From contig NC_083236.1 of assembly GCF_032191835.1 (NCBI RefSeq), positions 12,772,001 through 12,836,000 on the forward strand: a stretch of DNA of 64,000 nt, written 5' to 3'. Under the pieces are notes generated by a model that did no database searches, was not told the DNA's origin, and saw only the letters and a list, made by a program, of their open reading frames with translations. Each line of letters opens with the position of its first letter. The first letter of the stretch is position 1. A program made the position numbers and the translations under genes. Shown one piece after another: positions 1 to 64,000 of the stretch. Origin of the DNA: Heteronotia binoei (taxonomy: Eukaryota).

Positions 1-2699
1 AAGGCCTTCCGGAAACAAGCTGGGACTCATTTCAGAGCCTGCTTTCTGATGGTGACAGCAGCAAAGGAGCTCCCACTTCCCTGTCGTGTCTGCACAGGGC
101 TGGCCAGTGCTGCTCTTCGGAGCAGCGAGGAACTTTTTGCACTTCGCTCCCAGGAGGAAGCAACAGATCTCCTGACCAGTTCGCGACGTCCAGCTTGCGA
201 AACCCCATTGCAGATAGAAAATCACTTACGTTCAATTCAAGTTAGACCCCATGTCCGTATGCTCTGAATGTTCCTACAGCTTCCACTTGTCACGTTTGTT
301 TGGACAGTTTTCAATTGGTGCCAACAGAGAATGTGGACGAGATACCTGGAAAGGTTAATGCTGCTGCCTCCCCACACAATCCTTCCCTCTCTTGGGCAGT
401 GAAACCTGACAGAGGACACTGAACCCAAAATATATGGCCAATAATTAATAACTTGGTGCCCCTGGCTTTAGAAGAGACTCTCAGGTTTTTAATTCTAAAA
501 AGACATTCTTGGCTATAAAATCTGCCCTTTTAAGATGAAGATTTGGGAAGTAAGATACCTCCAGGCATTCCTGGATGAAACTGATTTATCTTGACCTAGT
601 TTTGAATCTTAATTCCAGCCAGGTTATGGTACAGAAGCCTTTCTGGTTGCCGTGACGGGGAATGTGGACCTGCCACTGACACTTCTCCTGGACCTTTCCA
701 GCCTTTGATCAGGGGTGACCAAACTGTGGCTTGGGAGTCACATGTGGCTCTTCTACACATATTGTATGGCTCTTGAAGCCCCCACCACTCCGGCCAGCTT
801 GGAGAAGGCATTTCTCTCTTTACATCACATCTCCAAGCCAAGCCAGCGAGCTGCTTGGAGAATGCATTTAAAGTTGATTTCTTTCCACCTCTCCCTCCCT
901 CCTCCCCCATTTATTTGTCTGCCTTCCTCAAACATCTGATGTTTATTCTATGTGGCTCTTATGTTAAGCAACTCTGGACACCTCTGCCTTTGATAATGAT
1001 TTCCTTAGCCCATGATGGGTCTAGACCAGGGGTCCTCAAACTACGGCCCGCTGAGGACGTTTATGCGGCCTGCCAGGTTATGGCAAAATCAGACCGGAAG
1101 TGACGTTCGACCTAAACTCGCGTTAGCAACGCACACTTCCGGCACTTGGCTGAGGCGGCGGAGACAGAGTGTGAGGTGATACCGAAGTGAGGTGAGTTCC
1201 CAGGCCGGGGTGTGGGGAAGGGAGAGAGATGCAGAAGACGGAGAACTGACGGTAGGGATGTGCATTCGGCTTGGCCGAGCCGAAAATACAGCCGAATCAA
1301 CGCTGATTCGGCTGTATTCGGCATTGCCCGCAGCCGAATGCCCTTGCCGCCAAAAATGCGGCTCCCGAATGCGGCTCGCCATATTCTCCCGAACCGCTAT
1401 TCGGGAGAATACGGTACGGCTGTCAAAAGGCTGTTGTCAATGTAAAATTCCATAGAAAAGGCGGGAAGCGGATTCTGCAGCCTCAATGGAGCTGCTTGCT
1501 TAGCTTCCCGCCTTTAGTGCCCTCTTCCCGCCTCTCCTATAGCCTCCCTGGGGCCAGGGAGGGGGGGAGGGGGAAGAGGAGCCCCAGCAGCCAATCCAAA
1601 GCATGCATTTGCAAAATGCATTGCAAATGCATGCTTTGCAGGGCTGTTGTTGTGTACTGTGTATGTATGTGTAGCTGATGGCCCAGCCATCAGCTACATT
1701 GTTATTTTGATCTTTTGCTTACTTGGGTATCCAAGTAAGCAATGTTCTCTGGCCAATCAGAGAGAGCAGTGCTATTTTTTGAAATTGCTCTCTGTAGGGC
1801 CAGAGAACCTTTTTAAGGAGTCTTCCTGCTGGACTCCTCCATTGCTGTGTTGGTGTATGTGGTGTGGGTTGGTGTGAGAGAGATTGTGCTGCTGCTGGTG
1901 GCTGGCCCTTGGCTTCAGCTCCTGCCTGCTGCTCTCTCACTGCCTTACCAGAGACCTCCCTGGACTCAGAGAATACAAGGTAAGACAGTTTTGGGGTTCT
2001 TGTTTTAGTTTTTGTTGGTAAAAGGACTAGAGTCCCTTTACTTGTTCAGATTTGGGTGGGTGAGTGCTGGGTGGGTAGGGTAGCCTATTTAGGGTTGAGG
2101 TTAGGTTCTGCTGGGGGTGGGGGGGCCTGGGGTGGGGTGGTTTTGCTAATTTGCCCATATCTTAATTTAGTGAGAGGACTTTTTAAAGTGCAGTGTCCTT
2201 TTACTTCTCCTGATTTGGGTGGCTTGGATTTCTTGGGGTTAGGGTGAAGGGTTTTTTTGGGGGGGGAGGGGGAGTTCCTGCATTATTAAAAGTTGAGTTT
2301 TTTACTGTTTCATTGTTTGATTTGTTGCTGCTGTGTTGTGTTGCTGCTGTGTTACTTTTATCTTTAGGTTATTGGGGGGGTGCTGTTTGGCCTAATTTTC
2401 ATTGTTTTGTCCCCCTTTTCTGGTTCTGGTTTTAGGGGTGGGGGTGTTGTTGTTGACTGATTTGGCCTGAGTTTTCTTATTGGTGAAAGGCCACTTTTTA
2501 AAATCTTGAGTTGCTTTGCTTGGCCTTTTTTTCCTGTTGTCACTTTCTTGGTGTGGGGTTGGGGGGGCTGGGGGGGGGGTTGTTGACTGATTTGGCCAGG
2601 ACCAGCCAACCATCCATCACTCAAGGTAAGTCAAAATGCTTCTTGCTTTGTGTTGCAGAATGATGTTGAGCTAGGTGTGGTGGTCCACCACTTCTCTTG

Positions 2700-3045
2700 T
2701 TTGAGAGACTAGAGTTGTGTTGTTTGGGGCAGGGAAGCTGGCACCTGGGTGAGAGACCCAGAGGCAGCAGGCTTTTTGTGGTTGGCCAGCTCTCCCCGTG
2801 TTGTTCGGGGCAGGGCTGGAGAGCTGGCACCTGGGTGAGAGACCCAGAGGCAGCAGGCTTTTTGTGGTTTGCCAGCTCTCCCCGTATTGTTCGGGGCAGG
2901 GCTGGAGAGCTGGCACCTGTAGATTGTGTTGTTTGGGGCAGGGAAGCTGGCACCTGGGTGAGAGACCCAGAGGCAGCAGGCTTTTTGTGGTTTGCCAGCT
3001 CTCCCCGTGTTGTTTGGGGCAGGGCTGGAGAGCTGGCATCTGGGT
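2700..3045. repeat. Complex tandem repeats inside the hAT element
   Basis: Repeated modules ggggcagggaagctggcacctgggtgagagacccagaggcagcaggctttttgtgg and ggggcagggctggagagctggca. Confidence 0.85.
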
Positions 3046-3632
3046 TTGCTGCAGCCAGGTCTGCAGAGCAGACCTTGAGCAGATTGTGTTTTGTACTGCC
3101 ACGACGTTGGCAACTGGGTTTTTATTGGTGCCAGGCCTGCAGGGTTCATAGATTAGATAGAGGGATGTAGTGCATTTGGGGCCTATAGAGATTCTCTGGT
3201 GTGAAGTTAGGTTTGGCTTTGGGTGCCCCAGGAATTGGACCCCCTGGTCCAATTTTTTTTTGGCCTTGTGGGTTTTGTGTGGGACAGTCCCCTGAAGCTG
3301 CACAGCAGTTTGGGGGGCTCTCCTCAAAACCTCCTGCTCCCCAGAGCCACTTTTCCCATGACAATTGCAGTGAGGAAGTGGCTCTAATTGGTTTTTTCTC
3401 ACCATTGGGAGCAGTGTTCCTTTTGGGGTGCCCACAATGGGTGCTGTCTTTTGGGGCCAGGGGGGTTGCATGCTGGGGAGTCCCCTGAAGCTGCCCTGCA
3501 GTTTTGGGGCCTCTCCCTCAAACCCCCCTCTGGCCAGAGCCACTTTCCCCACAGCAATTGTAGTGGAGGAAGTGGCTAATTGGGCTTTCCCCATCATTGT
3601 TGGCAATGGGCCTTTTGGGGAGCCCAAAGACA

Positions 3633-4197
3633 GGGACCCCCTGGCCCAATTTTTTTGGGACTTGGGGGGGTTGTAGGGGAGAGTCCCCTGCAGGTCCCCG
3701 ACAAATTTGGGGGCTCTCCCTCAAACCCCCTCCCCTCCAGGCGGCTTCAATTATACCCTATTTGCCATTGATTTCAATGGCCCATAGGGTATAATGATGG
3801 AATAGGGGCACCCTCTTTGGGTGCCCCTGGAATGGGACCCCCTGGCCCAATCTTTTTGGGACTTGGGGGGGTTGTAGGGGAGAGTCCCCTGCAAGTCCCC
3901 TGCAAATTTGGGGGCTCTCCCTCAAACCCCCTCCCCTCCAGGCGGCTTCAATTATACCCTATTTGCCATTGATTTCAATGGCCCATAGGGTATAATGATG
4001 GAATAGGGGCACCCTCTTTGGGTGCCCCTGGAATGGGACCCCCTGGCCCAATCTTTTTGGGACTTGGGGGAGTTGTAGGGGAGAGTCCCCTGCAGGTCCC
4101 CTGCAAATTTGGGGGCTCTCCCTCAAACCCCCTCCCCTCCAGGCGGCTTCAAATATACCCTATTTGCCATTGATTTCAATGGCCCATAGGGTATAAT
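3633..4197. repeat. About 3 copies of a 201-bp tandem repeat inside the hAT element
   Basis: gggaccccctggcccaat recurs at 3633, 3834 and 4035; units are near-identical. Confidence 0.9.
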
Positions 4198-4908
4198 AGG
4201 GCCGTATATTCGGAAATAGCCGCGCATTACCGTATATGCGGCTATTCCGAATACGGCATTCAGCAGTACAGGGGGAATCCGAAATTTTTTTCCCCATGTA
4301 CTTCCGAATCCGTGCACTTCCGAATTTTTTTTTTTTTGCACATCCCTAACTGACGGCCCACGGCCTTGTACAGTAACGGCAGTCCGGCCCTCCAACAGTC
4401 TGAGGGACAGTGAACTGGCCCCCTATTTTAAAAGTTTGAGGGCCCCTGGTCTAGACAGTACTGTTTTGGGATAGCTAAAGCCAGTTTTGGGAAGGGACAT
4501 CATGGCTCAGTTGTAGATGGCTTTGTGTTCAGAAGGCCCCCAGTTCAACCCCCTCAACTCCAGTAAAAAAGATCAGGGAGGAGGTGATGTGAAAGGCCTC
4601 CATCTGAGACCTTAGAAAGCAGCAGCTGACCTTGAAAGATCAATGGTCTGGCTCAATATAAGGCAGCCTGAAGTGTTCCTGGAGGTGACACTAGAGGACT
4701 TCCCTTCTCCCTCTTAGCAATTAGTCTTTCAGGCATGATAAGATTCCACCTAAGATTCCACATAGATGTTCCTTCTGACGTCTATGTGAAACCACGGGGA
4801 GAGATCAATAACATTTTGCTCCAGATCCTTGAATGATATGCAGATGATGCCCAGCTCTCTCCTGCTCCTTTCCCATTTAATTCCAGAAAGGTGGTGGAAA
4901 CCCTAAAT

Positions 4909-5507
4909 CAGGGGTGACAAACATGAGGCCCAGGGGCCAAATCAGGCCGCCCCCACAAGGGCTCCTATCAGGCCCCCAAGCAACTGGCTGTCATCTGCTT
5001 CCTTCTCCCTCTCTCTTACTTCCTTCTGCATAACAGCTTGCTTTGCCAGGCTTGCTCAATTGCACAGGAGCTACAGAGCAAAGCCTCTATTTTCTCCATT
5101 GGCTAAGGCTCCTCTCTTGGGGAAGAAGTGTGTGTGGGGGGGAAGGATAGCTTGCTTTGCCAGGCTGTCTCAATCGTACAGCACAGCTACTGAGCCAAGC
5201 CTCTCTTCCTTCTATTGGCTGAGGCTCCTCCTGCTCCCCTGAGGAAGGAAGAAAAGAGCCAGAGCTTCCTTTACCCAGTTCCCTGGATCCCATGAGAGAA
5301 ATACAAAGAAATTGCCTTTAAAACCAAGTGCTAATGTTTTAAGTGTTTTTTTTAAATCTGTAATTGTGTTTGTGTCCTTTATAAAGTTTGGGTCTCTGCT
5401 ACCTAATCTTAAATAGGTACACACATGGCCCGGTCCAACATGGCCTGGCCCAACAAGGTCTCATTTATGTCAGATTTGGCCCTCATAATAAATGTTCAAC
5501 ACCCCTG
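4909..5507. mobile_element. hAT MITE (about 600 bp)
   Basis: CAGGGGTGACAAAC ... GTTCAACACCCCTG; perfect 8-bp TSD CCCTAAAT at 4901-4908 and 5508-5515. Confidence 0.88.
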
Positions 5508-5814
5508 CCCTAAATAGTGTAGAGAACAGAACTGCGAATCATTTAAGCCCTTGAAGAAGACAGCCAGATATCCCATGACTACTATTGTCCTCTCAAAGTC
5601 AACGTAAAATCATAGCATTACACAAGCACGGTGCAATGGTTAAAGATTTGGTCTAAAAGACTTGGGTTTAAATCCCCACTCTGCCCTGGAAGCCTGCTAG
5701 GTGACCTTGGGCCACTGGCAGATCCTCAGCCTAACTCACCTCAGAGGTACATTGTGAGGATAAAATGGTGGAGAGAAGAACTATGTGAGCCGTCTTGGTT
5801 GCCTTTTAGCAAGA

Positions 5815-6104
5815 AGGAAAGGAAAGGTCCCCTGTGCAAGCACCAGTCGTTTCCGACTCTGGGGTGACATTGCTTTCACAACGTTTTTTACGGGGTGGTT
5901 TGCCATTGCCTTTCCCAGTCATCCACACTTCCTCCCGCAGCAAGCTGGGGCCTCATTTTACCGACCTCGGAAGGATGGAAGGCTGAGTCAACCTTGGGCC
6001 GGCTACCTGAATCCAGCTTCCGCCGGAATCGAACTCAGGTCGTGAGCAGAGAGTTCAGACCACAGTACTGCACTACTGCTGCTTTACCACTCTGCACCAC
6101 GGGG
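5815..6104 (-). mobile_element. Sauria-type SINE
   Basis: Body gctgagtcaaccttg.gccggctacctga, tRNA-like head at the right end, BovB-like ggcaatggcaaacc tail; five copies in the window. Confidence 0.8.
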
Positions 6105-6289
6105 TCACTTTTTGGCAAGAAAGGTGGGGGTAAATGAAATGAATGACTTGATTAAGAAATCCCATTTTGAAAAAGAAGTTATTTCAGAACACAGACATTC
6201 CTACCAGCATATCAGATAAATTAACTGCTCAGAAAGGAATCAGACAAGAGATCTAGGGGTGGAAATGGAAACTCAAATGCAAACCTCAG

Positions 6290-6750
6290 CCCACATAAGT
6301 AAAAATCTTTCCATTCCTAATCTAAGCAAAGATCTAATTTCAATATTATTGGTAGCTGCCAAAACTTCTCTGGCTCGCCTCTGGAAGCCACCATCTATCC
6401 CTTCATTTAGACAACAGCTCCAAATAAAATTGGGGAATTCTAGCTATGGATAAAATATCTGATCATATTTCAGCAAATGAAAACTCCTCATTTAGTTCAT
6501 ATTTCCTGGGAAAATGGCTTCTCTTTTTTGAGTTCATAGAAAATTAAAAACTGGCTTTCTAACAAGTATTGATGCTTGACATTGTATTGCTGTATTAATT
6601 TTTCACCAACCTCTCCCCACCAAGTTATTGTTCTTATGCTACAGTTTATTATGTTATGGTTATTTATATTTTATTATCTGATTACCATTGTATTGTCTGA
6701 TCATTTATACTTACCTTTGTTGTATGCCTATTTAATAATAAAATAGTTTG
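6290..6750 (+). mobile_element. Degraded L1-clade 3' fragment
   Basis: ILLVAAKTSLARLWK resembles the L1 ORF2 C-terminus, followed by an AT-rich 3' UTR and an A-rich end. Confidence 0.5.
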
Positions 6751-8379
6751 TTTGGTTTTTTTTCAAATGATGGATTGTAAATACACCACAGCTGGAAACC
6801 TGGGCAGCCTCACCCAGACTTTCTGCAGATTCATTTGAAATGTAACAAAATCAGGAAATATTTATCTGAATTATATAGAGCCTGCTGAAAATTCTGTCCT
6901 AGGGAACCCTCAATATGTTTTGCTGAATTATCTTGAAGGTTTGATAGAGGAAGTGGATTTATAAGCAGTCGTAAATCTGCTTACAGATGCCCGAATGACT
7001 CCCTCCTTCCATTGGGGAAAGTATGAGGATAATCTCTCCCATTCGGGAATCGTTTTCAGATCTGGGATGCAGCCATAATGACAAAACATATTTACCTTAC
7101 AAAGGCGAGAAAAGGTTGCATTACAGAACATGTGTTTGTTCAAAAGCGGTCCACTTTAATTGCATTTTGGAACAACATATTCCAAGATGACATATGGCCA
7201 CATGCCCTGTTGGCAACAATTTCACAATGTTTTCTGACATTTTAAATCTTGGTTTTATGATGGCCAAGACAAGGTCTCGGAAGCTTTGCCTTCATTCGAG
7301 CTTCCTACAGCACTTTATCCGTTAGGAATGTTTAGATCGTTCTATGTCTTCCACAACATTTTTAATAGCAGAATCCCTGAGAAGACTACAACAGCAACCA
7401 ATCAGCAGTCTTTGTCAGGTTCTGTGTGTCTCGGTGTTCTCACTTGTATTAATATTTATGAGTTACTAACACATTATATCCTATTTGCTTAATTGTTCTG
7501 AAGTGTACACTAGCGTTATTGAGCCCCTTTTCACATTACCGTTCTAAACTGAATGTTATTTGTTGTTGGCCCAGTTTTGAGTAAAGCAATACAAAGACAA
7601 GAATTTCATACAGTGTATTTCCTTCTGTTAATGAGCCGTCTCTGAAATGCTATGGTCATTTCAAACACTGCTGCTTTTTTTCTCTGCCCTTTTCCACTGT
7701 GCAATCTTCCTTGGACTTTTTCAAAAATGTTCAAAGGTGAGCACTTTAGCACTATATAGTGGCACCATAGAGCTGCATTGATTCAGTAGCACTGCAGAAG
7801 TCACTTAAGAATGCTTTTTTAAAAGTCTGAGGAAGTCTGTGAGGCAAAAAAGGGCAGGGGGAAGCAGCATTGCGGGAAGCGCTGTGGACATTTTAAACAC
7901 CACACCACAGCGATTCAGAGGCACAACAAAGGAGCTGAAAATGGGGGGGAAGCAGTTTCCCTCTAAAGCAGCTCAACCACACTTTGCTAACCCAACACAA
8001 GTGGGTTTGTATGAACAGGTAAATAAATAAACAAAGCAGCCAGTTACTGAAACGGGACTCTGTCAGAAGCGACAGAAAAAATCCATTTGCAACCAGTTAC
8101 TAAAACGGAATACAACGGCAGTTTGAAAAGGGTCTTAAGGTTTCAGTAATGCCGTATTGACTTTCATGCGTGTTCTATTTTAAGTTATCTTTCCCTCTAA
8201 AAGAAAAAGTGAGGCTGACCCTATTCCATACCTTTTTAAGGTGACGTGGAACCTGTTGTCAGTGCAGGGTTCCCAACATCCAGGGTGAGGCTGGAGATCT
8301 CCTGGGATTACAACTGATCTCAAAGCAAGAAAGTGGCTCTTTCCCAGATGACCCCCCCACCAGGTTACTCGGTCTTTCA

Positions 8380-11210
8380 TCAATCACGGACTAGCAGGCG
8401 GGGGGGAGGGGTGGCATTATTCATACGGTAGGGTTACTCCTTCCGGGCTCTCCCGGCCCCAACAATCGAGGGTATTGAATGTGCTGGTCTAGACTGGGAT
8501 GTCAGAGAGGGATTGGCGATCTGGCTGGTGTACCGTCCGCCTAACGCACCAGCCAGCGCCTTACCATCCATGATGGAGGCGGTGGCAGGCTGGGCGTTGG
8601 AGGACCCAGGGCTTATGGTCCTGGGTGATTTCAACGTCCACGCTGATGACGTGGCCTCCAATCAGGTGATGGATCTGGTGTCGTCCATGGCGACTCTGGG
8701 ATTCTCTCAATTTGTCACGATGCCCACGCATCAGGCTGGACACACGTTAGACCTGATCTTTGCGTCCGGGATTTTGGTGAACGATATCGCGGTAGAAGCG
8801 GTCCCATGGTCGGATCACCTAGCCCTCAAGGCCCGTATGGAGACACCGCCTCAACCCTGTATGGGCGGAGAGCCTATTTTGGCTCGCCCGCGGAGCCTAA
8901 TGGACCCGGAACGGTTCCAAATGGCCCTGCGGGATCCCTGGCCCCCTGGCGATTCCCTTGATGACCTGGTGGAGGCCTGGCAAAACCAGATATCCAGGGC
9001 AATCAACAAGATCGCACCTTGACATCCTCTACGCCCTCGTGTGAGGCTGGTGCCATGGTACACCTTGGAGTTACGCCAGCTGAAACAAGGGCTTAGACGA
9101 CTAGAGAGGCAGTGGCGGCATACTCGTGACGAAGCGACGAGAACATCCTATAGATCGTTTATGAGGTCTTATGAGATGGCAGTCAAGGCCACGAAGAAAG
9201 CTTACTTTGCAGCCAGGATTGCGTCTGCAAATTCACGCCCAGCTCAATTGTTTAGAATAATTGGAAGTCTTATTACACTGCCTCAAGGCAGACCAAATGT
9301 GAGGGAATTAAAGATAGGCTGCAAGGCTTTCGCGAAATATTTTGCAGATAAAATCACGTCGCTCCGCCAGGACCTGCCTATCACTTTGCATACAGTACAG
9401 GAACTTGAGGCTCCATGCCTGTCTTCCGATTTCGTTCTGGATCGCTTTGACCCACTCAGCCTGGAGGAAGTCGACGGAATTCTCTCTTCTGCACGCCCAA
9501 CAACTTGTGATTTGGACCCTTGCCCCTCCTGGCTGATTAAATCCTGCCAAAGGGATCTTAGATGTCCTTTACGGGACATCATAAATAGATCCCTTTCCGA
9601 GGGGCGCTTTCCAGCACCTTTGAAAGAGGCTATGGTCCGCCCCCTCTTGAAAAAAAGTACAGCAGACCCGGCCAAATTGGCAAATTACTGACCGGTCTCT
9701 AATTTACCGTTTCTTGGTAAAATTATTGAGAGGGCAGTGGCGTTGCAGGGTTTTCTGGATGACGCTTCCATCCTAGACCCTTGCCAGTCCGGCTTTCGCC
9801 CAGGTCATGGGACGGAGACAGTGCTGGTCGCCTTGGTAGATGACCTCCAGCGGCATCTGGACCGAGGCAGCGTGGCGGTGCTGATGTTATTAGAACTGTC
9901 AGCCGCATTCGATACGGTCGACCATCGACTACTGACCCGCTACCTCGATGACATAGGGTTGGGGGGCTAGCCCTACAATGGCTTTCCTTGTTCCTCAAGG
10001 GTCGGGGACAAAGGGTGGCAATCGGGGGTGAGCTGTCCCAGAGGCACACACTAGATTGTGGGGTGCCGCAGGGAGCAGTTCTCTCCCCAATGCTATTTAA
10101 CATCTATGTGAGCCCCCGTGCCCAGATTGCCCGGAGGTACGGGCTTGGGTGTCACCAATATGCAGATGACACCCAGCTCTAACTGCTAATGGATGGCCGG
10201 CCTGACTGCGTTCCAGAGAATTTGGACCTGGCATTGCAGGCCGTGGCAACTTGGCTTAGGCTGAGTGGGCTGAAGCTGGACCCAATGAAGACAGAGGTCC
10301 TCTGCGTGGGTCGTGGCGTCCTAGGGAGGGAAATACCTCTCCCGGTTTTTGACGGTGTGCCTCTGAAAGCGGCGCACCGGGTCAAGAGCTTGGGAGTCCT
10401 ACTGGAGCCTTCATTATCAATGGAGGCCCAGATAGCAGCCACTGCCAAGTCAGCGTTTTTCCACCTGAAGCAGGCAAGGCAGTTGGCTCCCTTCCTGGAG
10501 CGCCGAGACCTAGCAACAGTGATCCATGCAACGGTCACCTCAAGATTGGATTACTGTAATGCCCTCTACATGGGGCTGCCTCTGTGCCGAACCCGGAGGT
10601 TGCAGCTGGTGCAGAACGCGGCGGCTAGGCTGATATTGGGGCTCCCGAAATGGGAGCACATACAGCCGGGGCTACGCGAACTGCACTGGTTGCATTACTT
10701 ACCGGGTTCGTTACAAAGTGCTGGTTATTACCTTTAAAGCCCTATATGGCCGAGGACCTGCCTACCTGAGGGACCGTCTCTCCCCATACGAACCCCAGAG
10801 AGCACTGAGGTCAGCAGGGAAGAACCAGCTGACTATCCCTGGACCAAAGGAGGCCAAACTTCAAAATACCCGTACACGGGCCTTCTCCATCGCAGCTCCA
10901 CACCTATGGAACCAGCTTCCGGAAGAAGTGCGAGCCCTGCGGTGCCTTGACCAGTTCCACAGAGCCTGCAAGACCACCCTTTTCAGGATGGCCTTTGCTG
11001 GCTGAGAGATAGTTGTTGGGTGACTTTCGCTACTATTATTTTATAATGGAATTAGCACCTGGAAATCTGTGTTGTATTTGGTTAATTGGAATGTTTTAAA
11101 GCTAATGTGATTTTAAACTTTGTATAACTATATGAAAATGTTGTTAGCCGCCCTGAGCCTGCCTCGGCGGGGAGGGCGGGATATAAATAATTTTTATTTT
11201 ATTTTATTAT
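8380..11210 (+). mobile_element. 5'-truncated, degraded L2-clade LINE (endonuclease and reverse transcriptase)
   Basis: RGGGVA, VYRPP and LGDFNVH endonuclease motifs; QSGFRPGH, GVPQGAVLSP and YADDTQL RT motifs; RAFSIAAPHLWNQLP C-terminus; gccgccctgagcc...gggcgggatataaat tail; several stops and frameshifts. Confidence 0.93.
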
Positions 11211-11506
11211 CCACCTGAAGAAAATGTCTGGACAGTAGACTTTATGGCATTATACACTGTTTTAGTTCTTCCCTTCCCCAAACCTGCCTTTCCTCAGGCT
11301 CAACTCCCAAACCCTCCAGAATTTCTCAACCCAGAGATGGAGTCCTTATGTCAGCACTGAGTAGCAACCGCTATTGGTGGCCTGTGCGCTCCATAATGGA
11401 TTGCATTTGAAAATAACACAATCTATACTGCCTTTATCTTGATGTTGTAAAAGCAGAAAATTAAATTTTGTGATGTCTTCAGGATACCAAAAACCAGAGT
11501 AACTTA

Positions 11507-11814
11507 GGAAAAGGAAAGGAAAGATCCCCTGTGCAAGCACCAGTCGTTTCCGACTCTGGGGTGACGTTGCTTTCACAACATTTTCACAGCAGACTTTTTA
11601 TGGGGTGGTTTTCCATTGCCTTCCTCAGTCTTTTACACTTTCCCCCCAGCAAGCTGGGTACTCATTTTACCAACCTAGGAAGGATGGAAGGCTGACTCAA
11701 CCTTGGGCCGGCTACCTGAATCCAGCTTCCGCCGGAATCAAACTCAGGTCATGAGCTGAGAGTTCAGACCACAGTACTGCAGTACCGCTGCTTTACCACT
11801 CTGTGTCACGGGGC
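11507..11814 (-). mobile_element. Sauria-type SINE (inside the duplicated block)
   Basis: Same family as 5815-6104. Confidence 0.8.
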
Positions 11815-11965
11815 CTTAACTTAAGGCAATCACAAAACAAAACTTCAAACTCAAGGCTGGATCCAAAGCTGCCATTTTGCTATTTTTGCCAGTTTCCTCA
11901 TCTTGGTGAAGATCCCATTCTGTTCCAGAAGGTTCTGTAACTTCCTTGAGCAGAATGGGGGAGGG

Positions 11966-12158
11966 NNNNNNNNNNNNNNNNNNNNNNNNNNNNNNNNNNN
12001 NNNNNNNNNNNNNNNNNNNNNNNNNNNNNNNNNNNNNNNNNNNNNNNNNNNNNNNNNNNNNNNNNNNNNNNNNNNNNNNNNNNNNNNNNNNNNNNNNNNN
12101 NNNNNNNNNNNNNNNNNNNNNNNNNNNNNNNNNNNNNNNNNNNNNNNNNNNNNNNNNN
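11966..12158. other. N-run (others at 26867-27032, 35118-35266, 36866-37149, 46893-47083)
   Basis: Read directly from the sequence. Confidence 0.95.
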
Positions 12159-12957
12159 TATCTACTGCTGGTGCTTTAGACCCAATCCACACATTTTATT
12201 AAAACATTGGTAGAGGTCAGTAACTGGAGACATGCTCCACTCTGTGCACAGGGGAATAGTGGGAAGCCAAGGGACATGGAGGACAAGGAAGCTCAGAGCC
12301 AAGGAGAAGCTGCCAGTCAAGGAGAGCGAAAAGAAAGAAGACGGCCAAGAGAGCAAATATCCTCCCTCCATCCAGAGCTCACACAACTCCTCTCCATTAC
12401 TGACCTACTCCTGTGACAGGCAAGAAGGAAGAGAGCATTTCCTGTGGTGGACAATCCCTCTCTTTTCTAGCAATCCCTCTCTCCAGTTTCCCCAGCTTCC
12501 TGGATCTGTGCTCTTCACCCCTCTATGTGGGGTGTGGTTGTACCCACTGTTCTTTTGGTTGATATCTTGGGAAGCCCGGAGCCAAAACCCTACGTAGCAG
12601 TGCACATCTCATGTGGAAACAGCAGTCGGCTTCCTCCACAACCACATCATCCCCCTTGGTCTAGCAGAATTCCTAGGGATGCCAGCCTCCAGCTGGGGCC
12701 AGGGGGTCTCCTGAAATTACACATCATTTCCAGACCACAGAGATCAGGTCCCCTGAAGAAAATCGATACTTTGGAGGGCGGACTCTATGGAATTGTACCC
12801 CACCGAGGTCTCTGTCCTTCTCAGGCTCCACTTCTAAACCTCCAGGGGTTTCTCAACCTGGAGCTGGCAATCCTACCCCCCCCCCCCGCATCCCCCACCA
12901 CTGGTCTGTGGTACGTGGTAACCCTGCAAGGGGAACTGCACACTGACAGATACTATT

Positions 12958-13180
12958 GGGGAGGGACGGTGGCTCAGTGGTAGAGCATCTGCTTGGGAAG
13001 CAGAAGGTCTCAGGTTCAATCCCTGGCATCTCCAAAAAAGGGTCCAGGCAAATAGGTGTGAAAAACCTCAGCTTGAGACCCTGGAGAGCCGCTGCCAGTC
13101 TGAGAAGACAATACTGACTTTGATGGACCGAGGGTCTGATTCAGTATAAGGCAGCTTCATATGTTCATATATGTTCATTG
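12958..13180 (+). mobile_element. tRNA-derived SINE with CR1-like (CATATGTT)n tail
   Basis: Head ggggagggacggtggctcagtggtagagc (A-box), ggttcaatcc (B-box), tail gtataaggcagcttcatatgttcatat. Confidence 0.85.
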
Positions 13181-14108
13181 TTCTACAGGGAAGGTGTGAG
13201 AGCCACAATATCCACTTTGGAAACTTTTGCCTGCAAGTCCCTGCATGATTCATAACATTCCACTTCAAACCATGGCAACATATCAGCTGAACTTTATTAC
13301 CTGCAAATTCCCAAATATCCAGAAGAAAACGACAGCTATGCTATTTATAGTTTTAAAAGCATGCCAATCTAGAAAACAGTAAAAAAAAGCAGTACAGAAT
13401 TATATATGTATCTGCATGCACACACAATTTTGAAACACATCTTGGTTTAAATCCATGGGTAAATCTTGCACATTGCTTATTAGAGGTCTTATCCCATTGA
13501 CCACATTGACACATTAACACTGTGTATACCCTGAGTCTTAGGGAGAAAGGCCGACAATATGGTGAATAAATATATAATAAATTAAAACCATAAATGTTTA
13601 GCTATACCACGTAAACTGAGGTGGACTCTTCCACAGCCTTTCCATCAGTGTCTTTCCTTCAATATTTATTATATTTTACATTCAATTTTACTTGGCTCCT
13701 CAACCCATTTCGCCCTCTCAACAACTATGAGGTAGGTTGGATTGAGAGAGATTGGCCAAAGGGATCTGAACTCAGGTCTCCTTTTTTTTTGTCTAATGGC
13801 TTCTTTGTGTTTGTTTTCTCTACAAGGGAAATAAAATGAAACTAAGCAGGAAATATAAGGGCCTGGACTGGAACTGAGGTTTTAAAGAAACAACATGAGT
13901 GGACAGATTTATTTGCTTGCATGTGTTAAAAGAAGATTTTGTTGCATTGCTCCTCCGAGCCCTTTGAATAATGTTAACTAGCACAAAGATGGAGGACAAG
14001 GCTAGCTTCATTCAGGGCAGGGGGTCCCCAACCTTTTTTGAGCCTACGGGGACATTTGGAATTGTGAAACTGTATGGAGGATACAGGCACAAAATGGCCA
14101 CTAAGGGG

Positions 14109-14400
14109 GTGGAAAGGAAAGGAAGGAAAGGTCCCCTGTGCAAGCACCAGTCGTTTCTGACTCTGGGGTGACATTGCTTTCACAGCAGACTTTTTACGGG
14201 GTGGTTTGTCATTGCCTTACCCAGTCGTCTACATTCCCTCCCTCCCCCCCCCCCAGCAAGCTGGGTACTCATTTGACCGACCTCGAAAGGAAGGAAGGCT
14301 GAGTCAACCTTGAGCCGGCTACCTGAAAACCCAGCTTCCACCGGGGATTGAACTCAGGTTGTGAGCAGAGCTTAGGACTGCAGTACTGCAGCTTTAACCA
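14109..14400 (-). mobile_element. Sauria-type SINE inserted in a degraded hAT MITE
   Basis: Family match to 5815-6104; a CAGGGGGTCCCAAC-like MITE end lies at about 14019. Confidence 0.7.
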
Positions 14401-14576
14401 CAGGCAGCTTAGCTTAAGCTATACAGTGTAGATTCTTGTGCTGTGAGGCAGCTGCTGCCAAAGAAACACTGACAAATTCTACACAGTCAATCAAATCTCC
14501 AGTAGTCATTCAGAAGCCTTGCTGGGCAAAAGCCCCACCTGGACCCAACCCAATTCCTAAAAGTACTCAGCAGGCA

Positions 14577-14779
14577 CCAATATTCCCTCTAAGCTGAGTT
14601 AGTGTGCGCTAGCTCACAGTTGTTTAGCCTCTGGCTCATACATTTTTGTCCTAGCTCAGGAAAAAATGGCCCCGGAGCAAACTAATTTCTGTAGTAGCTC
14701 ACAACTTTAATGCCAGTAGCTCACACACAAAGTGTATAATTTTTGCTCATAAGACTCCACAGCTTAGAGGGAGTATTGG
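14577..14779. mobile_element. Small TIR element (MITE)
   Basis: CCAATATTCCCTCTAAGCT ... AGCTTAGAGGGAGTATTGG (19-bp TIR, 1 mismatch) flanked by caggca on both sides. Confidence 0.65.
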
Positions 14780-14839
14780 CAGGCACTATGGTGCCCATGG
14801 ACATCACACTGGCATCCCTACTCCCGGGTAACTGTAAAA

Positions 14840-15362
14840 TTTGAACTGCAAACCTCCAAAAGCCCTTTATGGTCAGGGACCTGCCTATCTATGGGACCGC
14901 CTTTCCCCACATATCCCCCAGAGAGCACTGCGATCAGGGACAAAAAATCTGCTGTCTGCCCCTGGCCCAAAAGAAGCCAGGCTATGCGCAACAAGATCTA
15001 GGGCTTTCTCGGTGGCAGCACCAGAACTTTGGAACACCCTCCCAGAAGCTATAAGGGCCCTGCGGGATTTGTCGGCGTTCCGCAGGGCCTGTAAGACCGA
15101 ACTGTTCAGACAGGCTTTTCTGGTTGACTGAAAATGGGCTGCCACCGGACATCCTGCAGAAGCTGGCGATCATAGTCAGAACCCACTACCGCCAGACTGG
15201 ATTGAGACAGCGCAAATAGTTTTAAACTGATAAGTGTATTATGGTTTTATATGTTTTATGGAATTGATTGTTTTTATGATATTGTAAGCCGCCCTGAGTC
15301 CGCTTGCGGAGAGGGCGGGATGTAAATGTAAAGTAATAAATAAATAATAAATAAATAAAAGC
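14840..15362 (+). mobile_element. L2 3' fragment
   Basis: RAFSVAAPELWNTLP...ACKTELFRQAF, L2 tail and AATA-repeat end. Confidence 0.85.
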
Positions 15363-16659
15363 TTTCCTGGGAATACACCCCAATAAATAAAATGCGACTT
15401 AACAGACTAGCTTCGGATCACTCCCTAGATAGCACAACAAACAGGTATTTCCCTATATGTTAAGAAACTAACAGCACACTCCTAGCCAAAATTACACACT
15501 TTCAAGCCTTGTAACTTCAATGGACTCAAAAGAACATAACTCTGCTTAGGACAATACTGTAATTGTCCTGGGGAAATCACAGCAGAATGACCAAATTATG
15601 TATTTTAAAATCATTCCATTCATTCCAAAATAATATTTCAGAGGGAGTTTATTAAGGGTATTCCAAAATTTGCTAATTTCCCATTATAATTTTTTTTAAG
15701 TACTCAGAAAAGAACCAAAAATTTCCTTCCAAAAGTGTCCCGTTTTATCTGGACAGTCACATCTGTTTCTGCAGCCCTTCCGCCTGCACACATAAACTGC
15801 AAATGTACCAGAATCAGGATCAGAGTACATAAAAACCAATTATTCTTTTGTTTTGAAAAAACTAAACTGAGAAATATTTTCTGGCTTGGGTCCTGTTGAA
15901 TGTTTCTGCAAGGGGGGGGGGGGTGGCTTTCTCATGTTTCCCCTCCCCACTGCATGCCAAAATGCCCCCCCCCCTGATCCCGCTCTTTGGCTGAACCCAA
16001 GTTGATGTGTTTAAATTTTCAATTCTAACTTTAAAAAAAAAGAGACCGTGAACCCTGTAAAAAAATCAAATTAAATATAAGACAACCTCTTAAAGTCTAC
16101 CCTTACAACCTCTAAGACCTGAATCCACGAATCTCTAAAAGCATGTGGAGTTGAAAGCTGCAGTTACTTGTAAAGGAGAGAACCAGGGGGAGAAGACACA
16201 AGAACAAACAGTCATCTGGGCCCACTTTTGATTAACAGTTTGATTCCAACGTAAGCCTTCACAGACCCAATCCCACTGCTTTGGATGCAAGGGGTGAATC
16301 TCTACTAGGAAGACCTTTTATGTAGGTCTTAAAAGAAAAGAGCAGCATCAAGAGGCCACAAAATGCAGGGAAGTACAGAGTGAAATGTAGTTTTGTACAA
16401 CTCCAGTCTGGCCCAGAAAAATACAGAGACCATTCACTAGCTTTGCTAATGCGTGGGAAGTCACAGATAAGACAGGAGATGGCCATCTGACAGCAATGCT
16501 CATCCTGTGAACCTAGGGGGAGGTATTTGTGAATTTCCCACATTGTTCAGGGGGTTGGATTAGATGACCCTGGAGGTCCCTTCCAACTTTATGACTCCTT
16601 GAAGTGGGCTTTGCAAGACGAGGTGGGCTAGAGTCCACAAGACCTGACCTGGATAGTCC

Positions 16660-16858
16660 TGGCTAGGCTGATCTCAGCAAATCTTTGAAACTAAGGAATG
16701 CTGGCCTTGGCCACTACCTGGATGGGAAACCACCAAAGAATACCAGAGCCGCAACACGGAGGCCGGCAATGGCAAACCACCTCTGACAGTCTCTTGCCTT
16801 GAAAATCCTATTGGGTTGCCAGAAGTCAGCTGTGACTTGACAGCAAAAAAAAAAAAGT
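16660..16858 (+). mobile_element. 5S rRNA-derived SINE with BovB-like tail
   Basis: ctgatctc...aaactaag...ggccttggccactacctggatgggaaaccacc..gaatacc aligns by eye to the 5S internal control region; followed by ggcaatggcaaaccacctc and an A-tail. Confidence 0.65.
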
Positions 16859-17897
16859 CCACAAAAGCTTCTGCTTGTGTATTACCTTGTCAGAGGCTTA
16901 TCTGCCACAAGGCTCTGGTTTGTTTTTCTCAGCAACAGACTAATACACCTACAATTGCAAAATCAGGATCTTGAAAGACACAGGAAGTCATTTCTTTCTT
17001 TTTCTTATGGGCTTCCAACCAGATCTAGTGACTAGGATCCACTCAACACTGGCTTGAAATTCTGCCGCTCTGTTCAGCCAAGTCTGAAGCCTTCCACTGA
17101 GAAGAAAGAGACCCATCAACCCTGGAGAGGAGAAATGCTTCCAAATTGGACTCTAAAGGATGAAAGGCAGTAGCAAGTACTGATTTGCCCCAGTTACATA
17201 GAGGGTGAAGTGGGGATGCTGTCAGGGCCCCACACCTTCAGCCACCAAAGGCCTCCCCCTTTCCCTAGTGCCTTCTCGTGGCTGCTTCTCTCTGTCAGGC
17301 TTACTGACTGACATCCAGCCCCACAAATCCCATGATGAAGTTTGCCAGTCTTGGAGATCTCCCAGAATTGGTCTCAGAGATCTTCCAGAATTACAACCAG
17401 TCTCCAGACCACAGAGGATAGTTCCCCCCGGGGGGCGGGGGGGGGAATGGATGCTTCAGAGGGTAGTCTGTACGGTGGTATATCATGCTGAGGTTCCTAA
17501 CCTCTTTCAACCCTACCTTCCGCAGGTTCTATCCCCAAAATCTCCCGGAATTTCTCTTCCTGATGCTGATAACTTGATCTATGATGGAATGGCATTTGTG
17601 TTTGCAGAAGAAATGCTGAACATTTACACTCATTCCTCCCTCCCACTGCAGACTCCCCCACTTTGCCCGCTATGCTGTTCTCTGACACCCACAGAACAAC
17701 ATTTCAGTGGACTACAATAGAAGACATGAGCAGGAAAGTCCCACTCCATGAAGCCTTTCAGCACCGGAGACCACCTGGGGGGGAATTTACATCAAGGGCC
17801 GGATTGTGAGAGGCAGTGGAGAAGTGATTGATAGATTGTTCATGAGCTTTCTGCTTGGGCCTCTGTGGAACTTCAAATCACCCCTTGGGGTAGGCGG

Positions 17898-18185
17898 CAT
17901 GCTCTAGAAGAAGAAGAATTGCCGATTTATACCCCGCTCTTCTCTCTGAATCAGAGACTCAGAGCGGCTCACAATCTCCTTTACCTTCCTCCCTCACAAC
18001 AGACACCCTGTGAGGTGGGTGGGGCTGGAGAGGGCTCTCACAGCAGCTGCCCTTTCAAGGACAACCTCTGCCAGAGCTATGGCTGACCCAAGGCCATTCC
18101 AGCAGCTGCAAGTAGAGGAGGGGAGAATCAAACCCGGTTCTCTCAGAGTCCGCGCACTTAACCACTACACCAAATTGGCTCTCCT
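17898..18185 (-). mobile_element. tRNA-derived, L2-tailed SINE (MIR/Squam3-like)
   Basis: Reverse complement of tggtgtagtggttaagtg.gcggactct...cctcacagggtgtctgttgtg; family copies at 25022-25290 and about 26600-26866. Confidence 0.7.
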
Positions 18186-19115
18186 ATACCAAACTGGCTC
18201 TGGTTATGAAGACATCAGCCAGCATGTGCAATGTTGCCTTAAATGCTCAAGCATAGGAACGGTGAGTTAAAAAAACAAAACAAAAAACCTCACCCCAACA
18301 ATTCCACTATTGCTCCTCTTGCCTCTAAAACGCACCTAAGTTTAGACAAAAGTACCACAGATCTAAGAGCTGAAGGATTACTCGCCTGAGAAGTACCAAG
18401 GCTCCTTGGGTTGTGCTGTTGCAAGTGTTAACGGTTACCTTTTCTTTCTGTACTGATCAGGATTTTAGTCATCAATTAGTTAGCTTAAATCCTGAGCAGA
18501 ACAGAACAAAATAACAAAAACAATCATCATCAATGGTGAGAAGCAAACAGAAGATGAATGTGAAACGATGGAACTTGCATCTCCTACGGTACTATCTGGC
18601 ATATCAGTGGAATTCAGAAGTATAAATGCTTTTCTACAAGCAAAACTGCAAATTGACTCAATGGTACCTCAGCACATGAATATTAGTTTTTGCCATCTGA
18701 AAACAAATTGGGTATTATTTGGGACAGAAACAGCCTCTCACTGGGACGGGTAGCATATCTGGATATCAACTTTACAACATTGAAAACACTCGACTCTTTA
18801 ATAACACAAAACCTATAATATGTTAATAACATATAACCCATCATATTATACTACGGTCACGTTTAAGCAATAAATATATGCTCAAAATATGTTCTACGTG
18901 CCTACAGCAGACGCAGAAATTGCTGTAGATTGTTTCACATGAATACCTTCACGCTACACATCCCGATGAAATCAACTTTTGCCTTAAGAAGAATTCCACT
19001 CCATTCCAAAAAAGTGAAACCTTTCACAGTATGCTCCCACCCACCCACCCCGCCCCAGCACTCTCCAAATTTCCAGTTTTCTAACAGGAAGCCTGCAAAG
19101 CCCTCCAAATTCTTC

Positions 19116-19530
19116 CATAAGAACGTAAGAACATAAGAGAAGCCATGTTGGATCAGGCCAACGGCCCATCAAGTCCAACACTCTGTGTCACACAGTGGCA
19201 AAAAATGTTATATACACACATACACTGTGGCTAATAGCCACTGATGGACCTGTGCTCCATATTTTTATCTAAACCCCTCTTGAAGGTGGCTATACTTGTG
19301 GCCGCCACCACCTCCTGTGGCAGTGAATTCCACATGTTAATCACCCTTTGGGTGAAGAAGTACTTCCTTTTATCCGTTTTAACCTGTCTGCTCAGCAATT
19401 TCATTGAATGCCCACGAGTTCTTGTATTGTGAGAAAGGGAGAAAAGTACTTCTTTCTCTACTTTCTCCATCCCATGCATTATCTTGTAAACCTCTATCAG
19501 GCCTCTATCTCTATCTCTATCAGGCCTCTC
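19116..19530 (-). mobile_element. CR1 LINE 3' fragment
   Basis: LIEVYKIMHGMEKVEKEVLFSLSHNTRTRGHSMKL...KYFFTQRVINMWNSLP...FKRGLDK; (CTTATGTT)n tail. Confidence 0.9.
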
Positions 19531-19946
19531 TACATCTCTGCGTGCAACTAGGTGCAACGCAGAGCTCCAAAAATGGCCAGGGTACCTCAATGCAACTCCC
19601 AACTCACATACAAGACTCCAAGTCCCTATAGGAATGCACATCTGCCAACTGGTGTACTTACAGCCCACTGTCCCCCACCCCCAAGCCTCCAAGCAGCATG
19701 CTGGGGGGGGAGGGGGGGTTCTCCCTGAAGTATTCCCGGGAGCTGCTCCTGCATCAGTCCCCTGCACACCTGGAGGAAGCCCCCCCCCCCCACTTCCCAG
19801 GGCCCTGCTAAGGCGGCTGGAGACACCTGCAGGTGCCTGGCCACCCCCCCCCCCCGAGGCTCCTTCCCGGCCGGGGCCCTGCAGGCTCCAGGGCAGCCCG
19901 GCTTCTGGGGAATGGCCCCCCGCCCCCTCCCCCCGGCGGGCCTTAC

Positions 19947-20120
19947 GCTGCTGTTGTGGCCGGTCCAGTGCACCATGGCTTGGTTGTGCGCCGCGTCGCC
20001 TTTGAGCACGAAGGAGGTGCTGAGCAAGGCGGGCAGCGCCGGAGCCCCCCGCGGGCCCACCTCGCCCCCCGCCAGGCAGCCCAGCAGCAGCAGCAGCAGC
20101 CCCGCAGCCGCCAGCGCCAT
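19947..20120 (-). CDS. SORCS2: SORCS2 (VPS10-domain receptor) coding exon 1, 58 codons, phase-0 donor; the rest of the gene lies left of the window
   Basis: Translates [58 protein letters not shown] followed by a GTAAGG donor at 19946. [23 protein letters not shown] is the recalled start of the SorCS2 VPS10 domain; a signal peptide and CpG island are present; synteny with GRPEL1/TADA2B fits SORCS2. Confidence 0.92.
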
Positions 20121-20220
20121 GCTCGGCCTGCCCTCCTCTGCCGCCGCCGGGCAGGGATGCGCGGCCGGGCGAGGCGGTTGGAGAGGCGGAGGCGGAGAGG
20201 GGGCCGGCGCGGCCTCCGCG

Positions 20221-20245
20221 GGGAAGGGAAGGGAAGGGAAGGGAA
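20221..20245. repeat. (GGGAA)5 / (TTCCC)5 microsatellite in the SORCS2 leader
   Basis: Read directly from the sequence. Confidence 0.95.
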
Positions 20246-20423
20246 GGGGGCTCGCTCCGGAGCACGGGGCCGCGGCGCCCTCTGCCGGCCCATCGCGCCA
20301 TCGCCGCGCGAGGTGAAGCCCCGCGGCTCGCCCCTTCTTCGCCCACTCCGAGCCCCGAGGCGCCCAAGCCTGCCGGTGCGTTGCTGCGCGGGAAAGACCC
20401 CGCGGGGGCGCTCGGCCAGCCCT

Positions 20424-22748
20424 TGAACATACGAAGCTGCCTGATACTGCATCAGACTCTGGGTCCATCCAGGTCAGTATTGGCTACTCAGACTGGCAGC
20501 GGCTCTCCAGGGTCTCAAGCGGAGGTTTTTCACACCTATTTGCCTAGACCCCTTTTTTGGAGATGCCGGGGATTGAACCTGGGACCTTCTGCTTCCCAAG
20601 CAGATGCTCTACCACTGAGCCACCGTCCCTCCCCTTGGACATATGAACATATGAAGCTGCCTTCTACTGAATCAGACCCTCGGTCCATCCAAGTCAGTAT
20701 TGTCTACTCAGACTGGCAGCGGCTCTCCAGGGTCTCAAGCGGAGGTTTTTCACACCTATTTGCTTAGACCCCTTTTGTATTGGAGATGCCAGGGATTGAA
20801 CCTGGGACCCTCTGCTTACCAAGCAGATGCTGTACCACTGAGCCACCGTCCCTCCCCTTGGACATATGAACATATGAAGCTGCCTTCTACTGAATCAGAC
20901 CCTCGGTCCATCCAAGTCAGTATTGTCTACTCAGACTGGCAGCGGCTCTCCAAGGTCTCCAGCGGAGGTTTTTCACACCTATTTGCCTAGACCCCTTTTG
21001 TGTTGGAGATGCCAGGGATTGAACCTGGGACCCTCTGCTTACCAAGCAGATGCTCTACCACTGAGCCACCGTCCCTCCCCTTGGACATATGAACATATGA
21101 AGCTGCCTTCTACTGAATCAGACCCTCGGTCCATCCAAGTCAGTATTGTCTACTCAGACTGGCAGCGGCTCTCCAGGGTCTCCAGCGGAGGTTTTTCACA
21201 CCTATTTGCCTGGACCCCTTTTGTGTTGGAGATGCCAGGGATTGAACCTGGGACCTTCTGCTTCCCAAGCAGATGCTCTACCACTAAGCCACAGCCCCTC
21301 CCTGTGTCTCTCCAGGGTCTCAAGCTGAGGTTTTTCACGCCTCTTTGCCTGGACCCCTTTTGTGTTGGAGATGCCAGGGATTGAACCTGGGACCTTCTGC
21401 TTCCCAAGCAGATGCTCTACCACTGAGCCACCGTCCCTCCCCTTGGACATATGAACATATGAAGCTGCCTTCTACTGAATCATACCCTGGGTCCATCCAA
21501 GTCAGTATTGTCTTCTCAGACTGGCAGCGGCTCTCCAGGGTCTCCAGCGGAGGTTTTTCACACCTATTTGCCTGGACCCTTTTTAGTTGGAGATGCCAGG
21601 GATTGAACCTGGGACCTTCTGCTTCCCAAGCAGATGCTCTACCACTGAGCCACAGTCCCTCCCCAAAGTAACATTTCTTTTTTTCTGTGTGTCACTAATC
21701 TGAGTATTCCTCCTGATTAGAGGGAAAGGAGGTCATGCCAAAGCACAACAATATGCAGAAATTCAGTAGACGGCACCTTCCACAGAGGATCTTTTCAGCA
21801 TGCAGATACTATTTTTCATATCATCCTATTGGGGAATTTTTACTAGGGAGAAGTCCAAAGGGAGAGAAGCATTTGAACATATGAAGCTGCCTTATACTGA
21901 ATCATACCCTGGGTCCATCAAAGTCAGTATTGTCTACTCAGACTGGCAGCGGCTCTCCAGGGTCTCCAGCGGAGGTTTTTCACACCTATTTGCCTTGACC
22001 CCTTTTGTGTTGGAGATGCCAGGGATTGAACCTGGGACCCTCTGCTTACCAAGCAGATGCTCTACCACTGAGCCACCGTCCCTCCCCTTAGACATATGAA
22101 CATATGAAGCTGCCTTCTACTGAATCAGACCCTCGGTCCATCCAAGTCAGTATTGTCTACTCAGACTGGCAGCGGCTCTCCAGGGTCTCAAGCTGAGGTT
22201 TTTCACCCCTACTTACCTGGACCCTTTTTTGGAGATGCCAGGGATTGAACCTGGGACCTTCTGCTTCCCAAGCAGATGCTCTACCACTGAGCCACCGTCC
22301 CTCCCCTTGGACATATGAACATATGAAGCTGCCTTCTACTGAATCATACCCTGGGTCCATCAAAGTCAGTATTGTCTACTCAGACTGGCAGCGGCTCTCC
22401 AGGGTCTCCAGCGGAGGTTTTTCACACCTATTTGCCTTGACCCCTTTTGTGTTGGAGATGCCAGGGATTGAACCTGGGACCCTCTGCTTACCAAGCAGAT
22501 GCTCTACCACTGAGCCACCGTCCCTCCCCTTAGACATATGAACATATGAAGCTGCCTTCTACTGAATCAGACCCTCGGTCCATCAAAGTCAGTATTGTCT
22601 ACTCAGACTGGCAGCGGCTCTCCAGGGTCTCAAGCGGAGGTTTTTCACACCTCTTTGCCTGGACCCTTTTTTGGAGATGCCGGGGATTGAACCTGGGACC
22701 TTCTGCTTCCCAAGCTGATGCTCTTCCACTGAGCCACCGTCCCTCCTC
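20424..22748 (-). repeat. Head-to-tail array of 10 tRNA-derived SINE copies (about 220 bp each; clusters 20424-21666 and 21873-22748; one partial copy)
   Basis: Units are joined by ccctcccctt(g/a)gacatatgaacatatgaagctg; same family as 12958-13180. Confidence 0.93.
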
Positions 22749-23724
22749 CCTTCCTTCCTTCCTTGCTCTTCAAGGCCCCCCCCCCACCAATGCCCAGCCG
22801 CACAAAACTACCGGGAAAATCTCCCTTTCCCGCCCCGTGTATAGTAGTTGGTTTATTTATTTTCTATCATGCCCTGCCCACCAAAGGCAGGCTCAGGGGG
22901 GCTCACAAACCACATTAGTGTGACCCGTACCATAAAAACAATTTACAACATTTGCATGTACTACTATCATGATGTCAGGCAGTGATTTAAATTCTGGTGG
23001 TTGGCTCTACTCAGAGGCCTCAGGATCGCCATAGTCGTGCAGTAGTAGGCCATTGATGGTGTTCTTATGGGCCAATCCCATTGCTGCAGATGTTACCATT
23101 CATGTCAATGCCTGCTGGAAGAGTGCCGTTTTGCAGGCCCTGCGGAACTGTAAGAGCTTTCGTTGGGCCCTAACCTCCTCCTCAAACATGACTTGGCTGC
23201 CTTTCCACCCACTTCAGGCTCCCGGAGGGGGATCTTAGGTTTGCCAACAGCTAGATCAGGGGTGGCCAGCGGTAGCTGTCCAGATGTTTTTTGCCTACAA
23301 CTCCCATCAGCCCCAGCCAGCGTGGCCAATGGCTGGGGCTGATGGGAGTTATAGGCAAAAAACATCTGGACAGCTACTGTTGGCCACCCCTGCTAGTTAA
23401 TTATCCCCCTTGCCAAGGAAGGCCTCACCTGCCCATTTCGACGTATGAAGCCTCTATTAAAGGACCAGGCAGTTTTTCTCCAACCTTGGGGACAACCATT
23501 AGAAAGCCCCCTGCAACCCGGGAGGGCATTTCTGAGTATAGGGAGCCATCCTAAATGGGATTCAGTCTAACAAAATAGGAGTCAAGTGGCACCTTTAAGA
23601 ACACCTTAGTTTTATTCGGAACGTAAGCTTTCGTGTGCTCTAAGCACACTTCATCAGACGAGGAATCTGGCACAGTGAGCAGAACCACGCATAGCTGGTA
23701 GGCAATGGCTCAGATTGTAAAATG

Positions 23725-24363
23725 CCCTCTAAATGGGGCTGCCTCTGTGCCGAACCCGGAAGCTGCAGCTAGTGCAGAACGCAGCTGCCAGACTGCTGTT
23801 GGGGCTCCCAAAGTGGGAGCACATACAGCCGGGGCTGCGCGAACTGCACTGGCTGCCAGTTATATACCGGATTAATTACAAAGTGCTGGTCATTACCTTT
23901 AAAGCCCTAGATGGCCGAGGACCTGCCTACCTTAGGGACCGTCTCTCCCCGTACGAACCCCAGAGAGCACTGAGGTCAGCAGGGAAGAACCTGCTGACTA
24001 TTCCCGGGCCAAAAGACGTAAAACTCCAGAGTACCCGTACTCGGGCTTTCTCTGTTATGGCTCCACAGCTGTGGAATCAGCTTCCAGAAGAAATGCGGGC
24101 CCTGCAGGACTTTGAACAGTTCTGCAGAGCCTGCAAGACCGTTCTCTTTCGAATGGCTTTCACTGAGTAAACTGCTAAGTAAATTCACCATCTGAATAGC
24201 ACCGACATATTAACTTATTAATATTATTTATTGTTTTTAGAATTTTAATAGTTTTTAATTATCTGTTGGTTTATATTGTTAGTTATAACTCAATGTATGT
24301 ATTGAATTTTGTTTTTAGCTGCCCTGAGCCTGCTCCGGCGGGGAGGGCGGGATATAAATAAAA
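23725..24363 (+). mobile_element. L2 3' fragment
   Basis: LQLVQNAAARLLLGLPKWEHIQPGLRELHWLPV...RAFSVMAPQLWNQLP plus the L2 tail. Confidence 0.9.
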
Positions 24364-25021
24364 TGTGACTGACTGTGACTAAAATGGTACAGATTTAAGA
24401 TCCAATGACAGAATAGTAAAATTATCTGTTAGGCAGTGGTTTAGAATGTAAAATGGTACAAATATAAGATCCAATGACAGAATAGCAAAATTAACAAACT
24501 GAGCAAACCTTTGATCTGAGTAGCATGAGCATGCAAAAGCAACAAAACGGTAGTATGTCAAAATGTGAGAGTGTCTGTTAATGACACTATTGTTATAAAC
24601 CTGGGCCAAAAGGAAGGAATTTCTGTCTCAGAAGTTTTCCCATCCAACTAATTTACCTTTTAACATGCAACATACATATCGTTTGTCATTAGGAGAAAAA
24701 TACATTAAAATATAGTGGGAGTTGAGTTCAAGATCTGTAATGGGATAAACAACCAATATCCCTGTTTGAGTGTGTCAGTACAGCTAAAAGATAAACACAT
24801 TGGATAGTGATGGGCTGGATTCAGCCTGTTCAGTAGACTTATTCTCAAGAAAGTGTTCTAAGGGTTGCATTGAGAGGGTGAGTGGCCCTGGCGATCTGAA
24901 GCAGCAAGACAAAGTTTGACAGCGATGCTGATTCTGTGAACTTCGGTCGATCATGAGAGGGAAGGCAGGAAGAGTTGCATCAGTGCTTCGTTCTGCTGGC
25001 TCTTTCTTACACACCCGGGGA

Positions 25022-25290
25022 AATGCCATTGTGGTGTGGTGGTTAAGTGTGCGGACTCTTATCTGGGAGAACCGGGTTTGATTCCCCCACTCCTCCGCTT
25101 GCAGCTGCTGGAATGGCCTTGGGTCAGCCAAAGCTCTCGCAAGAGTTGTCCTTGAAAGGGCAGCTTCTGTGAGAGCCCTCTCAGCCCCACCCACGTCACA
25201 GGGTGTCTGTTCTGGGGGGAGGAAGATAAAGAAGATTGTAAACTGCTCTGAGACTCTGATTCAGAGAGAAGAGCAGGGTATAAATCTGCA
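25022..25290 (+). mobile_element. MIR/Squam3-like SINE
   Basis: Family match to 17898-18185. Confidence 0.7.
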
Positions 25291-26437
25291 GTCTTCATCT
25301 GCTTGCCGTTTTGGGGTCAGGCAGCAATTTTGTCCAGTCCAGTTGTTGTGTACGAGGACTCAAGTGAAGACTTATGCTGGTGTTCCTGCCTGGCTCATTG
25401 GAGCCATTAGAACAGAGCTTGGGGACTTAGAACAATGGGCAGCAGGATCCAAATCCCTGCTGCCCTGCACCAATCAGGGCCCCTTGCTGGTTTGAATCAC
25501 CCAATAACGTGCCAGCGCAGGAACCTGATTTGTACATAGTTGGCCCAGTTCCCCAGTCTTTGAGTGCAGCCCTATACTATGCTGTACCTATTAAAACGCT
25601 GATGATTACTATCACTTCGCCTCTTCATTACATTGAACCCACTATATTATACCAGCTTTGCCAGGCACTCGGGAGGGTTTTTTTTTAAACCCCTGGAGGG
25701 TTTTTATAACATATATATTTTAGCTACTGCATCCCACTGCTGGCTCTAGTTCAGTGCATGGTCCACTAAGACCCCCAGGTTCTTTTCACACAGACTACTG
25801 CCAAGACAAGTCTCCTTCGTCCTGTATTATGCATTTAGTTCTTCCTACCTAAACACAAAGCTTTATATTTATCCCTGTTCAAATTCATTTTATTTGATTT
25901 AGCTCAGTTTTCCAGCCTGACGGGGAGTCCTGGCAGAATCCTGTCTGGTGCGCAGAGCCTCTCTGGAACTGCAGCCCCTGTCAGCAATACAGCTGGGCTC
26001 AACTACCTCCCAGCCGATTTCAGCTGGGGCCTGGAAAGACAGCCTTGCTGGATCAACTGGTTTGCAAGAACACAACCCTTGTCTGCTAGATCTGACTCCA
26101 GGCTCTGGTCAGAGGCCATCTGACTCTTGGGGAGACCAACTGAAGCCTGAGGCCAGTGCACCCAGGTTGTACAAACAGAATACATATATGCCCCCCCTAG
26201 GTGAGGGGGGGTGAGGAGTTGATTCTGCACCCTAAGGCCCAGGTTCAGCATAAGCTATACAATGAAGGGAATTACCTATGCAGCTCTATCTAAGCTAGAG
26301 GTAGCCACATGTTGTGCCAGCAAACTTAATGCAGCTGTGGCAAATTAATTGTATGTGCTTTCATTTATCTGCCCTGGACCAATCAGTCTTTTTCCCCTCT
26401 CCCAGCAGGTAAACTATCCCTCCACCAGGCTTGGAGA

Positions 26438-27368
26438 TAGGGTTGCCAAGTCCAATTCAAGAAATATCTGGGGACTTTGGGGGCGGAGCCAGGAGACTTT
26501 GGGGGCGGAGCCAGGAGACATTAGGGGTGGAGCCAAGATCAAGGCCGTGGCAAGGGAGTTCTGGCCTTCACATTTAAAGGGACGGCACACCTTTGGTGTG
26601 GACAGCCAGTTTGGTGTGGAGAGCCAGTTTGGTGTAATGGTTAAGTGTGCGGACTCTTATCTGGGAGAACCGGGTTTGATTCCCCACTCCTCCACTTGCA
26701 CCTGCTAGCATGGCCTTGGGTCAGCCATAGCTCTGGCAGAGGTTGTCCTTGAAAGGGCAGCTGCTGTGAGAGCCCTCTTTAGCCCCACCCACCTCACAGG
26801 GTGTCTGTTGTGGGGGAGGAAGGTAAAGGAGATTGTGAGCCGCTCTGAGACTCTTCGGAGTGGAGGNNNNNNNNNNNNNNNNNNNNNNNNNNNNNNNNNN
26901 NNNNNNNNNNNNNNNNNNNNNNNNNNNNNNNNNNNNNNNNNNNNNNNNNNNNNNNNNNNNNNNNNNNNNNNNNNNNNNNNNNNNNNNNNNNNNNNNNNNN
27001 NNNNNNNNNNNNNNNNNNNNNNNNNNNNNNNNGGAAATAATGAAGGATAGGGGCACCTTCTTTTGGGGCTCATAGTATTGGACCCCCTGGTTCAATCTTT
27101 TTGAAACCTGGGGGGTATTTTGGGGAGAGGCACTGCATGCTATACTGAAAATTTGGTGCCTCTACCCCCCAAAAAAGCCCCCCCAGAGCCCCAAATACCC
27201 ACAGATCAATTCTCCATGATTTTCTATGGGAATAAATCTCCATAGGGAATAATAGAGTTCCCAGCAGACATTTCCCTCCCCTCTCCCCGCTTTCTGATGA
27301 CCCTGAAGCAGGGGGAGGGCCTCCAAACCGGGGGATCCCCTGCCCCCACCTGGGGATTGGCAACCCTA
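26438..27368. mobile_element. Non-autonomous hAT element (TAGGGTTGCCA type) with a nested SINE and an N-run
   Basis: TIRs TAGGGTTGCCAA ... TTGGCAACCCTA; perfect 8-bp TSD CTTGGAGA at 26430-26437 and 27369-27376. Confidence 0.88.
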
Positions 27369-28424
27369 CTTGGAGACCATGAATGTATGCCTTCACACCT
27401 AGACAGTTAACCAGAATGTACACTTTTGGTTTATGTTAACTAGTGGCAAATGCCAAGGAAGAGAACTCACAGTATCATGCTCATGCTGCAAGCAGAGTTT
27501 AGTGAGACAGCGCTATGGCTTTTGCCAACTGGTCTTGGGATATCTGCTTACTGTAGCAGAGGTTACCCAGTCATAAAAGCATGATACTGAGTGCAGTAAA
27601 TAAACCTCTCAAGAAGTATATTGCCAAAAAGGTACATTTAACATTTATTCACGCAGATCCAGTTCACATTCAAGATGCAGTCAAAAGAGGATAAAGAAGC
27701 CTCATCTAAAGAGTGCTTTCCCCTATCACAATGACCAGCTTGTCTGGCATCATGTGTGTGGGAGGATGAGGGCACAGTATCTACAAGAGAGACCTGTGGA
27801 GACATGTGTTTCCTTGGAATGCCATGTGAAACCAGAGAGAGGAGAGGTCAGAGGGCATCTCCCAGGTGAAGATGAAGAGAGGCATCCCATTCAAGGAGAT
27901 AATGCTCGGGGCGGGGGGGTGGGGGCGCCAGTGACCAGGCATGCGGAGGCTTTCACTCCAATAATCAGACCACTCTGTCAGTGTTGTTTGGATTTTCAAT
28001 ACAGTTCCATCAATGTCTGAGAATATAAAAATGAGTGCAAACTGCTGCAAATTTCTGAAACACCCACCTCCTCCCATGTAAAGTTTTTTACCTGCAGTCA
28101 TCACATCAGAAAATCTTTTGCCTGTTGGGGAGCAAAGCGTTTATAGAAAGAGACACACAGCTGTTTCTGAATCCTCCCCTCCAACCAGATCTGACCACAG
28201 ATAGGTCTCTGATGAAGCACTTCTTTTGGGGGAATCATCCATCCAAAAGAGGAATGGGGGTCCACAACATAAGAACCTGATCTTCCCACTGTGGGGCATC
28301 CATTTGCTTCTGTTTGGATTTCATATCAGTTCAAGTTGCTGTAATTAAAATAGTCTCGACAAGCAGCAAACACAAGCCTTTACTGGCATATATCAGATTA
28401 TGAATAAGGCAAAAAAGAGATACA

Positions 28425-28473
28425 GAGCCGCCCTGAGCCTGCCCCGGCGGGGAGGGCGGGATAGAAATAAAAA

Positions 28474-28557
<84 letters not shown>
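28425..28557 (+). repeat. L2 tail ending in a long (TTA)n microsatellite
   Basis: gccgccctgagcc...gggcgggatagaaat followed by about 80 bp of TTA repeats. Confidence 0.85.
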
Positions 28558-29502
28558 AACAAAATAAGCCAGTCATATACAGCTATACATTAGACAACTG
28601 ATCCTTGATTACCATACTCAAGAATAAAGCAACCTTTTCAGTTATTTCAGGTGACAAATCATTCAGAAGATGGCAGACCTTTGCAGCATCTGAGCGACTG
28701 GTCATAATGAGCACAATTGGGTCTAGAAACCTAAGGCATATGGTATCATATTGGGAGCAGTAAAGAAGAATATGGGGCAACTAATCAACTTGTTTTAAAT
28801 TGCATGTACAAAGTCTTAATGAGTGGGATTTTTTTTTATATCTCCCACATGTCATTATTTCTCAGTGTTATGTATACAACCAGTAGTGCTGCTGACAACC
28901 TGTCCTTATCTCCTTCCTTCATGCCCTGCCTTTCTTGCCTGCAGCCACCCAGAGTGGCTTATCTCATTCTCCCCTCTTCTGTTTTATCCTCACAGTACCT
29001 ATGGGAGTCTGTAACTGGCCCTGGCTTCCATGGGAGAGTGGGAATTTGAACAGGAGTCTCCCAGATCCTAATCTGACCCTGTCATTAGTACGCCGCACCG
29101 GCTCTGCAGAAATGGGCAGCTGATGCTTTTGATGGCATGGAGAGGAGTATCAACACCTGGTAAATAACAATGCATTAAGCCTCTGTTAAGGTAAATTCCA
29201 GACTATGGGCAGCCCTGTTCTGGACCTTAGGACTCAAAGATCAAGATGGTGCCACCAGCCACCACATTAGAGAACAGTGCTCCAGATATTTCCCAGCCAA
29301 ACAAACAACCCGTGACAAAAATAACAATCCTCTTAAAGCAATACAATGTTTATAAAGTAGAATAGTTAACATATTATGCATGCTCACAAGATTAATACAA
29401 ACTATAGCAACGCTTCCCCATCCAACAGGTAAAATAAATAGTTCCAAAAAATAAGTCACAAGCACTCCAAACTAATATCACAGTTCAATGTCTCTCTGTT
29501 TT

Positions 29503-29700
29503 AAGAGAAGCCATGTTGGATCAGGCCAACGGCCCATCCAGCCCAACACTCTGTGTCACACAGTGGCAAAAAATTTTATATATACACACACACTGTGGCT
29601 AATAGCCACTGATGGACCTCTGCTCCATATTTTTATCTAAACCCCTCTTGAAGGTGGCTATAAGAACATAAGAGAAGCCATGTTGGATCATGTTGGATCA
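29503..29700 (-). mobile_element. CR1 3' UTR fragment with local duplication
   Basis: Near-identical to 19116-19300. Confidence 0.8.
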
Positions 29701-31584
29701 GCCATGTTTTAGGTGCTTGCAGACTTCTCTGGACCTGGAGATTCTTCCCCCAAACTTGGGGGGGGGGGGCAGGAACTGTGAGCCCGAGGATTGTCTCATC
29801 TCTTTATCGAGAGCTCTGGTTCACCCTGCTATACAGCCTCCTTGAAAATAAACCTTCAAAAGGGAACAAGATCAAGCCTTTGGAGCTGAGGAGAAGCATG
29901 TGTATTACAGTATTAACAGTGAAGGCTTGATCTCGTTCCATTTTTAAATGATTGTAAACATTTTCAAAGAGACTAAACCTAGAGGATTGTTCTTTTTGTC
30001 ACGGTCTGTTCCCCCCCTCCCTCCCCCCTTTGTGCAGGTCAGATCGCGTTCCCTGCTTTTGGTGTGCTTTTCAGATATTTCCAGGCACCAACATGCATGT
30101 GATAATTCCTATGGAATGTATTCGAATATACTGACGTAACACCAATTTTTTTTTTTTAAAAAGAAAAATCTGTAATTGAAATGGAACGCTTGGATTTTTA
30201 AAAAAATGCCCCCCTTTTGCTCTAGCAAGTGCTTTCCGCAAACATACTGGTAATTCATTTTTTCCCCCATGTTGTTCACGTTCTCTTCTTTGTATGAATA
30301 AACCATATGCTTTAGATAGGAGACTTTTAGCTTATTTTAGCATCAACAAAATCTGTTCACTATATCAAGACTCCGTCGCAAAACACATAAAACCAAGGAA
30401 CACGTCAAACAAACCATTGTGCCCGGGGTTGAGAGGCAGAGGGCAAGAGGTTCTGTGATAGTTATGGAGATGGAAAGGGACCCTGGCAGCTGCGTGGTGG
30501 GGGAGAAGGGATGCTCCACTGGACCGACAGCCTCATTTCCCAACCGGCAGGGGGAAATGCTGGCTACTCGGCAGGCTACAGTCTGACACTTTTGTGGAGT
30601 TGCCTTCGGGCAACAATGGGTGGGGAGGGTGTTGGCTTTTACCCTGGGATGGTTGCAGCGACAGTAAACGGAGGGCAAAACAGTGGCTAGTCTTGCCCCC
30701 CCACAATGTGATGGAGATCATAACAGTTACATAAACGCTGGTTTCAAAAGACCAACAATTGAAAGTATAATATCATAAAAACCAGACACAAACTTCAAAT
30801 CAGTAATTTAATGTCACTGCAACAATCCTAAAAGCATAAATAAAAGATAATGCAAGTTAAACAACCAATTAATGAGTAGTAACAATAGCATAAAAATGAG
30901 CACCAAAATGAGATAACAGTTGAAGATCAAGATAAATGTGATGCTCAAAGGAGTGAATGTATGTGGTACATTAGATAATGATGTGTGTATGAATAAATAG
31001 TGATGAAAAATATGCAAATGACGTGCAAAGTCTCTGAGGAGGGAGCAATTTCAACAGCCGCCGTCTCCCACGTGGAGGCCATTAGTGGTTAGCACTGAAA
31101 ATGGAGCAGGGGAGATGAATGTAAACAGCTCATTCCTCTCCCTGGATTGGCTCCCTCCGATCCATTCTGCCGGCTCCTCGGGCACGAGGAGCTTTGCTTT
31201 GGAGGAAGGCACCTCTGCGAGCACCGTGGCAGATCCTCAGGACCCAGCTTGCCATCTTAGAAACCACGTGGATGTTGCAGGTAGATTTAGTGAGGCGTGT
31301 GGAGTAGCTGTCACAAAGGGACCGCAGAGGGATGGGAACAGCAGTGAAGGTGGGGGAGGGAGAGAGAAACGGTTGGCAGACTAGAAAAGGGGCAGATGGA
31401 GGGTCAAAGCGGAAGAGACGTTTGCAGTGTGATTTGGTCGGGGAAGAAAGTGGTGCTGTGGCTGGAGGTCAGGGCAGGTTGCAGGTTTTTATTAGCCCCC
31501 AGGTTCAGGCCTTGTTCTGTCCCTGCCCTCTTTTGGCTATGCTGGAAGACCAAAGTAGAAGTCTCTTATGCCCCTTCTGGCTCT

Positions 31585-32089
31585 TAGGGTTGCCAATCCC
31601 CAGTTGGGGGCAGGGGATCTCCCATTTTAGAGGCCCTCCTCCCACTTTAGGATCATCAGAAAATGGGGTGGGAGGGAAATGTCTGCTGGGCACTCTATTA
31701 TACCCTATGGAGACCAATTCCCATAGGATATAATGGAGAATTGATCTATGGGGATCTGGGGCTCAGGGGGGTGCTTTTTTGCAGTAGAGGCACAAAATTT
31801 TCAGCATAGCATCTTGTGCCTCTCCTCAAAATACACCCCAAGTTTCAAAACGATTGGACAAGGAGGTCCAATTCTGTGAGCCACGAAAGAAGGTGCCCCT
31901 ATCCTTCATTATTCCAAATGGAAGGAAGGCATTTAAAAAGTGTGCAGTCCCTTTAAATGTGATGGCCAGAATTCCCTTTGGAGTTCAATCATGCTTGTCA
32001 CACCCTTGCTCCCAGCTCCACCCCCCAAAGTCCCTTGGCTCCACTCCCAAGGTCCCCAGATATTTCTTGAGTTGGACCTAACAACCCTA
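31585..32089. mobile_element. TAGGGTTGCCA-type hAT MITE, opposite orientation to 26438-27368
   Basis: Termini and internal sequence match the family; the TSD is not recognisable. Confidence 0.75.
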
Positions 32090-33975
32090 CTGTTGAAGGA
32101 AGCTCTACAAGAACTTGAAAGAGTTTGCTTCTGCCAACATGCCCCCCATTATGAAATGGGCAATTATTACCTCAGAGGTCCGTGTGTCACAATAGGAACC
32201 TCTGGAGTGACTGGCTGTTTCTGGATGGAAGGGCCAGCTGCACACAGCTGAGTGCAACAGTTTTATTTTTCTCTGAAACCAGGAAATCCATACTTGGTTG
32301 GCTGCCTCCTACTCCTTCTTCTGCCAGGAAATGGAAAATCACTCCAACAGGAACAGAGCTCCCTAATCTTGACCTCTCCCAAGAGAAGACTGTCTCTCTG
32401 GAGTTTACTCACCTTACTTCAGCTCCTGGGGTCAAACAGAACAGGCCTTCAGAGTTCTTACCTAGTGGGCAGGCTCACACAGGAGAAGGTGCTTGCTCAA
32501 GCGGAGATCTAAAGGTTGGGGGGGCGGGGACACAAAAATTTGGGATATCCCCCCATTTTTTCCTAGGCCACTCCCTCCCAAAATTTTCTAACCAAAACAC
32601 TGGAAATTTGGGAGAGTACTGGGGAAAAAAAAACCCCTATGAAATTGTGACAGATTGATATGGAATGAAGAAAATAAATGTGTAAGGAATCCAAATTACA
32701 ATAAAATTAAGAAAATACAAAAGACTGGAGTGTTTAATGATTTGCAAATATATTCTTAGGATTAAAGTATCAACATAGATTGTTGTGTTCTGTGCACATG
32801 TTTTTCTTTGCACAGTCTACAAGTCTGGCAAAATCTTTATGAGTTCCAATCCACAGCAATAGAGTGAGTGCTTCTTGCCGATTTCACAGACTTGGCAGAA
32901 ATCCAACAAGCAATATTAATTGGTCCACAAAAAGTCTTTCTTCTGATGGGCGGGCTGGCTTGAAGGAGCCTCGTTTCAGACAGGCTTTCTCAAAGAACCG
33001 AATTCACAAGTTCTGCAGCAAGAGTAGAAATATTTCAAGGGGACATAAAAGTTTTCCACCTAAGCAGTAAAATGGTCTTGTTACAAATCGGTGCACATGT
33101 CAGTGCCTGTATGATCACTGATTACACTTAGCTGAAGCATGTAGGAGACTACACTATATATTTTCAGAGTCAAATTGGGGTCCAAACTTAATATGAGAAT
33201 TACCACTCTGAAAACTGAACACAAGACTAAGCCTTCAATGCTTTAATTGCTGGCAAAAATTCGAAGCAGATCTGAATGCCTTGGAGCCGAAGAGCAAATG
33301 CGCCGCCCCCCCCCCTGCCCCTTCCGGGTCTGCTTTGGAGCGGCTCCAAATGCCTTGGAGGTAAAGAGCAAACACGCCATGCCGCCCAGGTCTGAATGAG
33401 GGTAACGCAGCTTATTTGCTCTTTGCCTCTGAGGTGTTCGGAGCAGCTCCAAACTCCTCAGAAGTGATGAGCAAACACACCGCCCTGCCCAGTCCACTCT
33501 GGGTCTGTGCAGACCCGGAAGGGGCTGGGCGGGGTACACGATGCTTTTGCTCACCTCTGAAGCTTTGGGAGCCCTCCAAATGCCTCAGAGGCAAGCAAAC
33601 GCAGACAGGGAGGCACAAGTGGGGACAAGGAAGGGGTGGCCACCCCACCCATGTGGCCAGATGGCACCCTACGCAGCTGTCTACCTGGCCTACTCCCATG
33701 CACCGGCCCTAGTCTTGGGTCTGAGTCTACCAAGTGCTGTAGGTGTGAAAAGAATTGTAGAAAATCTGTGAGTGGTGGACAAGACAGCAGGCCAGAGAAT
33801 TTTTACTTTCTCTTGTAGAGGAAATCACCCCAGAGAATAGATGACTACGACCTTTTCTGCACATCAGTGTTGTCGCTATTTCCCAGCGGGTTAAATCCCC
33901 AGCTGATGCTCCAACTTCTACAAAAGGGCATTTATTTGGGGATTTTTTTTTTTGCTTGAATTTAGAACCACAAAG

Positions 33976-34481
33976 CGTCAAACATGCTATTTCTGTGTAT
34001 AAAATCAATACATGTATTGGGAGTCATTTCCTCTCTGCCCTAAAATCATTCTCTTTCTTAGTTGCATTTCAAAGCTTGTTCCCCTCCTCCCCTCTTTCTC
34101 TCCTCTCCTTCCTTTCTCACCTCTGGGTAGAAGATTTAGAATATGCAAGTAACCTTGATGATAGAAGAGAGGCGCCTCTCCCAAACAGTTCCCATTCATG
34201 CATCTTATCAGAAAAGCAGGAATGTCTGGGAACCAGGAGAAGTTATAACCACATAATGGTAGTTGGTAGTACCCTTTGAACATCTGTTGCAATTTACATC
34301 TGTATGTTATGGTTTGAAGCTATCTATCCTATTGCCTTTGATGTCGCCTTTAAGAATCTATGCCGTGTGAAACTTTGTATCACTTCCAAGGTATCGCACC
34401 TTGGGCAAGTACCGGATTATCAATAAAACGAGTCTTTGTATCAAACAACTGTTTGGTTATTCGAAATACCGATGCTTGACA
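33976..34481 (+). mobile_element. Solo LTR (506 bp)
   Basis: Ends (C)GTCAAACATG ... GATGCTTGACA; 5-bp TSD CAAAG at 33971-33975 and 34482-34486; AATAAA at 34422-34427. Confidence 0.8.
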
Positions 34482-35969
34482 CAAAGTTGTGTCATCATGT
34501 ACTTTGTCAGCAACGGAACCTCTTTTTTTACGCATGTGCAGTAACATTATCACAACATTGTGGAAGAAAAAGCTAGATGTATTGTGGGAGACAGCAGGGT
34601 GGCTGCCATGGCCAGTGATTTTCAAGCTGGATACAGCAATTCATGAGAGTGTTAGTCAATAATTATGAAGCTCACTAAATGTCCTCAGTAATGGAACCTC
34701 CCTTTTTCTCTCCATGTGCAGTAATGTTATAGCATCATAACATTATAAAGAAAAGGCTGGATGTTATCATGGGGAACAGCATGGTTGCCACCATTTCAAA
34801 GGTCCCCTGTGCCTCCTTAATCGCAAACTAAGAAAATGGCTGGTGAAGATTCCCACAAAACCCTAATGAAGATAGTATTTCATTTGCGATTGTCAAACTG
34901 GATACACCAATTCATAACAGTGCTATTCAATAATCATGAAGCATGTTAAATGGAAACATTGCACATGTTGACTTTCCATGATTATCAGATCAATTGTATA
35001 ATTCCATTATTTCCAAATGTTTAAAAGACTGAATTGTCATCAAAAATACACTGGGTGGGAGCTATAGGGGAAGAGAAGAGACGGGGAAAATGAAGAAACA
35101 ATACAAGCGCTAAGAGGNNNNNNNNNNNNNNNNNNNNNNNNNNNNNNNNNNNNNNNNNNNNNNNNNNNNNNNNNNNNNNNNNNNNNNNNNNNNNNNNNNN
35201 NNNNNNNNNNNNNNNNNNNNNNNNNNNNNNNNNNNNNNNNNNNNNNNNNNNNNNNNNNNNNNNNNNAATTGCATGGAGAAAGCTAAATTAAATCTTACTG
35301 CTCATTTTGTCCCTGCATTATAACACAGCGACATTTTTTTTTAATCAACATAATGCACCACAATTATGCTTTAAAAAAAACAGTCTGTTGTTTGTGGTAC
35401 TTGGGAGGGTGGGGGCCTGGGGGTTAGGGTGTACATGTGACACTGTGCAGCCTTTCTTTTCCTCGACACTAAATCCAAGCATGGACTAAAGGTAAAGGTA
35501 AAGGTAGTCCCCTGTGCAAGCACCAGTCGTTTCCGACTCTGGGGTGACGTTGCTTTCACAACGTTTTCACAGCAGTTTTACGGGGTGGTTTGCCATTGCC
35601 TTCCTCAGTCATCTACACTTTCCCCCCAGCAAGCTGGGGACTCATTTTACTGACCTCGGAAGGCCGGAAGGCTGAGTCAACCTGGAGCCGGCTACCTGAT
35701 AGGGTGGCCAGACCGTCCCGGTCTCCCGGGACTTTCCCGGTTCTGGCCCCCAATTCCCGGCTCCCGGGCTGGGTATACCGGGACCATTAAGAGGTCCCGG
35801 TTTAGCCAGCCAGAGAGCCGGGGGCCGCGCGCCCGGGCGGGGAAGGCGGCGAGAGAGGGAGGGAGCGACCCTGCGCGTGCGCAGATCGCTCTGCGCACGC
35901 GCAGGGACGCTCCCTCCCTCCCTCGCCGCTTTCCCCGCCCGCGCACGGGGCCCGGCGGGTGGCGGCGGA

Positions 35970-36795
35970 GGCCCGGGAGGGCGTCGGAAAGGCCCGCGGG
36001 GGTCGCTGGAGGCCCTCCAGCGACCCCCGCGGGCCTTCCCGAGGCTTCCCGGGCCTCGCAACCCCCACCCCCCGTCCTCCTCCGCCCGGGAGGGCGTCGG
36101 AAAGGCCCGCGGGGGTCGCTGGAGGCCCTCCAGCGACCCCCGCGGGCCTTCCCGAGGCTTCCCGGGCCTCGCAACCCCCACCCCCCCGTCCTCCTCCGCC
36201 CGGGAGAGCGTCGGAAAGGCCCGCGGGGGTCGCTGGAGGCCCTCCAGCGACCCCCGCGGGCCTTTCCGAGGCTTCCCGGGCCTCGAAACGCCCACCCCCC
36301 GTCCTTCCCCGCCCGGGAGGGCGTCGGAAAGGCCCGCGGGGGTCGCTGGAGGCCCTCCAGCGACCCCCGCGGGCCTTCCCGAGGCTTCCCGGGCCTCGCA
36401 ACCCCCACCCCCCCCGTCCTTCCCCGCCCGGGAGGGCGTCGGAAAGGCCCGCGGGGGTCGCTGGAGGCCCTCCAGCGACCCCCGCGGGCCTTTCCGACGC
36501 CCTCCCGGACCTCTAGCATTCCCCCCCCCGTTCTCCTCCGCCCGGGGGGCCATCGGAAAGGCCCGCGGTGGTCGCTGGAGGCCCTCCAGCGACCACCGCG
36601 GGCCTTTCCGACGCCCTCCCGGGCCTCTAGCATTCCCCCCCCTTCTTCTCCGCCCGGGGGGGCGTCGGAAAGGCCCGCGGTGGTCGCTGGAGGCCCTCCA
36701 GCGACCACCGCGGGCCTTTCCGACGCCCTCCCGGGCCTCTAGCATTCCCCCCCCCGTTCTCCTCCGCCCGGGGGGGGGGGGCGTCGGAAAGGCCT
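35970..36795. repeat. GC-rich minisatellite, 7 full units of about 113 bp, each centred on a long palindrome
   Basis: Palindrome centres at 36013, 36126, 36240, 36353, 36468, 36582 and 36694. Confidence 0.93.
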
Positions 36796-37151
36796 CTCCG
36801 CCGCCGCCGCTGCCGGACTCGCCGCCGCCGGACTAGCCGCAGGTAAGGGGGCCGGGGGGGGGCTGNNNNNNNNNNNNNNNNNNNNNNNNNNNNNNNNNNN
36901 NNNNNNNNNNNNNNNNNNNNNNNNNNNNNNNNNNNNNNNNNNNNNNNNNNNNNNNNNNNNNNNNNNNNNNNNNNNNNNNNNNNNNNNNNNNNNNNNNNNN
37001 NNNNNNNNNNNNNNNNNNNNNNNNNNNNNNNNNNNNNNNNNNNNNNNNNNNNNNNNNNNNNNNNNNNNNNNNNNNNNNNNNNNNNNNNNNNNNNNNNNNN
37101 NNNNNNNNNNNNNNNNNNNNNNNNNNNNNNNNNNNNNNNNNNNNNNNNNCG

Positions 37152-37620
37152 CAGAGTGTTGGACTGGAGGGGCCACTGGCCTGATCCAACAGGGCTTCTC
37201 TTATGTTCTTATGTGACCCAGAGTGTTGGACTGGATGGGCCACTGGCCTGATCCAACAGGGCTTCTCTTATGTTCTTATGTGACCCAGAGTGTTGGACTG
37301 GATGGGCCACTGGCCTGATCCAACATGGCTTCTCTTATGTTCTTATGTGACGCAGAGTGTTGGACTGGATGGGCCACTGGCCTGATCCAACAGGGCTTCT
37401 CTTATGTTCTTATGTGACGCAGAGTGTTGGACTGGATGGGCCACTGGCCTGATCCAACAGGGCTTCTCTTATGTTCTTATGTGACGCAGAGTGTTGGACT
37501 GGATGGGCCACTGGCCTGATCCAACAGGGCTTCTCTTATGTTCTTATGTGACCCAGAGTGTTGGACTGGATGGGCCACTGGCCTGATCCAACAGGGCTTC
37601 TCTTATGTTCTTATGTGACC
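37152..37620 (+). repeat. At least 7 tandem copies of a 67-bp unit derived from the CR1 3' terminus
   Basis: cagagtgttggactggatgggccactggcctgatccaacagggcttctcttatgttcttatgtgac starts at 37152, 37219, 37286 and onward; it resembles the reverse complement of 19120-19190. Confidence 0.92.
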
Positions 37621-39122
37621 CATAAGAACGTCTTATGTGACGCTGAAGCAGCCTGTCGGTCACTTCCAGGTTCCTGTCCTGCATCTCGACCGGTGTTATT
37701 AGTGACAGGCTGCTTCGGCGTGCCGCTGCGCCGGCCCCCTGGGTCCCACAACGATGGGACCGATGCCACAGGGACGGGCTCGAAACACTCTATAACCCCT
37801 CAAAAGAACAGCAGTCTAGCTCGCTTCCCCCAAGCCCTGCCGCCATAAGCCTCAAGGGGGCTCATTTTGCGGCATCTCCCGGCGGGAGGGTGGCACCCGC
37901 ACGGGACACATATCAAATGAAAGAGGGGGCGCAGGGCTATCAGAAACAGTCGGCGGAGGGAGTCGGGAGACCACCCCACTGGGGGATCCACACCCCGAAA
38001 GTGATGAAGGTGGCGCAGATAGAGCCAACAGAGCCAACAGGACAATATATATAGGCTGCATTATGCAGCACAGTTGAGAAAGTGCCTTATCCCATATACT
38101 GATGAAGTATATACAGGATATGAGAACAAAATTGTTTCCGGCGGTGATATTTGGGGGATTTTTGGGGACGTCACAGGAAGTGCTGTGAAGTCACTTCCTG
38201 TTTCCGGCAGTGGCATTTGGGGGAAATGATGTCACAGGAAGTGATGTCACTTCCCGTTTCCGGCAGGTGACGCGGGGGGAAATGATGTCACAGGAAGTGA
38301 TGCCACTTCCTGTTTCCGGTGGTGGCATGATGTCACCGGAAGTGACGTCACCGGAAGTGACGTCACTTCCTGTTTCCGGCGGCACCCCTACCCACCCACC
38401 CACCCCCCAGTGTCCCTGGCTGGCCTTCAGACATTATGGTCACCCTATACCTGAACCAGCTTCTGCCGGAATCGAACTCAGGTCGTGAGCAGAGGGCTCC
38501 GACTGCAGTACTGCAGCTTTACAACTCTGCGCATCGGGGCTCATAAGCATGGACTAGGGCAATGTAAAAAGACTGACCCAGATTAAAGGAACAGATTTGT
38601 CACGGACGCAGTGTAAATCCAGCAATATTTATCATTTTTATTTATTTATTTCTGTTTATATCCCACCCTCCCCACTGAAGCAGGCTCAGGGCAGCGAACA
38701 AGGCCAACAGGCAAGTTTAAATACATAAAACCAATTATTAATACTAGGTTCAGTTACAACTTCAAAACATTTAAAGCCGCAAATACAGTAGCATTAGGTA
38801 TTGTTTTCATAATGGCAGTGCACCAATCTTTCCATTATGATTTCCAACATAAGTTCAAATCTCCAGATATAGTTCAGATCTAAGGCGGGCTCTTTAAAGA
38901 CAATTCGATTTGTCCAACATGTTAACATTTCACATGGGACCAGACAGGAATCCGAGAATTTAACAGTCAAAGGCTTGTTGGAAGAGCTCCGTCTTCAAGG
39001 CCCTGCGGAAGTTTATTCTTCACTAGAATGACTCAGAAATCTTTTCTGCGGCAGGCCTGCATGCACTCAATATGTGCCTGCATAGAAGCCACAACAATGA
39101 ATCCCAAAGGCGCTGCACCATG

Positions 39123-39577
39123 TGTCAAGCATGCGGGTTCAATGACGAGTCAAAGTTGATACAAAGACTACGTTTATTGAGAGACCGATTCTTTGGTGTA
39201 ACAGGTTCTTGAGAGTAATTAAACCAATACATTGTTACAATACTTTTAAGGCTTACTTCAAAAGGATTCCAAGGGATGGGGTGCGGGGTAGCATTCACAC
39301 ATAAACTATCATAAATGTCTACATTCCCATAGCGTTATCAGGACTTCGTCCTTGCTTTCCCCAGATGTCTCGTACTCCCTTACAAGAATGTATGGGAAGG
39401 TGCTGATTACTTAGTTTCAGTTCTCACTACTTCTAATGTTAAGCTATAAAGCAAGACGGGGGGAAGGGAAAGAACAACACAGCTAACTGAGCTGGGTCCT
39501 CCATGATACTTCACAGACCAGGTTGAGACAGGACCCTATAACAATCAATTATCAATCGAATTTCACCATGCTTGACA
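39123..39577 (-). mobile_element. Solo LTR (455 bp), related to 33976-34481
   Basis: Perfect 11-bp inverted termini TGTCAAGCATG ... CATGCTTGACA; 5-bp TSD CCATG at 39118-39122 and 39578-39582; minus-strand AATAAA near 39174-39179. Confidence 0.88.
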
Positions 39578-39811
39578 CCATGCAGGAAAGAAAGAACATC
39601 AATCTGTGCTCTTCAAGAGCCAAAGAATTCTACCACCTCAATGCTTTGCTGCCTCAGTGATAATTTTCTCTGGTTCTTAGCAGCTGAATTGTTAAAGGCT
39701 TTTGCAAACAATAAAATAAAATATTAAAATTATGTAATATTTCAATACATACGTACTTAACAGAGAGAGAGAGAGAGCGTTCACAATATCAGGAGGTAAA
39801 TTGCCAGGCAC

Positions 39812-40301
39812 TAAGGTTGCCAAGTCCATTTCAATAAATATCTGGGGACTTTGGGGGTGGAGCCAGAAGCAAGGATGTGACAAGCATAATTGAACTCTAA
39901 AGGGAGTTCAAGCAATCACATTTAAAAGGACAGGGCTCCTTTTAAATGCCTTACCTCCAGTGGAAATAATGAAGGATAGGGGCACCTTTTTGGGGGCTCA
40001 AAGAATTGGACTCGCTGGTCCAATCTTTTTGAAACTTGGAGGGTATTTTGGGGAGATATATCAGATGCTCTTTTGGAGAGAGGTATCAGGTGCCTCTATC
40101 TCAAAAAAACAAACCCCCCCACAGAGCCCCAGATACCTGCAGATCAATTCTCCATTATACTCTATGAGAATCAGTCTCCACAGGGAATAATGGAGTGTCC
40201 AGCAGACATTTTCCTCCCCTCCATTTTCTGATGACCCTGAAGTGAGGGGAAGGCCTCCAAACCGAGGCGCCCTTGCCCCCAACTGGGGATTGGCAACCCT
40301 A
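39812..40301. mobile_element. TAGGGTTGCCA-type hAT MITE
   Basis: TAAGGTTGCCAA ... TTGGCAACCCTA; perfect 8-bp TSD CCAGGCAC at 39804-39811 and 40302-40309. Confidence 0.88.
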
Positions 40302-40469
40302 CCAGGCACTGCTGTGGCAACAAAATTGTTTGGATCATGCAAATTTGCCAATGAGATTGAGCTGAACACAGTACAAAGGAGAGTGCTTACCTCACTGGCC
40401 CAGTGGAAGATTTCAATGAAAGATTATATATTTTTGTCAGGAGATCCACAAGTTCACCTTTGAGTTCTT

Positions 40470-41000
40470 TCAGAACTCTTGGATGCATGCCATCCGGGCC
40501 TGGTGCCTGGTGACTTATCAGTTTTTAAATTGTCTATCAGTCATAGGACCTCCTCTCTCGTCACTTCAATCTTACTCAGGTCTTTCAACACCCCTCCCGA
40601 AATCAGCAATTCTGGAGTGGGCAAACACTTCTCATCTTCCACAGTGAAGAAGGAGGCAAAAAAAATGCATTCAGCTTCTCAGCCATTTCCCTATTGTCCT
40701 TCAATAATCCTTTTACCCCTTGGTCATCCAAGGGCCCCACTGCCACCCTGGCTGGTTTCCTGCTTCTAATGTATTTGGAGAAATTTTTATTGTTGGTCTT
40801 TTGTTTTTTGCAATATGCTCCCCATAGTCCTTTTTTGCCTTCCAGATCACAGACTTGCATTTTATTTGCCACAGCCTGTGCTCCCTTTTATTAACCTCAC
40901 TTGGATTAGCTTTCCACCATTTAAAGGAATCCCTCTTACCTTTTACAGTTTCCATTACTTTATTAACCATGCAGACTTTTTTTTAATACCTATTTTTGCC
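40470..41000 (-). mobile_element. CR1 ORF2 internal fragment, degraded
   Basis: KYIRSRKPARVAVGPLDDQGVKGLLKDNREMAEKLNAFF resembles the CR1 EN-RT linker. Confidence 0.8.
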
Positions 41001-42857
41001 TTTCCTGACTTCTGGTATATATTTTATCTGAGCTTCTGTACTTGGTACAATTTCTGTACTCGGTACAGACCACGGCATCTTTGGTGCATCCTTTGTAATC
41101 TTGATGTTTCTGGAGCCTTTGAAACAATATAAATAAATGATAATAAAAACCCATTAAAAGTCACAATTAAAAATTCCAATTTGGACTGTTCATGATAACT
41201 TAAACCAGTCAAATGCATCAGAAAGCCACAAACTCCTGAAAGAGGCTTTCTACAACAAGTTCAGTGTAGGAATGAAGACTCTCGACACATGTATTGAGGA
41301 AAGCTTGCTTGCTCTCTGCAAGTCCTCGTTTTATTTATACATCTCTAGCTGATGCTAATAATAATAAAACAGGAAGCATTTGTTCAATAGCATGAGGTTA
41401 TGTCTTCGTAGCCTCCAAGATTCGATACAGCCAGCAATTTATCAAGAATATGTGTGTCAGCAAAAGGAAGTGAGAATACGAGTGTAAGATGTCTGTGCCC
41501 TTTTAGCCTTTCAGACACAATGTGGGCGGCTCAGGCTGATATGCCAAATGCGTGATCCACCCACTTTTCTGTCTCCAGGCTTTGTGGGGTCTGGGGGCTC
41601 AAGCGCGTGAGCCCCACAGTTCAGGAAGCTGCAAGAGTTAGGCTGATGATCAGGAAAGAACAAGCAGGAGACCACAAGAACTTGTGGTGGGGGTTTTAAT
41701 TTCCTGGTTATTTCATCTTGACCATCTCTAAAAGTTTCCTAATAATTTCCTGATTTCTTCTCTCCTTCCCACCCACCAGCTAACCTACTTTTATCTTTCC
41801 CTCCAATTTTCCTCCCTTTCCTCCTCTGGCACCCTCTCCCAAGGAAAACTCTGACAAAGTTGTGTAGCCCCAGCCACAGCTCTGGGTTGGGGGCGGGGTG
41901 AGTTACATGGTGTGGAACCTGCAAGAACTAGTCCTAGGTCATTCGGCAAGCTTCCACAGAAGAGTGGTGATTTAAACCTGGGTCTCCCATATCCTACTCA
42001 GACCTAGGGGTGTCAAACATGTGGCCCACAGGCCAGATGTGGCCCACTGAGCTCAAATCTGACCCACAAGCAACTTCCTTACCCTGCTTCCTTTTCCAGG
42101 GCTGTTGCTACTGTTGCCAGGTCTAACTCAAGAATATCTGGGGACTTTGGGGGTGGAGCCAGAAGCAAGGGTGTGACAAGACAACTGAACTCCAAAGGGA
42201 GTTCTGGCCTTCCTTCCATTTGGAAAGAATGAAGGATAGGGGCACTTTCTTTTGGGAAGTGTTTTGAGGAGAGGCATCAGATGGTATGCTGAAACTTGTG
42301 TGCCTCTACCTCAAAATAGACCTGCCTGAAGCCCCTGATACACATAGAATGATTCTCCATTATACCCTAAGGAGACCGGTTCCCATAGGGTATAATGGAG
42401 TGCCCAGCAGACATTTCCCTCCCCCCTCATTTTTGATGACCCTGAAGCAGGGGGACCTCCAAACTAGGGGATCCCCTGCCCCCCACCGTGGATCAACCCC
42501 CACCGTGGATCAACACGGATAACAGAGCAGGGAATAAAGGTAAACACCTCCGTGAAAACCAGCCTCTAAACTGAATATATAAATATCACAATTTAAACAA
42601 ATTCTAGAAAAATCTTCAAAGTGTATTCAAAGTCATTAAACATTAATACAAATCAAGAACATATACCTCACCCTGAAGTCATTCAAAGACAAACCAATGT
42701 CCACAAACTTTCAATCGCCAAATGAAGGTAGAAATTCGAGTGATAAAGTCTCATATGAAGAACGATGCTTCCAAATTTTCGGTGGGAAATACTATTTCAG
42801 AGAACTCTTCTTCTGTACAGCGAGGTACATAAATTGTATAACATGACGCGGTAGTAC

Positions 42858-42890
<33 letters not shown>

Positions 42891-42934
42891 TTTTATTTAT
42901 ATCCCGCCCTCCCCACCTCGGCAGGCTCAGGGCG

Positions 42935-43232
42935 GCTAAATAGATTTTATATGGTTCAATATTTCATTTTTGTGCACAACTTGTAGAAGCGAGAGTGTGA
43001 AACGTGGGATCTGATCTGATGCCTCTCCTCAAAACACTTCCCAAAAGAAAGTGCCCCTATCCTTCATTCTTTCCAAATGGAAGGAAGGCCAGAACTCCCT
43101 TTGGAGTTCAGTTGTCTTGTCACACCCTTGCTTCTGGCTCCACCCCCAAAGATCAGATCCCACGTTTCGCACTCTCGCTTCTACAAGTTGTGCACAAAAA
43201 TGAAATATTGAACCATATAAAATCTATTTAGC
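42935..43232. repeat. 82-bp inverted repeat enclosing a 138-bp inverted copy of 42145-42282
   Basis: Arms 42935-43016 and 43151-43232 differ at one base; the core 43014-43151 is the exact reverse complement of 42145-42282. Confidence 0.93.
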
Positions 43233-43733
43233 ACTACCCGTGGGAAAATCCCTAGACGGGAAAAAAACATACCTTTCTTCAAACCTTAACTTCATTTTAA
43301 TGCTGCTGCTTCCAATATGCTTTACAAGGTATGGTCAATTTCCTAATCCTCTCTAGGAGACATTTGCTTTTAAAACCCACAGGTGAGTGCAATTTCAATG
43401 TTCTTTAAAGATACAGCATCTCAAAGCTAACAGTGATACCTCCCTATATTAGTACATGATGGTAAATAACGTATCAAAAACAATTAAATTGGATGACCAC
43501 AGAATGCATAAATTGCATTTCTAGGGTCGCTATGTTTGATGGTTCCTTGCATCGCACTAAGAATACAACTGCAGTGGAAGGCAGCTTAACATGCGCTTTT
43601 CATTATTCCAATTTGTCATACCCTATCCAGAATATCCTGAAAAAGTTCTGGTTCCTAGTTAGGGATTTACCAGGGTGTCAGAAATTCACAAGGACTGGCT
43701 ATAGTAGAACTAGAAATTTGGGAGACACCCTGG

Positions 43734-44220
43734 TAGGGTTGCCAAGTCCAATTCAAGAAATATCTGGGGACTTTGGGGGTGGAGCCAGGAGGCATTAGGG
43801 GTGGAGCCAAGATCAAGGCTGTGACAAGCATAATTGAACTCCAAAGGGAGTTCTGGCCCTCACATTTAAAGGGACGGCACACCTTTTCAATTCCTTCCTT
43901 CCCAAGGCAATAATGAAGGATAGGGGCTCCTTCTTTTGGGGCTCATAGAATTGGACCCCCGGTTCCAATCTTTTTGAAACTTGGGGGGTATTTTGGGGAG
44001 AGGCACTAGATGCTATACGGGAAATTTGGTGCCTCTACCCCAAAAAACAGCCCCCCCCCAGAGCCCCAGATACCCGCGGATCAATTCTCCATGATTTTCT
44101 ATGGGAATAAATCTCCATAGGGAATAATAGAGTTCCCAGCAGACATTTCCCTCCCCCGCTTTCTGGGGACCCTGAGGGGGGGTGGGGGGAGGGCCTCCAA
44201 ACTGGGGATTGGCAACCCTA
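43734..44220. mobile_element. TAGGGTTGCCA-type hAT MITE
   Basis: TIRs present; perfect 8-bp TSD CACCCTGG at 43726-43733 and 44221-44228. Confidence 0.9.
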
Positions 44221-44479
44221 CACCCTGGTAGGGGATTGGCAACCCTACACCCTGGTAAGATCAGATTTTCAAAGATCTTCTAACTCCACGAATGTCAATG
44301 GGGGCCATTTTAAATGTGGGGCGTGTTTAGCATGCTCTTTATCTCTAGAACTAAGACTATTTGTATATCCGGACACAGGTTATAAGTTATATCTGAGAGA
44401 TACTACTGCCTGCTCTACCAAGCAATGTGTCTATATTTTATTATTCCCATGTCAAAAGATCTACTTGGGAAGCATGACA

Positions 44480-44830
44480 TGTGTTATCCAGACACGTTGT
44501 CCTCGAGCATAAATCCAGAATTAAGAACTTTGTGGCTGACGCTCCTCTTGTTGAACATTTTAGGAACCTCCAGCACGACCCTAATTCTTAAAGATTCTTT
44601 GTGGTCGAAAAGTTTCCTCAGATTACAGGGCAAAGTTGACATCACAAAATGGTTATTGAGACGTGAAATGAGGTGGATTTTTATATTGCGAACACTGACA
44701 CCTATAGGTCTTAACCACGACTGGGGTCTTTCTTGCTGTTTGTAATCATTGCTTTTTTGTAATAAATCATTGTAATCATGGTTATTCTTGCAATTTATGC
44801 ATTCTGTGGCCTCTTTTTGGTTTTTCAAAA
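44480..44830 (-). mobile_element. Possible highly degraded Penelope-like GIY-YIG fragment
   Basis: CINCKNN...SLRIRVVLEV is loosely reminiscent of PLE endonuclease regions; judged by eye only. Confidence 0.25.
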
Positions 44831-44869
44831 TATGGTAATCTGCACAGAGGAGTGAGGCGCTTCTGCACA

Positions 44870-45600
44870 ATAAGCCCTGGCGCGGTCCGGCTGTTCCCAC
44901 TACCCTCGCCCCCGACAAAGAAGAGGCCCAAGGGAGTCTCGGCTCGGTTCTTTCTTGCAGACGACGCGTTGGCCGGGAGCTCTCTCCAGCGAAGGAAGGA
45001 AGCCAGCCCAGCCAGCGCCTCCCAAAGCTGCGGCCTACCTCGGCCCGGCCACAGCGCCGTTGCCTTGACAACCATCAGGCGGAGGCTCCGAAGCGCCTCC
45101 AAGGAGAACCAAACTCCCTCCCCCGCCCTCCAAAGGCCGCTGCCTCACCCGAACGTGCTGGAGGTCGGGCAGAACATGCCGCCCTCGTGATTGGCTGTGC
45201 TCTCGCCTTAGCCGCTGATTGGACGAAGGGGGTTGCGTCAGGCGATCGGGGCGCGGGGCGGAGTCATTTTCCAGGCAGAAGCGGCAAGATGGCGGCGGCA
45301 GTGTGGGCAGCGCAGCGCTTTGGCGGGCGGGCTGTTCGCCTCTTCCTCCTACCGGGCCGGTAAGGCGAGACCAACCCAGCCCTTCCCCGGAGATCGGGCC
45401 CCAGCCGAGGCCCCGCCTGGCCTGGCCGCGAGGGAGCGGGAAGGGGGACGGCCGAGCTGCACGTGGGTGAAGCGTGCCAGGGGACCTGAGCCACGGGCCT
45501 CCCCCTGGTCACAAAAGGAAAGCAGGAGCGGCGGGGCCTCTATCCCAGCCTGCTGGAAGGGAGTGGAGCCTGCGGAAGAGGGAGGCAGCAGACGTAGGAA
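44870..45600 (+). promoter_or_regulatory. GRPEL1 CpG island and promoter
   Basis: GC/CpG-rich; ATTGG at 45190-45194 and 45218-45222; TGCGTCA near 45234; GC box GGGGCGGAG at 45255-45263; YY1-like AAGATGGCGGC over the start codon. Confidence 0.75.
45289..45359 (+). CDS. GRPEL1: GRPEL1 exon 1 (mitochondrial targeting peptide), phase 2
   Basis: AAGATGGCG start in a CpG island; MAAAVWAAQRFGGRAVRLFLLPG(R), Arg/Ala/Leu-rich with no acidic residues; GTAAGG donor at 45360; frame joins exon 2. Confidence 0.88.
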
Positions 45601-45876
45601 GGGGGAAACCAAATCCTTGCAAACACGAGAGAGCAGGAGCGCCTTAAAAACTGACACTGTCTCTGGCGGGATGAGCTTCCGTGAGTCCCTCACGTTGCAG
45701 GTTTTGTCAGTCTTTAAGGTGCTTCTGAACTCTTGCTCTTTTCTACTGCCCATCCTGATATATTTCTTCTTACGCACAGAAAGCTAGCAGATCGGGAAAA
45801 GGACTTAACCTCCCTGTTCTCTTGCTGCGCTGGTTGTCAGGGCATTTTTCGAAACGTAGGGCCCTGCTCCATCACG

Positions 45877-46089
45877 TGAACATATGAAGCTGCCTTATAC
45901 TGAACCAGACCCTGGGTCCATCAAAGTCAGTATTGTCTTCTCAGACTGGCAGCGGCTCTCCAGGGTCTCAAGCGGAGGTTTTTCACACCTATTTGCCTGG
46001 ACCCTTTTTAGTTGGAGATGCCAGGGATTGAACCTGGGACCTTCTGCTTCCCAAGCAGATGCTCTACCACTGAGCCACCGTCCCTCCCC
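45877..46089 (-). mobile_element. Same tRNA-derived SINE family, GRPEL1 intron 1
   Basis: Full-length reverse-complement copy; its head carries the 3.39-kb insertion. Confidence 0.85.
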
Positions 46090-49000
46090 AATAGTATCTG
46101 TCAGTGTGCAGTTCCCCTTGCAGGGTTACCACGTACCACAGACCAGTGGTGGGGTATGCGGGGGGGGGGGGGGTAGGATTGCCAGCTCCAGGTTGAGAAA
46201 CCCCTGGAGGTTTAGAAGTGGAGCCTGAGAAGGACAGAGACCTCGGTGGGGTACAATTCCATAGAGTCCGCCCTCCAAAGTATCGATTTTCTTCAGGGGA
46301 CCTGATCTCTGTGGTCTGGAAATGATGTGTAATTTCAGAAGACCCCCTGGCCCCAGCTGGAGGCTGGCATCCCTAGGAATTCTGCTAGACCAAGGGGGAT
46401 GATGTGGTTGTGGAGGAAGCCGACTGCTGGTTCCACATGAGATGTGCACTGCTACGTAGGGTTTTGGCTCCGGGCTTCCCCAGATATCAACCAAAAGAAC
46501 AGTGGGTACAACCACACCCCACATAGAGGGGTGAAGAGCACAGATCCAGGAAGCTGGGGAAACTGGAGAGAGGGATTGCTAGAAAAGAGAGGGATTGTCC
46601 ACCACAGGAAATGCTCTCTTCCTTCTTGCCTGTCACAGGAGTAGGTCAGTAATGGAGAGGAGTTGTGTGAGCTCTGGATGGAGGGAGGATATCTGCTCTC
46701 TTGGCCGTCTTCTTTCTTTTCGCTCTCCTTGACTGGCAGCTTCTCCTTGGCTCTGAGCTTCCTTGTCCTCCATGTCCCTTGGCTTCCCACTATTCCCCTG
46801 TGCACAGAGTGGAGCATGTCTCCAATTACTGACCTCTACCAATGTTTTAATAAAATGTGTGGATTGGGTCTAAAGCACCAGCAGTAGATTGANNNNNNNN
46901 NNNNNNNNNNNNNNNNNNNNNNNNNNNNNNNNNNNNNNNNNNNNNNNNNNNNNNNNNNNNNNNNNNNNNNNNNNNNNNNNNNNNNNNNNNNNNNNNNNNN
47001 NNNNNNNNNNNNNNNNNNNNNNNNNNNNNNNNNNNNNNNNNNNNNNNNNNNNNNNNNNNNNNNNNNNNNNNNNNNNNNNNNNNCCCTCCCCCATTCTGCT
47101 CAAGGAAGTTACAGAACCTTCTGGAACAGAATGGGATCTTCACCAAGATGAGGAAACTGGCAAAAATAGCAAAATGGCAGCTTTGGATCCAGCCTTGAGT
47201 TTGAAGTTTTGTTTTGTGATTGCCTTAAGTTAAGGCCCCGTGACACAGAGTGGTAAAGCAGCGGTACTGCAGTACTGTGGTCTGAACTCTCAGCTCATGA
47301 CCTGAGTTTGATTCCGGCGGAAGCTGGATTCAGGTAGCCGGCCCAAGGTTGAGTCAGCCTTCCATCCTTCCTAGGTTGGTAAAATGAGTACCCAGCTTGC
47401 TGGGGGGAAAGTGTAAAAGACTGAGGAAGGCAATGGAAAACCACCCCATTAAAAGTCTGCTGTGAAAATGTTGTGAAAGCAACGTCACCCCAGAGTCAGA
47501 AACGACTGGTGCTTGCACAGGGGATCTTTCCTTTCCTTTTCCTAAGTTACTCTGGTTTTTGGTATCCTGAAGACATCACAAAATTTAATTTTCTGCTTTT
47601 ACAACATCAAGATAAAGGCAGTATGGATTGTGTTATTTTCAAATGCAATCCATTATGGAGAGCACAGGCCACCAATAGCGGTTGCTACTCAGTGCTGACA
47701 TAAGGTCTCCATCTCTGGGTTGAGAAATTCTGGGGGGTTTGGGAGTTGAGCCTGAGGAAAGGCAGGTTTGGGGAAGGGAAGAACTAAAACAGTGTATAAT
47801 GCCATAAAGTCTACTGTCCAGAGTAGCCATTTTCTTCAGATGGATAATAAAATAAAAAAAAAAATTATTTATATCCCGCCCTCCCCGCCGAAGCGGGCTC
47901 AGGGTGGCTAACAACATTTTCACATAGTTATACAAAGTTTAAAATTACATTAGCTTTAAAACATTCCAATTAACCAAATACAATACAGATTTCCAGGTGC
48001 TAATTCCATTTATAAAATGACAGTAGCGAAAGTCACCCAACAGCAATCTCTCAGCCAGCAAAGGCCATCCTGAAAAGAGTGGTCTTGCAGGCCCTGCGGA
48101 ACTGGTCAAGGCACCGCAGGGCTCGTACTTCTTCCGGAAGCTGGTTCCATAGGTGTGGAGCTGCGATGGAGAAGGCCTGTGTACGGGTATTATGAAGTTT
48201 GGCCTCCTTTGGTCCAGGGATAGTCAGCTGGTTCTTCCCTGCTGACCTCAGTGCTCTCGGGTTCGTATGGGGAGAGATGGTCCCTCAGGTAGGCAGGTCC
48301 TCGGCCATATAGGGCTTTAAAGGTAATAACCAGCACTTTGTAATGAACCCGGTAAGTAACGCAACCAGTGCAGTTTGCGTAGCCCCAGCTGTATGTGCTC
48401 CCATTTCGGGAGCCCCAATATCAGCCTAGCCGCCGCGTTCTGCACCAGCTGCAACCTCCGGGTTCGGCACAGAGGCAGCCCCATGTAGAGGGCATTACAG
48501 TAATCCAATCTTGAGGTGACCGTTGCATGGATCACTGTTGCTAGGTCTTGGCGCTCCAGGAAGGGAGCCAACTGCCTTGCTCGCTTCAGGTGGAAAAACA
48601 CCGACTTGGCAGTGGCTGCTATCTGGGCCTCCATTGATAATGAAGGCTCCAGTAGGACTCCCAAGCTCTTGAACCGGTGCGCCGCTTTCAGAGGCACACC
48701 GTCAAAAACCGGGAGAGGTATTTCCCTCCCTAGGGCGCCGCAACCCACGCAAAGGACCTCTGTCTTCGTCGGGTTCAGCTTCAGCCCACTCAGCCTAAGC
48801 CAAGTTGCCACGGCCTGCAATGCCAGGTCCAAATTCTCTGGACCGCAGTCAGGCCGGCCATCCATTAGCAGATAGAGCTGGGTGTCATCTGCATATTGGT
48901 GACACCCAAGCCCATACCTCTGGGCAATCTGGGCAAGGGGGCGCATATAGATGTTAAATAGCATCGGGGAGAGAACTGCTCCCTGCTGCACCCCACAATC

Positions 49001-49480
49001 TAGTGTGTGCCTCTGGGACAGCTCACCCCCGATTGCCACCCTTTGCCCTGACCCTTGAGGAAGGAGGAAAGCCATTGTAGGGCTAGCCCCCCAACCCCTA
49101 TGTCGGCCAGGCGGCGGATCAGTAGCCGATGGTATCGAATGCGGCTGATAGATCTAATAACATCAGCACCGCCACGCCGCCTCGGTCCAGATGCCGCTGG
49201 AGGTCATCTACCAAGGCGACCAGCACTGTCTCCGTCCCATGACCTGGGTGAAAGCCGGACTGGCAAGGGTCTAGGATGGAAGCGTCATCCAGAAAACCCT
49301 GCAACGCCACTGCCCTCTCAATAATTTTACCAAGAAACGGTAAATTAGAGACCGGTCAGTAATTTGCCAATTTGGCCGGGTCTGCTGTACTTTTTTTCAA
49401 GAGGGGGCGGACCATAGCCTCTTTCAAAAGTGCTGGAAAGCGCCCCTCGGAAAGGGATCTATTTATGATGTCCCGTAAAG
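46090..49480 (-). repeat. Inverted copy of 9567-12957 inside GRPEL1 intron 1
   Basis: Contains L2 (about 47860-49480), a Sauria-type SINE (47234-47541) and unique DNA; flanked by the direct repeat AGCCACCGTCCCTCCCC at 46073-46089 and 49479-49495. Confidence 0.95.
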
Positions 49481-51001
49481 CCACCGTCCCTCCCCGATTC
49501 TCCCCCTGTCATTGTACTCCTTTATTTTATTCTATTTTATTCAGTTATTCCCCGACTTTCTCCCCCATGGCGTTTCAGAATGGCTTAGCTAATTCTCCAT
49601 GTTATCCTCATAATATCCTGGTGAGGTAGGTTAGGGCTGAAAGAGGCACCCAGTGAGTATGACCGTCTCCTATCTTGTTTCTGTCCTGAGGAATGGGTTG
49701 GGGATGCTGAAACGGCCCTTGAGCAAGCACAGAGCCTTGTCCCTTGTGCTGGCTGCTCATTCTACCATATCAGTGCAGGATTATTGACTTATCTCATGTA
49801 CAGTTTTCAAAATATGGCAGTATCTCAATGGCTTTCTTCCACGGAAAAAAAGATATTTGGAAGAACATGCTAGATTTGCGGAAGGGGGGGGAAGGGTGGC
49901 TACGGAGGTACTTTGTGAATATAGCCTCACCTTGTGATCTTGACCCATTTGTCTTGAAATCCCAGGGTGGCAGATAAAAGCCTGAAACTTTTATCAAGCT
50001 TTTGTCAAAGTACCAGTTCAAGCTTTATTTCCATGTTGGTTCAATTTAACTGCTGAATTACTGTGATTGCAGGTGTCTGTGGTACAGAAAACTGCAGTAC
50101 ATGTAAAATCACACTTTTAAAAGTTCTTGTTAGACACACTTGTCTGTGGCAAATAGTATATTCCAGCAGTTGTACACAGAATAATGCAATAAAGTTTGTA
50201 ATGAAGTGTTTCTAATCACAAAAAAGGAGAAAGAACAAATATTTTAAAATCTTGTTACTAATAGGGTCTATAAATCATACTGTTCAATATGGCTGTGGTG
50301 TATTTTCGGAGTCAGTCATTTGTGAGTTCCAGAATACATATACTCAGCTATACTCAAAGTCAGTCCTGTGTTATTCAGTGGAGTGTACTAACTGGAAAAT
50401 ACCTGTAAGGGTGCAGGCATAATCTGATGGTAACCTATCCAGTTATTGGTTCTGTTTTTTCCCCTTAATCATGGAATGATCATCAGTGTTCACTTTTGAT
50501 GCCTAGTGAGTAGCACTCAATATACAAAGGCTTTTTTCTAATGCTCAGAAGCTCTTTCCCTTAAAATAAGGTCTGCAGACGTTCTTGAGCAAACTGTATT
50601 TCTCAAATAAAGGTTTATTCTGGGTATAAGCTTTCATGTGCGTGCATGCATGCATGCTTCTTCAGCTCCATTGAAACAGAATTCACCAACCATTGCATAT
50701 AGGTAGCGGGTGAGGAGGATGTTGTCAAGAAGGGCCGGTTATTCTGTTGCTATGACCTACATGGCTCCCCCACCTGAATCTGTGTTATCAAATGTTTGTC
50801 TAATAAAAAAAAGTACCATTCCACCTCCTCTGTGTATTGGACTGAGTTTTCTTAAAGAAAACTCTAATGCTCAGAAGCTCTTTCTCTTAAAATAAGGTCT
50901 GCAGACGATCTTGAGCAAACTTTATTTCTCAAATAAAGGTTTATTCTGGGTTTTCTTAAAGAAAACTGCTTTAATTCCATTGAATACGATTTTTGTTTCA
51001 G

Positions 51002-51173
51002 GACTTCTCGAATGCTTTGTACAGTGACTCAGGAGAAAAGTACTGGACCAAATTTGGAAGAGGAGCCCAGTCACCACAACAGTGAACAGAAATCTGATTC
51101 TAAGTCTGCTGCTGCTGCAAAGTTAGTAACAGAGGAAAAAGCTAAACTGGAAGAGCAACTAAAAGAAGTAACA
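51002..51173 (+). CDS. GRPEL1: GRPEL1 exon 2
   Basis: tttgtttcag acceptor and GTAAGA donor; encodes TSRMLCTVTQEK...EEKAKLEEQLKEVT; 71+172 nt = 81 codons. Confidence 0.93.
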
Positions 51174-51503
51174 GTAAGAATCCTTGGATTTGTTTTCTCA
51201 AAATATTTCAGTAGATAGGTAGTACTATTGAAGTTAGTGTTAATAATTGATTTCAGAACTGAGATTTGACAACTCTAATACCTGAAAAAAGGAGATCTGA
51301 CAGTTGTAAGGTCTACTCAGAAGTAATGCCTGTGTTATTAGATGAGGCATACTCCCATGAAAGTGTCCTCAGGGTTGCAACCAAAGTATTTGTAGTATAA
51401 ACTAAAGTGGTTTGAACTGCTTCTGAAGTCTGCATGGAGTCCTACATTTCCACCTCGTGAGCTGAAGCTAATTTTCCTTTGCCAAAAATAGGAATGTCTA
51501 TAT

Positions 51504-52805
51504 CTGGGGTGTCAAACATACAGCCCGCGGGCCAGATCAGGCCCACAGAGAGCTTCAATCAGGCCCTCCAGCGACTGGCTGTTGTCTGCTTAATTTGCCC
51601 TTGCGTGCTTTTTTCAGTGGCCATTTTGTGTTTCTCCCTGGAAAAGCTAGAGCAGCAAAGCAGCCTTTTCCTCTCCCCCCTCTCTTTTCCCAAAGGGAGG
51701 AGGAGGGAGGAGCAGCCTCAGCCAGTGAGGGAGCTTGGCTCTGTAGCTCTGCTGGTTGATTAAGTCTGCCAGGCTCAATTAATCACTCTGCAGAGCTACT
51801 GAGACAAGCTTCTCTTCCTTCTAATGAATGGCTGAGGCTCCTCCCCCTCCTCCTACCCTGGTGAAGGAAAGAAAGAGCCAGAGCTTCCTTTGCCCAGTCC
51901 CCACCATCAGGAGAGCTACAAAGAATGCTTTTAAGACTAGCAATGTTTTAGTGAAGGTATGAGCTTTTTGCCTTGCTACAGAGAGAGAGAGTTTTGTTGG
52001 GCTTGTAACTGGGTTCCCCTCCTCTTTTTCACTGTACTCATGCCCTCCAGATTTTCTTAATAGGAAAGCATGTGAACTATTTAGAAGAGAAATATCAGCA
52101 TTACGCTGAGAGACTGTTCCATCCCAGGTTTACCCAGCAAATTTTCCTTATTTTTTTTTTTCATATTTTCCTTTGATTGGGGGTCTTGAATTTAGACTTT
52201 CCAGATAGTAGGCTGTCTCTCTGTTCTTGTAGTTGTTTTTTTGGGGGGGAGGGGAGTTGTATTTTTTTTTTTTAGTTGTCATTTTTCTGGGGAAAATTAT
52301 ACTTTTGTAGACAAGCACATAGCCCTCAGTCTGTGGCCATGGTGCCTTCACATGTTCTTGACTAGTCCGTGAAGCAACTTCTGTCCAAAAGCTCACAATG
52401 CCCAGCTGCTTCATGTTCCTCTGGGTCTTAGGCTCAAAGCATTGACCATGAGATGTCTGTAATGAATGTTAATGAATCAAAAGTAGGTTTACAACTTACA
52501 GATGTGCACACCTGAACAGCACATATTCAAGACTGGTACAGCACAGACATTGTCTGCAGTTTTTGATGCAATAATTCATAGCAAGAGGTGACATTTATCA
52601 TAGACTGTAAAACAAAATATTGCAAGCGGGCTAATGTTTTAAGCATGTTTTATTTTAAGCAAAAAAAAAATCTTTGTGTGTCTGTCCTGTTTATAAAGTT
52701 TATATGTCAGCTACCTGGCATTACATTTTGATACACATGGCTCAGCCCGACATGGTCTCATTTATGTCAAATCCAGCCCTCATAACAAATGAGTTCAACA
52801 CCCCG
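51504..52805. mobile_element. hAT MITE related to 4909-5507, with extra internal sequence
   Basis: CTGGGGTGTCAAAC ... GTTCAACACCCCG; TSD GTCTATAT / GTCTAGAT (7 of 8 match). Confidence 0.7.
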
Positions 52806-53048
52806 GTCTAGATTTTACTTCGTAGCCAGTTATATAACAATCCAGTTTAGTTTATAGATTGGATTTCAGTTTTTACTTTTCTTTTATTAGTTAGGCAAAT
52901 CCAAATTGGGGGTCACAAAAATAGGAGGCAACCCACGGGCGTTGTGCGACATGTTCATGCTTCTGAGGCCATGAGAAAGACATTTTATTCATAAAAGCTG
53001 GCAGGTAGCTGTGCAGTTTAATAAAACACAAATGTTTTTGTTTTTCAG

Positions 53049-53130
53049 GACAAGTATAAACGTGCCCTGGCTGATGTAGAAAATCTGCGACAAAGAACTC
53101 AGAAACTGGTAGAAGAAGCAAAGTTGTATG
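53049..53130 (+). CDS. GRPEL1: GRPEL1 exon 3
   Basis: tttttcag acceptor and GTAAGT donor; DKYKRALADVENLRQRTQKLVEEAKLY(G), the GrpE long helix motif. Confidence 0.96.
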
Positions 53131-54224
53131 GTAAGTATAGAGTTGTTTTTGTTAGGTTGGCACCCTAATAATCATGACTTAAGGCTAAAGCTTGAAAATA
53201 TAACAACAATGCCATTCATCTAAAGCAAGGGTCCCCGAACATTTTGAGCCTGCAGGAATATCTGGAATTCTGACCATGGCATGGTGGGTGCAGCAACAAA
53301 GTGGTTGCCACAGCTTACCTTCAGTCACACAGTGCAGATCCTTGTGCTGTGGTGGCAGCGGCTGTCAGAGAAACATTTTTTTTTTTTCAAAATCTGCACT
53401 AGTCAATCGGAAGCCTTGCTGGGTAAAAGTCCTACCTAGTCCCACTCGCTTCCTAAAAACACTTGGTGGATGCCAGAGAAGGTTTCCGTGAGCACCTTGG
53501 CACCCACAGGCACCACATTGGGAACCCCCGATGTAAAACATGTACTGGTGGCACGGCTTTAAAGAAGCACAGATAATATTAACTAGCTTGGGTTTTCACT
53601 TCATGGCATAGGAGGCACCAGTAAGTTGCACCCAAACCTAAGGAACTTTGTCACCCTGGACATATAAACATATAAAAGAATTAAATTAAAACGTAGAAAA
53701 GAATTAAAAGTGCCGCCCATTTTTGAGCTTGAGACTAAGGATGAATCTTGGGACTGAAAAAAGTTGACGTTTGCAGCTAGTACTCCTGCTGTAACTTTGA
53801 TGCTGCAGTTCTGTAAATATTAGAGATGGGCATGAACTGGAAAAATGCAGTTCTTGTTGGTTCATGGCTGAACCGCAAGCAGAATTGAATGGGAGACTCA
53901 TTTGCAAACTAAACTAGTTCATGGCCCCGCAAACCCTATTAAAAGGGGCCACATTTCCTTTAAAACAGGCTTTCTAGTAAACATACGCAGGGTCCTGAAG
54001 CATAATCTGCATTAACTGCAATCTGTCGTGGCCTGTATCTTAATAGAGTTCTCTCAGTTGTACAGGATGTTGGTATCTCAGTACTTAGTAGCATATCATA
54101 GTTAATAGGTGTACTTCCTGGGCCTGAATACTGCAGACAAATCTGGAACAAACATTTTCTCTCAGGCAATTGGAGTATTATTACACTCAGGATCGACTGA
54201 AACGTGACTGATTTCTTGCTTTAG

Positions 54225-54571
54225 GGATTCAGAGTTTCTGTAAAGACTTGTTAGACGTTGCTGATGTTCTGGAGAAAGCAACAGAGAGTGTTCCCAAAGA
54301 GGAGCTCAAGGATGAAAACCCTCATCTGAAAAACCTCTACGAAGGTCTTGCTATGACTGAAGTTCAGATACAGAAAGTGTTTGGAAAACACGGCTTGGTG
54401 AAACTGAATCCCCTTGGGGCCAAGTTTGATCCTTATGAACACGAAGCATTATTCCACGTCCCCATGGAAGGGAAGGAGCCCGGCACAGTAGCTTTAGTGT
54501 CTAAGGTTGGCTATAAATTGCACGGCCGTACTCTGAGGCCCGCCTTAGTTGGCATAGTGAAAGAACCATAA
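54225..54571 (+). CDS. GRPEL1: GRPEL1 exon 4 to stop; full CDS 672 nt, 223 aa GrpE nucleotide-exchange factor
   Basis: ttcttgctttag acceptor; GIQSFCKDLLDVAD...FDPYEHEALF...GYKLHGRTLRPALVGIVKEP* carries GrpE C-terminal signatures. Confidence 0.97.
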
Positions 54572-55544
54572 GACTTGAATCTGAAAGAACAGAAGTGCTA
54601 TACAACTGTTAAATACCTGGATAATGGTCCACTTCACATAGTGATGATGCAACAAAAGACGCAGGACCTTAAGCCCAAAGTGTTCAAACTGGATATGGAT
54701 AATGCGAGGGATTACTATGTGAATTTTACATGCATTACCTGTACATTATCTGTACATTCTGATAAATATTGTGATTAAAGAGCCCTGCATTGTAACTAAG
54801 CAGTTTCTTAGCAAAAAGAATGCAACGATGTTGATTATTGTCTAGAATGAAAGCCTTTGGACTCCTGCGTATATCCACAATGCCACCTTTTGGAAGCTGT
54901 CTTTTCTCTCCTTGCTTTGTGAATATGGAGCTGGGCACTGGTCTAGTCAAGTTAAGTCCTTTTGTTCTCATAGAAGTTTCACAGTAAAATTAGAAAAAAT
55001 ATTTTAAGTGCTTTCCATATTTTCCAGATTCAGTTTAGTATTATACACATTTCAGATTGCTATGTTAATTATCGATGCAAAGGTCGAAGTTTAATTGGCA
55101 AGTTCAGTAGTTTGTAAAATTGTACTGATATCTGGCTGGTAGGCACAGCACCCAGCAGCAAATATTTACAGTGTCTCCCCCCCACCGACCCTTCTCAGCA
55201 ACTCGTCTCTTGCTTGTGCCCCCCTCCCATTTAGTCAGCAAGATAAGATTTCTAGTTAAATTGGTGGAATCCTGAGTTGATTGATTATAAAGTACATGAG
55301 GCATAGCTCAAGAGCCTATTTCCAGTTTATGTCCTTAGCACTTTTATTTGTATATGTGAACTTGTACTGGAAACCAGGAATTTAAGATGAATTAATATTT
55401 GCTGTACAAATGTGCACATATTGCACATAGTGCAAACAAATGGCACTAATAAGCTAGTGTAGTTGGTGGCAATTGTAAATGAGAATTATGACCTCTCAAC
55501 TTCTCAACATTCCATTAGCCTCATTTAGCTTTCAGAACAGCGAA

Positions 55545-55550
55545 AATAAA
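55545..55550 (+). terminator. Candidate GRPEL1 polyadenylation signal
   Basis: AATAAA about 1 kb after the stop codon in AT-rich UTR-like sequence; other candidates exist (ATTAAA near 54775, AATAAA near 56049). Confidence 0.35.
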
Positions 55551-57462
55551 ATACATACCTCTAGTGCAGCAGCAGCCTGCACTGATTCAGCTTGTGCAGC
55601 CTTTCCCCATATTTTGTTACCTAGTTTCAGATGTTCTTTGCATGGTGGAAGAGTCCCAAGAAGGTGATCAATACCAGAAAATAGTTTGTTGAGCACCTCT
55701 GTTCACCTATTTTAGTTTTCCTCAGCTGTGACTTGCATGGCCTCTCAAGTCCAAATTAGAAGTGACAGGGCACTAACTGTCTAATTTGGCTCTTAGAGAA
55801 GCACTGAGAACAACTGGCATAGCCAACAGTGGGAGTTGTAATCCAATTAAGTTCCAGATAGCCAGAATCACATGTCTTGAAGCAGATTTTAAAATGCAAT
55901 TTTTTCCCAGGGTAGTGGCGTAGATAACCAGGTTGAGGAGTCAAAGAACAGACTTCGTGAATGCTTGCTTTTTGCTACTCCTTCCAAGCAAGAGCTGAAA
56001 CCCAAATAATCCACTGCAGATCAATTATAATAATTATAATAATAATCAATAAACGTTTAGTTACACTTGCATATATTTGCTATAAGAAGTTTCTGATTTG
56101 GAAAGAGGGCCATCAGGCAATGGACCTGAATGTCCAGGCAAGGGAGTGCGCATTTGGCTAAATCCAAGCCAAGAAAAAGAGCCTTGTTTGTATTTCCAGC
56201 TATTGTTTCAGCCGGAATCTAGATATTGTTTATCTATTTGAAACAGTCGAGCCCTGAAGATCCCAAAAATATTTGGGATCTTTGGGACCGCTAGAAAGAC
56301 AAACTTGAAGGGTGTTAAGGGATTACAGTCTCTTTAAATGCTTTCTCCAAGCTGCATTGAAATCAGTGGAGGATGGGACACCTCCTTTGGGGGACCATAG
56401 AAATGAGCCCCCTGGTCCAATATTTTTTAAACTTTTTTTTTTGAGGAGAGGCCCCAGCAAGCTATGCTGTAAATTTGATGCCTCTTCCTCAACAGCGCCT
56501 GAGATACTGCTGGATAATGATCCCCATATGGTGTAATGGAGCCGAAGAAATTAGGGTTTCCCATTTATGAATCTGAACTCCATACCGATATTGTAATTTG
56601 GAAATATTGGGAAAATGCCAATATTTTTCAGGTTCAGTATACCCAAACCCAAAAAATACTCCCCCTGGCCTACACCCCTAGTGCAGATAGTGATCAGGCG
56701 GACTTATTTGTCTTGAAACTATTTCTAGGTAGAGGCCTACCTAAGCACTAACAGCTGCAGGGAATAGAAGCAGCACTTCAACTACCTGATTGATGCTTGG
56801 CCAAAATGTACAGCCATGGTTTCCCTTCTGTTTCTCATTTAAACTAGAAATAAAACTGCTCTTTGTTGCAGAAGTGTTTCAAAGTATCCTCTGTAGAGAA
56901 TAGTGCTTCATTTTGGCCGGCCTGACAGCCTAAATTTGGATCCTTTCACAAAAAATGAGTATTAACTTTTTGTACGTATAACATTTTAATTGTTCAAGAA
57001 TGTATTTTGCACTGATTTAGAGATGCCTTTTCTCTTCACTAAGAGACCTTTGTGCATAAACAGTCTTCTGCATGTATCACTTATCTGCGGGCTCATGAGC
57101 CCCAAGATTGGCCCCAATGCGAGTGGTATTTGCCCATCTACGGCTGCCTCTCACATGAGATCGTGCACAGCTACACTGGAGCAGTCTGAATCTTAACTTT
57201 TCAAACCAAAGACAGACCTGGATTGCTTTTGTCTAGTTTTACTATGCATCCAGAAAACAAAAAAATAATTACAGTTTCAGTGTTCCTTACACACACACAC
57301 ACTCTTTACCATTTTCAGGAAATAACTTATTTGCTAAGAAACAACTGGTATGCTTTTCATGGCAAGAGCCTATTAATTTTATTTTTGCTGTAGGATTAGT
57401 TATTGCAGGTCAGAGATGATTTTACTTCTAAAACAACCTTAGAGAAACATTAGCTGAAAAGA

Positions 57463-57468
57463 TTTATT
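57463..57468 (-). terminator. Candidate TADA2B polyadenylation signal
   Basis: TTTATT on plus (AATAAA on minus) about 3.2 kb after the TADA2B stop, at the end of a stretch with few recognisable repeats. Confidence 0.25.
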
Positions 57469-60400
57469 CGCTCTTGTTAAACTTTGCAGAAATGTTTGCT
57501 GTCACATGAAAATGTTTACCGAAGTCTTTTCCAGAGTATTGGTACACTAAAAAAAATACTTCAAATTATCAACTGTGCCTTTAGCACCAAAACTGCTTCT
57601 CTTAGGCAACAAGAAAGTGTTAACAAAAGGTAAAACTTTTCCTACCATCATACCTGTCTGTGAGAGTCTTTTGTCCATGAAACGCCTCACTTTAACTGCA
57701 TCATACATACCAGTATAATAATGGTGAAAGCACCCAAACCCCACACAGTCCTAGCTCTATAAATAAGGTAGGCACATAACAGCATGTGTGTGTCACAAAG
57801 TCTTAAGAAGAACGATCTCTCAAGCTGTATAAGAAGACTAGGAAGGATAAGGTAAGTTAATGGCCAGAGAAAGCGGGCTGTGTTCCAACGTCACTGACGG
57901 CTATGTGACTGAAATGTGATTAACTCCATACTGGGGCCAAAATCTATAGCTGTATGATGCATCAAAGTTTGTAACCAGAGCATAGAACCTTTTGTCAAAA
58001 CAGTGCCATTTAACTAGTTTATGAAGGGGAACAAAGTTCCTTTCTTCGATGAGGCAGCACACACACTAGGGAAAAACAGGACTAGAACTGTCTCCTCAGG
58101 GCTGGTGGTGTTTGTGACATCAGTGGATCAGATAAGTGCTGGAGATAAAGTGGAAAGGGCCAAAATTATTCCGCCATGCCTGTACAGAGTTGTTCAAGAT
58201 TTGGAATTAAAGAGCTGTATTTGAATTACATCCCAATCTGTAGAAAACATGGTTATGCACTTTATGTAGAATTACAACTAAAGGCTAAAAGTGTGCTGTG
58301 TCATGTTTCGGAATGTTCCCACCCATAAAAGCTCAACATATTAATCCAGCAAACCCACCCCTAAAAAAACTCAATAAGCGCTCCAGGGAGAGGACTGCAT
58401 TAAACTTCCTTCTCCAGTGTGCTGATTTACTGTAACAGTGGTGGGGTTATATATGAGGAGGCATTTAAAAAAGCAACTCTCCCCTCAAGTGATTCACAAT
58501 TCTATCAACTTGATTTATAGTTTCATTCTACGCAATGTGTAGATCCATTCTAAATTCCAAAAGTTTTGAGAAAGCTGGACTGTTTAAGGCTGTAATCCTA
58601 AACAGGAAAACAGTCACATTTAAATCCAATGGGACCTTCAGTGATCACACCTCTGTGGCACATGGAGGCTTTTGTTTTTCAAGGCCCAGGCAGGCTGTTT
58701 ATTTTTAGATGACAAGCTCAGTCACAGACAGCAAATCTCACAATCTCCAGAGAAGCAGGGCAGAAACATCTCTTCACCAGCAGGCAGCAACAGCGCAATC
58801 CAAAGAATGCCTTGTGTCACACAAAGGGCATGCAGGAGATAGATGTTTTTGTAAGTTTTGCAGTGACACCACATAGCAAGACTGCTCTGGGAGCTGTCTC
58901 TTGAGTTACCAAAGCAACTGGGAAAGGCTTCTCTTAGGGAAGGAAACCCCGCTAAACAAAAAAGATCTCTGGATTGTCAGCTGTCTAGTCACTGATAAAA
59001 GGCGACCAATAAGTGAGTGTTTGAATTTGGCACAATCCCTTCAGGCCGACCACCTGAAACAAAATAGAGCTGCTGATCTGTGCCGAGTGTGAAGCTGCCT
59101 GATGGGCAACTTTTGTCTGAAGTCAGACCTGTGCACAATTTATACACTGCCAAACCCCCAGCAGGAGCTTGGTAAAAGCTTTCCATTTTTGCTACTTGCC
59201 TGAGGCTGAAGAACCAAAGCGACTATCAAACACCTGGCAGGCCTCAATACAACCTCCTGGTAGGTGCATGGTGTTGGATCCTATCAACTACAAACAAACC
59301 TCTTTGCCAGTTACCCTTCACAATATCTGCGCTCCCAACAGAAGCTGCCTCTGAATACGGGGGGCCCTCGAGAACACTATAAATGATCAAAGCAAGAAAG
59401 GGGAAAGAAACAGGTCACTACTCTTGGGTGACTTTTTCCCACAAGAGCTGGGGAGCGGGATGATTTCTGCTGAGTCTCCCTTCTTCAGCCACCTGTACTT
59501 TCCTTTTTCTTTTGTATTAAGCAGGAGAAGACTCTTATTTCTTTTTAAAATTTTGATGGACTGAGACAAAAGCTACCTGGACTGTGTCCTGTATGTCCGC
59601 CAGATTTCTCTCTCCTTGCAGGAGTGACACGGCCACAACAAGAAGGGGTATAAATATCTCCTGGGGATTTTCTCTGCTTGCAGGAGACTGGATCCAACAC
59701 ATGATGTAGCAGTTCACTCTACAGAAACCAGATGCCATTACTGCTACCTAATGGGTGTTTGTCATCCTGTACTTGAATGAACAGTTTTCATTTCTATTAA
59801 GTGAAACCCCTCTGTACAGGTGTGCATGCATGCATTCCTCATGGCACTCCAACCACTGAAAAGAACAGTAGCACCAATGCACTCATATGAGAGCTCCTGG
59901 ATCATGACCGTGTTCACAAAGGAAATGCTAATTATTGGCCAAAAGCATCCCACAGTTCTGCAATCACCTAGATGGTGGAGCCCATCAATCCAAAAAATAA
60001 CCACAATGCATTGCCCCTCAAGCAAATGAAGCAACTCAATGCCCCACCCTATAGCTGCCTTCTATACTCCCATGTTTTTTTGCAATTTCTGCTGCCCATC
60101 CCATGAAATACATATACTATGACAATGAACTATAAAAACATTCACTAATAAGGATATTCACCAAGAACTCCTAATTTCTTCTCAACTGCAATGTACAAGA
60201 TTCAGTAAAAAGACACATGCAGCCTGACCCTATTCAGATTTACTTGGCATCAAGCCCACTGAACGCAATGGGCCTTGCTTCCAAGTAAAGCGCACAAAAG
60301 CTTGCAATGTTAGCCAGCACAATACAAGCTGATAGGGCCTTTTCACCCCTCCTCCAATAACTTGTGTTCCAAAGGTGTTGCTCAGTAACAGTGACAAGGT

Positions 60401-60665
60401 TCCCCATCTCAGTTTTAATATACTAGTAGTCCATGTATGTGCGCCACTTGATCCATCAACTTCCTCAGGTTAAGGAAGTTAAAAGTGGGGCCATTCAACT
60501 TTTGCATGATCCACCACTGAAAAAGAATCCATCAAACTGAGGGTGTCAAGCTTTCACAATGGAAACCCTAGGTTTTGAGAAAAGGGAAGATAGTAACAAT
60601 TATTCAGGGCAGCAATAGGCCCTTTTGTTCATATGAATAAGTATGCCAAAACATACAGACAAGAT

Positions 60666-61658
60666 TCAAGAAGCATCTCTGGATATCCAACCGCTCTCTG
60701 TTAAGAAATTCAAAATCCTTTTCTTTAGTACCTTATCTAAGTAACTAGGAAGACGGCTTTTTGATGGAATGCCTTGTCTTTTTTGTAGATGATCTTTAAT
60801 TATAATAGTTTTAACTGTCACATAACGTGCTGGGCTCAGATTTATAGAGCTACAAAGTACTTTTTCTCGGTCTGACAGCAGCTCAAAGCCTGGAAGATTT
60901 TCAATGGCAGCAAATTCTCCATCTTTCCCATCTTCCTTTCCCCTCTTGGCAGTAGTAATATTTTTGTTCTCTTTCCTCTTCTCTCGTTTGTGTCTAGCAG
61001 CTTCATACTCTGCTGACTCTTCCATTTTCGTGATTCCATTCCGACGGTACCGTTGTAGTTCCCTAATCTTGGTTCGCAGAACCTTCTCCTTGTGCAGGTT
61101 TTCAAAGAAATCATCAAACTCCTTACAAGACATAAACTGGTAGAGAGACCTTAGTTTTAATCTCAGCTCTTTTTCTTCTTTTGTGATCTTGCGTTTGGAA
61201 GGTTTTTCTTTGTCCTTTCTGTCCTTCCCTAAAAAAGCAGGAACCAGGTTGTAGTCACGAGCAATGTTCTTTCTGCGCTGCCTCTCTTTCAGCTTCCTCA
61301 CATACATGTCCACATGGGCCCTCTTTAATTCTATTTCCACATCGTCGTCATCATAGTTCACTGACAAACCACTGATCAAAGTCTCAGCATCTTGGTCATA
61401 CTCGATTTCATAGTCATCTCTAAGTGGCATATATCCCAGCTGCTGCTGCTCAGTCACTGATATGTCTAGAGGCGGTAGAGGCATGGTCAGGCTGGGAGAA
61501 AGTGGACCACCACTTGGGCAGGTGTGGTCAGTCACTCTGTTTGGTATGATGTCAGGGATGCAGGCTTTTCCAAGGTTGCCATGGATGTACATGCTTACAT
61601 AGTGCTCCATCACTTCCTGAGGAGTCCGTGATGCTCCAACATGAGCAGCCATATCTTC
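60666..61658 (-). CDS. TADA2B: TADA2B exon 2 to stop (SANT remainder, SWIRM); full protein 420 aa
   Basis: AG acceptor at 61659-61660, then EDMAAHVGASRTPQEVMEHY...FLTESGWISRDAS*; 270+993 nt = 1263 nt. Confidence 0.97.
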   Translation of the reverse strand, partial: EDMAAHVGASRTPQEVMEHYVSMYIHGNLGKACIPDIIPNRVTDHTCPSGGPLSPSLTMPLPPLDISVTEQQQLGYMPLRDDYEIEYDQDAETLISGLSVNYDDDDVEIELKRAHVDMYVRKLKERQRRKNIARDYNLVPAFLGKDRKDKEKPSKRKITKEEKELRLKLRSLYQFMSCKEFDDFFENLHKEKVLRTKIRELQRYRRNGITKMEESAEYEAARHKREKRKENKNITTAKRGKEDGKDGEFAAIENLPGFELLSDREKVLCSSINLSPARYVTVKTIIIKDHLQKRQGIPSKSRLPSYLDKVLKKRILNFLTESGWISRDAS

Positions 61659-63323
61659 CTAAAAATAAAAAAAACAGCCCACAGTATTAAATAATATTAA
61701 GTATGAACCTCTAGAAAACAGTTTACGCTCACACCTATTCAACAGAATATTTACGAAGAAGTGGACAGTGAAATCCTCTAAGTTTAAAAGGCAGTGGAGT
61801 GGATCCAATCATACTCCAAGTGGCCTTCCTCCAAATTTCTAGATGAAGCTGGCTACATTCAACTGACATGACAGTTCTAGTCATTTCTTTCTCCATAAAC
61901 TTTTGTCACATAAATACGAAATAGAACTTCTCTAGCAAAACAGAGTATTTGCACAGTTATTACTTACCTTTGACTCAGAGAAGACTGCCCAAATAAGTTT
62001 GATCACACTAGTATTCCCTTAGAATCTTGCTAATTTACCATCCCAGGTGAGAACCAATTAACCTTAGAAAAGATTAAGATCTTATTTTGACTTTAAAAAC
62101 AAAATCTAGAGATTCACAAATAAAGCCATAATATTTTTCATCTAACTCCTCCACCTCTGAGAATAAATTCCTCAAGTTTTAGTTACATAACCAAATTTAA
62201 CCAATATGATTTGCACACAATAGCAAATCCAGTGCTGATCATTACAGAAATGAGCGTGGGAATTAAAAGGCACACACACTTGCTCTCCGGTCACCAGTTA
62301 AGAAATTAATAGGTTCTGTGACAAGCCATAATTTGTAATCATCTTTGAATGACAAAGATGCCTTAACTCCATACTGGGAAAGACCCAGACAGAAGGGAAC
62401 AAGTCACAATTTGTAGTTCTGACAAGCTATGAATTGTCACAAAATCAAAAGTGAATAATACAAGGAAAGGAGGAGGGTGAACTACAATACTGAAGATTCC
62501 ATAGATTCCACTACTGACAACCTATGATTTGTTTACATGCAACTCATTTTAGTCTGACACACCTGCTCATCAGCCCCCTCCCAAAATGTGGTATGTGTAT
62601 GAGACAGAAACATAATTTCTGAAACACTTTTTGATCTGGCAAGGATCACTCCCTAACCTCATATCGCTTTCTTACTTTAATGACATTTTACCTAACACAT
62701 TTTTATCACACTCTGCCTCTAAGGAGAGTGATGTACATATCCCGCCCTCCCCCAGTTTATATTCACAATGGCCCTATAAGGTGCTTAAGGCTAGGAGTTT
62801 GTTTTACTGATTCCAGAACATCCACTGAATTTCATAGCCAAGTGGGCACTTGAATCAGGATTCACTTCAGTGTTAAATCATTTTCATAAAATAGTTCAGA
62901 CCATTAAAAAGAACAGCTGATACCTTCCCTCAAGAGCTAAAAAAACAACCAGCGGGTTTCTGTAGACTCCCATTCCTGATCCATTTCACCATTTAGCTCT
63001 ATTTGGGTCATTTGCAGTTCTCTGTGTTGCAATCTGTTGTGGAAGCGGTTTCTCTACTGCATCTTGCAGAGACCTGCAGTTCGGAGTCTGTTTCCCAGAG
63101 CACGAAATGAGGAGCTGAGGGCTGCCTGGTAAAGTCATTCCGCAATCTCCCTTGCCCCCAAACCAGGGAAGGAGCGTCTCTCCTTGGGGAAGAACCGGGC
63201 AGGGAGCAGCCGCCAACGGCGACAGAGCCCATTCAGCCGAGCAAGCCCCGCCCCGCCTCCTCAGTAAGAGCCGCGAAGGCGGGATGCCTTAACTCCACAC
63301 TCCCTCTCCCCCTCCGTCCTCAC

Positions 63324-63593
63324 CCAGTTGCCGAAGCCGAACTGCTCGATGGCATCCAGCAAGAGCTGCTCCTCCCGGCTGCTCCAGCCGCCCTCGGCCT
63401 CGGCGCCCCACAGCGTGAAACGCCCGCCGTCCACCAGCTGGTAGCCATGCCAACGCCGGTGCGGGCCGATCTCGGCCCCGGCCGAGAAGCACTCCGGGCA
63501 GAGCTCGATGTCGGCACACTCGGTGCAGCGGAAGCGGAGCGAGCTCACCTCGGCCAGGCAGTACACGCAGTACTTTTTCCCCAGCTCCGCCAT
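63324..63593 (-). CDS. TADA2B: TADA2B exon 1 (ZZ zinc finger and start of SANT domain), 90 codons
   Basis: MAELGKKYCVYCLAEVSSLRFRCTECADIELCPECFSAG...DAIEQFGFGNW followed by a GTGAGG donor. Confidence 0.97.
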
Positions 63594-63837
63594 CTTGCCC
63601 TCCCTCCCTCCCTCCCTCCCGACCGGCGCAGAGGCCGCATCACCAGGCGCGACGAGCGCGGAACCCTCGCCCCGTTGGCGGGCGGCGCGGCGAGGGCCAA
63701 TCAGCCGCGAGCCCTGGGACGCCGTTCCCCTTGGCAACCGCCAACCAGCCGTCGAAGCCCTTTCGCCTCGCCTCATTGGCTGCGGGAAGGCGGGGGCGCT
63801 GCCGTGGCAACGCGACCCGGGCCGAAGGGAAGCGGCG
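63594..63837. promoter_or_regulatory. TADA2B/CCDC96 bidirectional CpG-island promoter
   Basis: 244 bp between divergent ATGs; CCAAT at 63697-63701, ATTGG at 63775-63779; RFX X-box-like GTTCCCCTTGGCAAC at 63724-63738 and GCTGCCGTGGCAAC at 63798-63811. Confidence 0.75.
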
Positions 63838-64000
63838 ATGGAGGAGGAAGAGGTGCCGGCGGCCGAGGCCGAGCCCGGGGATGGGGATGCGGAGCCCGGG
63901 GCCGTGGCGCTGCCGGAGAGGGCGCCTGAGGCTGCTTTGGCCGACGCCAGCCCGGAAGAGGCCTCGCCGCCCGAGTGGGGAGCGGAGGAGGCGCCGGCGG
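63838..64000 (+). CDS. CCDC96: Probable 5' part of CCDC96/CFAP184, running off the window
   Basis: GCGATGG start; open Glu/Ala/Pro-rich frame MEEEEVPAAEAEPGDGDAEPG...; divergent from TADA2B as recalled for mammals; X-box-like motifs upstream. No conserved domain is visible in the window. Confidence 0.6.
   Translation, partial: MEEEEVPAAEAEPGDGDAEPGAVALPERAPEAALADASPEEASPPEWGAEEAPA

What the first reader, a model, noticed from the sequence alone, without database searches (positions are those of the whole stretch)
19947..20120. SORCS2 exon 1 appears to lack the propeptide and furin site
Seen: only about 13 residues ([13 protein letters not shown]) separate the hydrophobic signal peptide from the STSFVLKGD start of the VPS10 domain, with no RxxR motif. 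Established (from recall): mammalian VPS10-family receptors, including SorCS2, are made with a furin-cleaved propeptide, and human exon 1 encodes roughly 100 more residues. Inference: this lineage makes a propeptide-less SorCS2, which could alter folding, trafficking or proneurotrophin binding. The junction motif also reads WTGHNSS, which I recall as SorCS1/3-like, rather than WTGENSS.
Basis: partly seen in the sequence, partly recalled or inferred. Interest (0 to 1): 0.7.

Follow-up and report, generated by a model that had tools for sequence, protein, structure and literature searches.

The report
Gecko SORCS2 lacks a propeptide
This is the real, already annotated first coding exon of a gecko's SORCS2 receptor gene, where the short removable N-terminal segment and its furin cutting site found in most vertebrates have been deleted, probably with little consequence.

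Summary
On the minus strand, an ATG at 20120 opens 58 codons that end at a GTAAGG splice donor after 19947. They encode a poly-Leu signal peptide, a 14-residue linker with no RxxR motif, and the conserved start of the SorCS2 VPS10p domain, ending in WTGHNSS.

These 58 residues are identical to the first 58 of the RefSeq SorCS2 model of the gecko Heteronotia binoei (XP_060109767.1). The short form is therefore already annotated.

- **Other squamates:** skink, cordylid, teiid, lacertid, amphisbaenian, agamids and snakes keep a short propeptide ending in RQRR, RRRR or RHRR about 30 residues before STSF.
- **Geckos:** three other geckos (Eublepharis, Paroedura and an unnamed gecko-like sequence) also lack any RxxR. 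The loss is therefore old in geckos and not an assembly slip of this genome.
- **Elsewhere:** gene models of an anguid lizard, both monotremes and a shrew lack the site too.

This region is the least conserved part of the protein. Published work shows that SorCS propeptides do not block ligand binding, and that mouse SorCS2 made without its propeptide folds and binds proneurotrophins. The loss is therefore most likely neutral erosion.

Read-level confirmation failed because no available run covered the exon. The scan had not recorded this finding before.

The parts
19947..20120 (-). SORCS2 first coding exon, coding part: 58 codons from the ATG to the splice donor
   Evidence: Translation. Identical over 58 of 58 residues to the N-terminus of the Heteronotia binoei RefSeq SorCS2 model P0260; tblastn finds only this exon in the window. 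Mouse SorCS2 structure 6ffy is the only real PDB match, E 5e-10.
20064..20120 (-). Signal peptide, residues 1-19: poly-Leu core encoded partly by a (CTG)6 run, with a small-residue c-region ending A-G-G
   Evidence: Sequence inspection and the CAG/CTG repeat. The cleavage site was inferred from the -3/-1 rule; no predictor was run.
20022..20063 (-). 14-residue linker (residues 20-33) in place of the propeptide. It has one Arg, no RxxR and no dibasic site
   Evidence: The alignment shows it is what remains of the squamate segment after the AARP...RQRR...SSPREE part was deleted.
19947..20021 (-). Conserved start of the mature receptor and VPS10p domain (residues 34-58, STSF to WTGHNSS), including the N-S-S glycosylation sequon
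   Evidence: Majority-residue frequency is 0.94 across 41 orthologues here, against 0.51 upstream. Invariant columns begin at F37.
19941..19946 (-). Splice donor GTAAGG, phase 0. Exon 2 (VILILTK...) is not in the window
   Evidence: A motif scan found no exon 2 in the window.
20121..20420 (-). 5' leader and promoter-side part of a CpG island (19700-20400: GC 0.76, CpG o/e 0.66)

Best explanation
This is the genuine first coding exon of SORCS2 in a gecko, either Heteronotia binoei or a very close relative.

The ancestral squamate gene encoded a signal peptide, then a propeptide of about 10-12 residues ending in an RxRR furin site, then about 30 poorly conserved residues before the conserved STSF start of the mature receptor. 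On the gecko stem the RxRR site was lost. Further in-frame deletions in this GC-rich, low-complexity stretch then shortened the segment step by step, from Eublepharis to Paroedura to Heteronotia. In Heteronotia the signal peptide abuts a 14-residue linker.

The inferred mechanism is that signal peptidase alone produces the mature N-terminus, which lies within a few residues of where furin leaves it in mouse. There would then be no proform and no furin step at this end of the protein.

The SorCS propeptide neither blocks ligand binding nor is needed for folding. I therefore read the loss as neutral erosion of a dispensable, disordered segment, and not as a functional innovation.

What is shown: the sequence, its identity to the annotated model, the distribution across species, and the low conservation. 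What is inferred: the signal-peptidase site, the lack of any other processing, and the neutrality.
For: **Exon anatomy and start context:**

**Gene identity**
- The PDB search hits only SorCS2.
- The exon is 58 of 58 identical to XP_060109767.1.
- A GrpE-domain exon lies divergently at 54212-54568, E 2e-32. This fits the GRPEL1-SORCS2 neighbourhood.

**Distribution across species**
- Eight non-gecko squamate lineages, plus turtles and birds, keep RxRR.
- Heteronotia, Paroedura, Eublepharis and the unnamed Logan sequence P0002 have no RxxR.
- Of 166 SorCS2-type sequences, 154 have RxxR after the signal peptide and 12 lack it. Those 12 are geckos, Elgaria, monotremes and Sorex.

**Low conservation:** nothing is conserved before residue 32. 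The length before STSF ranges from 28 to 140 residues, leaving out two over-extended models of 164 and 232.

**Literature**
- Mature mouse SorCS2 is residues 117-1072. Made without the propeptide, it folds, dimerises and binds NGF, proNGF and proBDNF (PMC6065357).
Against: - No reads or cDNA of this species could be laid on the exon. The four runs tried covered only a repeat at 19075-19514. The extra 15-residue shortening specific to Heteronotia therefore rests on one assembly.
- All comparison sequences are computational gene models or ORF fragments, and GC-rich first exons are often mis-modelled. The Sceloporus models start inside the exon and the Eublepharis model is over-extended.
- No signal-peptide or convertase predictor was available, and no protein-level data exist for any gecko.
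- Neutrality is argued from mammalian experiments, not tested in geckos.
Confidence: 0.75

Rival explanations
1. Assembly artefact. GC-rich sequence encoding a pro-segment was collapsed or dropped from exon 1 in this genome assembly.
For: The exon lies in a CpG island with GC of 0.74-0.80, a (CTG)6 run and nearby homopolymer runs. It is the second-shortest linker among 166 sequences. No independent reads of this species could be obtained.
Against: The frame, signal peptide and donor are intact, and no N run is near. Paroedura, Eublepharis and the unnamed P0002, from separate data sets, also lack any RxxR. They form a graded series leading to the Heteronotia state. At most the last 15-residue step could be an artefact, not the loss of the furin site.
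Confidence: 0.06
2. Wrong start. An unannotated upstream exon, or a non-AUG or upstream start, adds an N-terminal extension with a pro-segment.
For: The in-frame reading upstream of the ATG stays open for about 115 codons. The Eublepharis model shows how such GC-rich leaders can be read as protein.
Against: There is no in-frame ATG in the CpG island. The poly-Leu core must sit near the N-terminus to act as a signal peptide. An extension upstream of it would lengthen the signal peptide's n-region, as in mammals, and would not create a propeptide downstream. The RefSeq model uses the same ATG.
Confidence: 0.04
3. A cryptic mini-propeptide is still removed by non-canonical processing, for example monobasic cleavage after the Arg of the G-x-R-G motif that all four geckos keep.
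For: An Arg followed by G-(A/S)-P is kept in Heteronotia, Paroedura, Eublepharis and P0002. It aligns with the GLR of other squamates.
Against: There is no basic residue at P2, P4 or P6, so it is not a furin-type site. In other squamates the conserved Arg lies downstream of the real RxRR site, where it is not a known cleavage point. There is no experimental hint.
Confidence: 0.07
4. Adaptive change. Loss of the propeptide alters folding, trafficking or proneurotrophin binding of SorCS2 in geckos.
For: Reviews describe propeptide cleavage as a general maturation step of the family (PMC9673319). The human SorCS1 propeptide has a binding activity of its own, towards sortilin.
Against: Propeptide-free mouse ectodomain folds and binds ligands. 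SorCS propeptides do not gate the VPS10p domain. The region is the least conserved in the protein. It was lost independently in at least four lineages, which is the pattern expected of a dispensable segment.
Confidence: 0.08

Closest known systems
Heteronotia binoei SorCS2, RefSeq XP_060109767.1 (P0260)
   Same: The first 58 residues are identical to the window's exon 1. It is the same gene and almost certainly the same genome.
   Different: Nothing differs. The model simply carries no comment on the missing propeptide.
Mammalian SorCS2 (mouse Q9EPR5; structure 6ffy)
   Same: The conserved start STSFVLKGD...WTG-x-NSS is shared, with E 5e-10 to the 6ffy chain. The exon structure is the same, with the signal peptide and the start of the VPS10p domain in one exon.
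   Different: Mouse has a pro-segment of about 65 residues ending in a furin site. Its mature protein starts at residue 117, about 20 residues before STSF. The gecko has 14 residues after the signal peptide, no furin motif, and His where mouse has Glu in WTG-E-NSS.
SorCS2 of other squamates (Podarcis, Tiliqua, Pogona, Pantherophis and others)
   Same: The signal peptide, the GAP...LLSTSF linker end, and everything from STSF onward are shared.
   Different: They keep AARP-x-DW-x-S-R-Q-R-R followed by SSPREE, that is, a propeptide of about 10-12 residues with a strong furin site.
Sortilin and SorLA propeptides
   Same: They belong to the same receptor family and have the same position in the precursor.
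   Different: In sortilin and SorLA the propeptide binds the receptor's own VPS10p domain, and furin cleavage is needed to open it for ligands. This is not so in the SorCS subgroup (PMC10540051). Loss of the propeptide would matter there but is tolerated here.

Membership tests
SorCS2 orthologue (VPS10p-domain receptor, SorCS subgroup) | Conserved N-terminal start of the VPS10p domain with the SorCS2 signature (F-V-L-K-G-D and W-T-G), as against SorCS1/3 (F-A-L-x-G-D and W-S-G) | tested here: met
   The exon is 58 of 58 identical to an annotated SorCS2.
SorCS2 orthologue (VPS10p-domain receptor, SorCS subgroup) | N-terminal signal peptide | tested here: met
   A poly-Leu core and a small-residue c-region were seen by inspection. 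No predictor was run.
SorCS2 orthologue (VPS10p-domain receptor, SorCS subgroup) | Furin-type RxxR site ending a propeptide between the signal peptide and the VPS10p domain. Reviews state this for all family members. | tested here: not met
   No RxxR or dibasic site lies in residues 20-33. The site is present in 154 of 166 comparable sequences.
SorCS2 orthologue (VPS10p-domain receptor, SorCS subgroup) | Full architecture: VPS10p propeller, 10CC, PKD and membrane-proximal domains, transmembrane helix and tail | not testable with these tools
   Only exon 1 is in the window. The 90% cluster holding the Heteronotia model carries Pfam PF15902, PF15901, PF00801 and PF18911.
SorCS2 orthologue (VPS10p-domain receptor, SorCS subgroup) | Conserved neighbourhood: divergent GRPEL1 next to SORCS2. 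The human arrangement is from my recall. | tested here: met
   A GrpE-domain exon lies on the plus strand at 54212-54568, E 2e-32.
Propeptide-gated VPS10p receptors (sortilin/SorLA type) | The propeptide occupies the ligand site until furin removes it | tested here: not met
   No propeptide is encoded. The literature says the SorCS subgroup lacks this gating anyway.

The most novel reading that the evidence does not exclude
SorCS2 has lost its propeptide and furin site independently in at least four amniote lineages: geckos, an anguid lizard, monotremes and a shrew. These natural propeptide-less receptors would show that the textbook statement, that all VPS10p-domain receptors are made as furin-cleaved proforms, is not universal. 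They would also show that the SorCS2 propeptide has no essential role.
Probability: 0.55. Interest if true: 0.35.

Novelty: new variant of a known kind. Interest (0 to 1): 0.22.

Why it matters
The finding gives a small correction to a general statement in the VPS10p-receptor literature, and a natural control for it. If geckos, monotremes and others make SorCS2 without any pro-segment, the SorCS2 propeptide is dispensable in vivo. That agrees with mammalian in vitro data.

It does not open a new mechanism. The sequence is already in public annotation, so the value is modest and comparative.

It also shows that the region before STSF is an indel-prone, GC-rich stretch, and that gene models there should be read with care.

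Tried and rejected
- **Pfam scan of the 58-residue exon:** no family matched, because the exon lies upstream of the Pfam domain boundaries.
- **First word search, with a tiger query:** it returned only mammals, birds, turtles, amphibians and fish. A second search with a duck query was needed to reach squamates.
- **Third word search, with the Paroedura N-terminus:** it added no new gecko clusters, because all geckos sit in one 90% cluster. Listing the members of that cluster gave them.
- **The look-up of encoding contigs:** The species behind the unnamed Logan sequences P0002 and P0003 could therefore not be traced.
- **Sequencing runs:** no run held more than 0.22 of the sampled words. The four runs laid covered only a dispersed repeat at 19075-19514 and gave zero depth on the exon. 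This is uninformative, not negative.
- **AlphaFold model of the Heteronotia protein from a 41-sequence alignment:** mean pLDDT was 54.9 and pTM 0.33, with residues 1-58 all below 50. This is too poor to say anything about disorder of the linker, so I did not use it.
- **Paper search:** no paper in the library holds both SorCS2 and gecko.
- **SorCS1 or SorCS3 as the gene's identity:** rejected on the FVLKGD and WTG signature, the exact match to SorCS2, and the neighbouring GrpE gene.
- **No spliced model was joined.** Only exon 1 is in the window, and it was searched by reference.
- **Human RefSeq protein entries** that the searches returned were not aligned or searched further. They entered only the bulk motif count.

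Full report
**What is in the sequence.** The feature lies on the minus strand. An ATG at 20120 (context A at -3, G at +4) opens a frame of 58 codons. The frame ends at 19947 and is followed at once by GTAAGG.
- Residues 1-19 are a typical signal peptide. Its poly-Leu core is partly encoded by a (CTG)6 run, and it ends in a small-residue A-G-G stretch.
- Residues 20-33 are the linker [14 protein letters not shown].
- Residues 34-58 run from STSFVLKGD to WTGHNSS.

The linker has one Arg, so it holds no RxxR and no dibasic site. Upstream, the same frame stays open but has no ATG until SINE-derived sequence about 350 bases away. The exon sits in a CpG island (GC 0.76, CpG o/e 0.66). No N run is near it.

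**Which gene and which genome.** Against all PDB chains, the only real match is mouse SorCS2 (6ffy), at E 5e-10 over residues 27-58. The exhaustive phmmer search returned 116 sequences. Nearly all are exon-1 fragments of SorCS1, 2 or 3, and the F-V-L-K-G-D and W-T-G signature places this exon with SorCS2. Listing the members of the gecko cluster gave the RefSeq model of Heteronotia binoei, XP_060109767.1. Its first 58 residues are identical to the window's exon, and tblastn finds only that exon in the window. A GrpE-domain exon on the opposite strand at 54212-54568 (E 2e-32) fits the GRPEL1-SORCS2 neighbourhood. So the window comes from this gecko or a very near relative, and the short exon 1 is already in public annotation.

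**How the short form arose.** I compared the N-termini of named orthologues.
- Skink, cordylid, teiid, lacertid, amphisbaenian, agamids and snakes share one layout. The signal peptide is followed by A-A-R-P, a few residues, then RQRR, RRRR or RHRR, then SSPREE...GAPEAAS, then LLSTSF.
- Turtles carry the homologous A-A-R-P...RARR, so this layout predates squamates. In squamates the propeptide is already only about 10-12 residues.
- Eublepharis keeps A-A-R-P-P-G-W-G-S but has lost the RxRR.
- Paroedura is shorter again.
- Heteronotia has also lost the A-A-R-P part.
- An unnamed Logan sequence (P0002) looks like a further gecko and also lacks RxxR.
- Euleptes has an RVGR at the very end of its hydrophobic core, which is ambiguous.

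The loss of the furin site therefore goes back to early geckos, and the stretch kept shrinking afterwards. The His in WTGHNSS is shared by Heteronotia, Paroedura, Euleptes and P0002. Eublepharis has Glu there.

**How unusual it is.** I counted 166 SorCS2-type sequences that start with Met and have a recognisable hydrophobic core. Of these, 154 have RxxR between that core and STSF, and 12 do not. The 12 are the four geckos, the anguid Elgaria, six isoforms from platypus and echidna, and the shrew Sorex. The distance from the hydrophobic core to STSF has a median of 82 residues. Heteronotia, at 14, is second shortest after Sorex. Anolis sagrei and a caecilian keep an RxxR but have only vestigial propeptides. 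In a 41-species alignment nothing is conserved before residue 32. The majority-residue frequency is 0.51 before STSF and 0.94 within residues 34-58. This is the least constrained part of the protein, and it is encoded in GC-rich, repeat-prone DNA.

**What it most likely means.** Reviews state that every VPS10p-domain receptor is made with a furin-cleaved propeptide (PMC9673319, PMC10540051). The same sources say that only in sortilin and SorLA does the propeptide bind the receptor's own ligand site. The SorCS subgroup is not gated in this way. The mouse SorCS2 crystal structure used residues 117-1072, that is, without signal peptide or propeptide. That protein folded, dimerised and bound NGF, proNGF and proBDNF with nanomolar affinities (PMC6065357). 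From the PDB alignment, furin leaves about 20 residues before STSF in mouse. Signal peptidase would leave 14-16 in the gecko. I therefore infer that the gecko receptor matures by signal-peptidase cleavage alone, giving nearly the same N-terminus, and that the loss is neutral erosion of a dispensable segment. The cleavage site and the neutrality are inferences; neither was measured.

**What could not be done.**
- No public run held the locus. The four runs I laid covered only a dispersed repeat at 19075-19514 and gave no depth on the exon.
- The gecko-wide loss does not depend on this assembly. The final 15-residue shortening in Heteronotia does.
- The structure prediction was too poor to use.
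- No signal-peptide or convertase predictor was available.
- All comparison sequences are gene models, and some are clearly imperfect at this exon (Sceloporus, Eublepharis).
- Human protein entries returned by the searches entered only a bulk count.

**Verdict.** The interpretation that geckos make a propeptide-less SorCS2 is supported at sequence level. The proposed functional consequences are unlikely. The short form is already annotated, and similar losses occur in other lineages. It is a minor new variant of a well-known receptor and of modest comparative interest.

Noticed in passing
window 19075-19514: A dispersed repeat in SORCS2 intron 1 is very abundant in both RNA and DNA runs of another organism, at 90-99% likeness. 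Many reads show 'goes back about 67' joints around 19126-19192, which suggests that copies elsewhere carry a tandem duplication of about 66 bases.
   Followed up: no
window 20291-20301 and 20221-20248: Two upstream ATGs (20301 and 20293, minus strand) lie in the two other frames. Both frames stay open through the main start codon to the end of the exon. A (GGGAA)5.6 repeat lies between them and the main ATG. If the transcript starts upstream of them, they would overlap and dampen the main ORF. The scan has already noted this as s1-333772.
   Followed up: no
window 20424-21000 and beyond: A head-to-tail SINE array with a 223-base period and 94% matches starts about 300 bases upstream of the SORCS2 ATG. 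The scan has already noted this as s1-333773.
   Followed up: no
window 54212-54568 (+): A large GrpE-domain exon (Pfam PF01025, E 2e-32) belongs to a GRPEL gene that is transcribed divergently from SORCS2.
   Followed up: partly
proteins P0243, P0226, P0269, P0231: The SorCS2 models of Elgaria multicarinata, echidna, platypus and Sorex araneus also lack any RxxR after the signal peptide. The monotremes also have WTGHNSS. These look like independent losses.
   Followed up: partly
proteins P0262, P0277, P0274: The Eublepharis model has about 170 residues of Arg/Gly/Pro-rich sequence upstream of the signal peptide, which is probably leader sequence read as protein. The Sceloporus models begin at the Met inside the HNQAMVHW motif, so they lack most of exon 1. 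This exon is often mis-modelled.
   Followed up: no
window 19703-19718, 19780-19791, 19844-19855: Long G and C homopolymer runs lie in intron 1, just downstream of the donor. They are error-prone for sequencing but lie outside the coding part.
   Followed up: no

Follow-up and report, generated by a model that had tools for sequence, protein, structure and literature searches.

An inverted 3.4-kb duplication seated in a SINE head of Heteronotia binoei, probably copied from a DNA template 33 kb away

Transduction of 3' flanking sequence by LINEs is established for L1. For CR1, BovB or L2, a search of the literature for such transduction returned nothing. In humans the templated insertions of class 1, which are mediated by L1 ORF2, are characterised by target-site duplications (TSDs) of at least 5 bp, poly(A) after a cryptic signal and a TTTT/A site (PMC5110952). 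Insertions of class 2, the patching of breaks, also carry a templated stretch from elsewhere and junction microhomology; these patches are short, derive from transcribed regions that are distant and for the most part unlinked, and have no target duplications (PMC5110952). Studies of human template switching have shown that intrachromosomal inverted repeats, among them inverted Alu pairs, are where the first switch takes place, that synthesis thereafter proceeds in reverse and that the second junction is formed by 1-9 bp of microhomology or by end joining (PMC11293582). Finally, in one-sided invasion homology serves to repair one side while the other is closed by end joining, and long stretches of the template are copied in (PMC5895730).

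The locus compared here with these systems lies in a 64,000-nucleotide stretch of Heteronotia binoei (the window; NC_083236.1, positions 12,772,001 to 12,836,000). Its features, in window coordinates, are as follows.

8328-11205, plus strand: donor LINE, encoding endonuclease and reverse transcriptase in a decayed ORF; ~91 nt of the family 5' end are absent and the 3' end lies at ~11205.
9567-12957, plus strand: donor block, made up of the 3' part of the LINE (9567-11205) and 1.75 kb of unique 3' flank reaching to the donor SINE head; from alignments, with two genomic copies.
12958-13170, plus strand: donor SINE, with a tRNA-derived head GGGGAGGGACGG, sense on the plus strand and without the TAG variant.
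45877-46089, minus strand: SINE resident at the target; the head is at 46089, and the element bears the TAG variant (46009-46011) together with a minor G at 45974.
46038-46089: homology junction, 52 nt over which the heads of the two SINEs, resident and donor, are identical, with the switch here or at most within 46012-46089; from alignments.
46073-46089: first copy of the direct repeat (15-17 nt), formed by the final 17 nt of the head of the resident SINE.
46090-49480, minus strand: inserted inverted copy, made up of the unique flank (46090-47843) and the LINE part (47844-49480); from alignments, with Pfam RVT_1 on 48317-49075 (minus strand).
46893-47083: N run in the copy, homologous to the donor N run at 11966-12158, with the register kept.
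49479-49495: second copy of the direct repeat, in which AG (49479-49480) is common to the donor as microhomology; the unique flank GATTCTCC follows.

The inverted duplication of 3.4 kb had been proposed from the sequence, and a repeat search, BLAST and global alignment each independently recovered 46090-49480 as an inverted copy of 9567-12957. The original prediction of an exact reverse complement was not borne out, as an ungapped comparison breaks off after 65 nt and indels are present. By gapped global alignment the arms are 97.7% identical, with 73 substitutions over 3,188 aligned non-N positions and eight indels. Both spans do measure 3,391 nt, but this equality is coincidental because the indels cancel, an extra 10 nt in the copy being offset by 10 nt in the donor. 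Divergence from the donor is 0.9% in the non-LINE flank of the copy and 3.6% in its LINE part, half of the latter at CpG sites. Judged from the former value the insertion event is recent, 0.9% corresponding, at rates typical of squamates, to an age that we estimate at a few million years. A search of the 2.63-Gb genome found the non-LINE part of the block only twice, both times on one contig (C14). The sequences on either side of the target site each occur once in the genome.

The N runs measure 194 nt between flanking alignment anchors in donor and copy alike, and the arms are collinear across them. Since they occupy a homologous place and keep this register in both arms, they behave as letter-for-letter masking, not as independent or estimated assembly gaps. 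It is very improbable that the copy is an artefact of assembly, in which donor-region sequence, from a haplotype or a faulty join, was misplaced in inverted form at a SINE. One junction does lie in a high-copy SINE, a setting prone to mis-joins, and public reads under the same species label, sampled at only ~1.6x, gave no support for the other: neither the 49480 junction nor an empty allele reached the listing thresholds. At that sampling the read depth over the unique part of the insert was low, with dips beside the masked run. However, arms that differ by 73 substitutions and eight indels are not one sequence placed twice, and assemblers do not make a 2-nt microhomology to unique flank together with a 17-nt duplication. 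Both flanks are also unique and continuous in a contig of >71 Mb, and the site is found on no alternative contig.

The LINE, originally labelled L2, belongs to a family of ~2.95 kb with a single ORF for endonuclease and reverse transcriptase, for which Pfam and the protein atlas match only endonuclease and RVT_1. In the donor LINE the Pfam domain Exo_endo_phos falls at 8513-9022 and open frames span 8432-11002. Other genomic copies of the LINE align from 8328 and reach 91 nt further 5' than the donor, while many stop at copy position 47844, which is ~11205 in the donor (genome search). With a broken ORF and a start 91 nt inside the family 5' end, the donor LINE is not a full-length source, and its own promoter is doubtful because that end is absent. 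The donor LINE continues 5' to 8328, whereas the LINE part of the copy stops at the end of the block. As had been argued, copying therefore went from donor to copy, because it is the donor that carries the longer LINE. The LINE 3' end is contiguous with the 1.75 kb flank that is also in the copy, which is the arrangement of a 3' transduction.

At its other end the donor block stops at the SINE head (12958), as alignment confirmed. The two SINEs form an inverted pair on the same chromosome, as at the first junction of break-induced or microhomology-mediated replication (BIR/MMBIR). The template switch had been placed inside the SINE head, and alignment agrees: beyond the 52 identical nt, donor and resident SINE differ by four substitutions and a 3-nt indel. 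The target SINE was in place before the insertion, as assumed originally, because it differs from the donor SINE at two family-variable positions, the TAG and the minor G both being absent from the latter. A 3-nt deletion at 46009 occurs in 31% of ~8,800 SINE reads, i.e. this site is polymorphic in the family, and at 45974 the base is T in 92% of SINE-family reads. The 5' end of the SINE family shows as loose read ends at 46088-46090. Judged from these variants, the body of the resident SINE was not derived from the donor SINE; the element pre-dates the insertion and only its head served as homology.

It is barely credible that 45877-49495 in its entirety, from the SINE through the flank and the truncated LINE to 17 added nt of head, is a single chimeric retrocopy, made in one event of target-primed reverse transcription (TPRT) from the SINE tail of a read-through transcript. 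Homology between the loci does span the whole SINE and end at its tail, which the partner LINE would recognise, but the bodies of the two SINEs are unlike at two sites that vary across the family, and their tails contain different numbers of repeats. Furthermore, there is no target duplication around 45877-49495, the 17-mer would demand a second template jump and the sole apparent parallel, L032, is an ordinary nested insertion. Neither the resident nor the donor SINE was itself found to be flanked by a target duplication, and the TSD signal of the SINE family was not above the shuffled control.

The far junction is of a different type. The flanking direct repeat had been described at both positions and is present there, the 17-mer AGCCACCGTCCCTCCCC occurring at 46073-46089 and again at 49479-49495, and the microhomology of 2 nt is likewise as claimed, AG being common to donor and target. 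The 3' side of the insert runs directly into the resident SINE head with no LINE-type or A-rich tail, and so lacks the new tail of a 3' transduction. Inspection of the junction sequences by eye revealed no terminal inverted repeats or Helitron-type ends. As in LINE 3' transduction, the insertion is flanked by a target duplication, here the direct repeat of 15-17 nt, with a small chance that the repeat pre-existed.

Such a pre-existing repeat would mean that the resident SINE was a rare variant of the form head, TAA and second 17-nt head, and that the insert was placed between the heads with a 5-nt microhomology (TAAAG) and no target duplication, as after a clean break repaired by one-sided invasion and microhomology-mediated end joining. 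Nine SINE copies at independent loci read exactly head-TAA(A)-AGCCACCGTCCC, and TAA also precedes the 17-mer here (49476-49478). The variant is rare, however (~9 of 13,642 copies), the TAA also occurs here as ordinary sequence of the donor LINE (GTAAAG; a coincidence of 1 in 64) and the TAG indel of the resident SINE is absent from six of the seven aligned variant copies. A rough posterior estimate makes this history improbable.

Taken together the locus shares with the human DUP-TRP/INV-DUP events attributed to BIR/MMBIR a first junction in inverted repeats, reverse synthesis, a second junction with microhomology and a nearby template in cis (PMC11293582). The 2-nt AG corresponds to the microhomology or blunt join of BIR/MMBIR. 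The differences are of scale, 3.4 kb here against tens of kb to Mb there, and of direction, since synthesis here ran away from the interval between the repeats and gave a simple inverted insertion that left the 33 kb between the SINEs unduplicated. One-sided invasion or SDSA with end joining, the source of 'filler DNA' (Puchta 1998 in PMC5895730), is also similar in that a homologous end copies past the homology and the other end is ligated without homology. A homologous junction, a non-homologous junction and a template copied past the homology are all found here. Most descriptions of the process, however, concern breaks that were induced and templates that were supplied, and by itself it does not predict a target duplication of 15-17 nt; it would leave no gain at the target, whereas here 15-17 nt were gained unless the target was the rare head-duplicated SINE variant.

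The resemblance to LINE 3' transduction and class 1 insertions (PMC5110952) lies in a flank directly 3' of a LINE, an apparent 5' truncation, a target duplication of at least 5 bp and microhomology at the 5' junction. Although the TSD-like repeat is present, there is no poly(A) or LINE tail, the insert ends in pre-existing SINE homology and the cut site is CCCC/GATT, not TTTT/A-like. The source LINE is moreover 5'-truncated, and donor and target are 33 kb apart. Unlike class 2 insertions (PMC5110952), the locus has a homologous junction and a linked donor.

The best reading of this anatomy, and a reasonably probable one, is an insertional inverted duplication copied from DNA. A 3' DNA end, broken or stalled, that terminated within the head of the resident SINE (~46089) would have annealed to a member of that SINE family lying in the opposite orientation 33 kb along the chromosome (12958-13170). 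From this donor SINE, synthesis would have continued into the sequence upstream of it and covered 3.39 kb, comprising the 1.75 kb of unique sequence and the 3' 1.64 kb of the LINE. The new strand would have quit the donor and rejoined the original site by the AG microhomology, 15-17 nt behind the point of departure, and this backward return would account for the short direct duplication of the SINE head. The pathway may have been replication, either break-induced or microhomology-mediated, in which the template was switched twice; it may also have been strand invasion from one side, completed by end joining. The pathway, and a template of DNA rather than RNA, are what we infer; the sequence would be compatible with an RNA template too.

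The original prediction offered both a read-through RNA and DNA repair as models. Structure alone cannot separate the two, but DNA repair or replication is favoured by the donor in cis, the 5'-truncated LINE and the failure of the orphan-head search described below to find a second event. A DNA template is preferred to a TPRT-like RNA one chiefly because the donor lies 33 kb away in cis among >13,600 SINE copies: a random template would be this near in ~1 in 1,000 cases (from ~13 SINE copies in the window against 13,642 exact SINE heads in the genome). A first junction within 52-78 nt of identity between inverted SINEs, a second with 2-nt microhomology, a donor LINE without ~91 nt of its family 5' end and an insert tail-free on its 3' side also support it. 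Counting against a DNA template, a duplication of 15-17 bp is also a hallmark of staggered nicking in TPRT, and a blunt double-strand break predicts no duplication, so that a return jump or staggered ends are needed. Retroelements are also very active in this genome, with families at 98% identity, and reverse transcriptase should be plentiful.

An RNA-templated, TPRT-like origin is nevertheless considered unlikely. A read-through or nascent transcript of LINE, flank and SINE from the donor locus would have annealed by its SINE part to the nicked head of the resident SINE and been copied back to 9567 by the reverse transcriptase of a non-L1 LINE, the cDNA then being joined by the 2-nt microhomology and the staggered nicks giving the 15-17-nt duplication. 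The TSD-like duplication, the apparent 5' truncation in the LINE ORF and the 5'-junction microhomology are classic features of TPRT, and insertions templated by RNA are known in humans (PMC5110952). No AATAAA is present on the plus strand of 9567-13170 to stop read-through, and retroelements are young and abundant in the genome. A diffusible RNA, however, predicts no proximity of donor and target among so many candidate SINE-bearing sites, and a read-through RNA from the donor LINE's own promoter is doubtful given its missing 5' end. Non-L1 LINEs usually require their own 3' end at the RNA terminus, and the 3' side of the insert has no tail. The host gene, on the gene assignment originally made, lies on the opposite strand. 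If true, an RNA origin would be a homology-targeted transduction, with the site chosen by SINE-SINE homology and not by the LINE's own 3' end; interspersed repeats would then direct a non-L1 reverse transcriptase to the site at which it deposits host sequence, which would be new.

Orphan SINE heads, i.e. fragments cut off from the rest of the SINE, were searched for genome-wide with 17-, 20- and 14-nt patterns, covering exact repeats and inserts of < ~1.5 kb. Within that scope there was no second case of a SINE head followed by a long insert and a duplicated head, so the analogous insertions that had been proposed as a check did not appear, and an RNA template loses further ground. The other 17-mer matches comprised the SINE variant with a duplicated head, internally deleted SINEs, a nested insertion (L032) and L031. 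The last of these adjoins a very young repeat. The addition of a 17-nt head by template jumping was dropped as a candidate when L032 proved to be a nested insertion. Matches to the 20-mer were internal deletions or short tandem duplications, and those to the 14-mer were at noise level, the control yielding more.

Most likely, therefore, the locus records a single event of a known mutation class and not a new mechanism. As a DNA-templated duplication it would be a base-resolved natural case of an abundant young SINE seeding a segmental duplication, with junctions of SINE homology and of microhomology. The logic would be the same as that of Alu- and low-copy-repeat-mediated rearrangements in human disease, here in a reptile. 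Donor and copy had originally been assigned to putative first introns of SORCS2 and GRPEL1, respectively. A GrpE-domain exon lies at 54221-54562 on the plus strand, 4.7 kb downstream of the copy, and a second copy of ~1.75 kb of intronic DNA, the masked stretch included, now sits inside or beside the neighbouring gene.

The inverted repeat that pairs a donor block (9567-12957) with a copy (46090-49480) in the window (G000:C14:12772001-12836000 of the 2.63-Gb assembly) is real. A repeat search of the window found four collinear inverted segments pairing 9567-12887 with 46162-49480, and BLAST aligned 45877-46889 with 13167-12160 at 98.5% and 47084-49480 with 11965-9567 at 96.5%, both inverted. 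The original prediction described the block as a reverse complement with both spans of 3,391 bp; the equal length is true, but the arms are not plain reverse complements, as global alignment revealed 73 substitutions over 3,188 aligned non-N positions and 8 indels. Because the indels leave 10 extra bases in the copy and 10 in the donor, the equality of the spans is a coincidence. Both arms contain a run of Ns, filling the same homologous interval, and since the nearest flanking aligned anchors are 194 nt apart in each arm the arms are collinear through the Ns, which behave as letter-for-letter masking and not as two independent assembly gaps. All the N runs in the window are of odd length (149-284):

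11966-12158, N run in the donor
26867-27032, N run
35118-35266, N run
36866-37149, N run
46893-47083, N run in the copy

They seem to be real sequence masked on purpose and not assembly gaps. The run at 26867 begins precisely at the end of a second SINE type (96% match to the genome locus L032).

The donor block was correctly predicted to terminate at a SINE head (12958), and the direct repeat said to flank the copy was located: the 17-mer AGCCACCGTCCCTCCCC, the last 17 nt of the resident SINE head, is present at 46073-46089 and 49479-49495. The AG that starts the second 17-mer is common to the donor sequence, in agreement with the proposed 2-nt microhomology at the far junction, and alignment of the two SINEs bore out that their first 52 nt, starting at the head (46038-46089), are identical. 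On its 3' side the insert carries no tail of any type. Its anatomy comprises a junction formed by homology between inverted SINEs, a stretch of 3.39 kb from the upstream flank of the donor SINE and a return through 2-nt microhomology to a point 15-17 nt behind the point of departure. Both models advanced previously, reverse transcription of an L2 read-through RNA primed by the SINE and DNA break repair via a paralogous SINE, fit this anatomy.

Past the 52 nt the resident and donor SINEs differ by 4 substitutions and one 3-nt indel, and their tails have different short-tail-repeat counts. The indel is a family polymorphism, with 31% of ~8,800 SINE reads under the same species label being without these 3 nt, like the donor SINE. 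Position 45974 is T in 92% of reads, as in the donor SINE, and G in the target SINE; the equivalent G is also found in units of a SINE array at 20.4-22.7 kb. Because both differences fall at family-variable sites, the body of the target SINE was not copied from the donor SINE, which rules out a one-piece retrocopy including the SINE; the shared homology is the SINE head alone, at most 46012-46089. The array itself (20424-22746) is a head-to-tail tandem of ~10-11 units of the same SINE, 93-97% alike with a period of ~220 nt, and reads joining head to tail are abundant genome-wide, so that tandem SINE arrays are common in the genome.

The genome search for further insertions with SINE-head duplication, which the original prediction had envisaged, covered 17-, 20- and 14-nt orphan SINE heads (heads cut off from the SINE body) and exact repeats within ~1.5 kb around each match, and within that scope no other long insert with a duplicated head at its boundaries came to light. 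There were 13 orphan copies of the 17-mer genome-wide. Seven aligned loci (L033, L035, L038, L039, L040, L042, L043) read SINE head, TAA(A), 17-mer and flank, and a relaxed pattern gave 9 head-duplicated copies in the genome. In the sense orientation the variant is GGGGAGGGACGGTGGCT-TTA-GGGGAGGG..., a 20-nt duplication of the 5' head, with several tandem units at L040, and as the TTA spacer is the same throughout, the copies would seem to form a small subfamily and not to have arisen independently. TAA also precedes the second 17-mer in the window, where it is ordinary donor LINE sequence (GTAAAG). Were the resident SINE such a variant there would be no target duplication and the junction would be a 5-nt microhomology; this would remove what is otherwise a 1-in-64 coincidence, but the variant is rare, ~7 in 10,000 copies, and with the one weighed against the other a pre-existing duplication is very improbable. 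Among the other 17-mer hits, L032 was a SINE interrupted by a nested insertion that has a ~6-nt duplication, and some were SINEs with internal deletions. At L031 (G000:C1:199606461-199607360) an orphan 17-nt head abuts 590 nt of a very young, high-copy repeat (98% identity, 6,399 first-look candidates), and this is possibly a nested insert or a further junction like the one studied. The 20-nt heads were deletions or short tandem duplications; the 14-nt heads were at control level in number, many being short tandem duplications over the head/flank boundary. Tandem duplications of 16-48 nt across this boundary were seen at L057, L059, L060, L061, L074, L080 and L044/L045, a hint that slippage or templated end joining readily scars the 5' junction of this SINE.

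The direction of copying is given by the LINE at the donor, and the copy lies 4.7 kb upstream of a coding exon:

8328 to ~11205, plus strand, donor LINE (Pfam Exo_endo_phos at 8513-9022; reverse-transcriptase frames)
54221-54562, plus strand, GrpE-domain exon (119 open codons; Pfam GrpE positions 58-165, 111 bits)

As predicted, the donor has the longer LINE, that of the copy ending within the ORF at the equivalent of 9567; it was at the donor that the LINE came to adjoin this flank, and copying was therefore from donor to copy. The donor LINE begins 91 nt short of the 5' end of other family members, whose full copies are ~2.95 kb. The LINE part of the copy (47844-49480) belongs to a high-copy family (90-95% identity), its closest relative being the donor arm (97%). 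The non-LINE part 46090-46892 has exactly two full matches genome-wide, the two arms, and the target flanks (~44810-45876 and 49481-51487) were unique in the genome search. Within the 'unique' flank of the block, 47332-47529 is a very high-copy repeat (summed read depth ~5,000 versus ~2.6 on unique flank), and 45550-45747, left of the target SINE, showed a ~10-fold excess of read depth, although no further copy of it was listed in the genome search. Only one further GrpE match was found genome-wide, on contig C5, and the exon supports a GRPEL1-like gene downstream of the copy, running left to right. Exon 1 of SORCS2 we take, from the first sequence-only reading, to be 19947-20301.

Divergence between the arms is 0.9% in the non-LINE part (14/1,554) and four times that, 3.6%, in the LINE part (47844-49480 versus 9567-11205). 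Half of the LINE differences are in CpG context (CpG observed/expected 0.58), and with CpG sites removed divergence is still about twice that of the flank (Poisson p ~0.0006); the excess may reflect residual CpG effects, a young CpG-rich LINE decaying fast, or conversion by other copies of the LINE, or the two together. At typical squamate rates 0.9% corresponds to a few million years, and the insertion is recent.

None of the indexed public sequencing runs contained the locus. On the unique flanks, raw reads under this species label agree at >=95% and reach about the expected depth, and are therefore of the right species; at ~1.6x sampling the 49480 junction and any empty allele are below reporting thresholds. 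The sequence itself argues against two arms created by faulty assembly: 73 substitutions and 8 indels separate them, the far junction is joined by microhomology to unique DNA and shows a 17-nt duplication, and the site is present on no other contig.

A DNA template probably made the insert, with template switching or repair of DNA as the best explanation. Three points tilt towards it: cis proximity, the 5'-incomplete donor LINE and the tail-less 3' side of the insert. Exact copies of the SINE head number 13,642 genome-wide (~14,500 SINE copies by read depth at >=95% identity), and as the template among these 13,642 is located in cis, 33 kb from the target, a proximity-dependent mechanism is favoured by ~1,000 to 1 over a template free to diffuse. 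A LINE-promoted read-through RNA is doubtful because the donor LINE is without the family 5' end and the host gene is presumably on the opposite strand. On a DNA template the first switch would use the inverted SINE homology, synthesis would copy 3.39 kb of the upstream flank of the donor SINE, and a replicative return jump by 2-nt microhomology, 15-17 nt back, would close the insert; such a jump explains the short duplication naturally, but a break with two blunt ends does not. Human rearrangements are documented to follow the same logic of two steps: the first switch occurs between inverted repeats of one chromosome, Alu pairs among them, reverse-direction synthesis follows and the second junction forms via 1-9-bp microhomology or end joining (PMC11293582). 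One-sided invasion, with homologous repair on one side and end joining on the other, is established (PMC5895730). Target-primed reverse transcription of an RNA would also leave a 15-17-bp duplication, a truncated LINE and 5' microhomology, and RNA-templated insertions are on record (PMC5110952), but the nearby cis donor, the LINE without its 5' end and the missing tail make it an unlikely source. The probability that is left is shared by a pre-existing duplication, a chimeric retrocopy and an assembly artefact together. The locus is a two-copy inverted insertional duplication, real and recent, which started from SINE homology and was completed through microhomology. It provides a tidy natural example of a class already known; the RNA reading, if shown right, would raise its interest.
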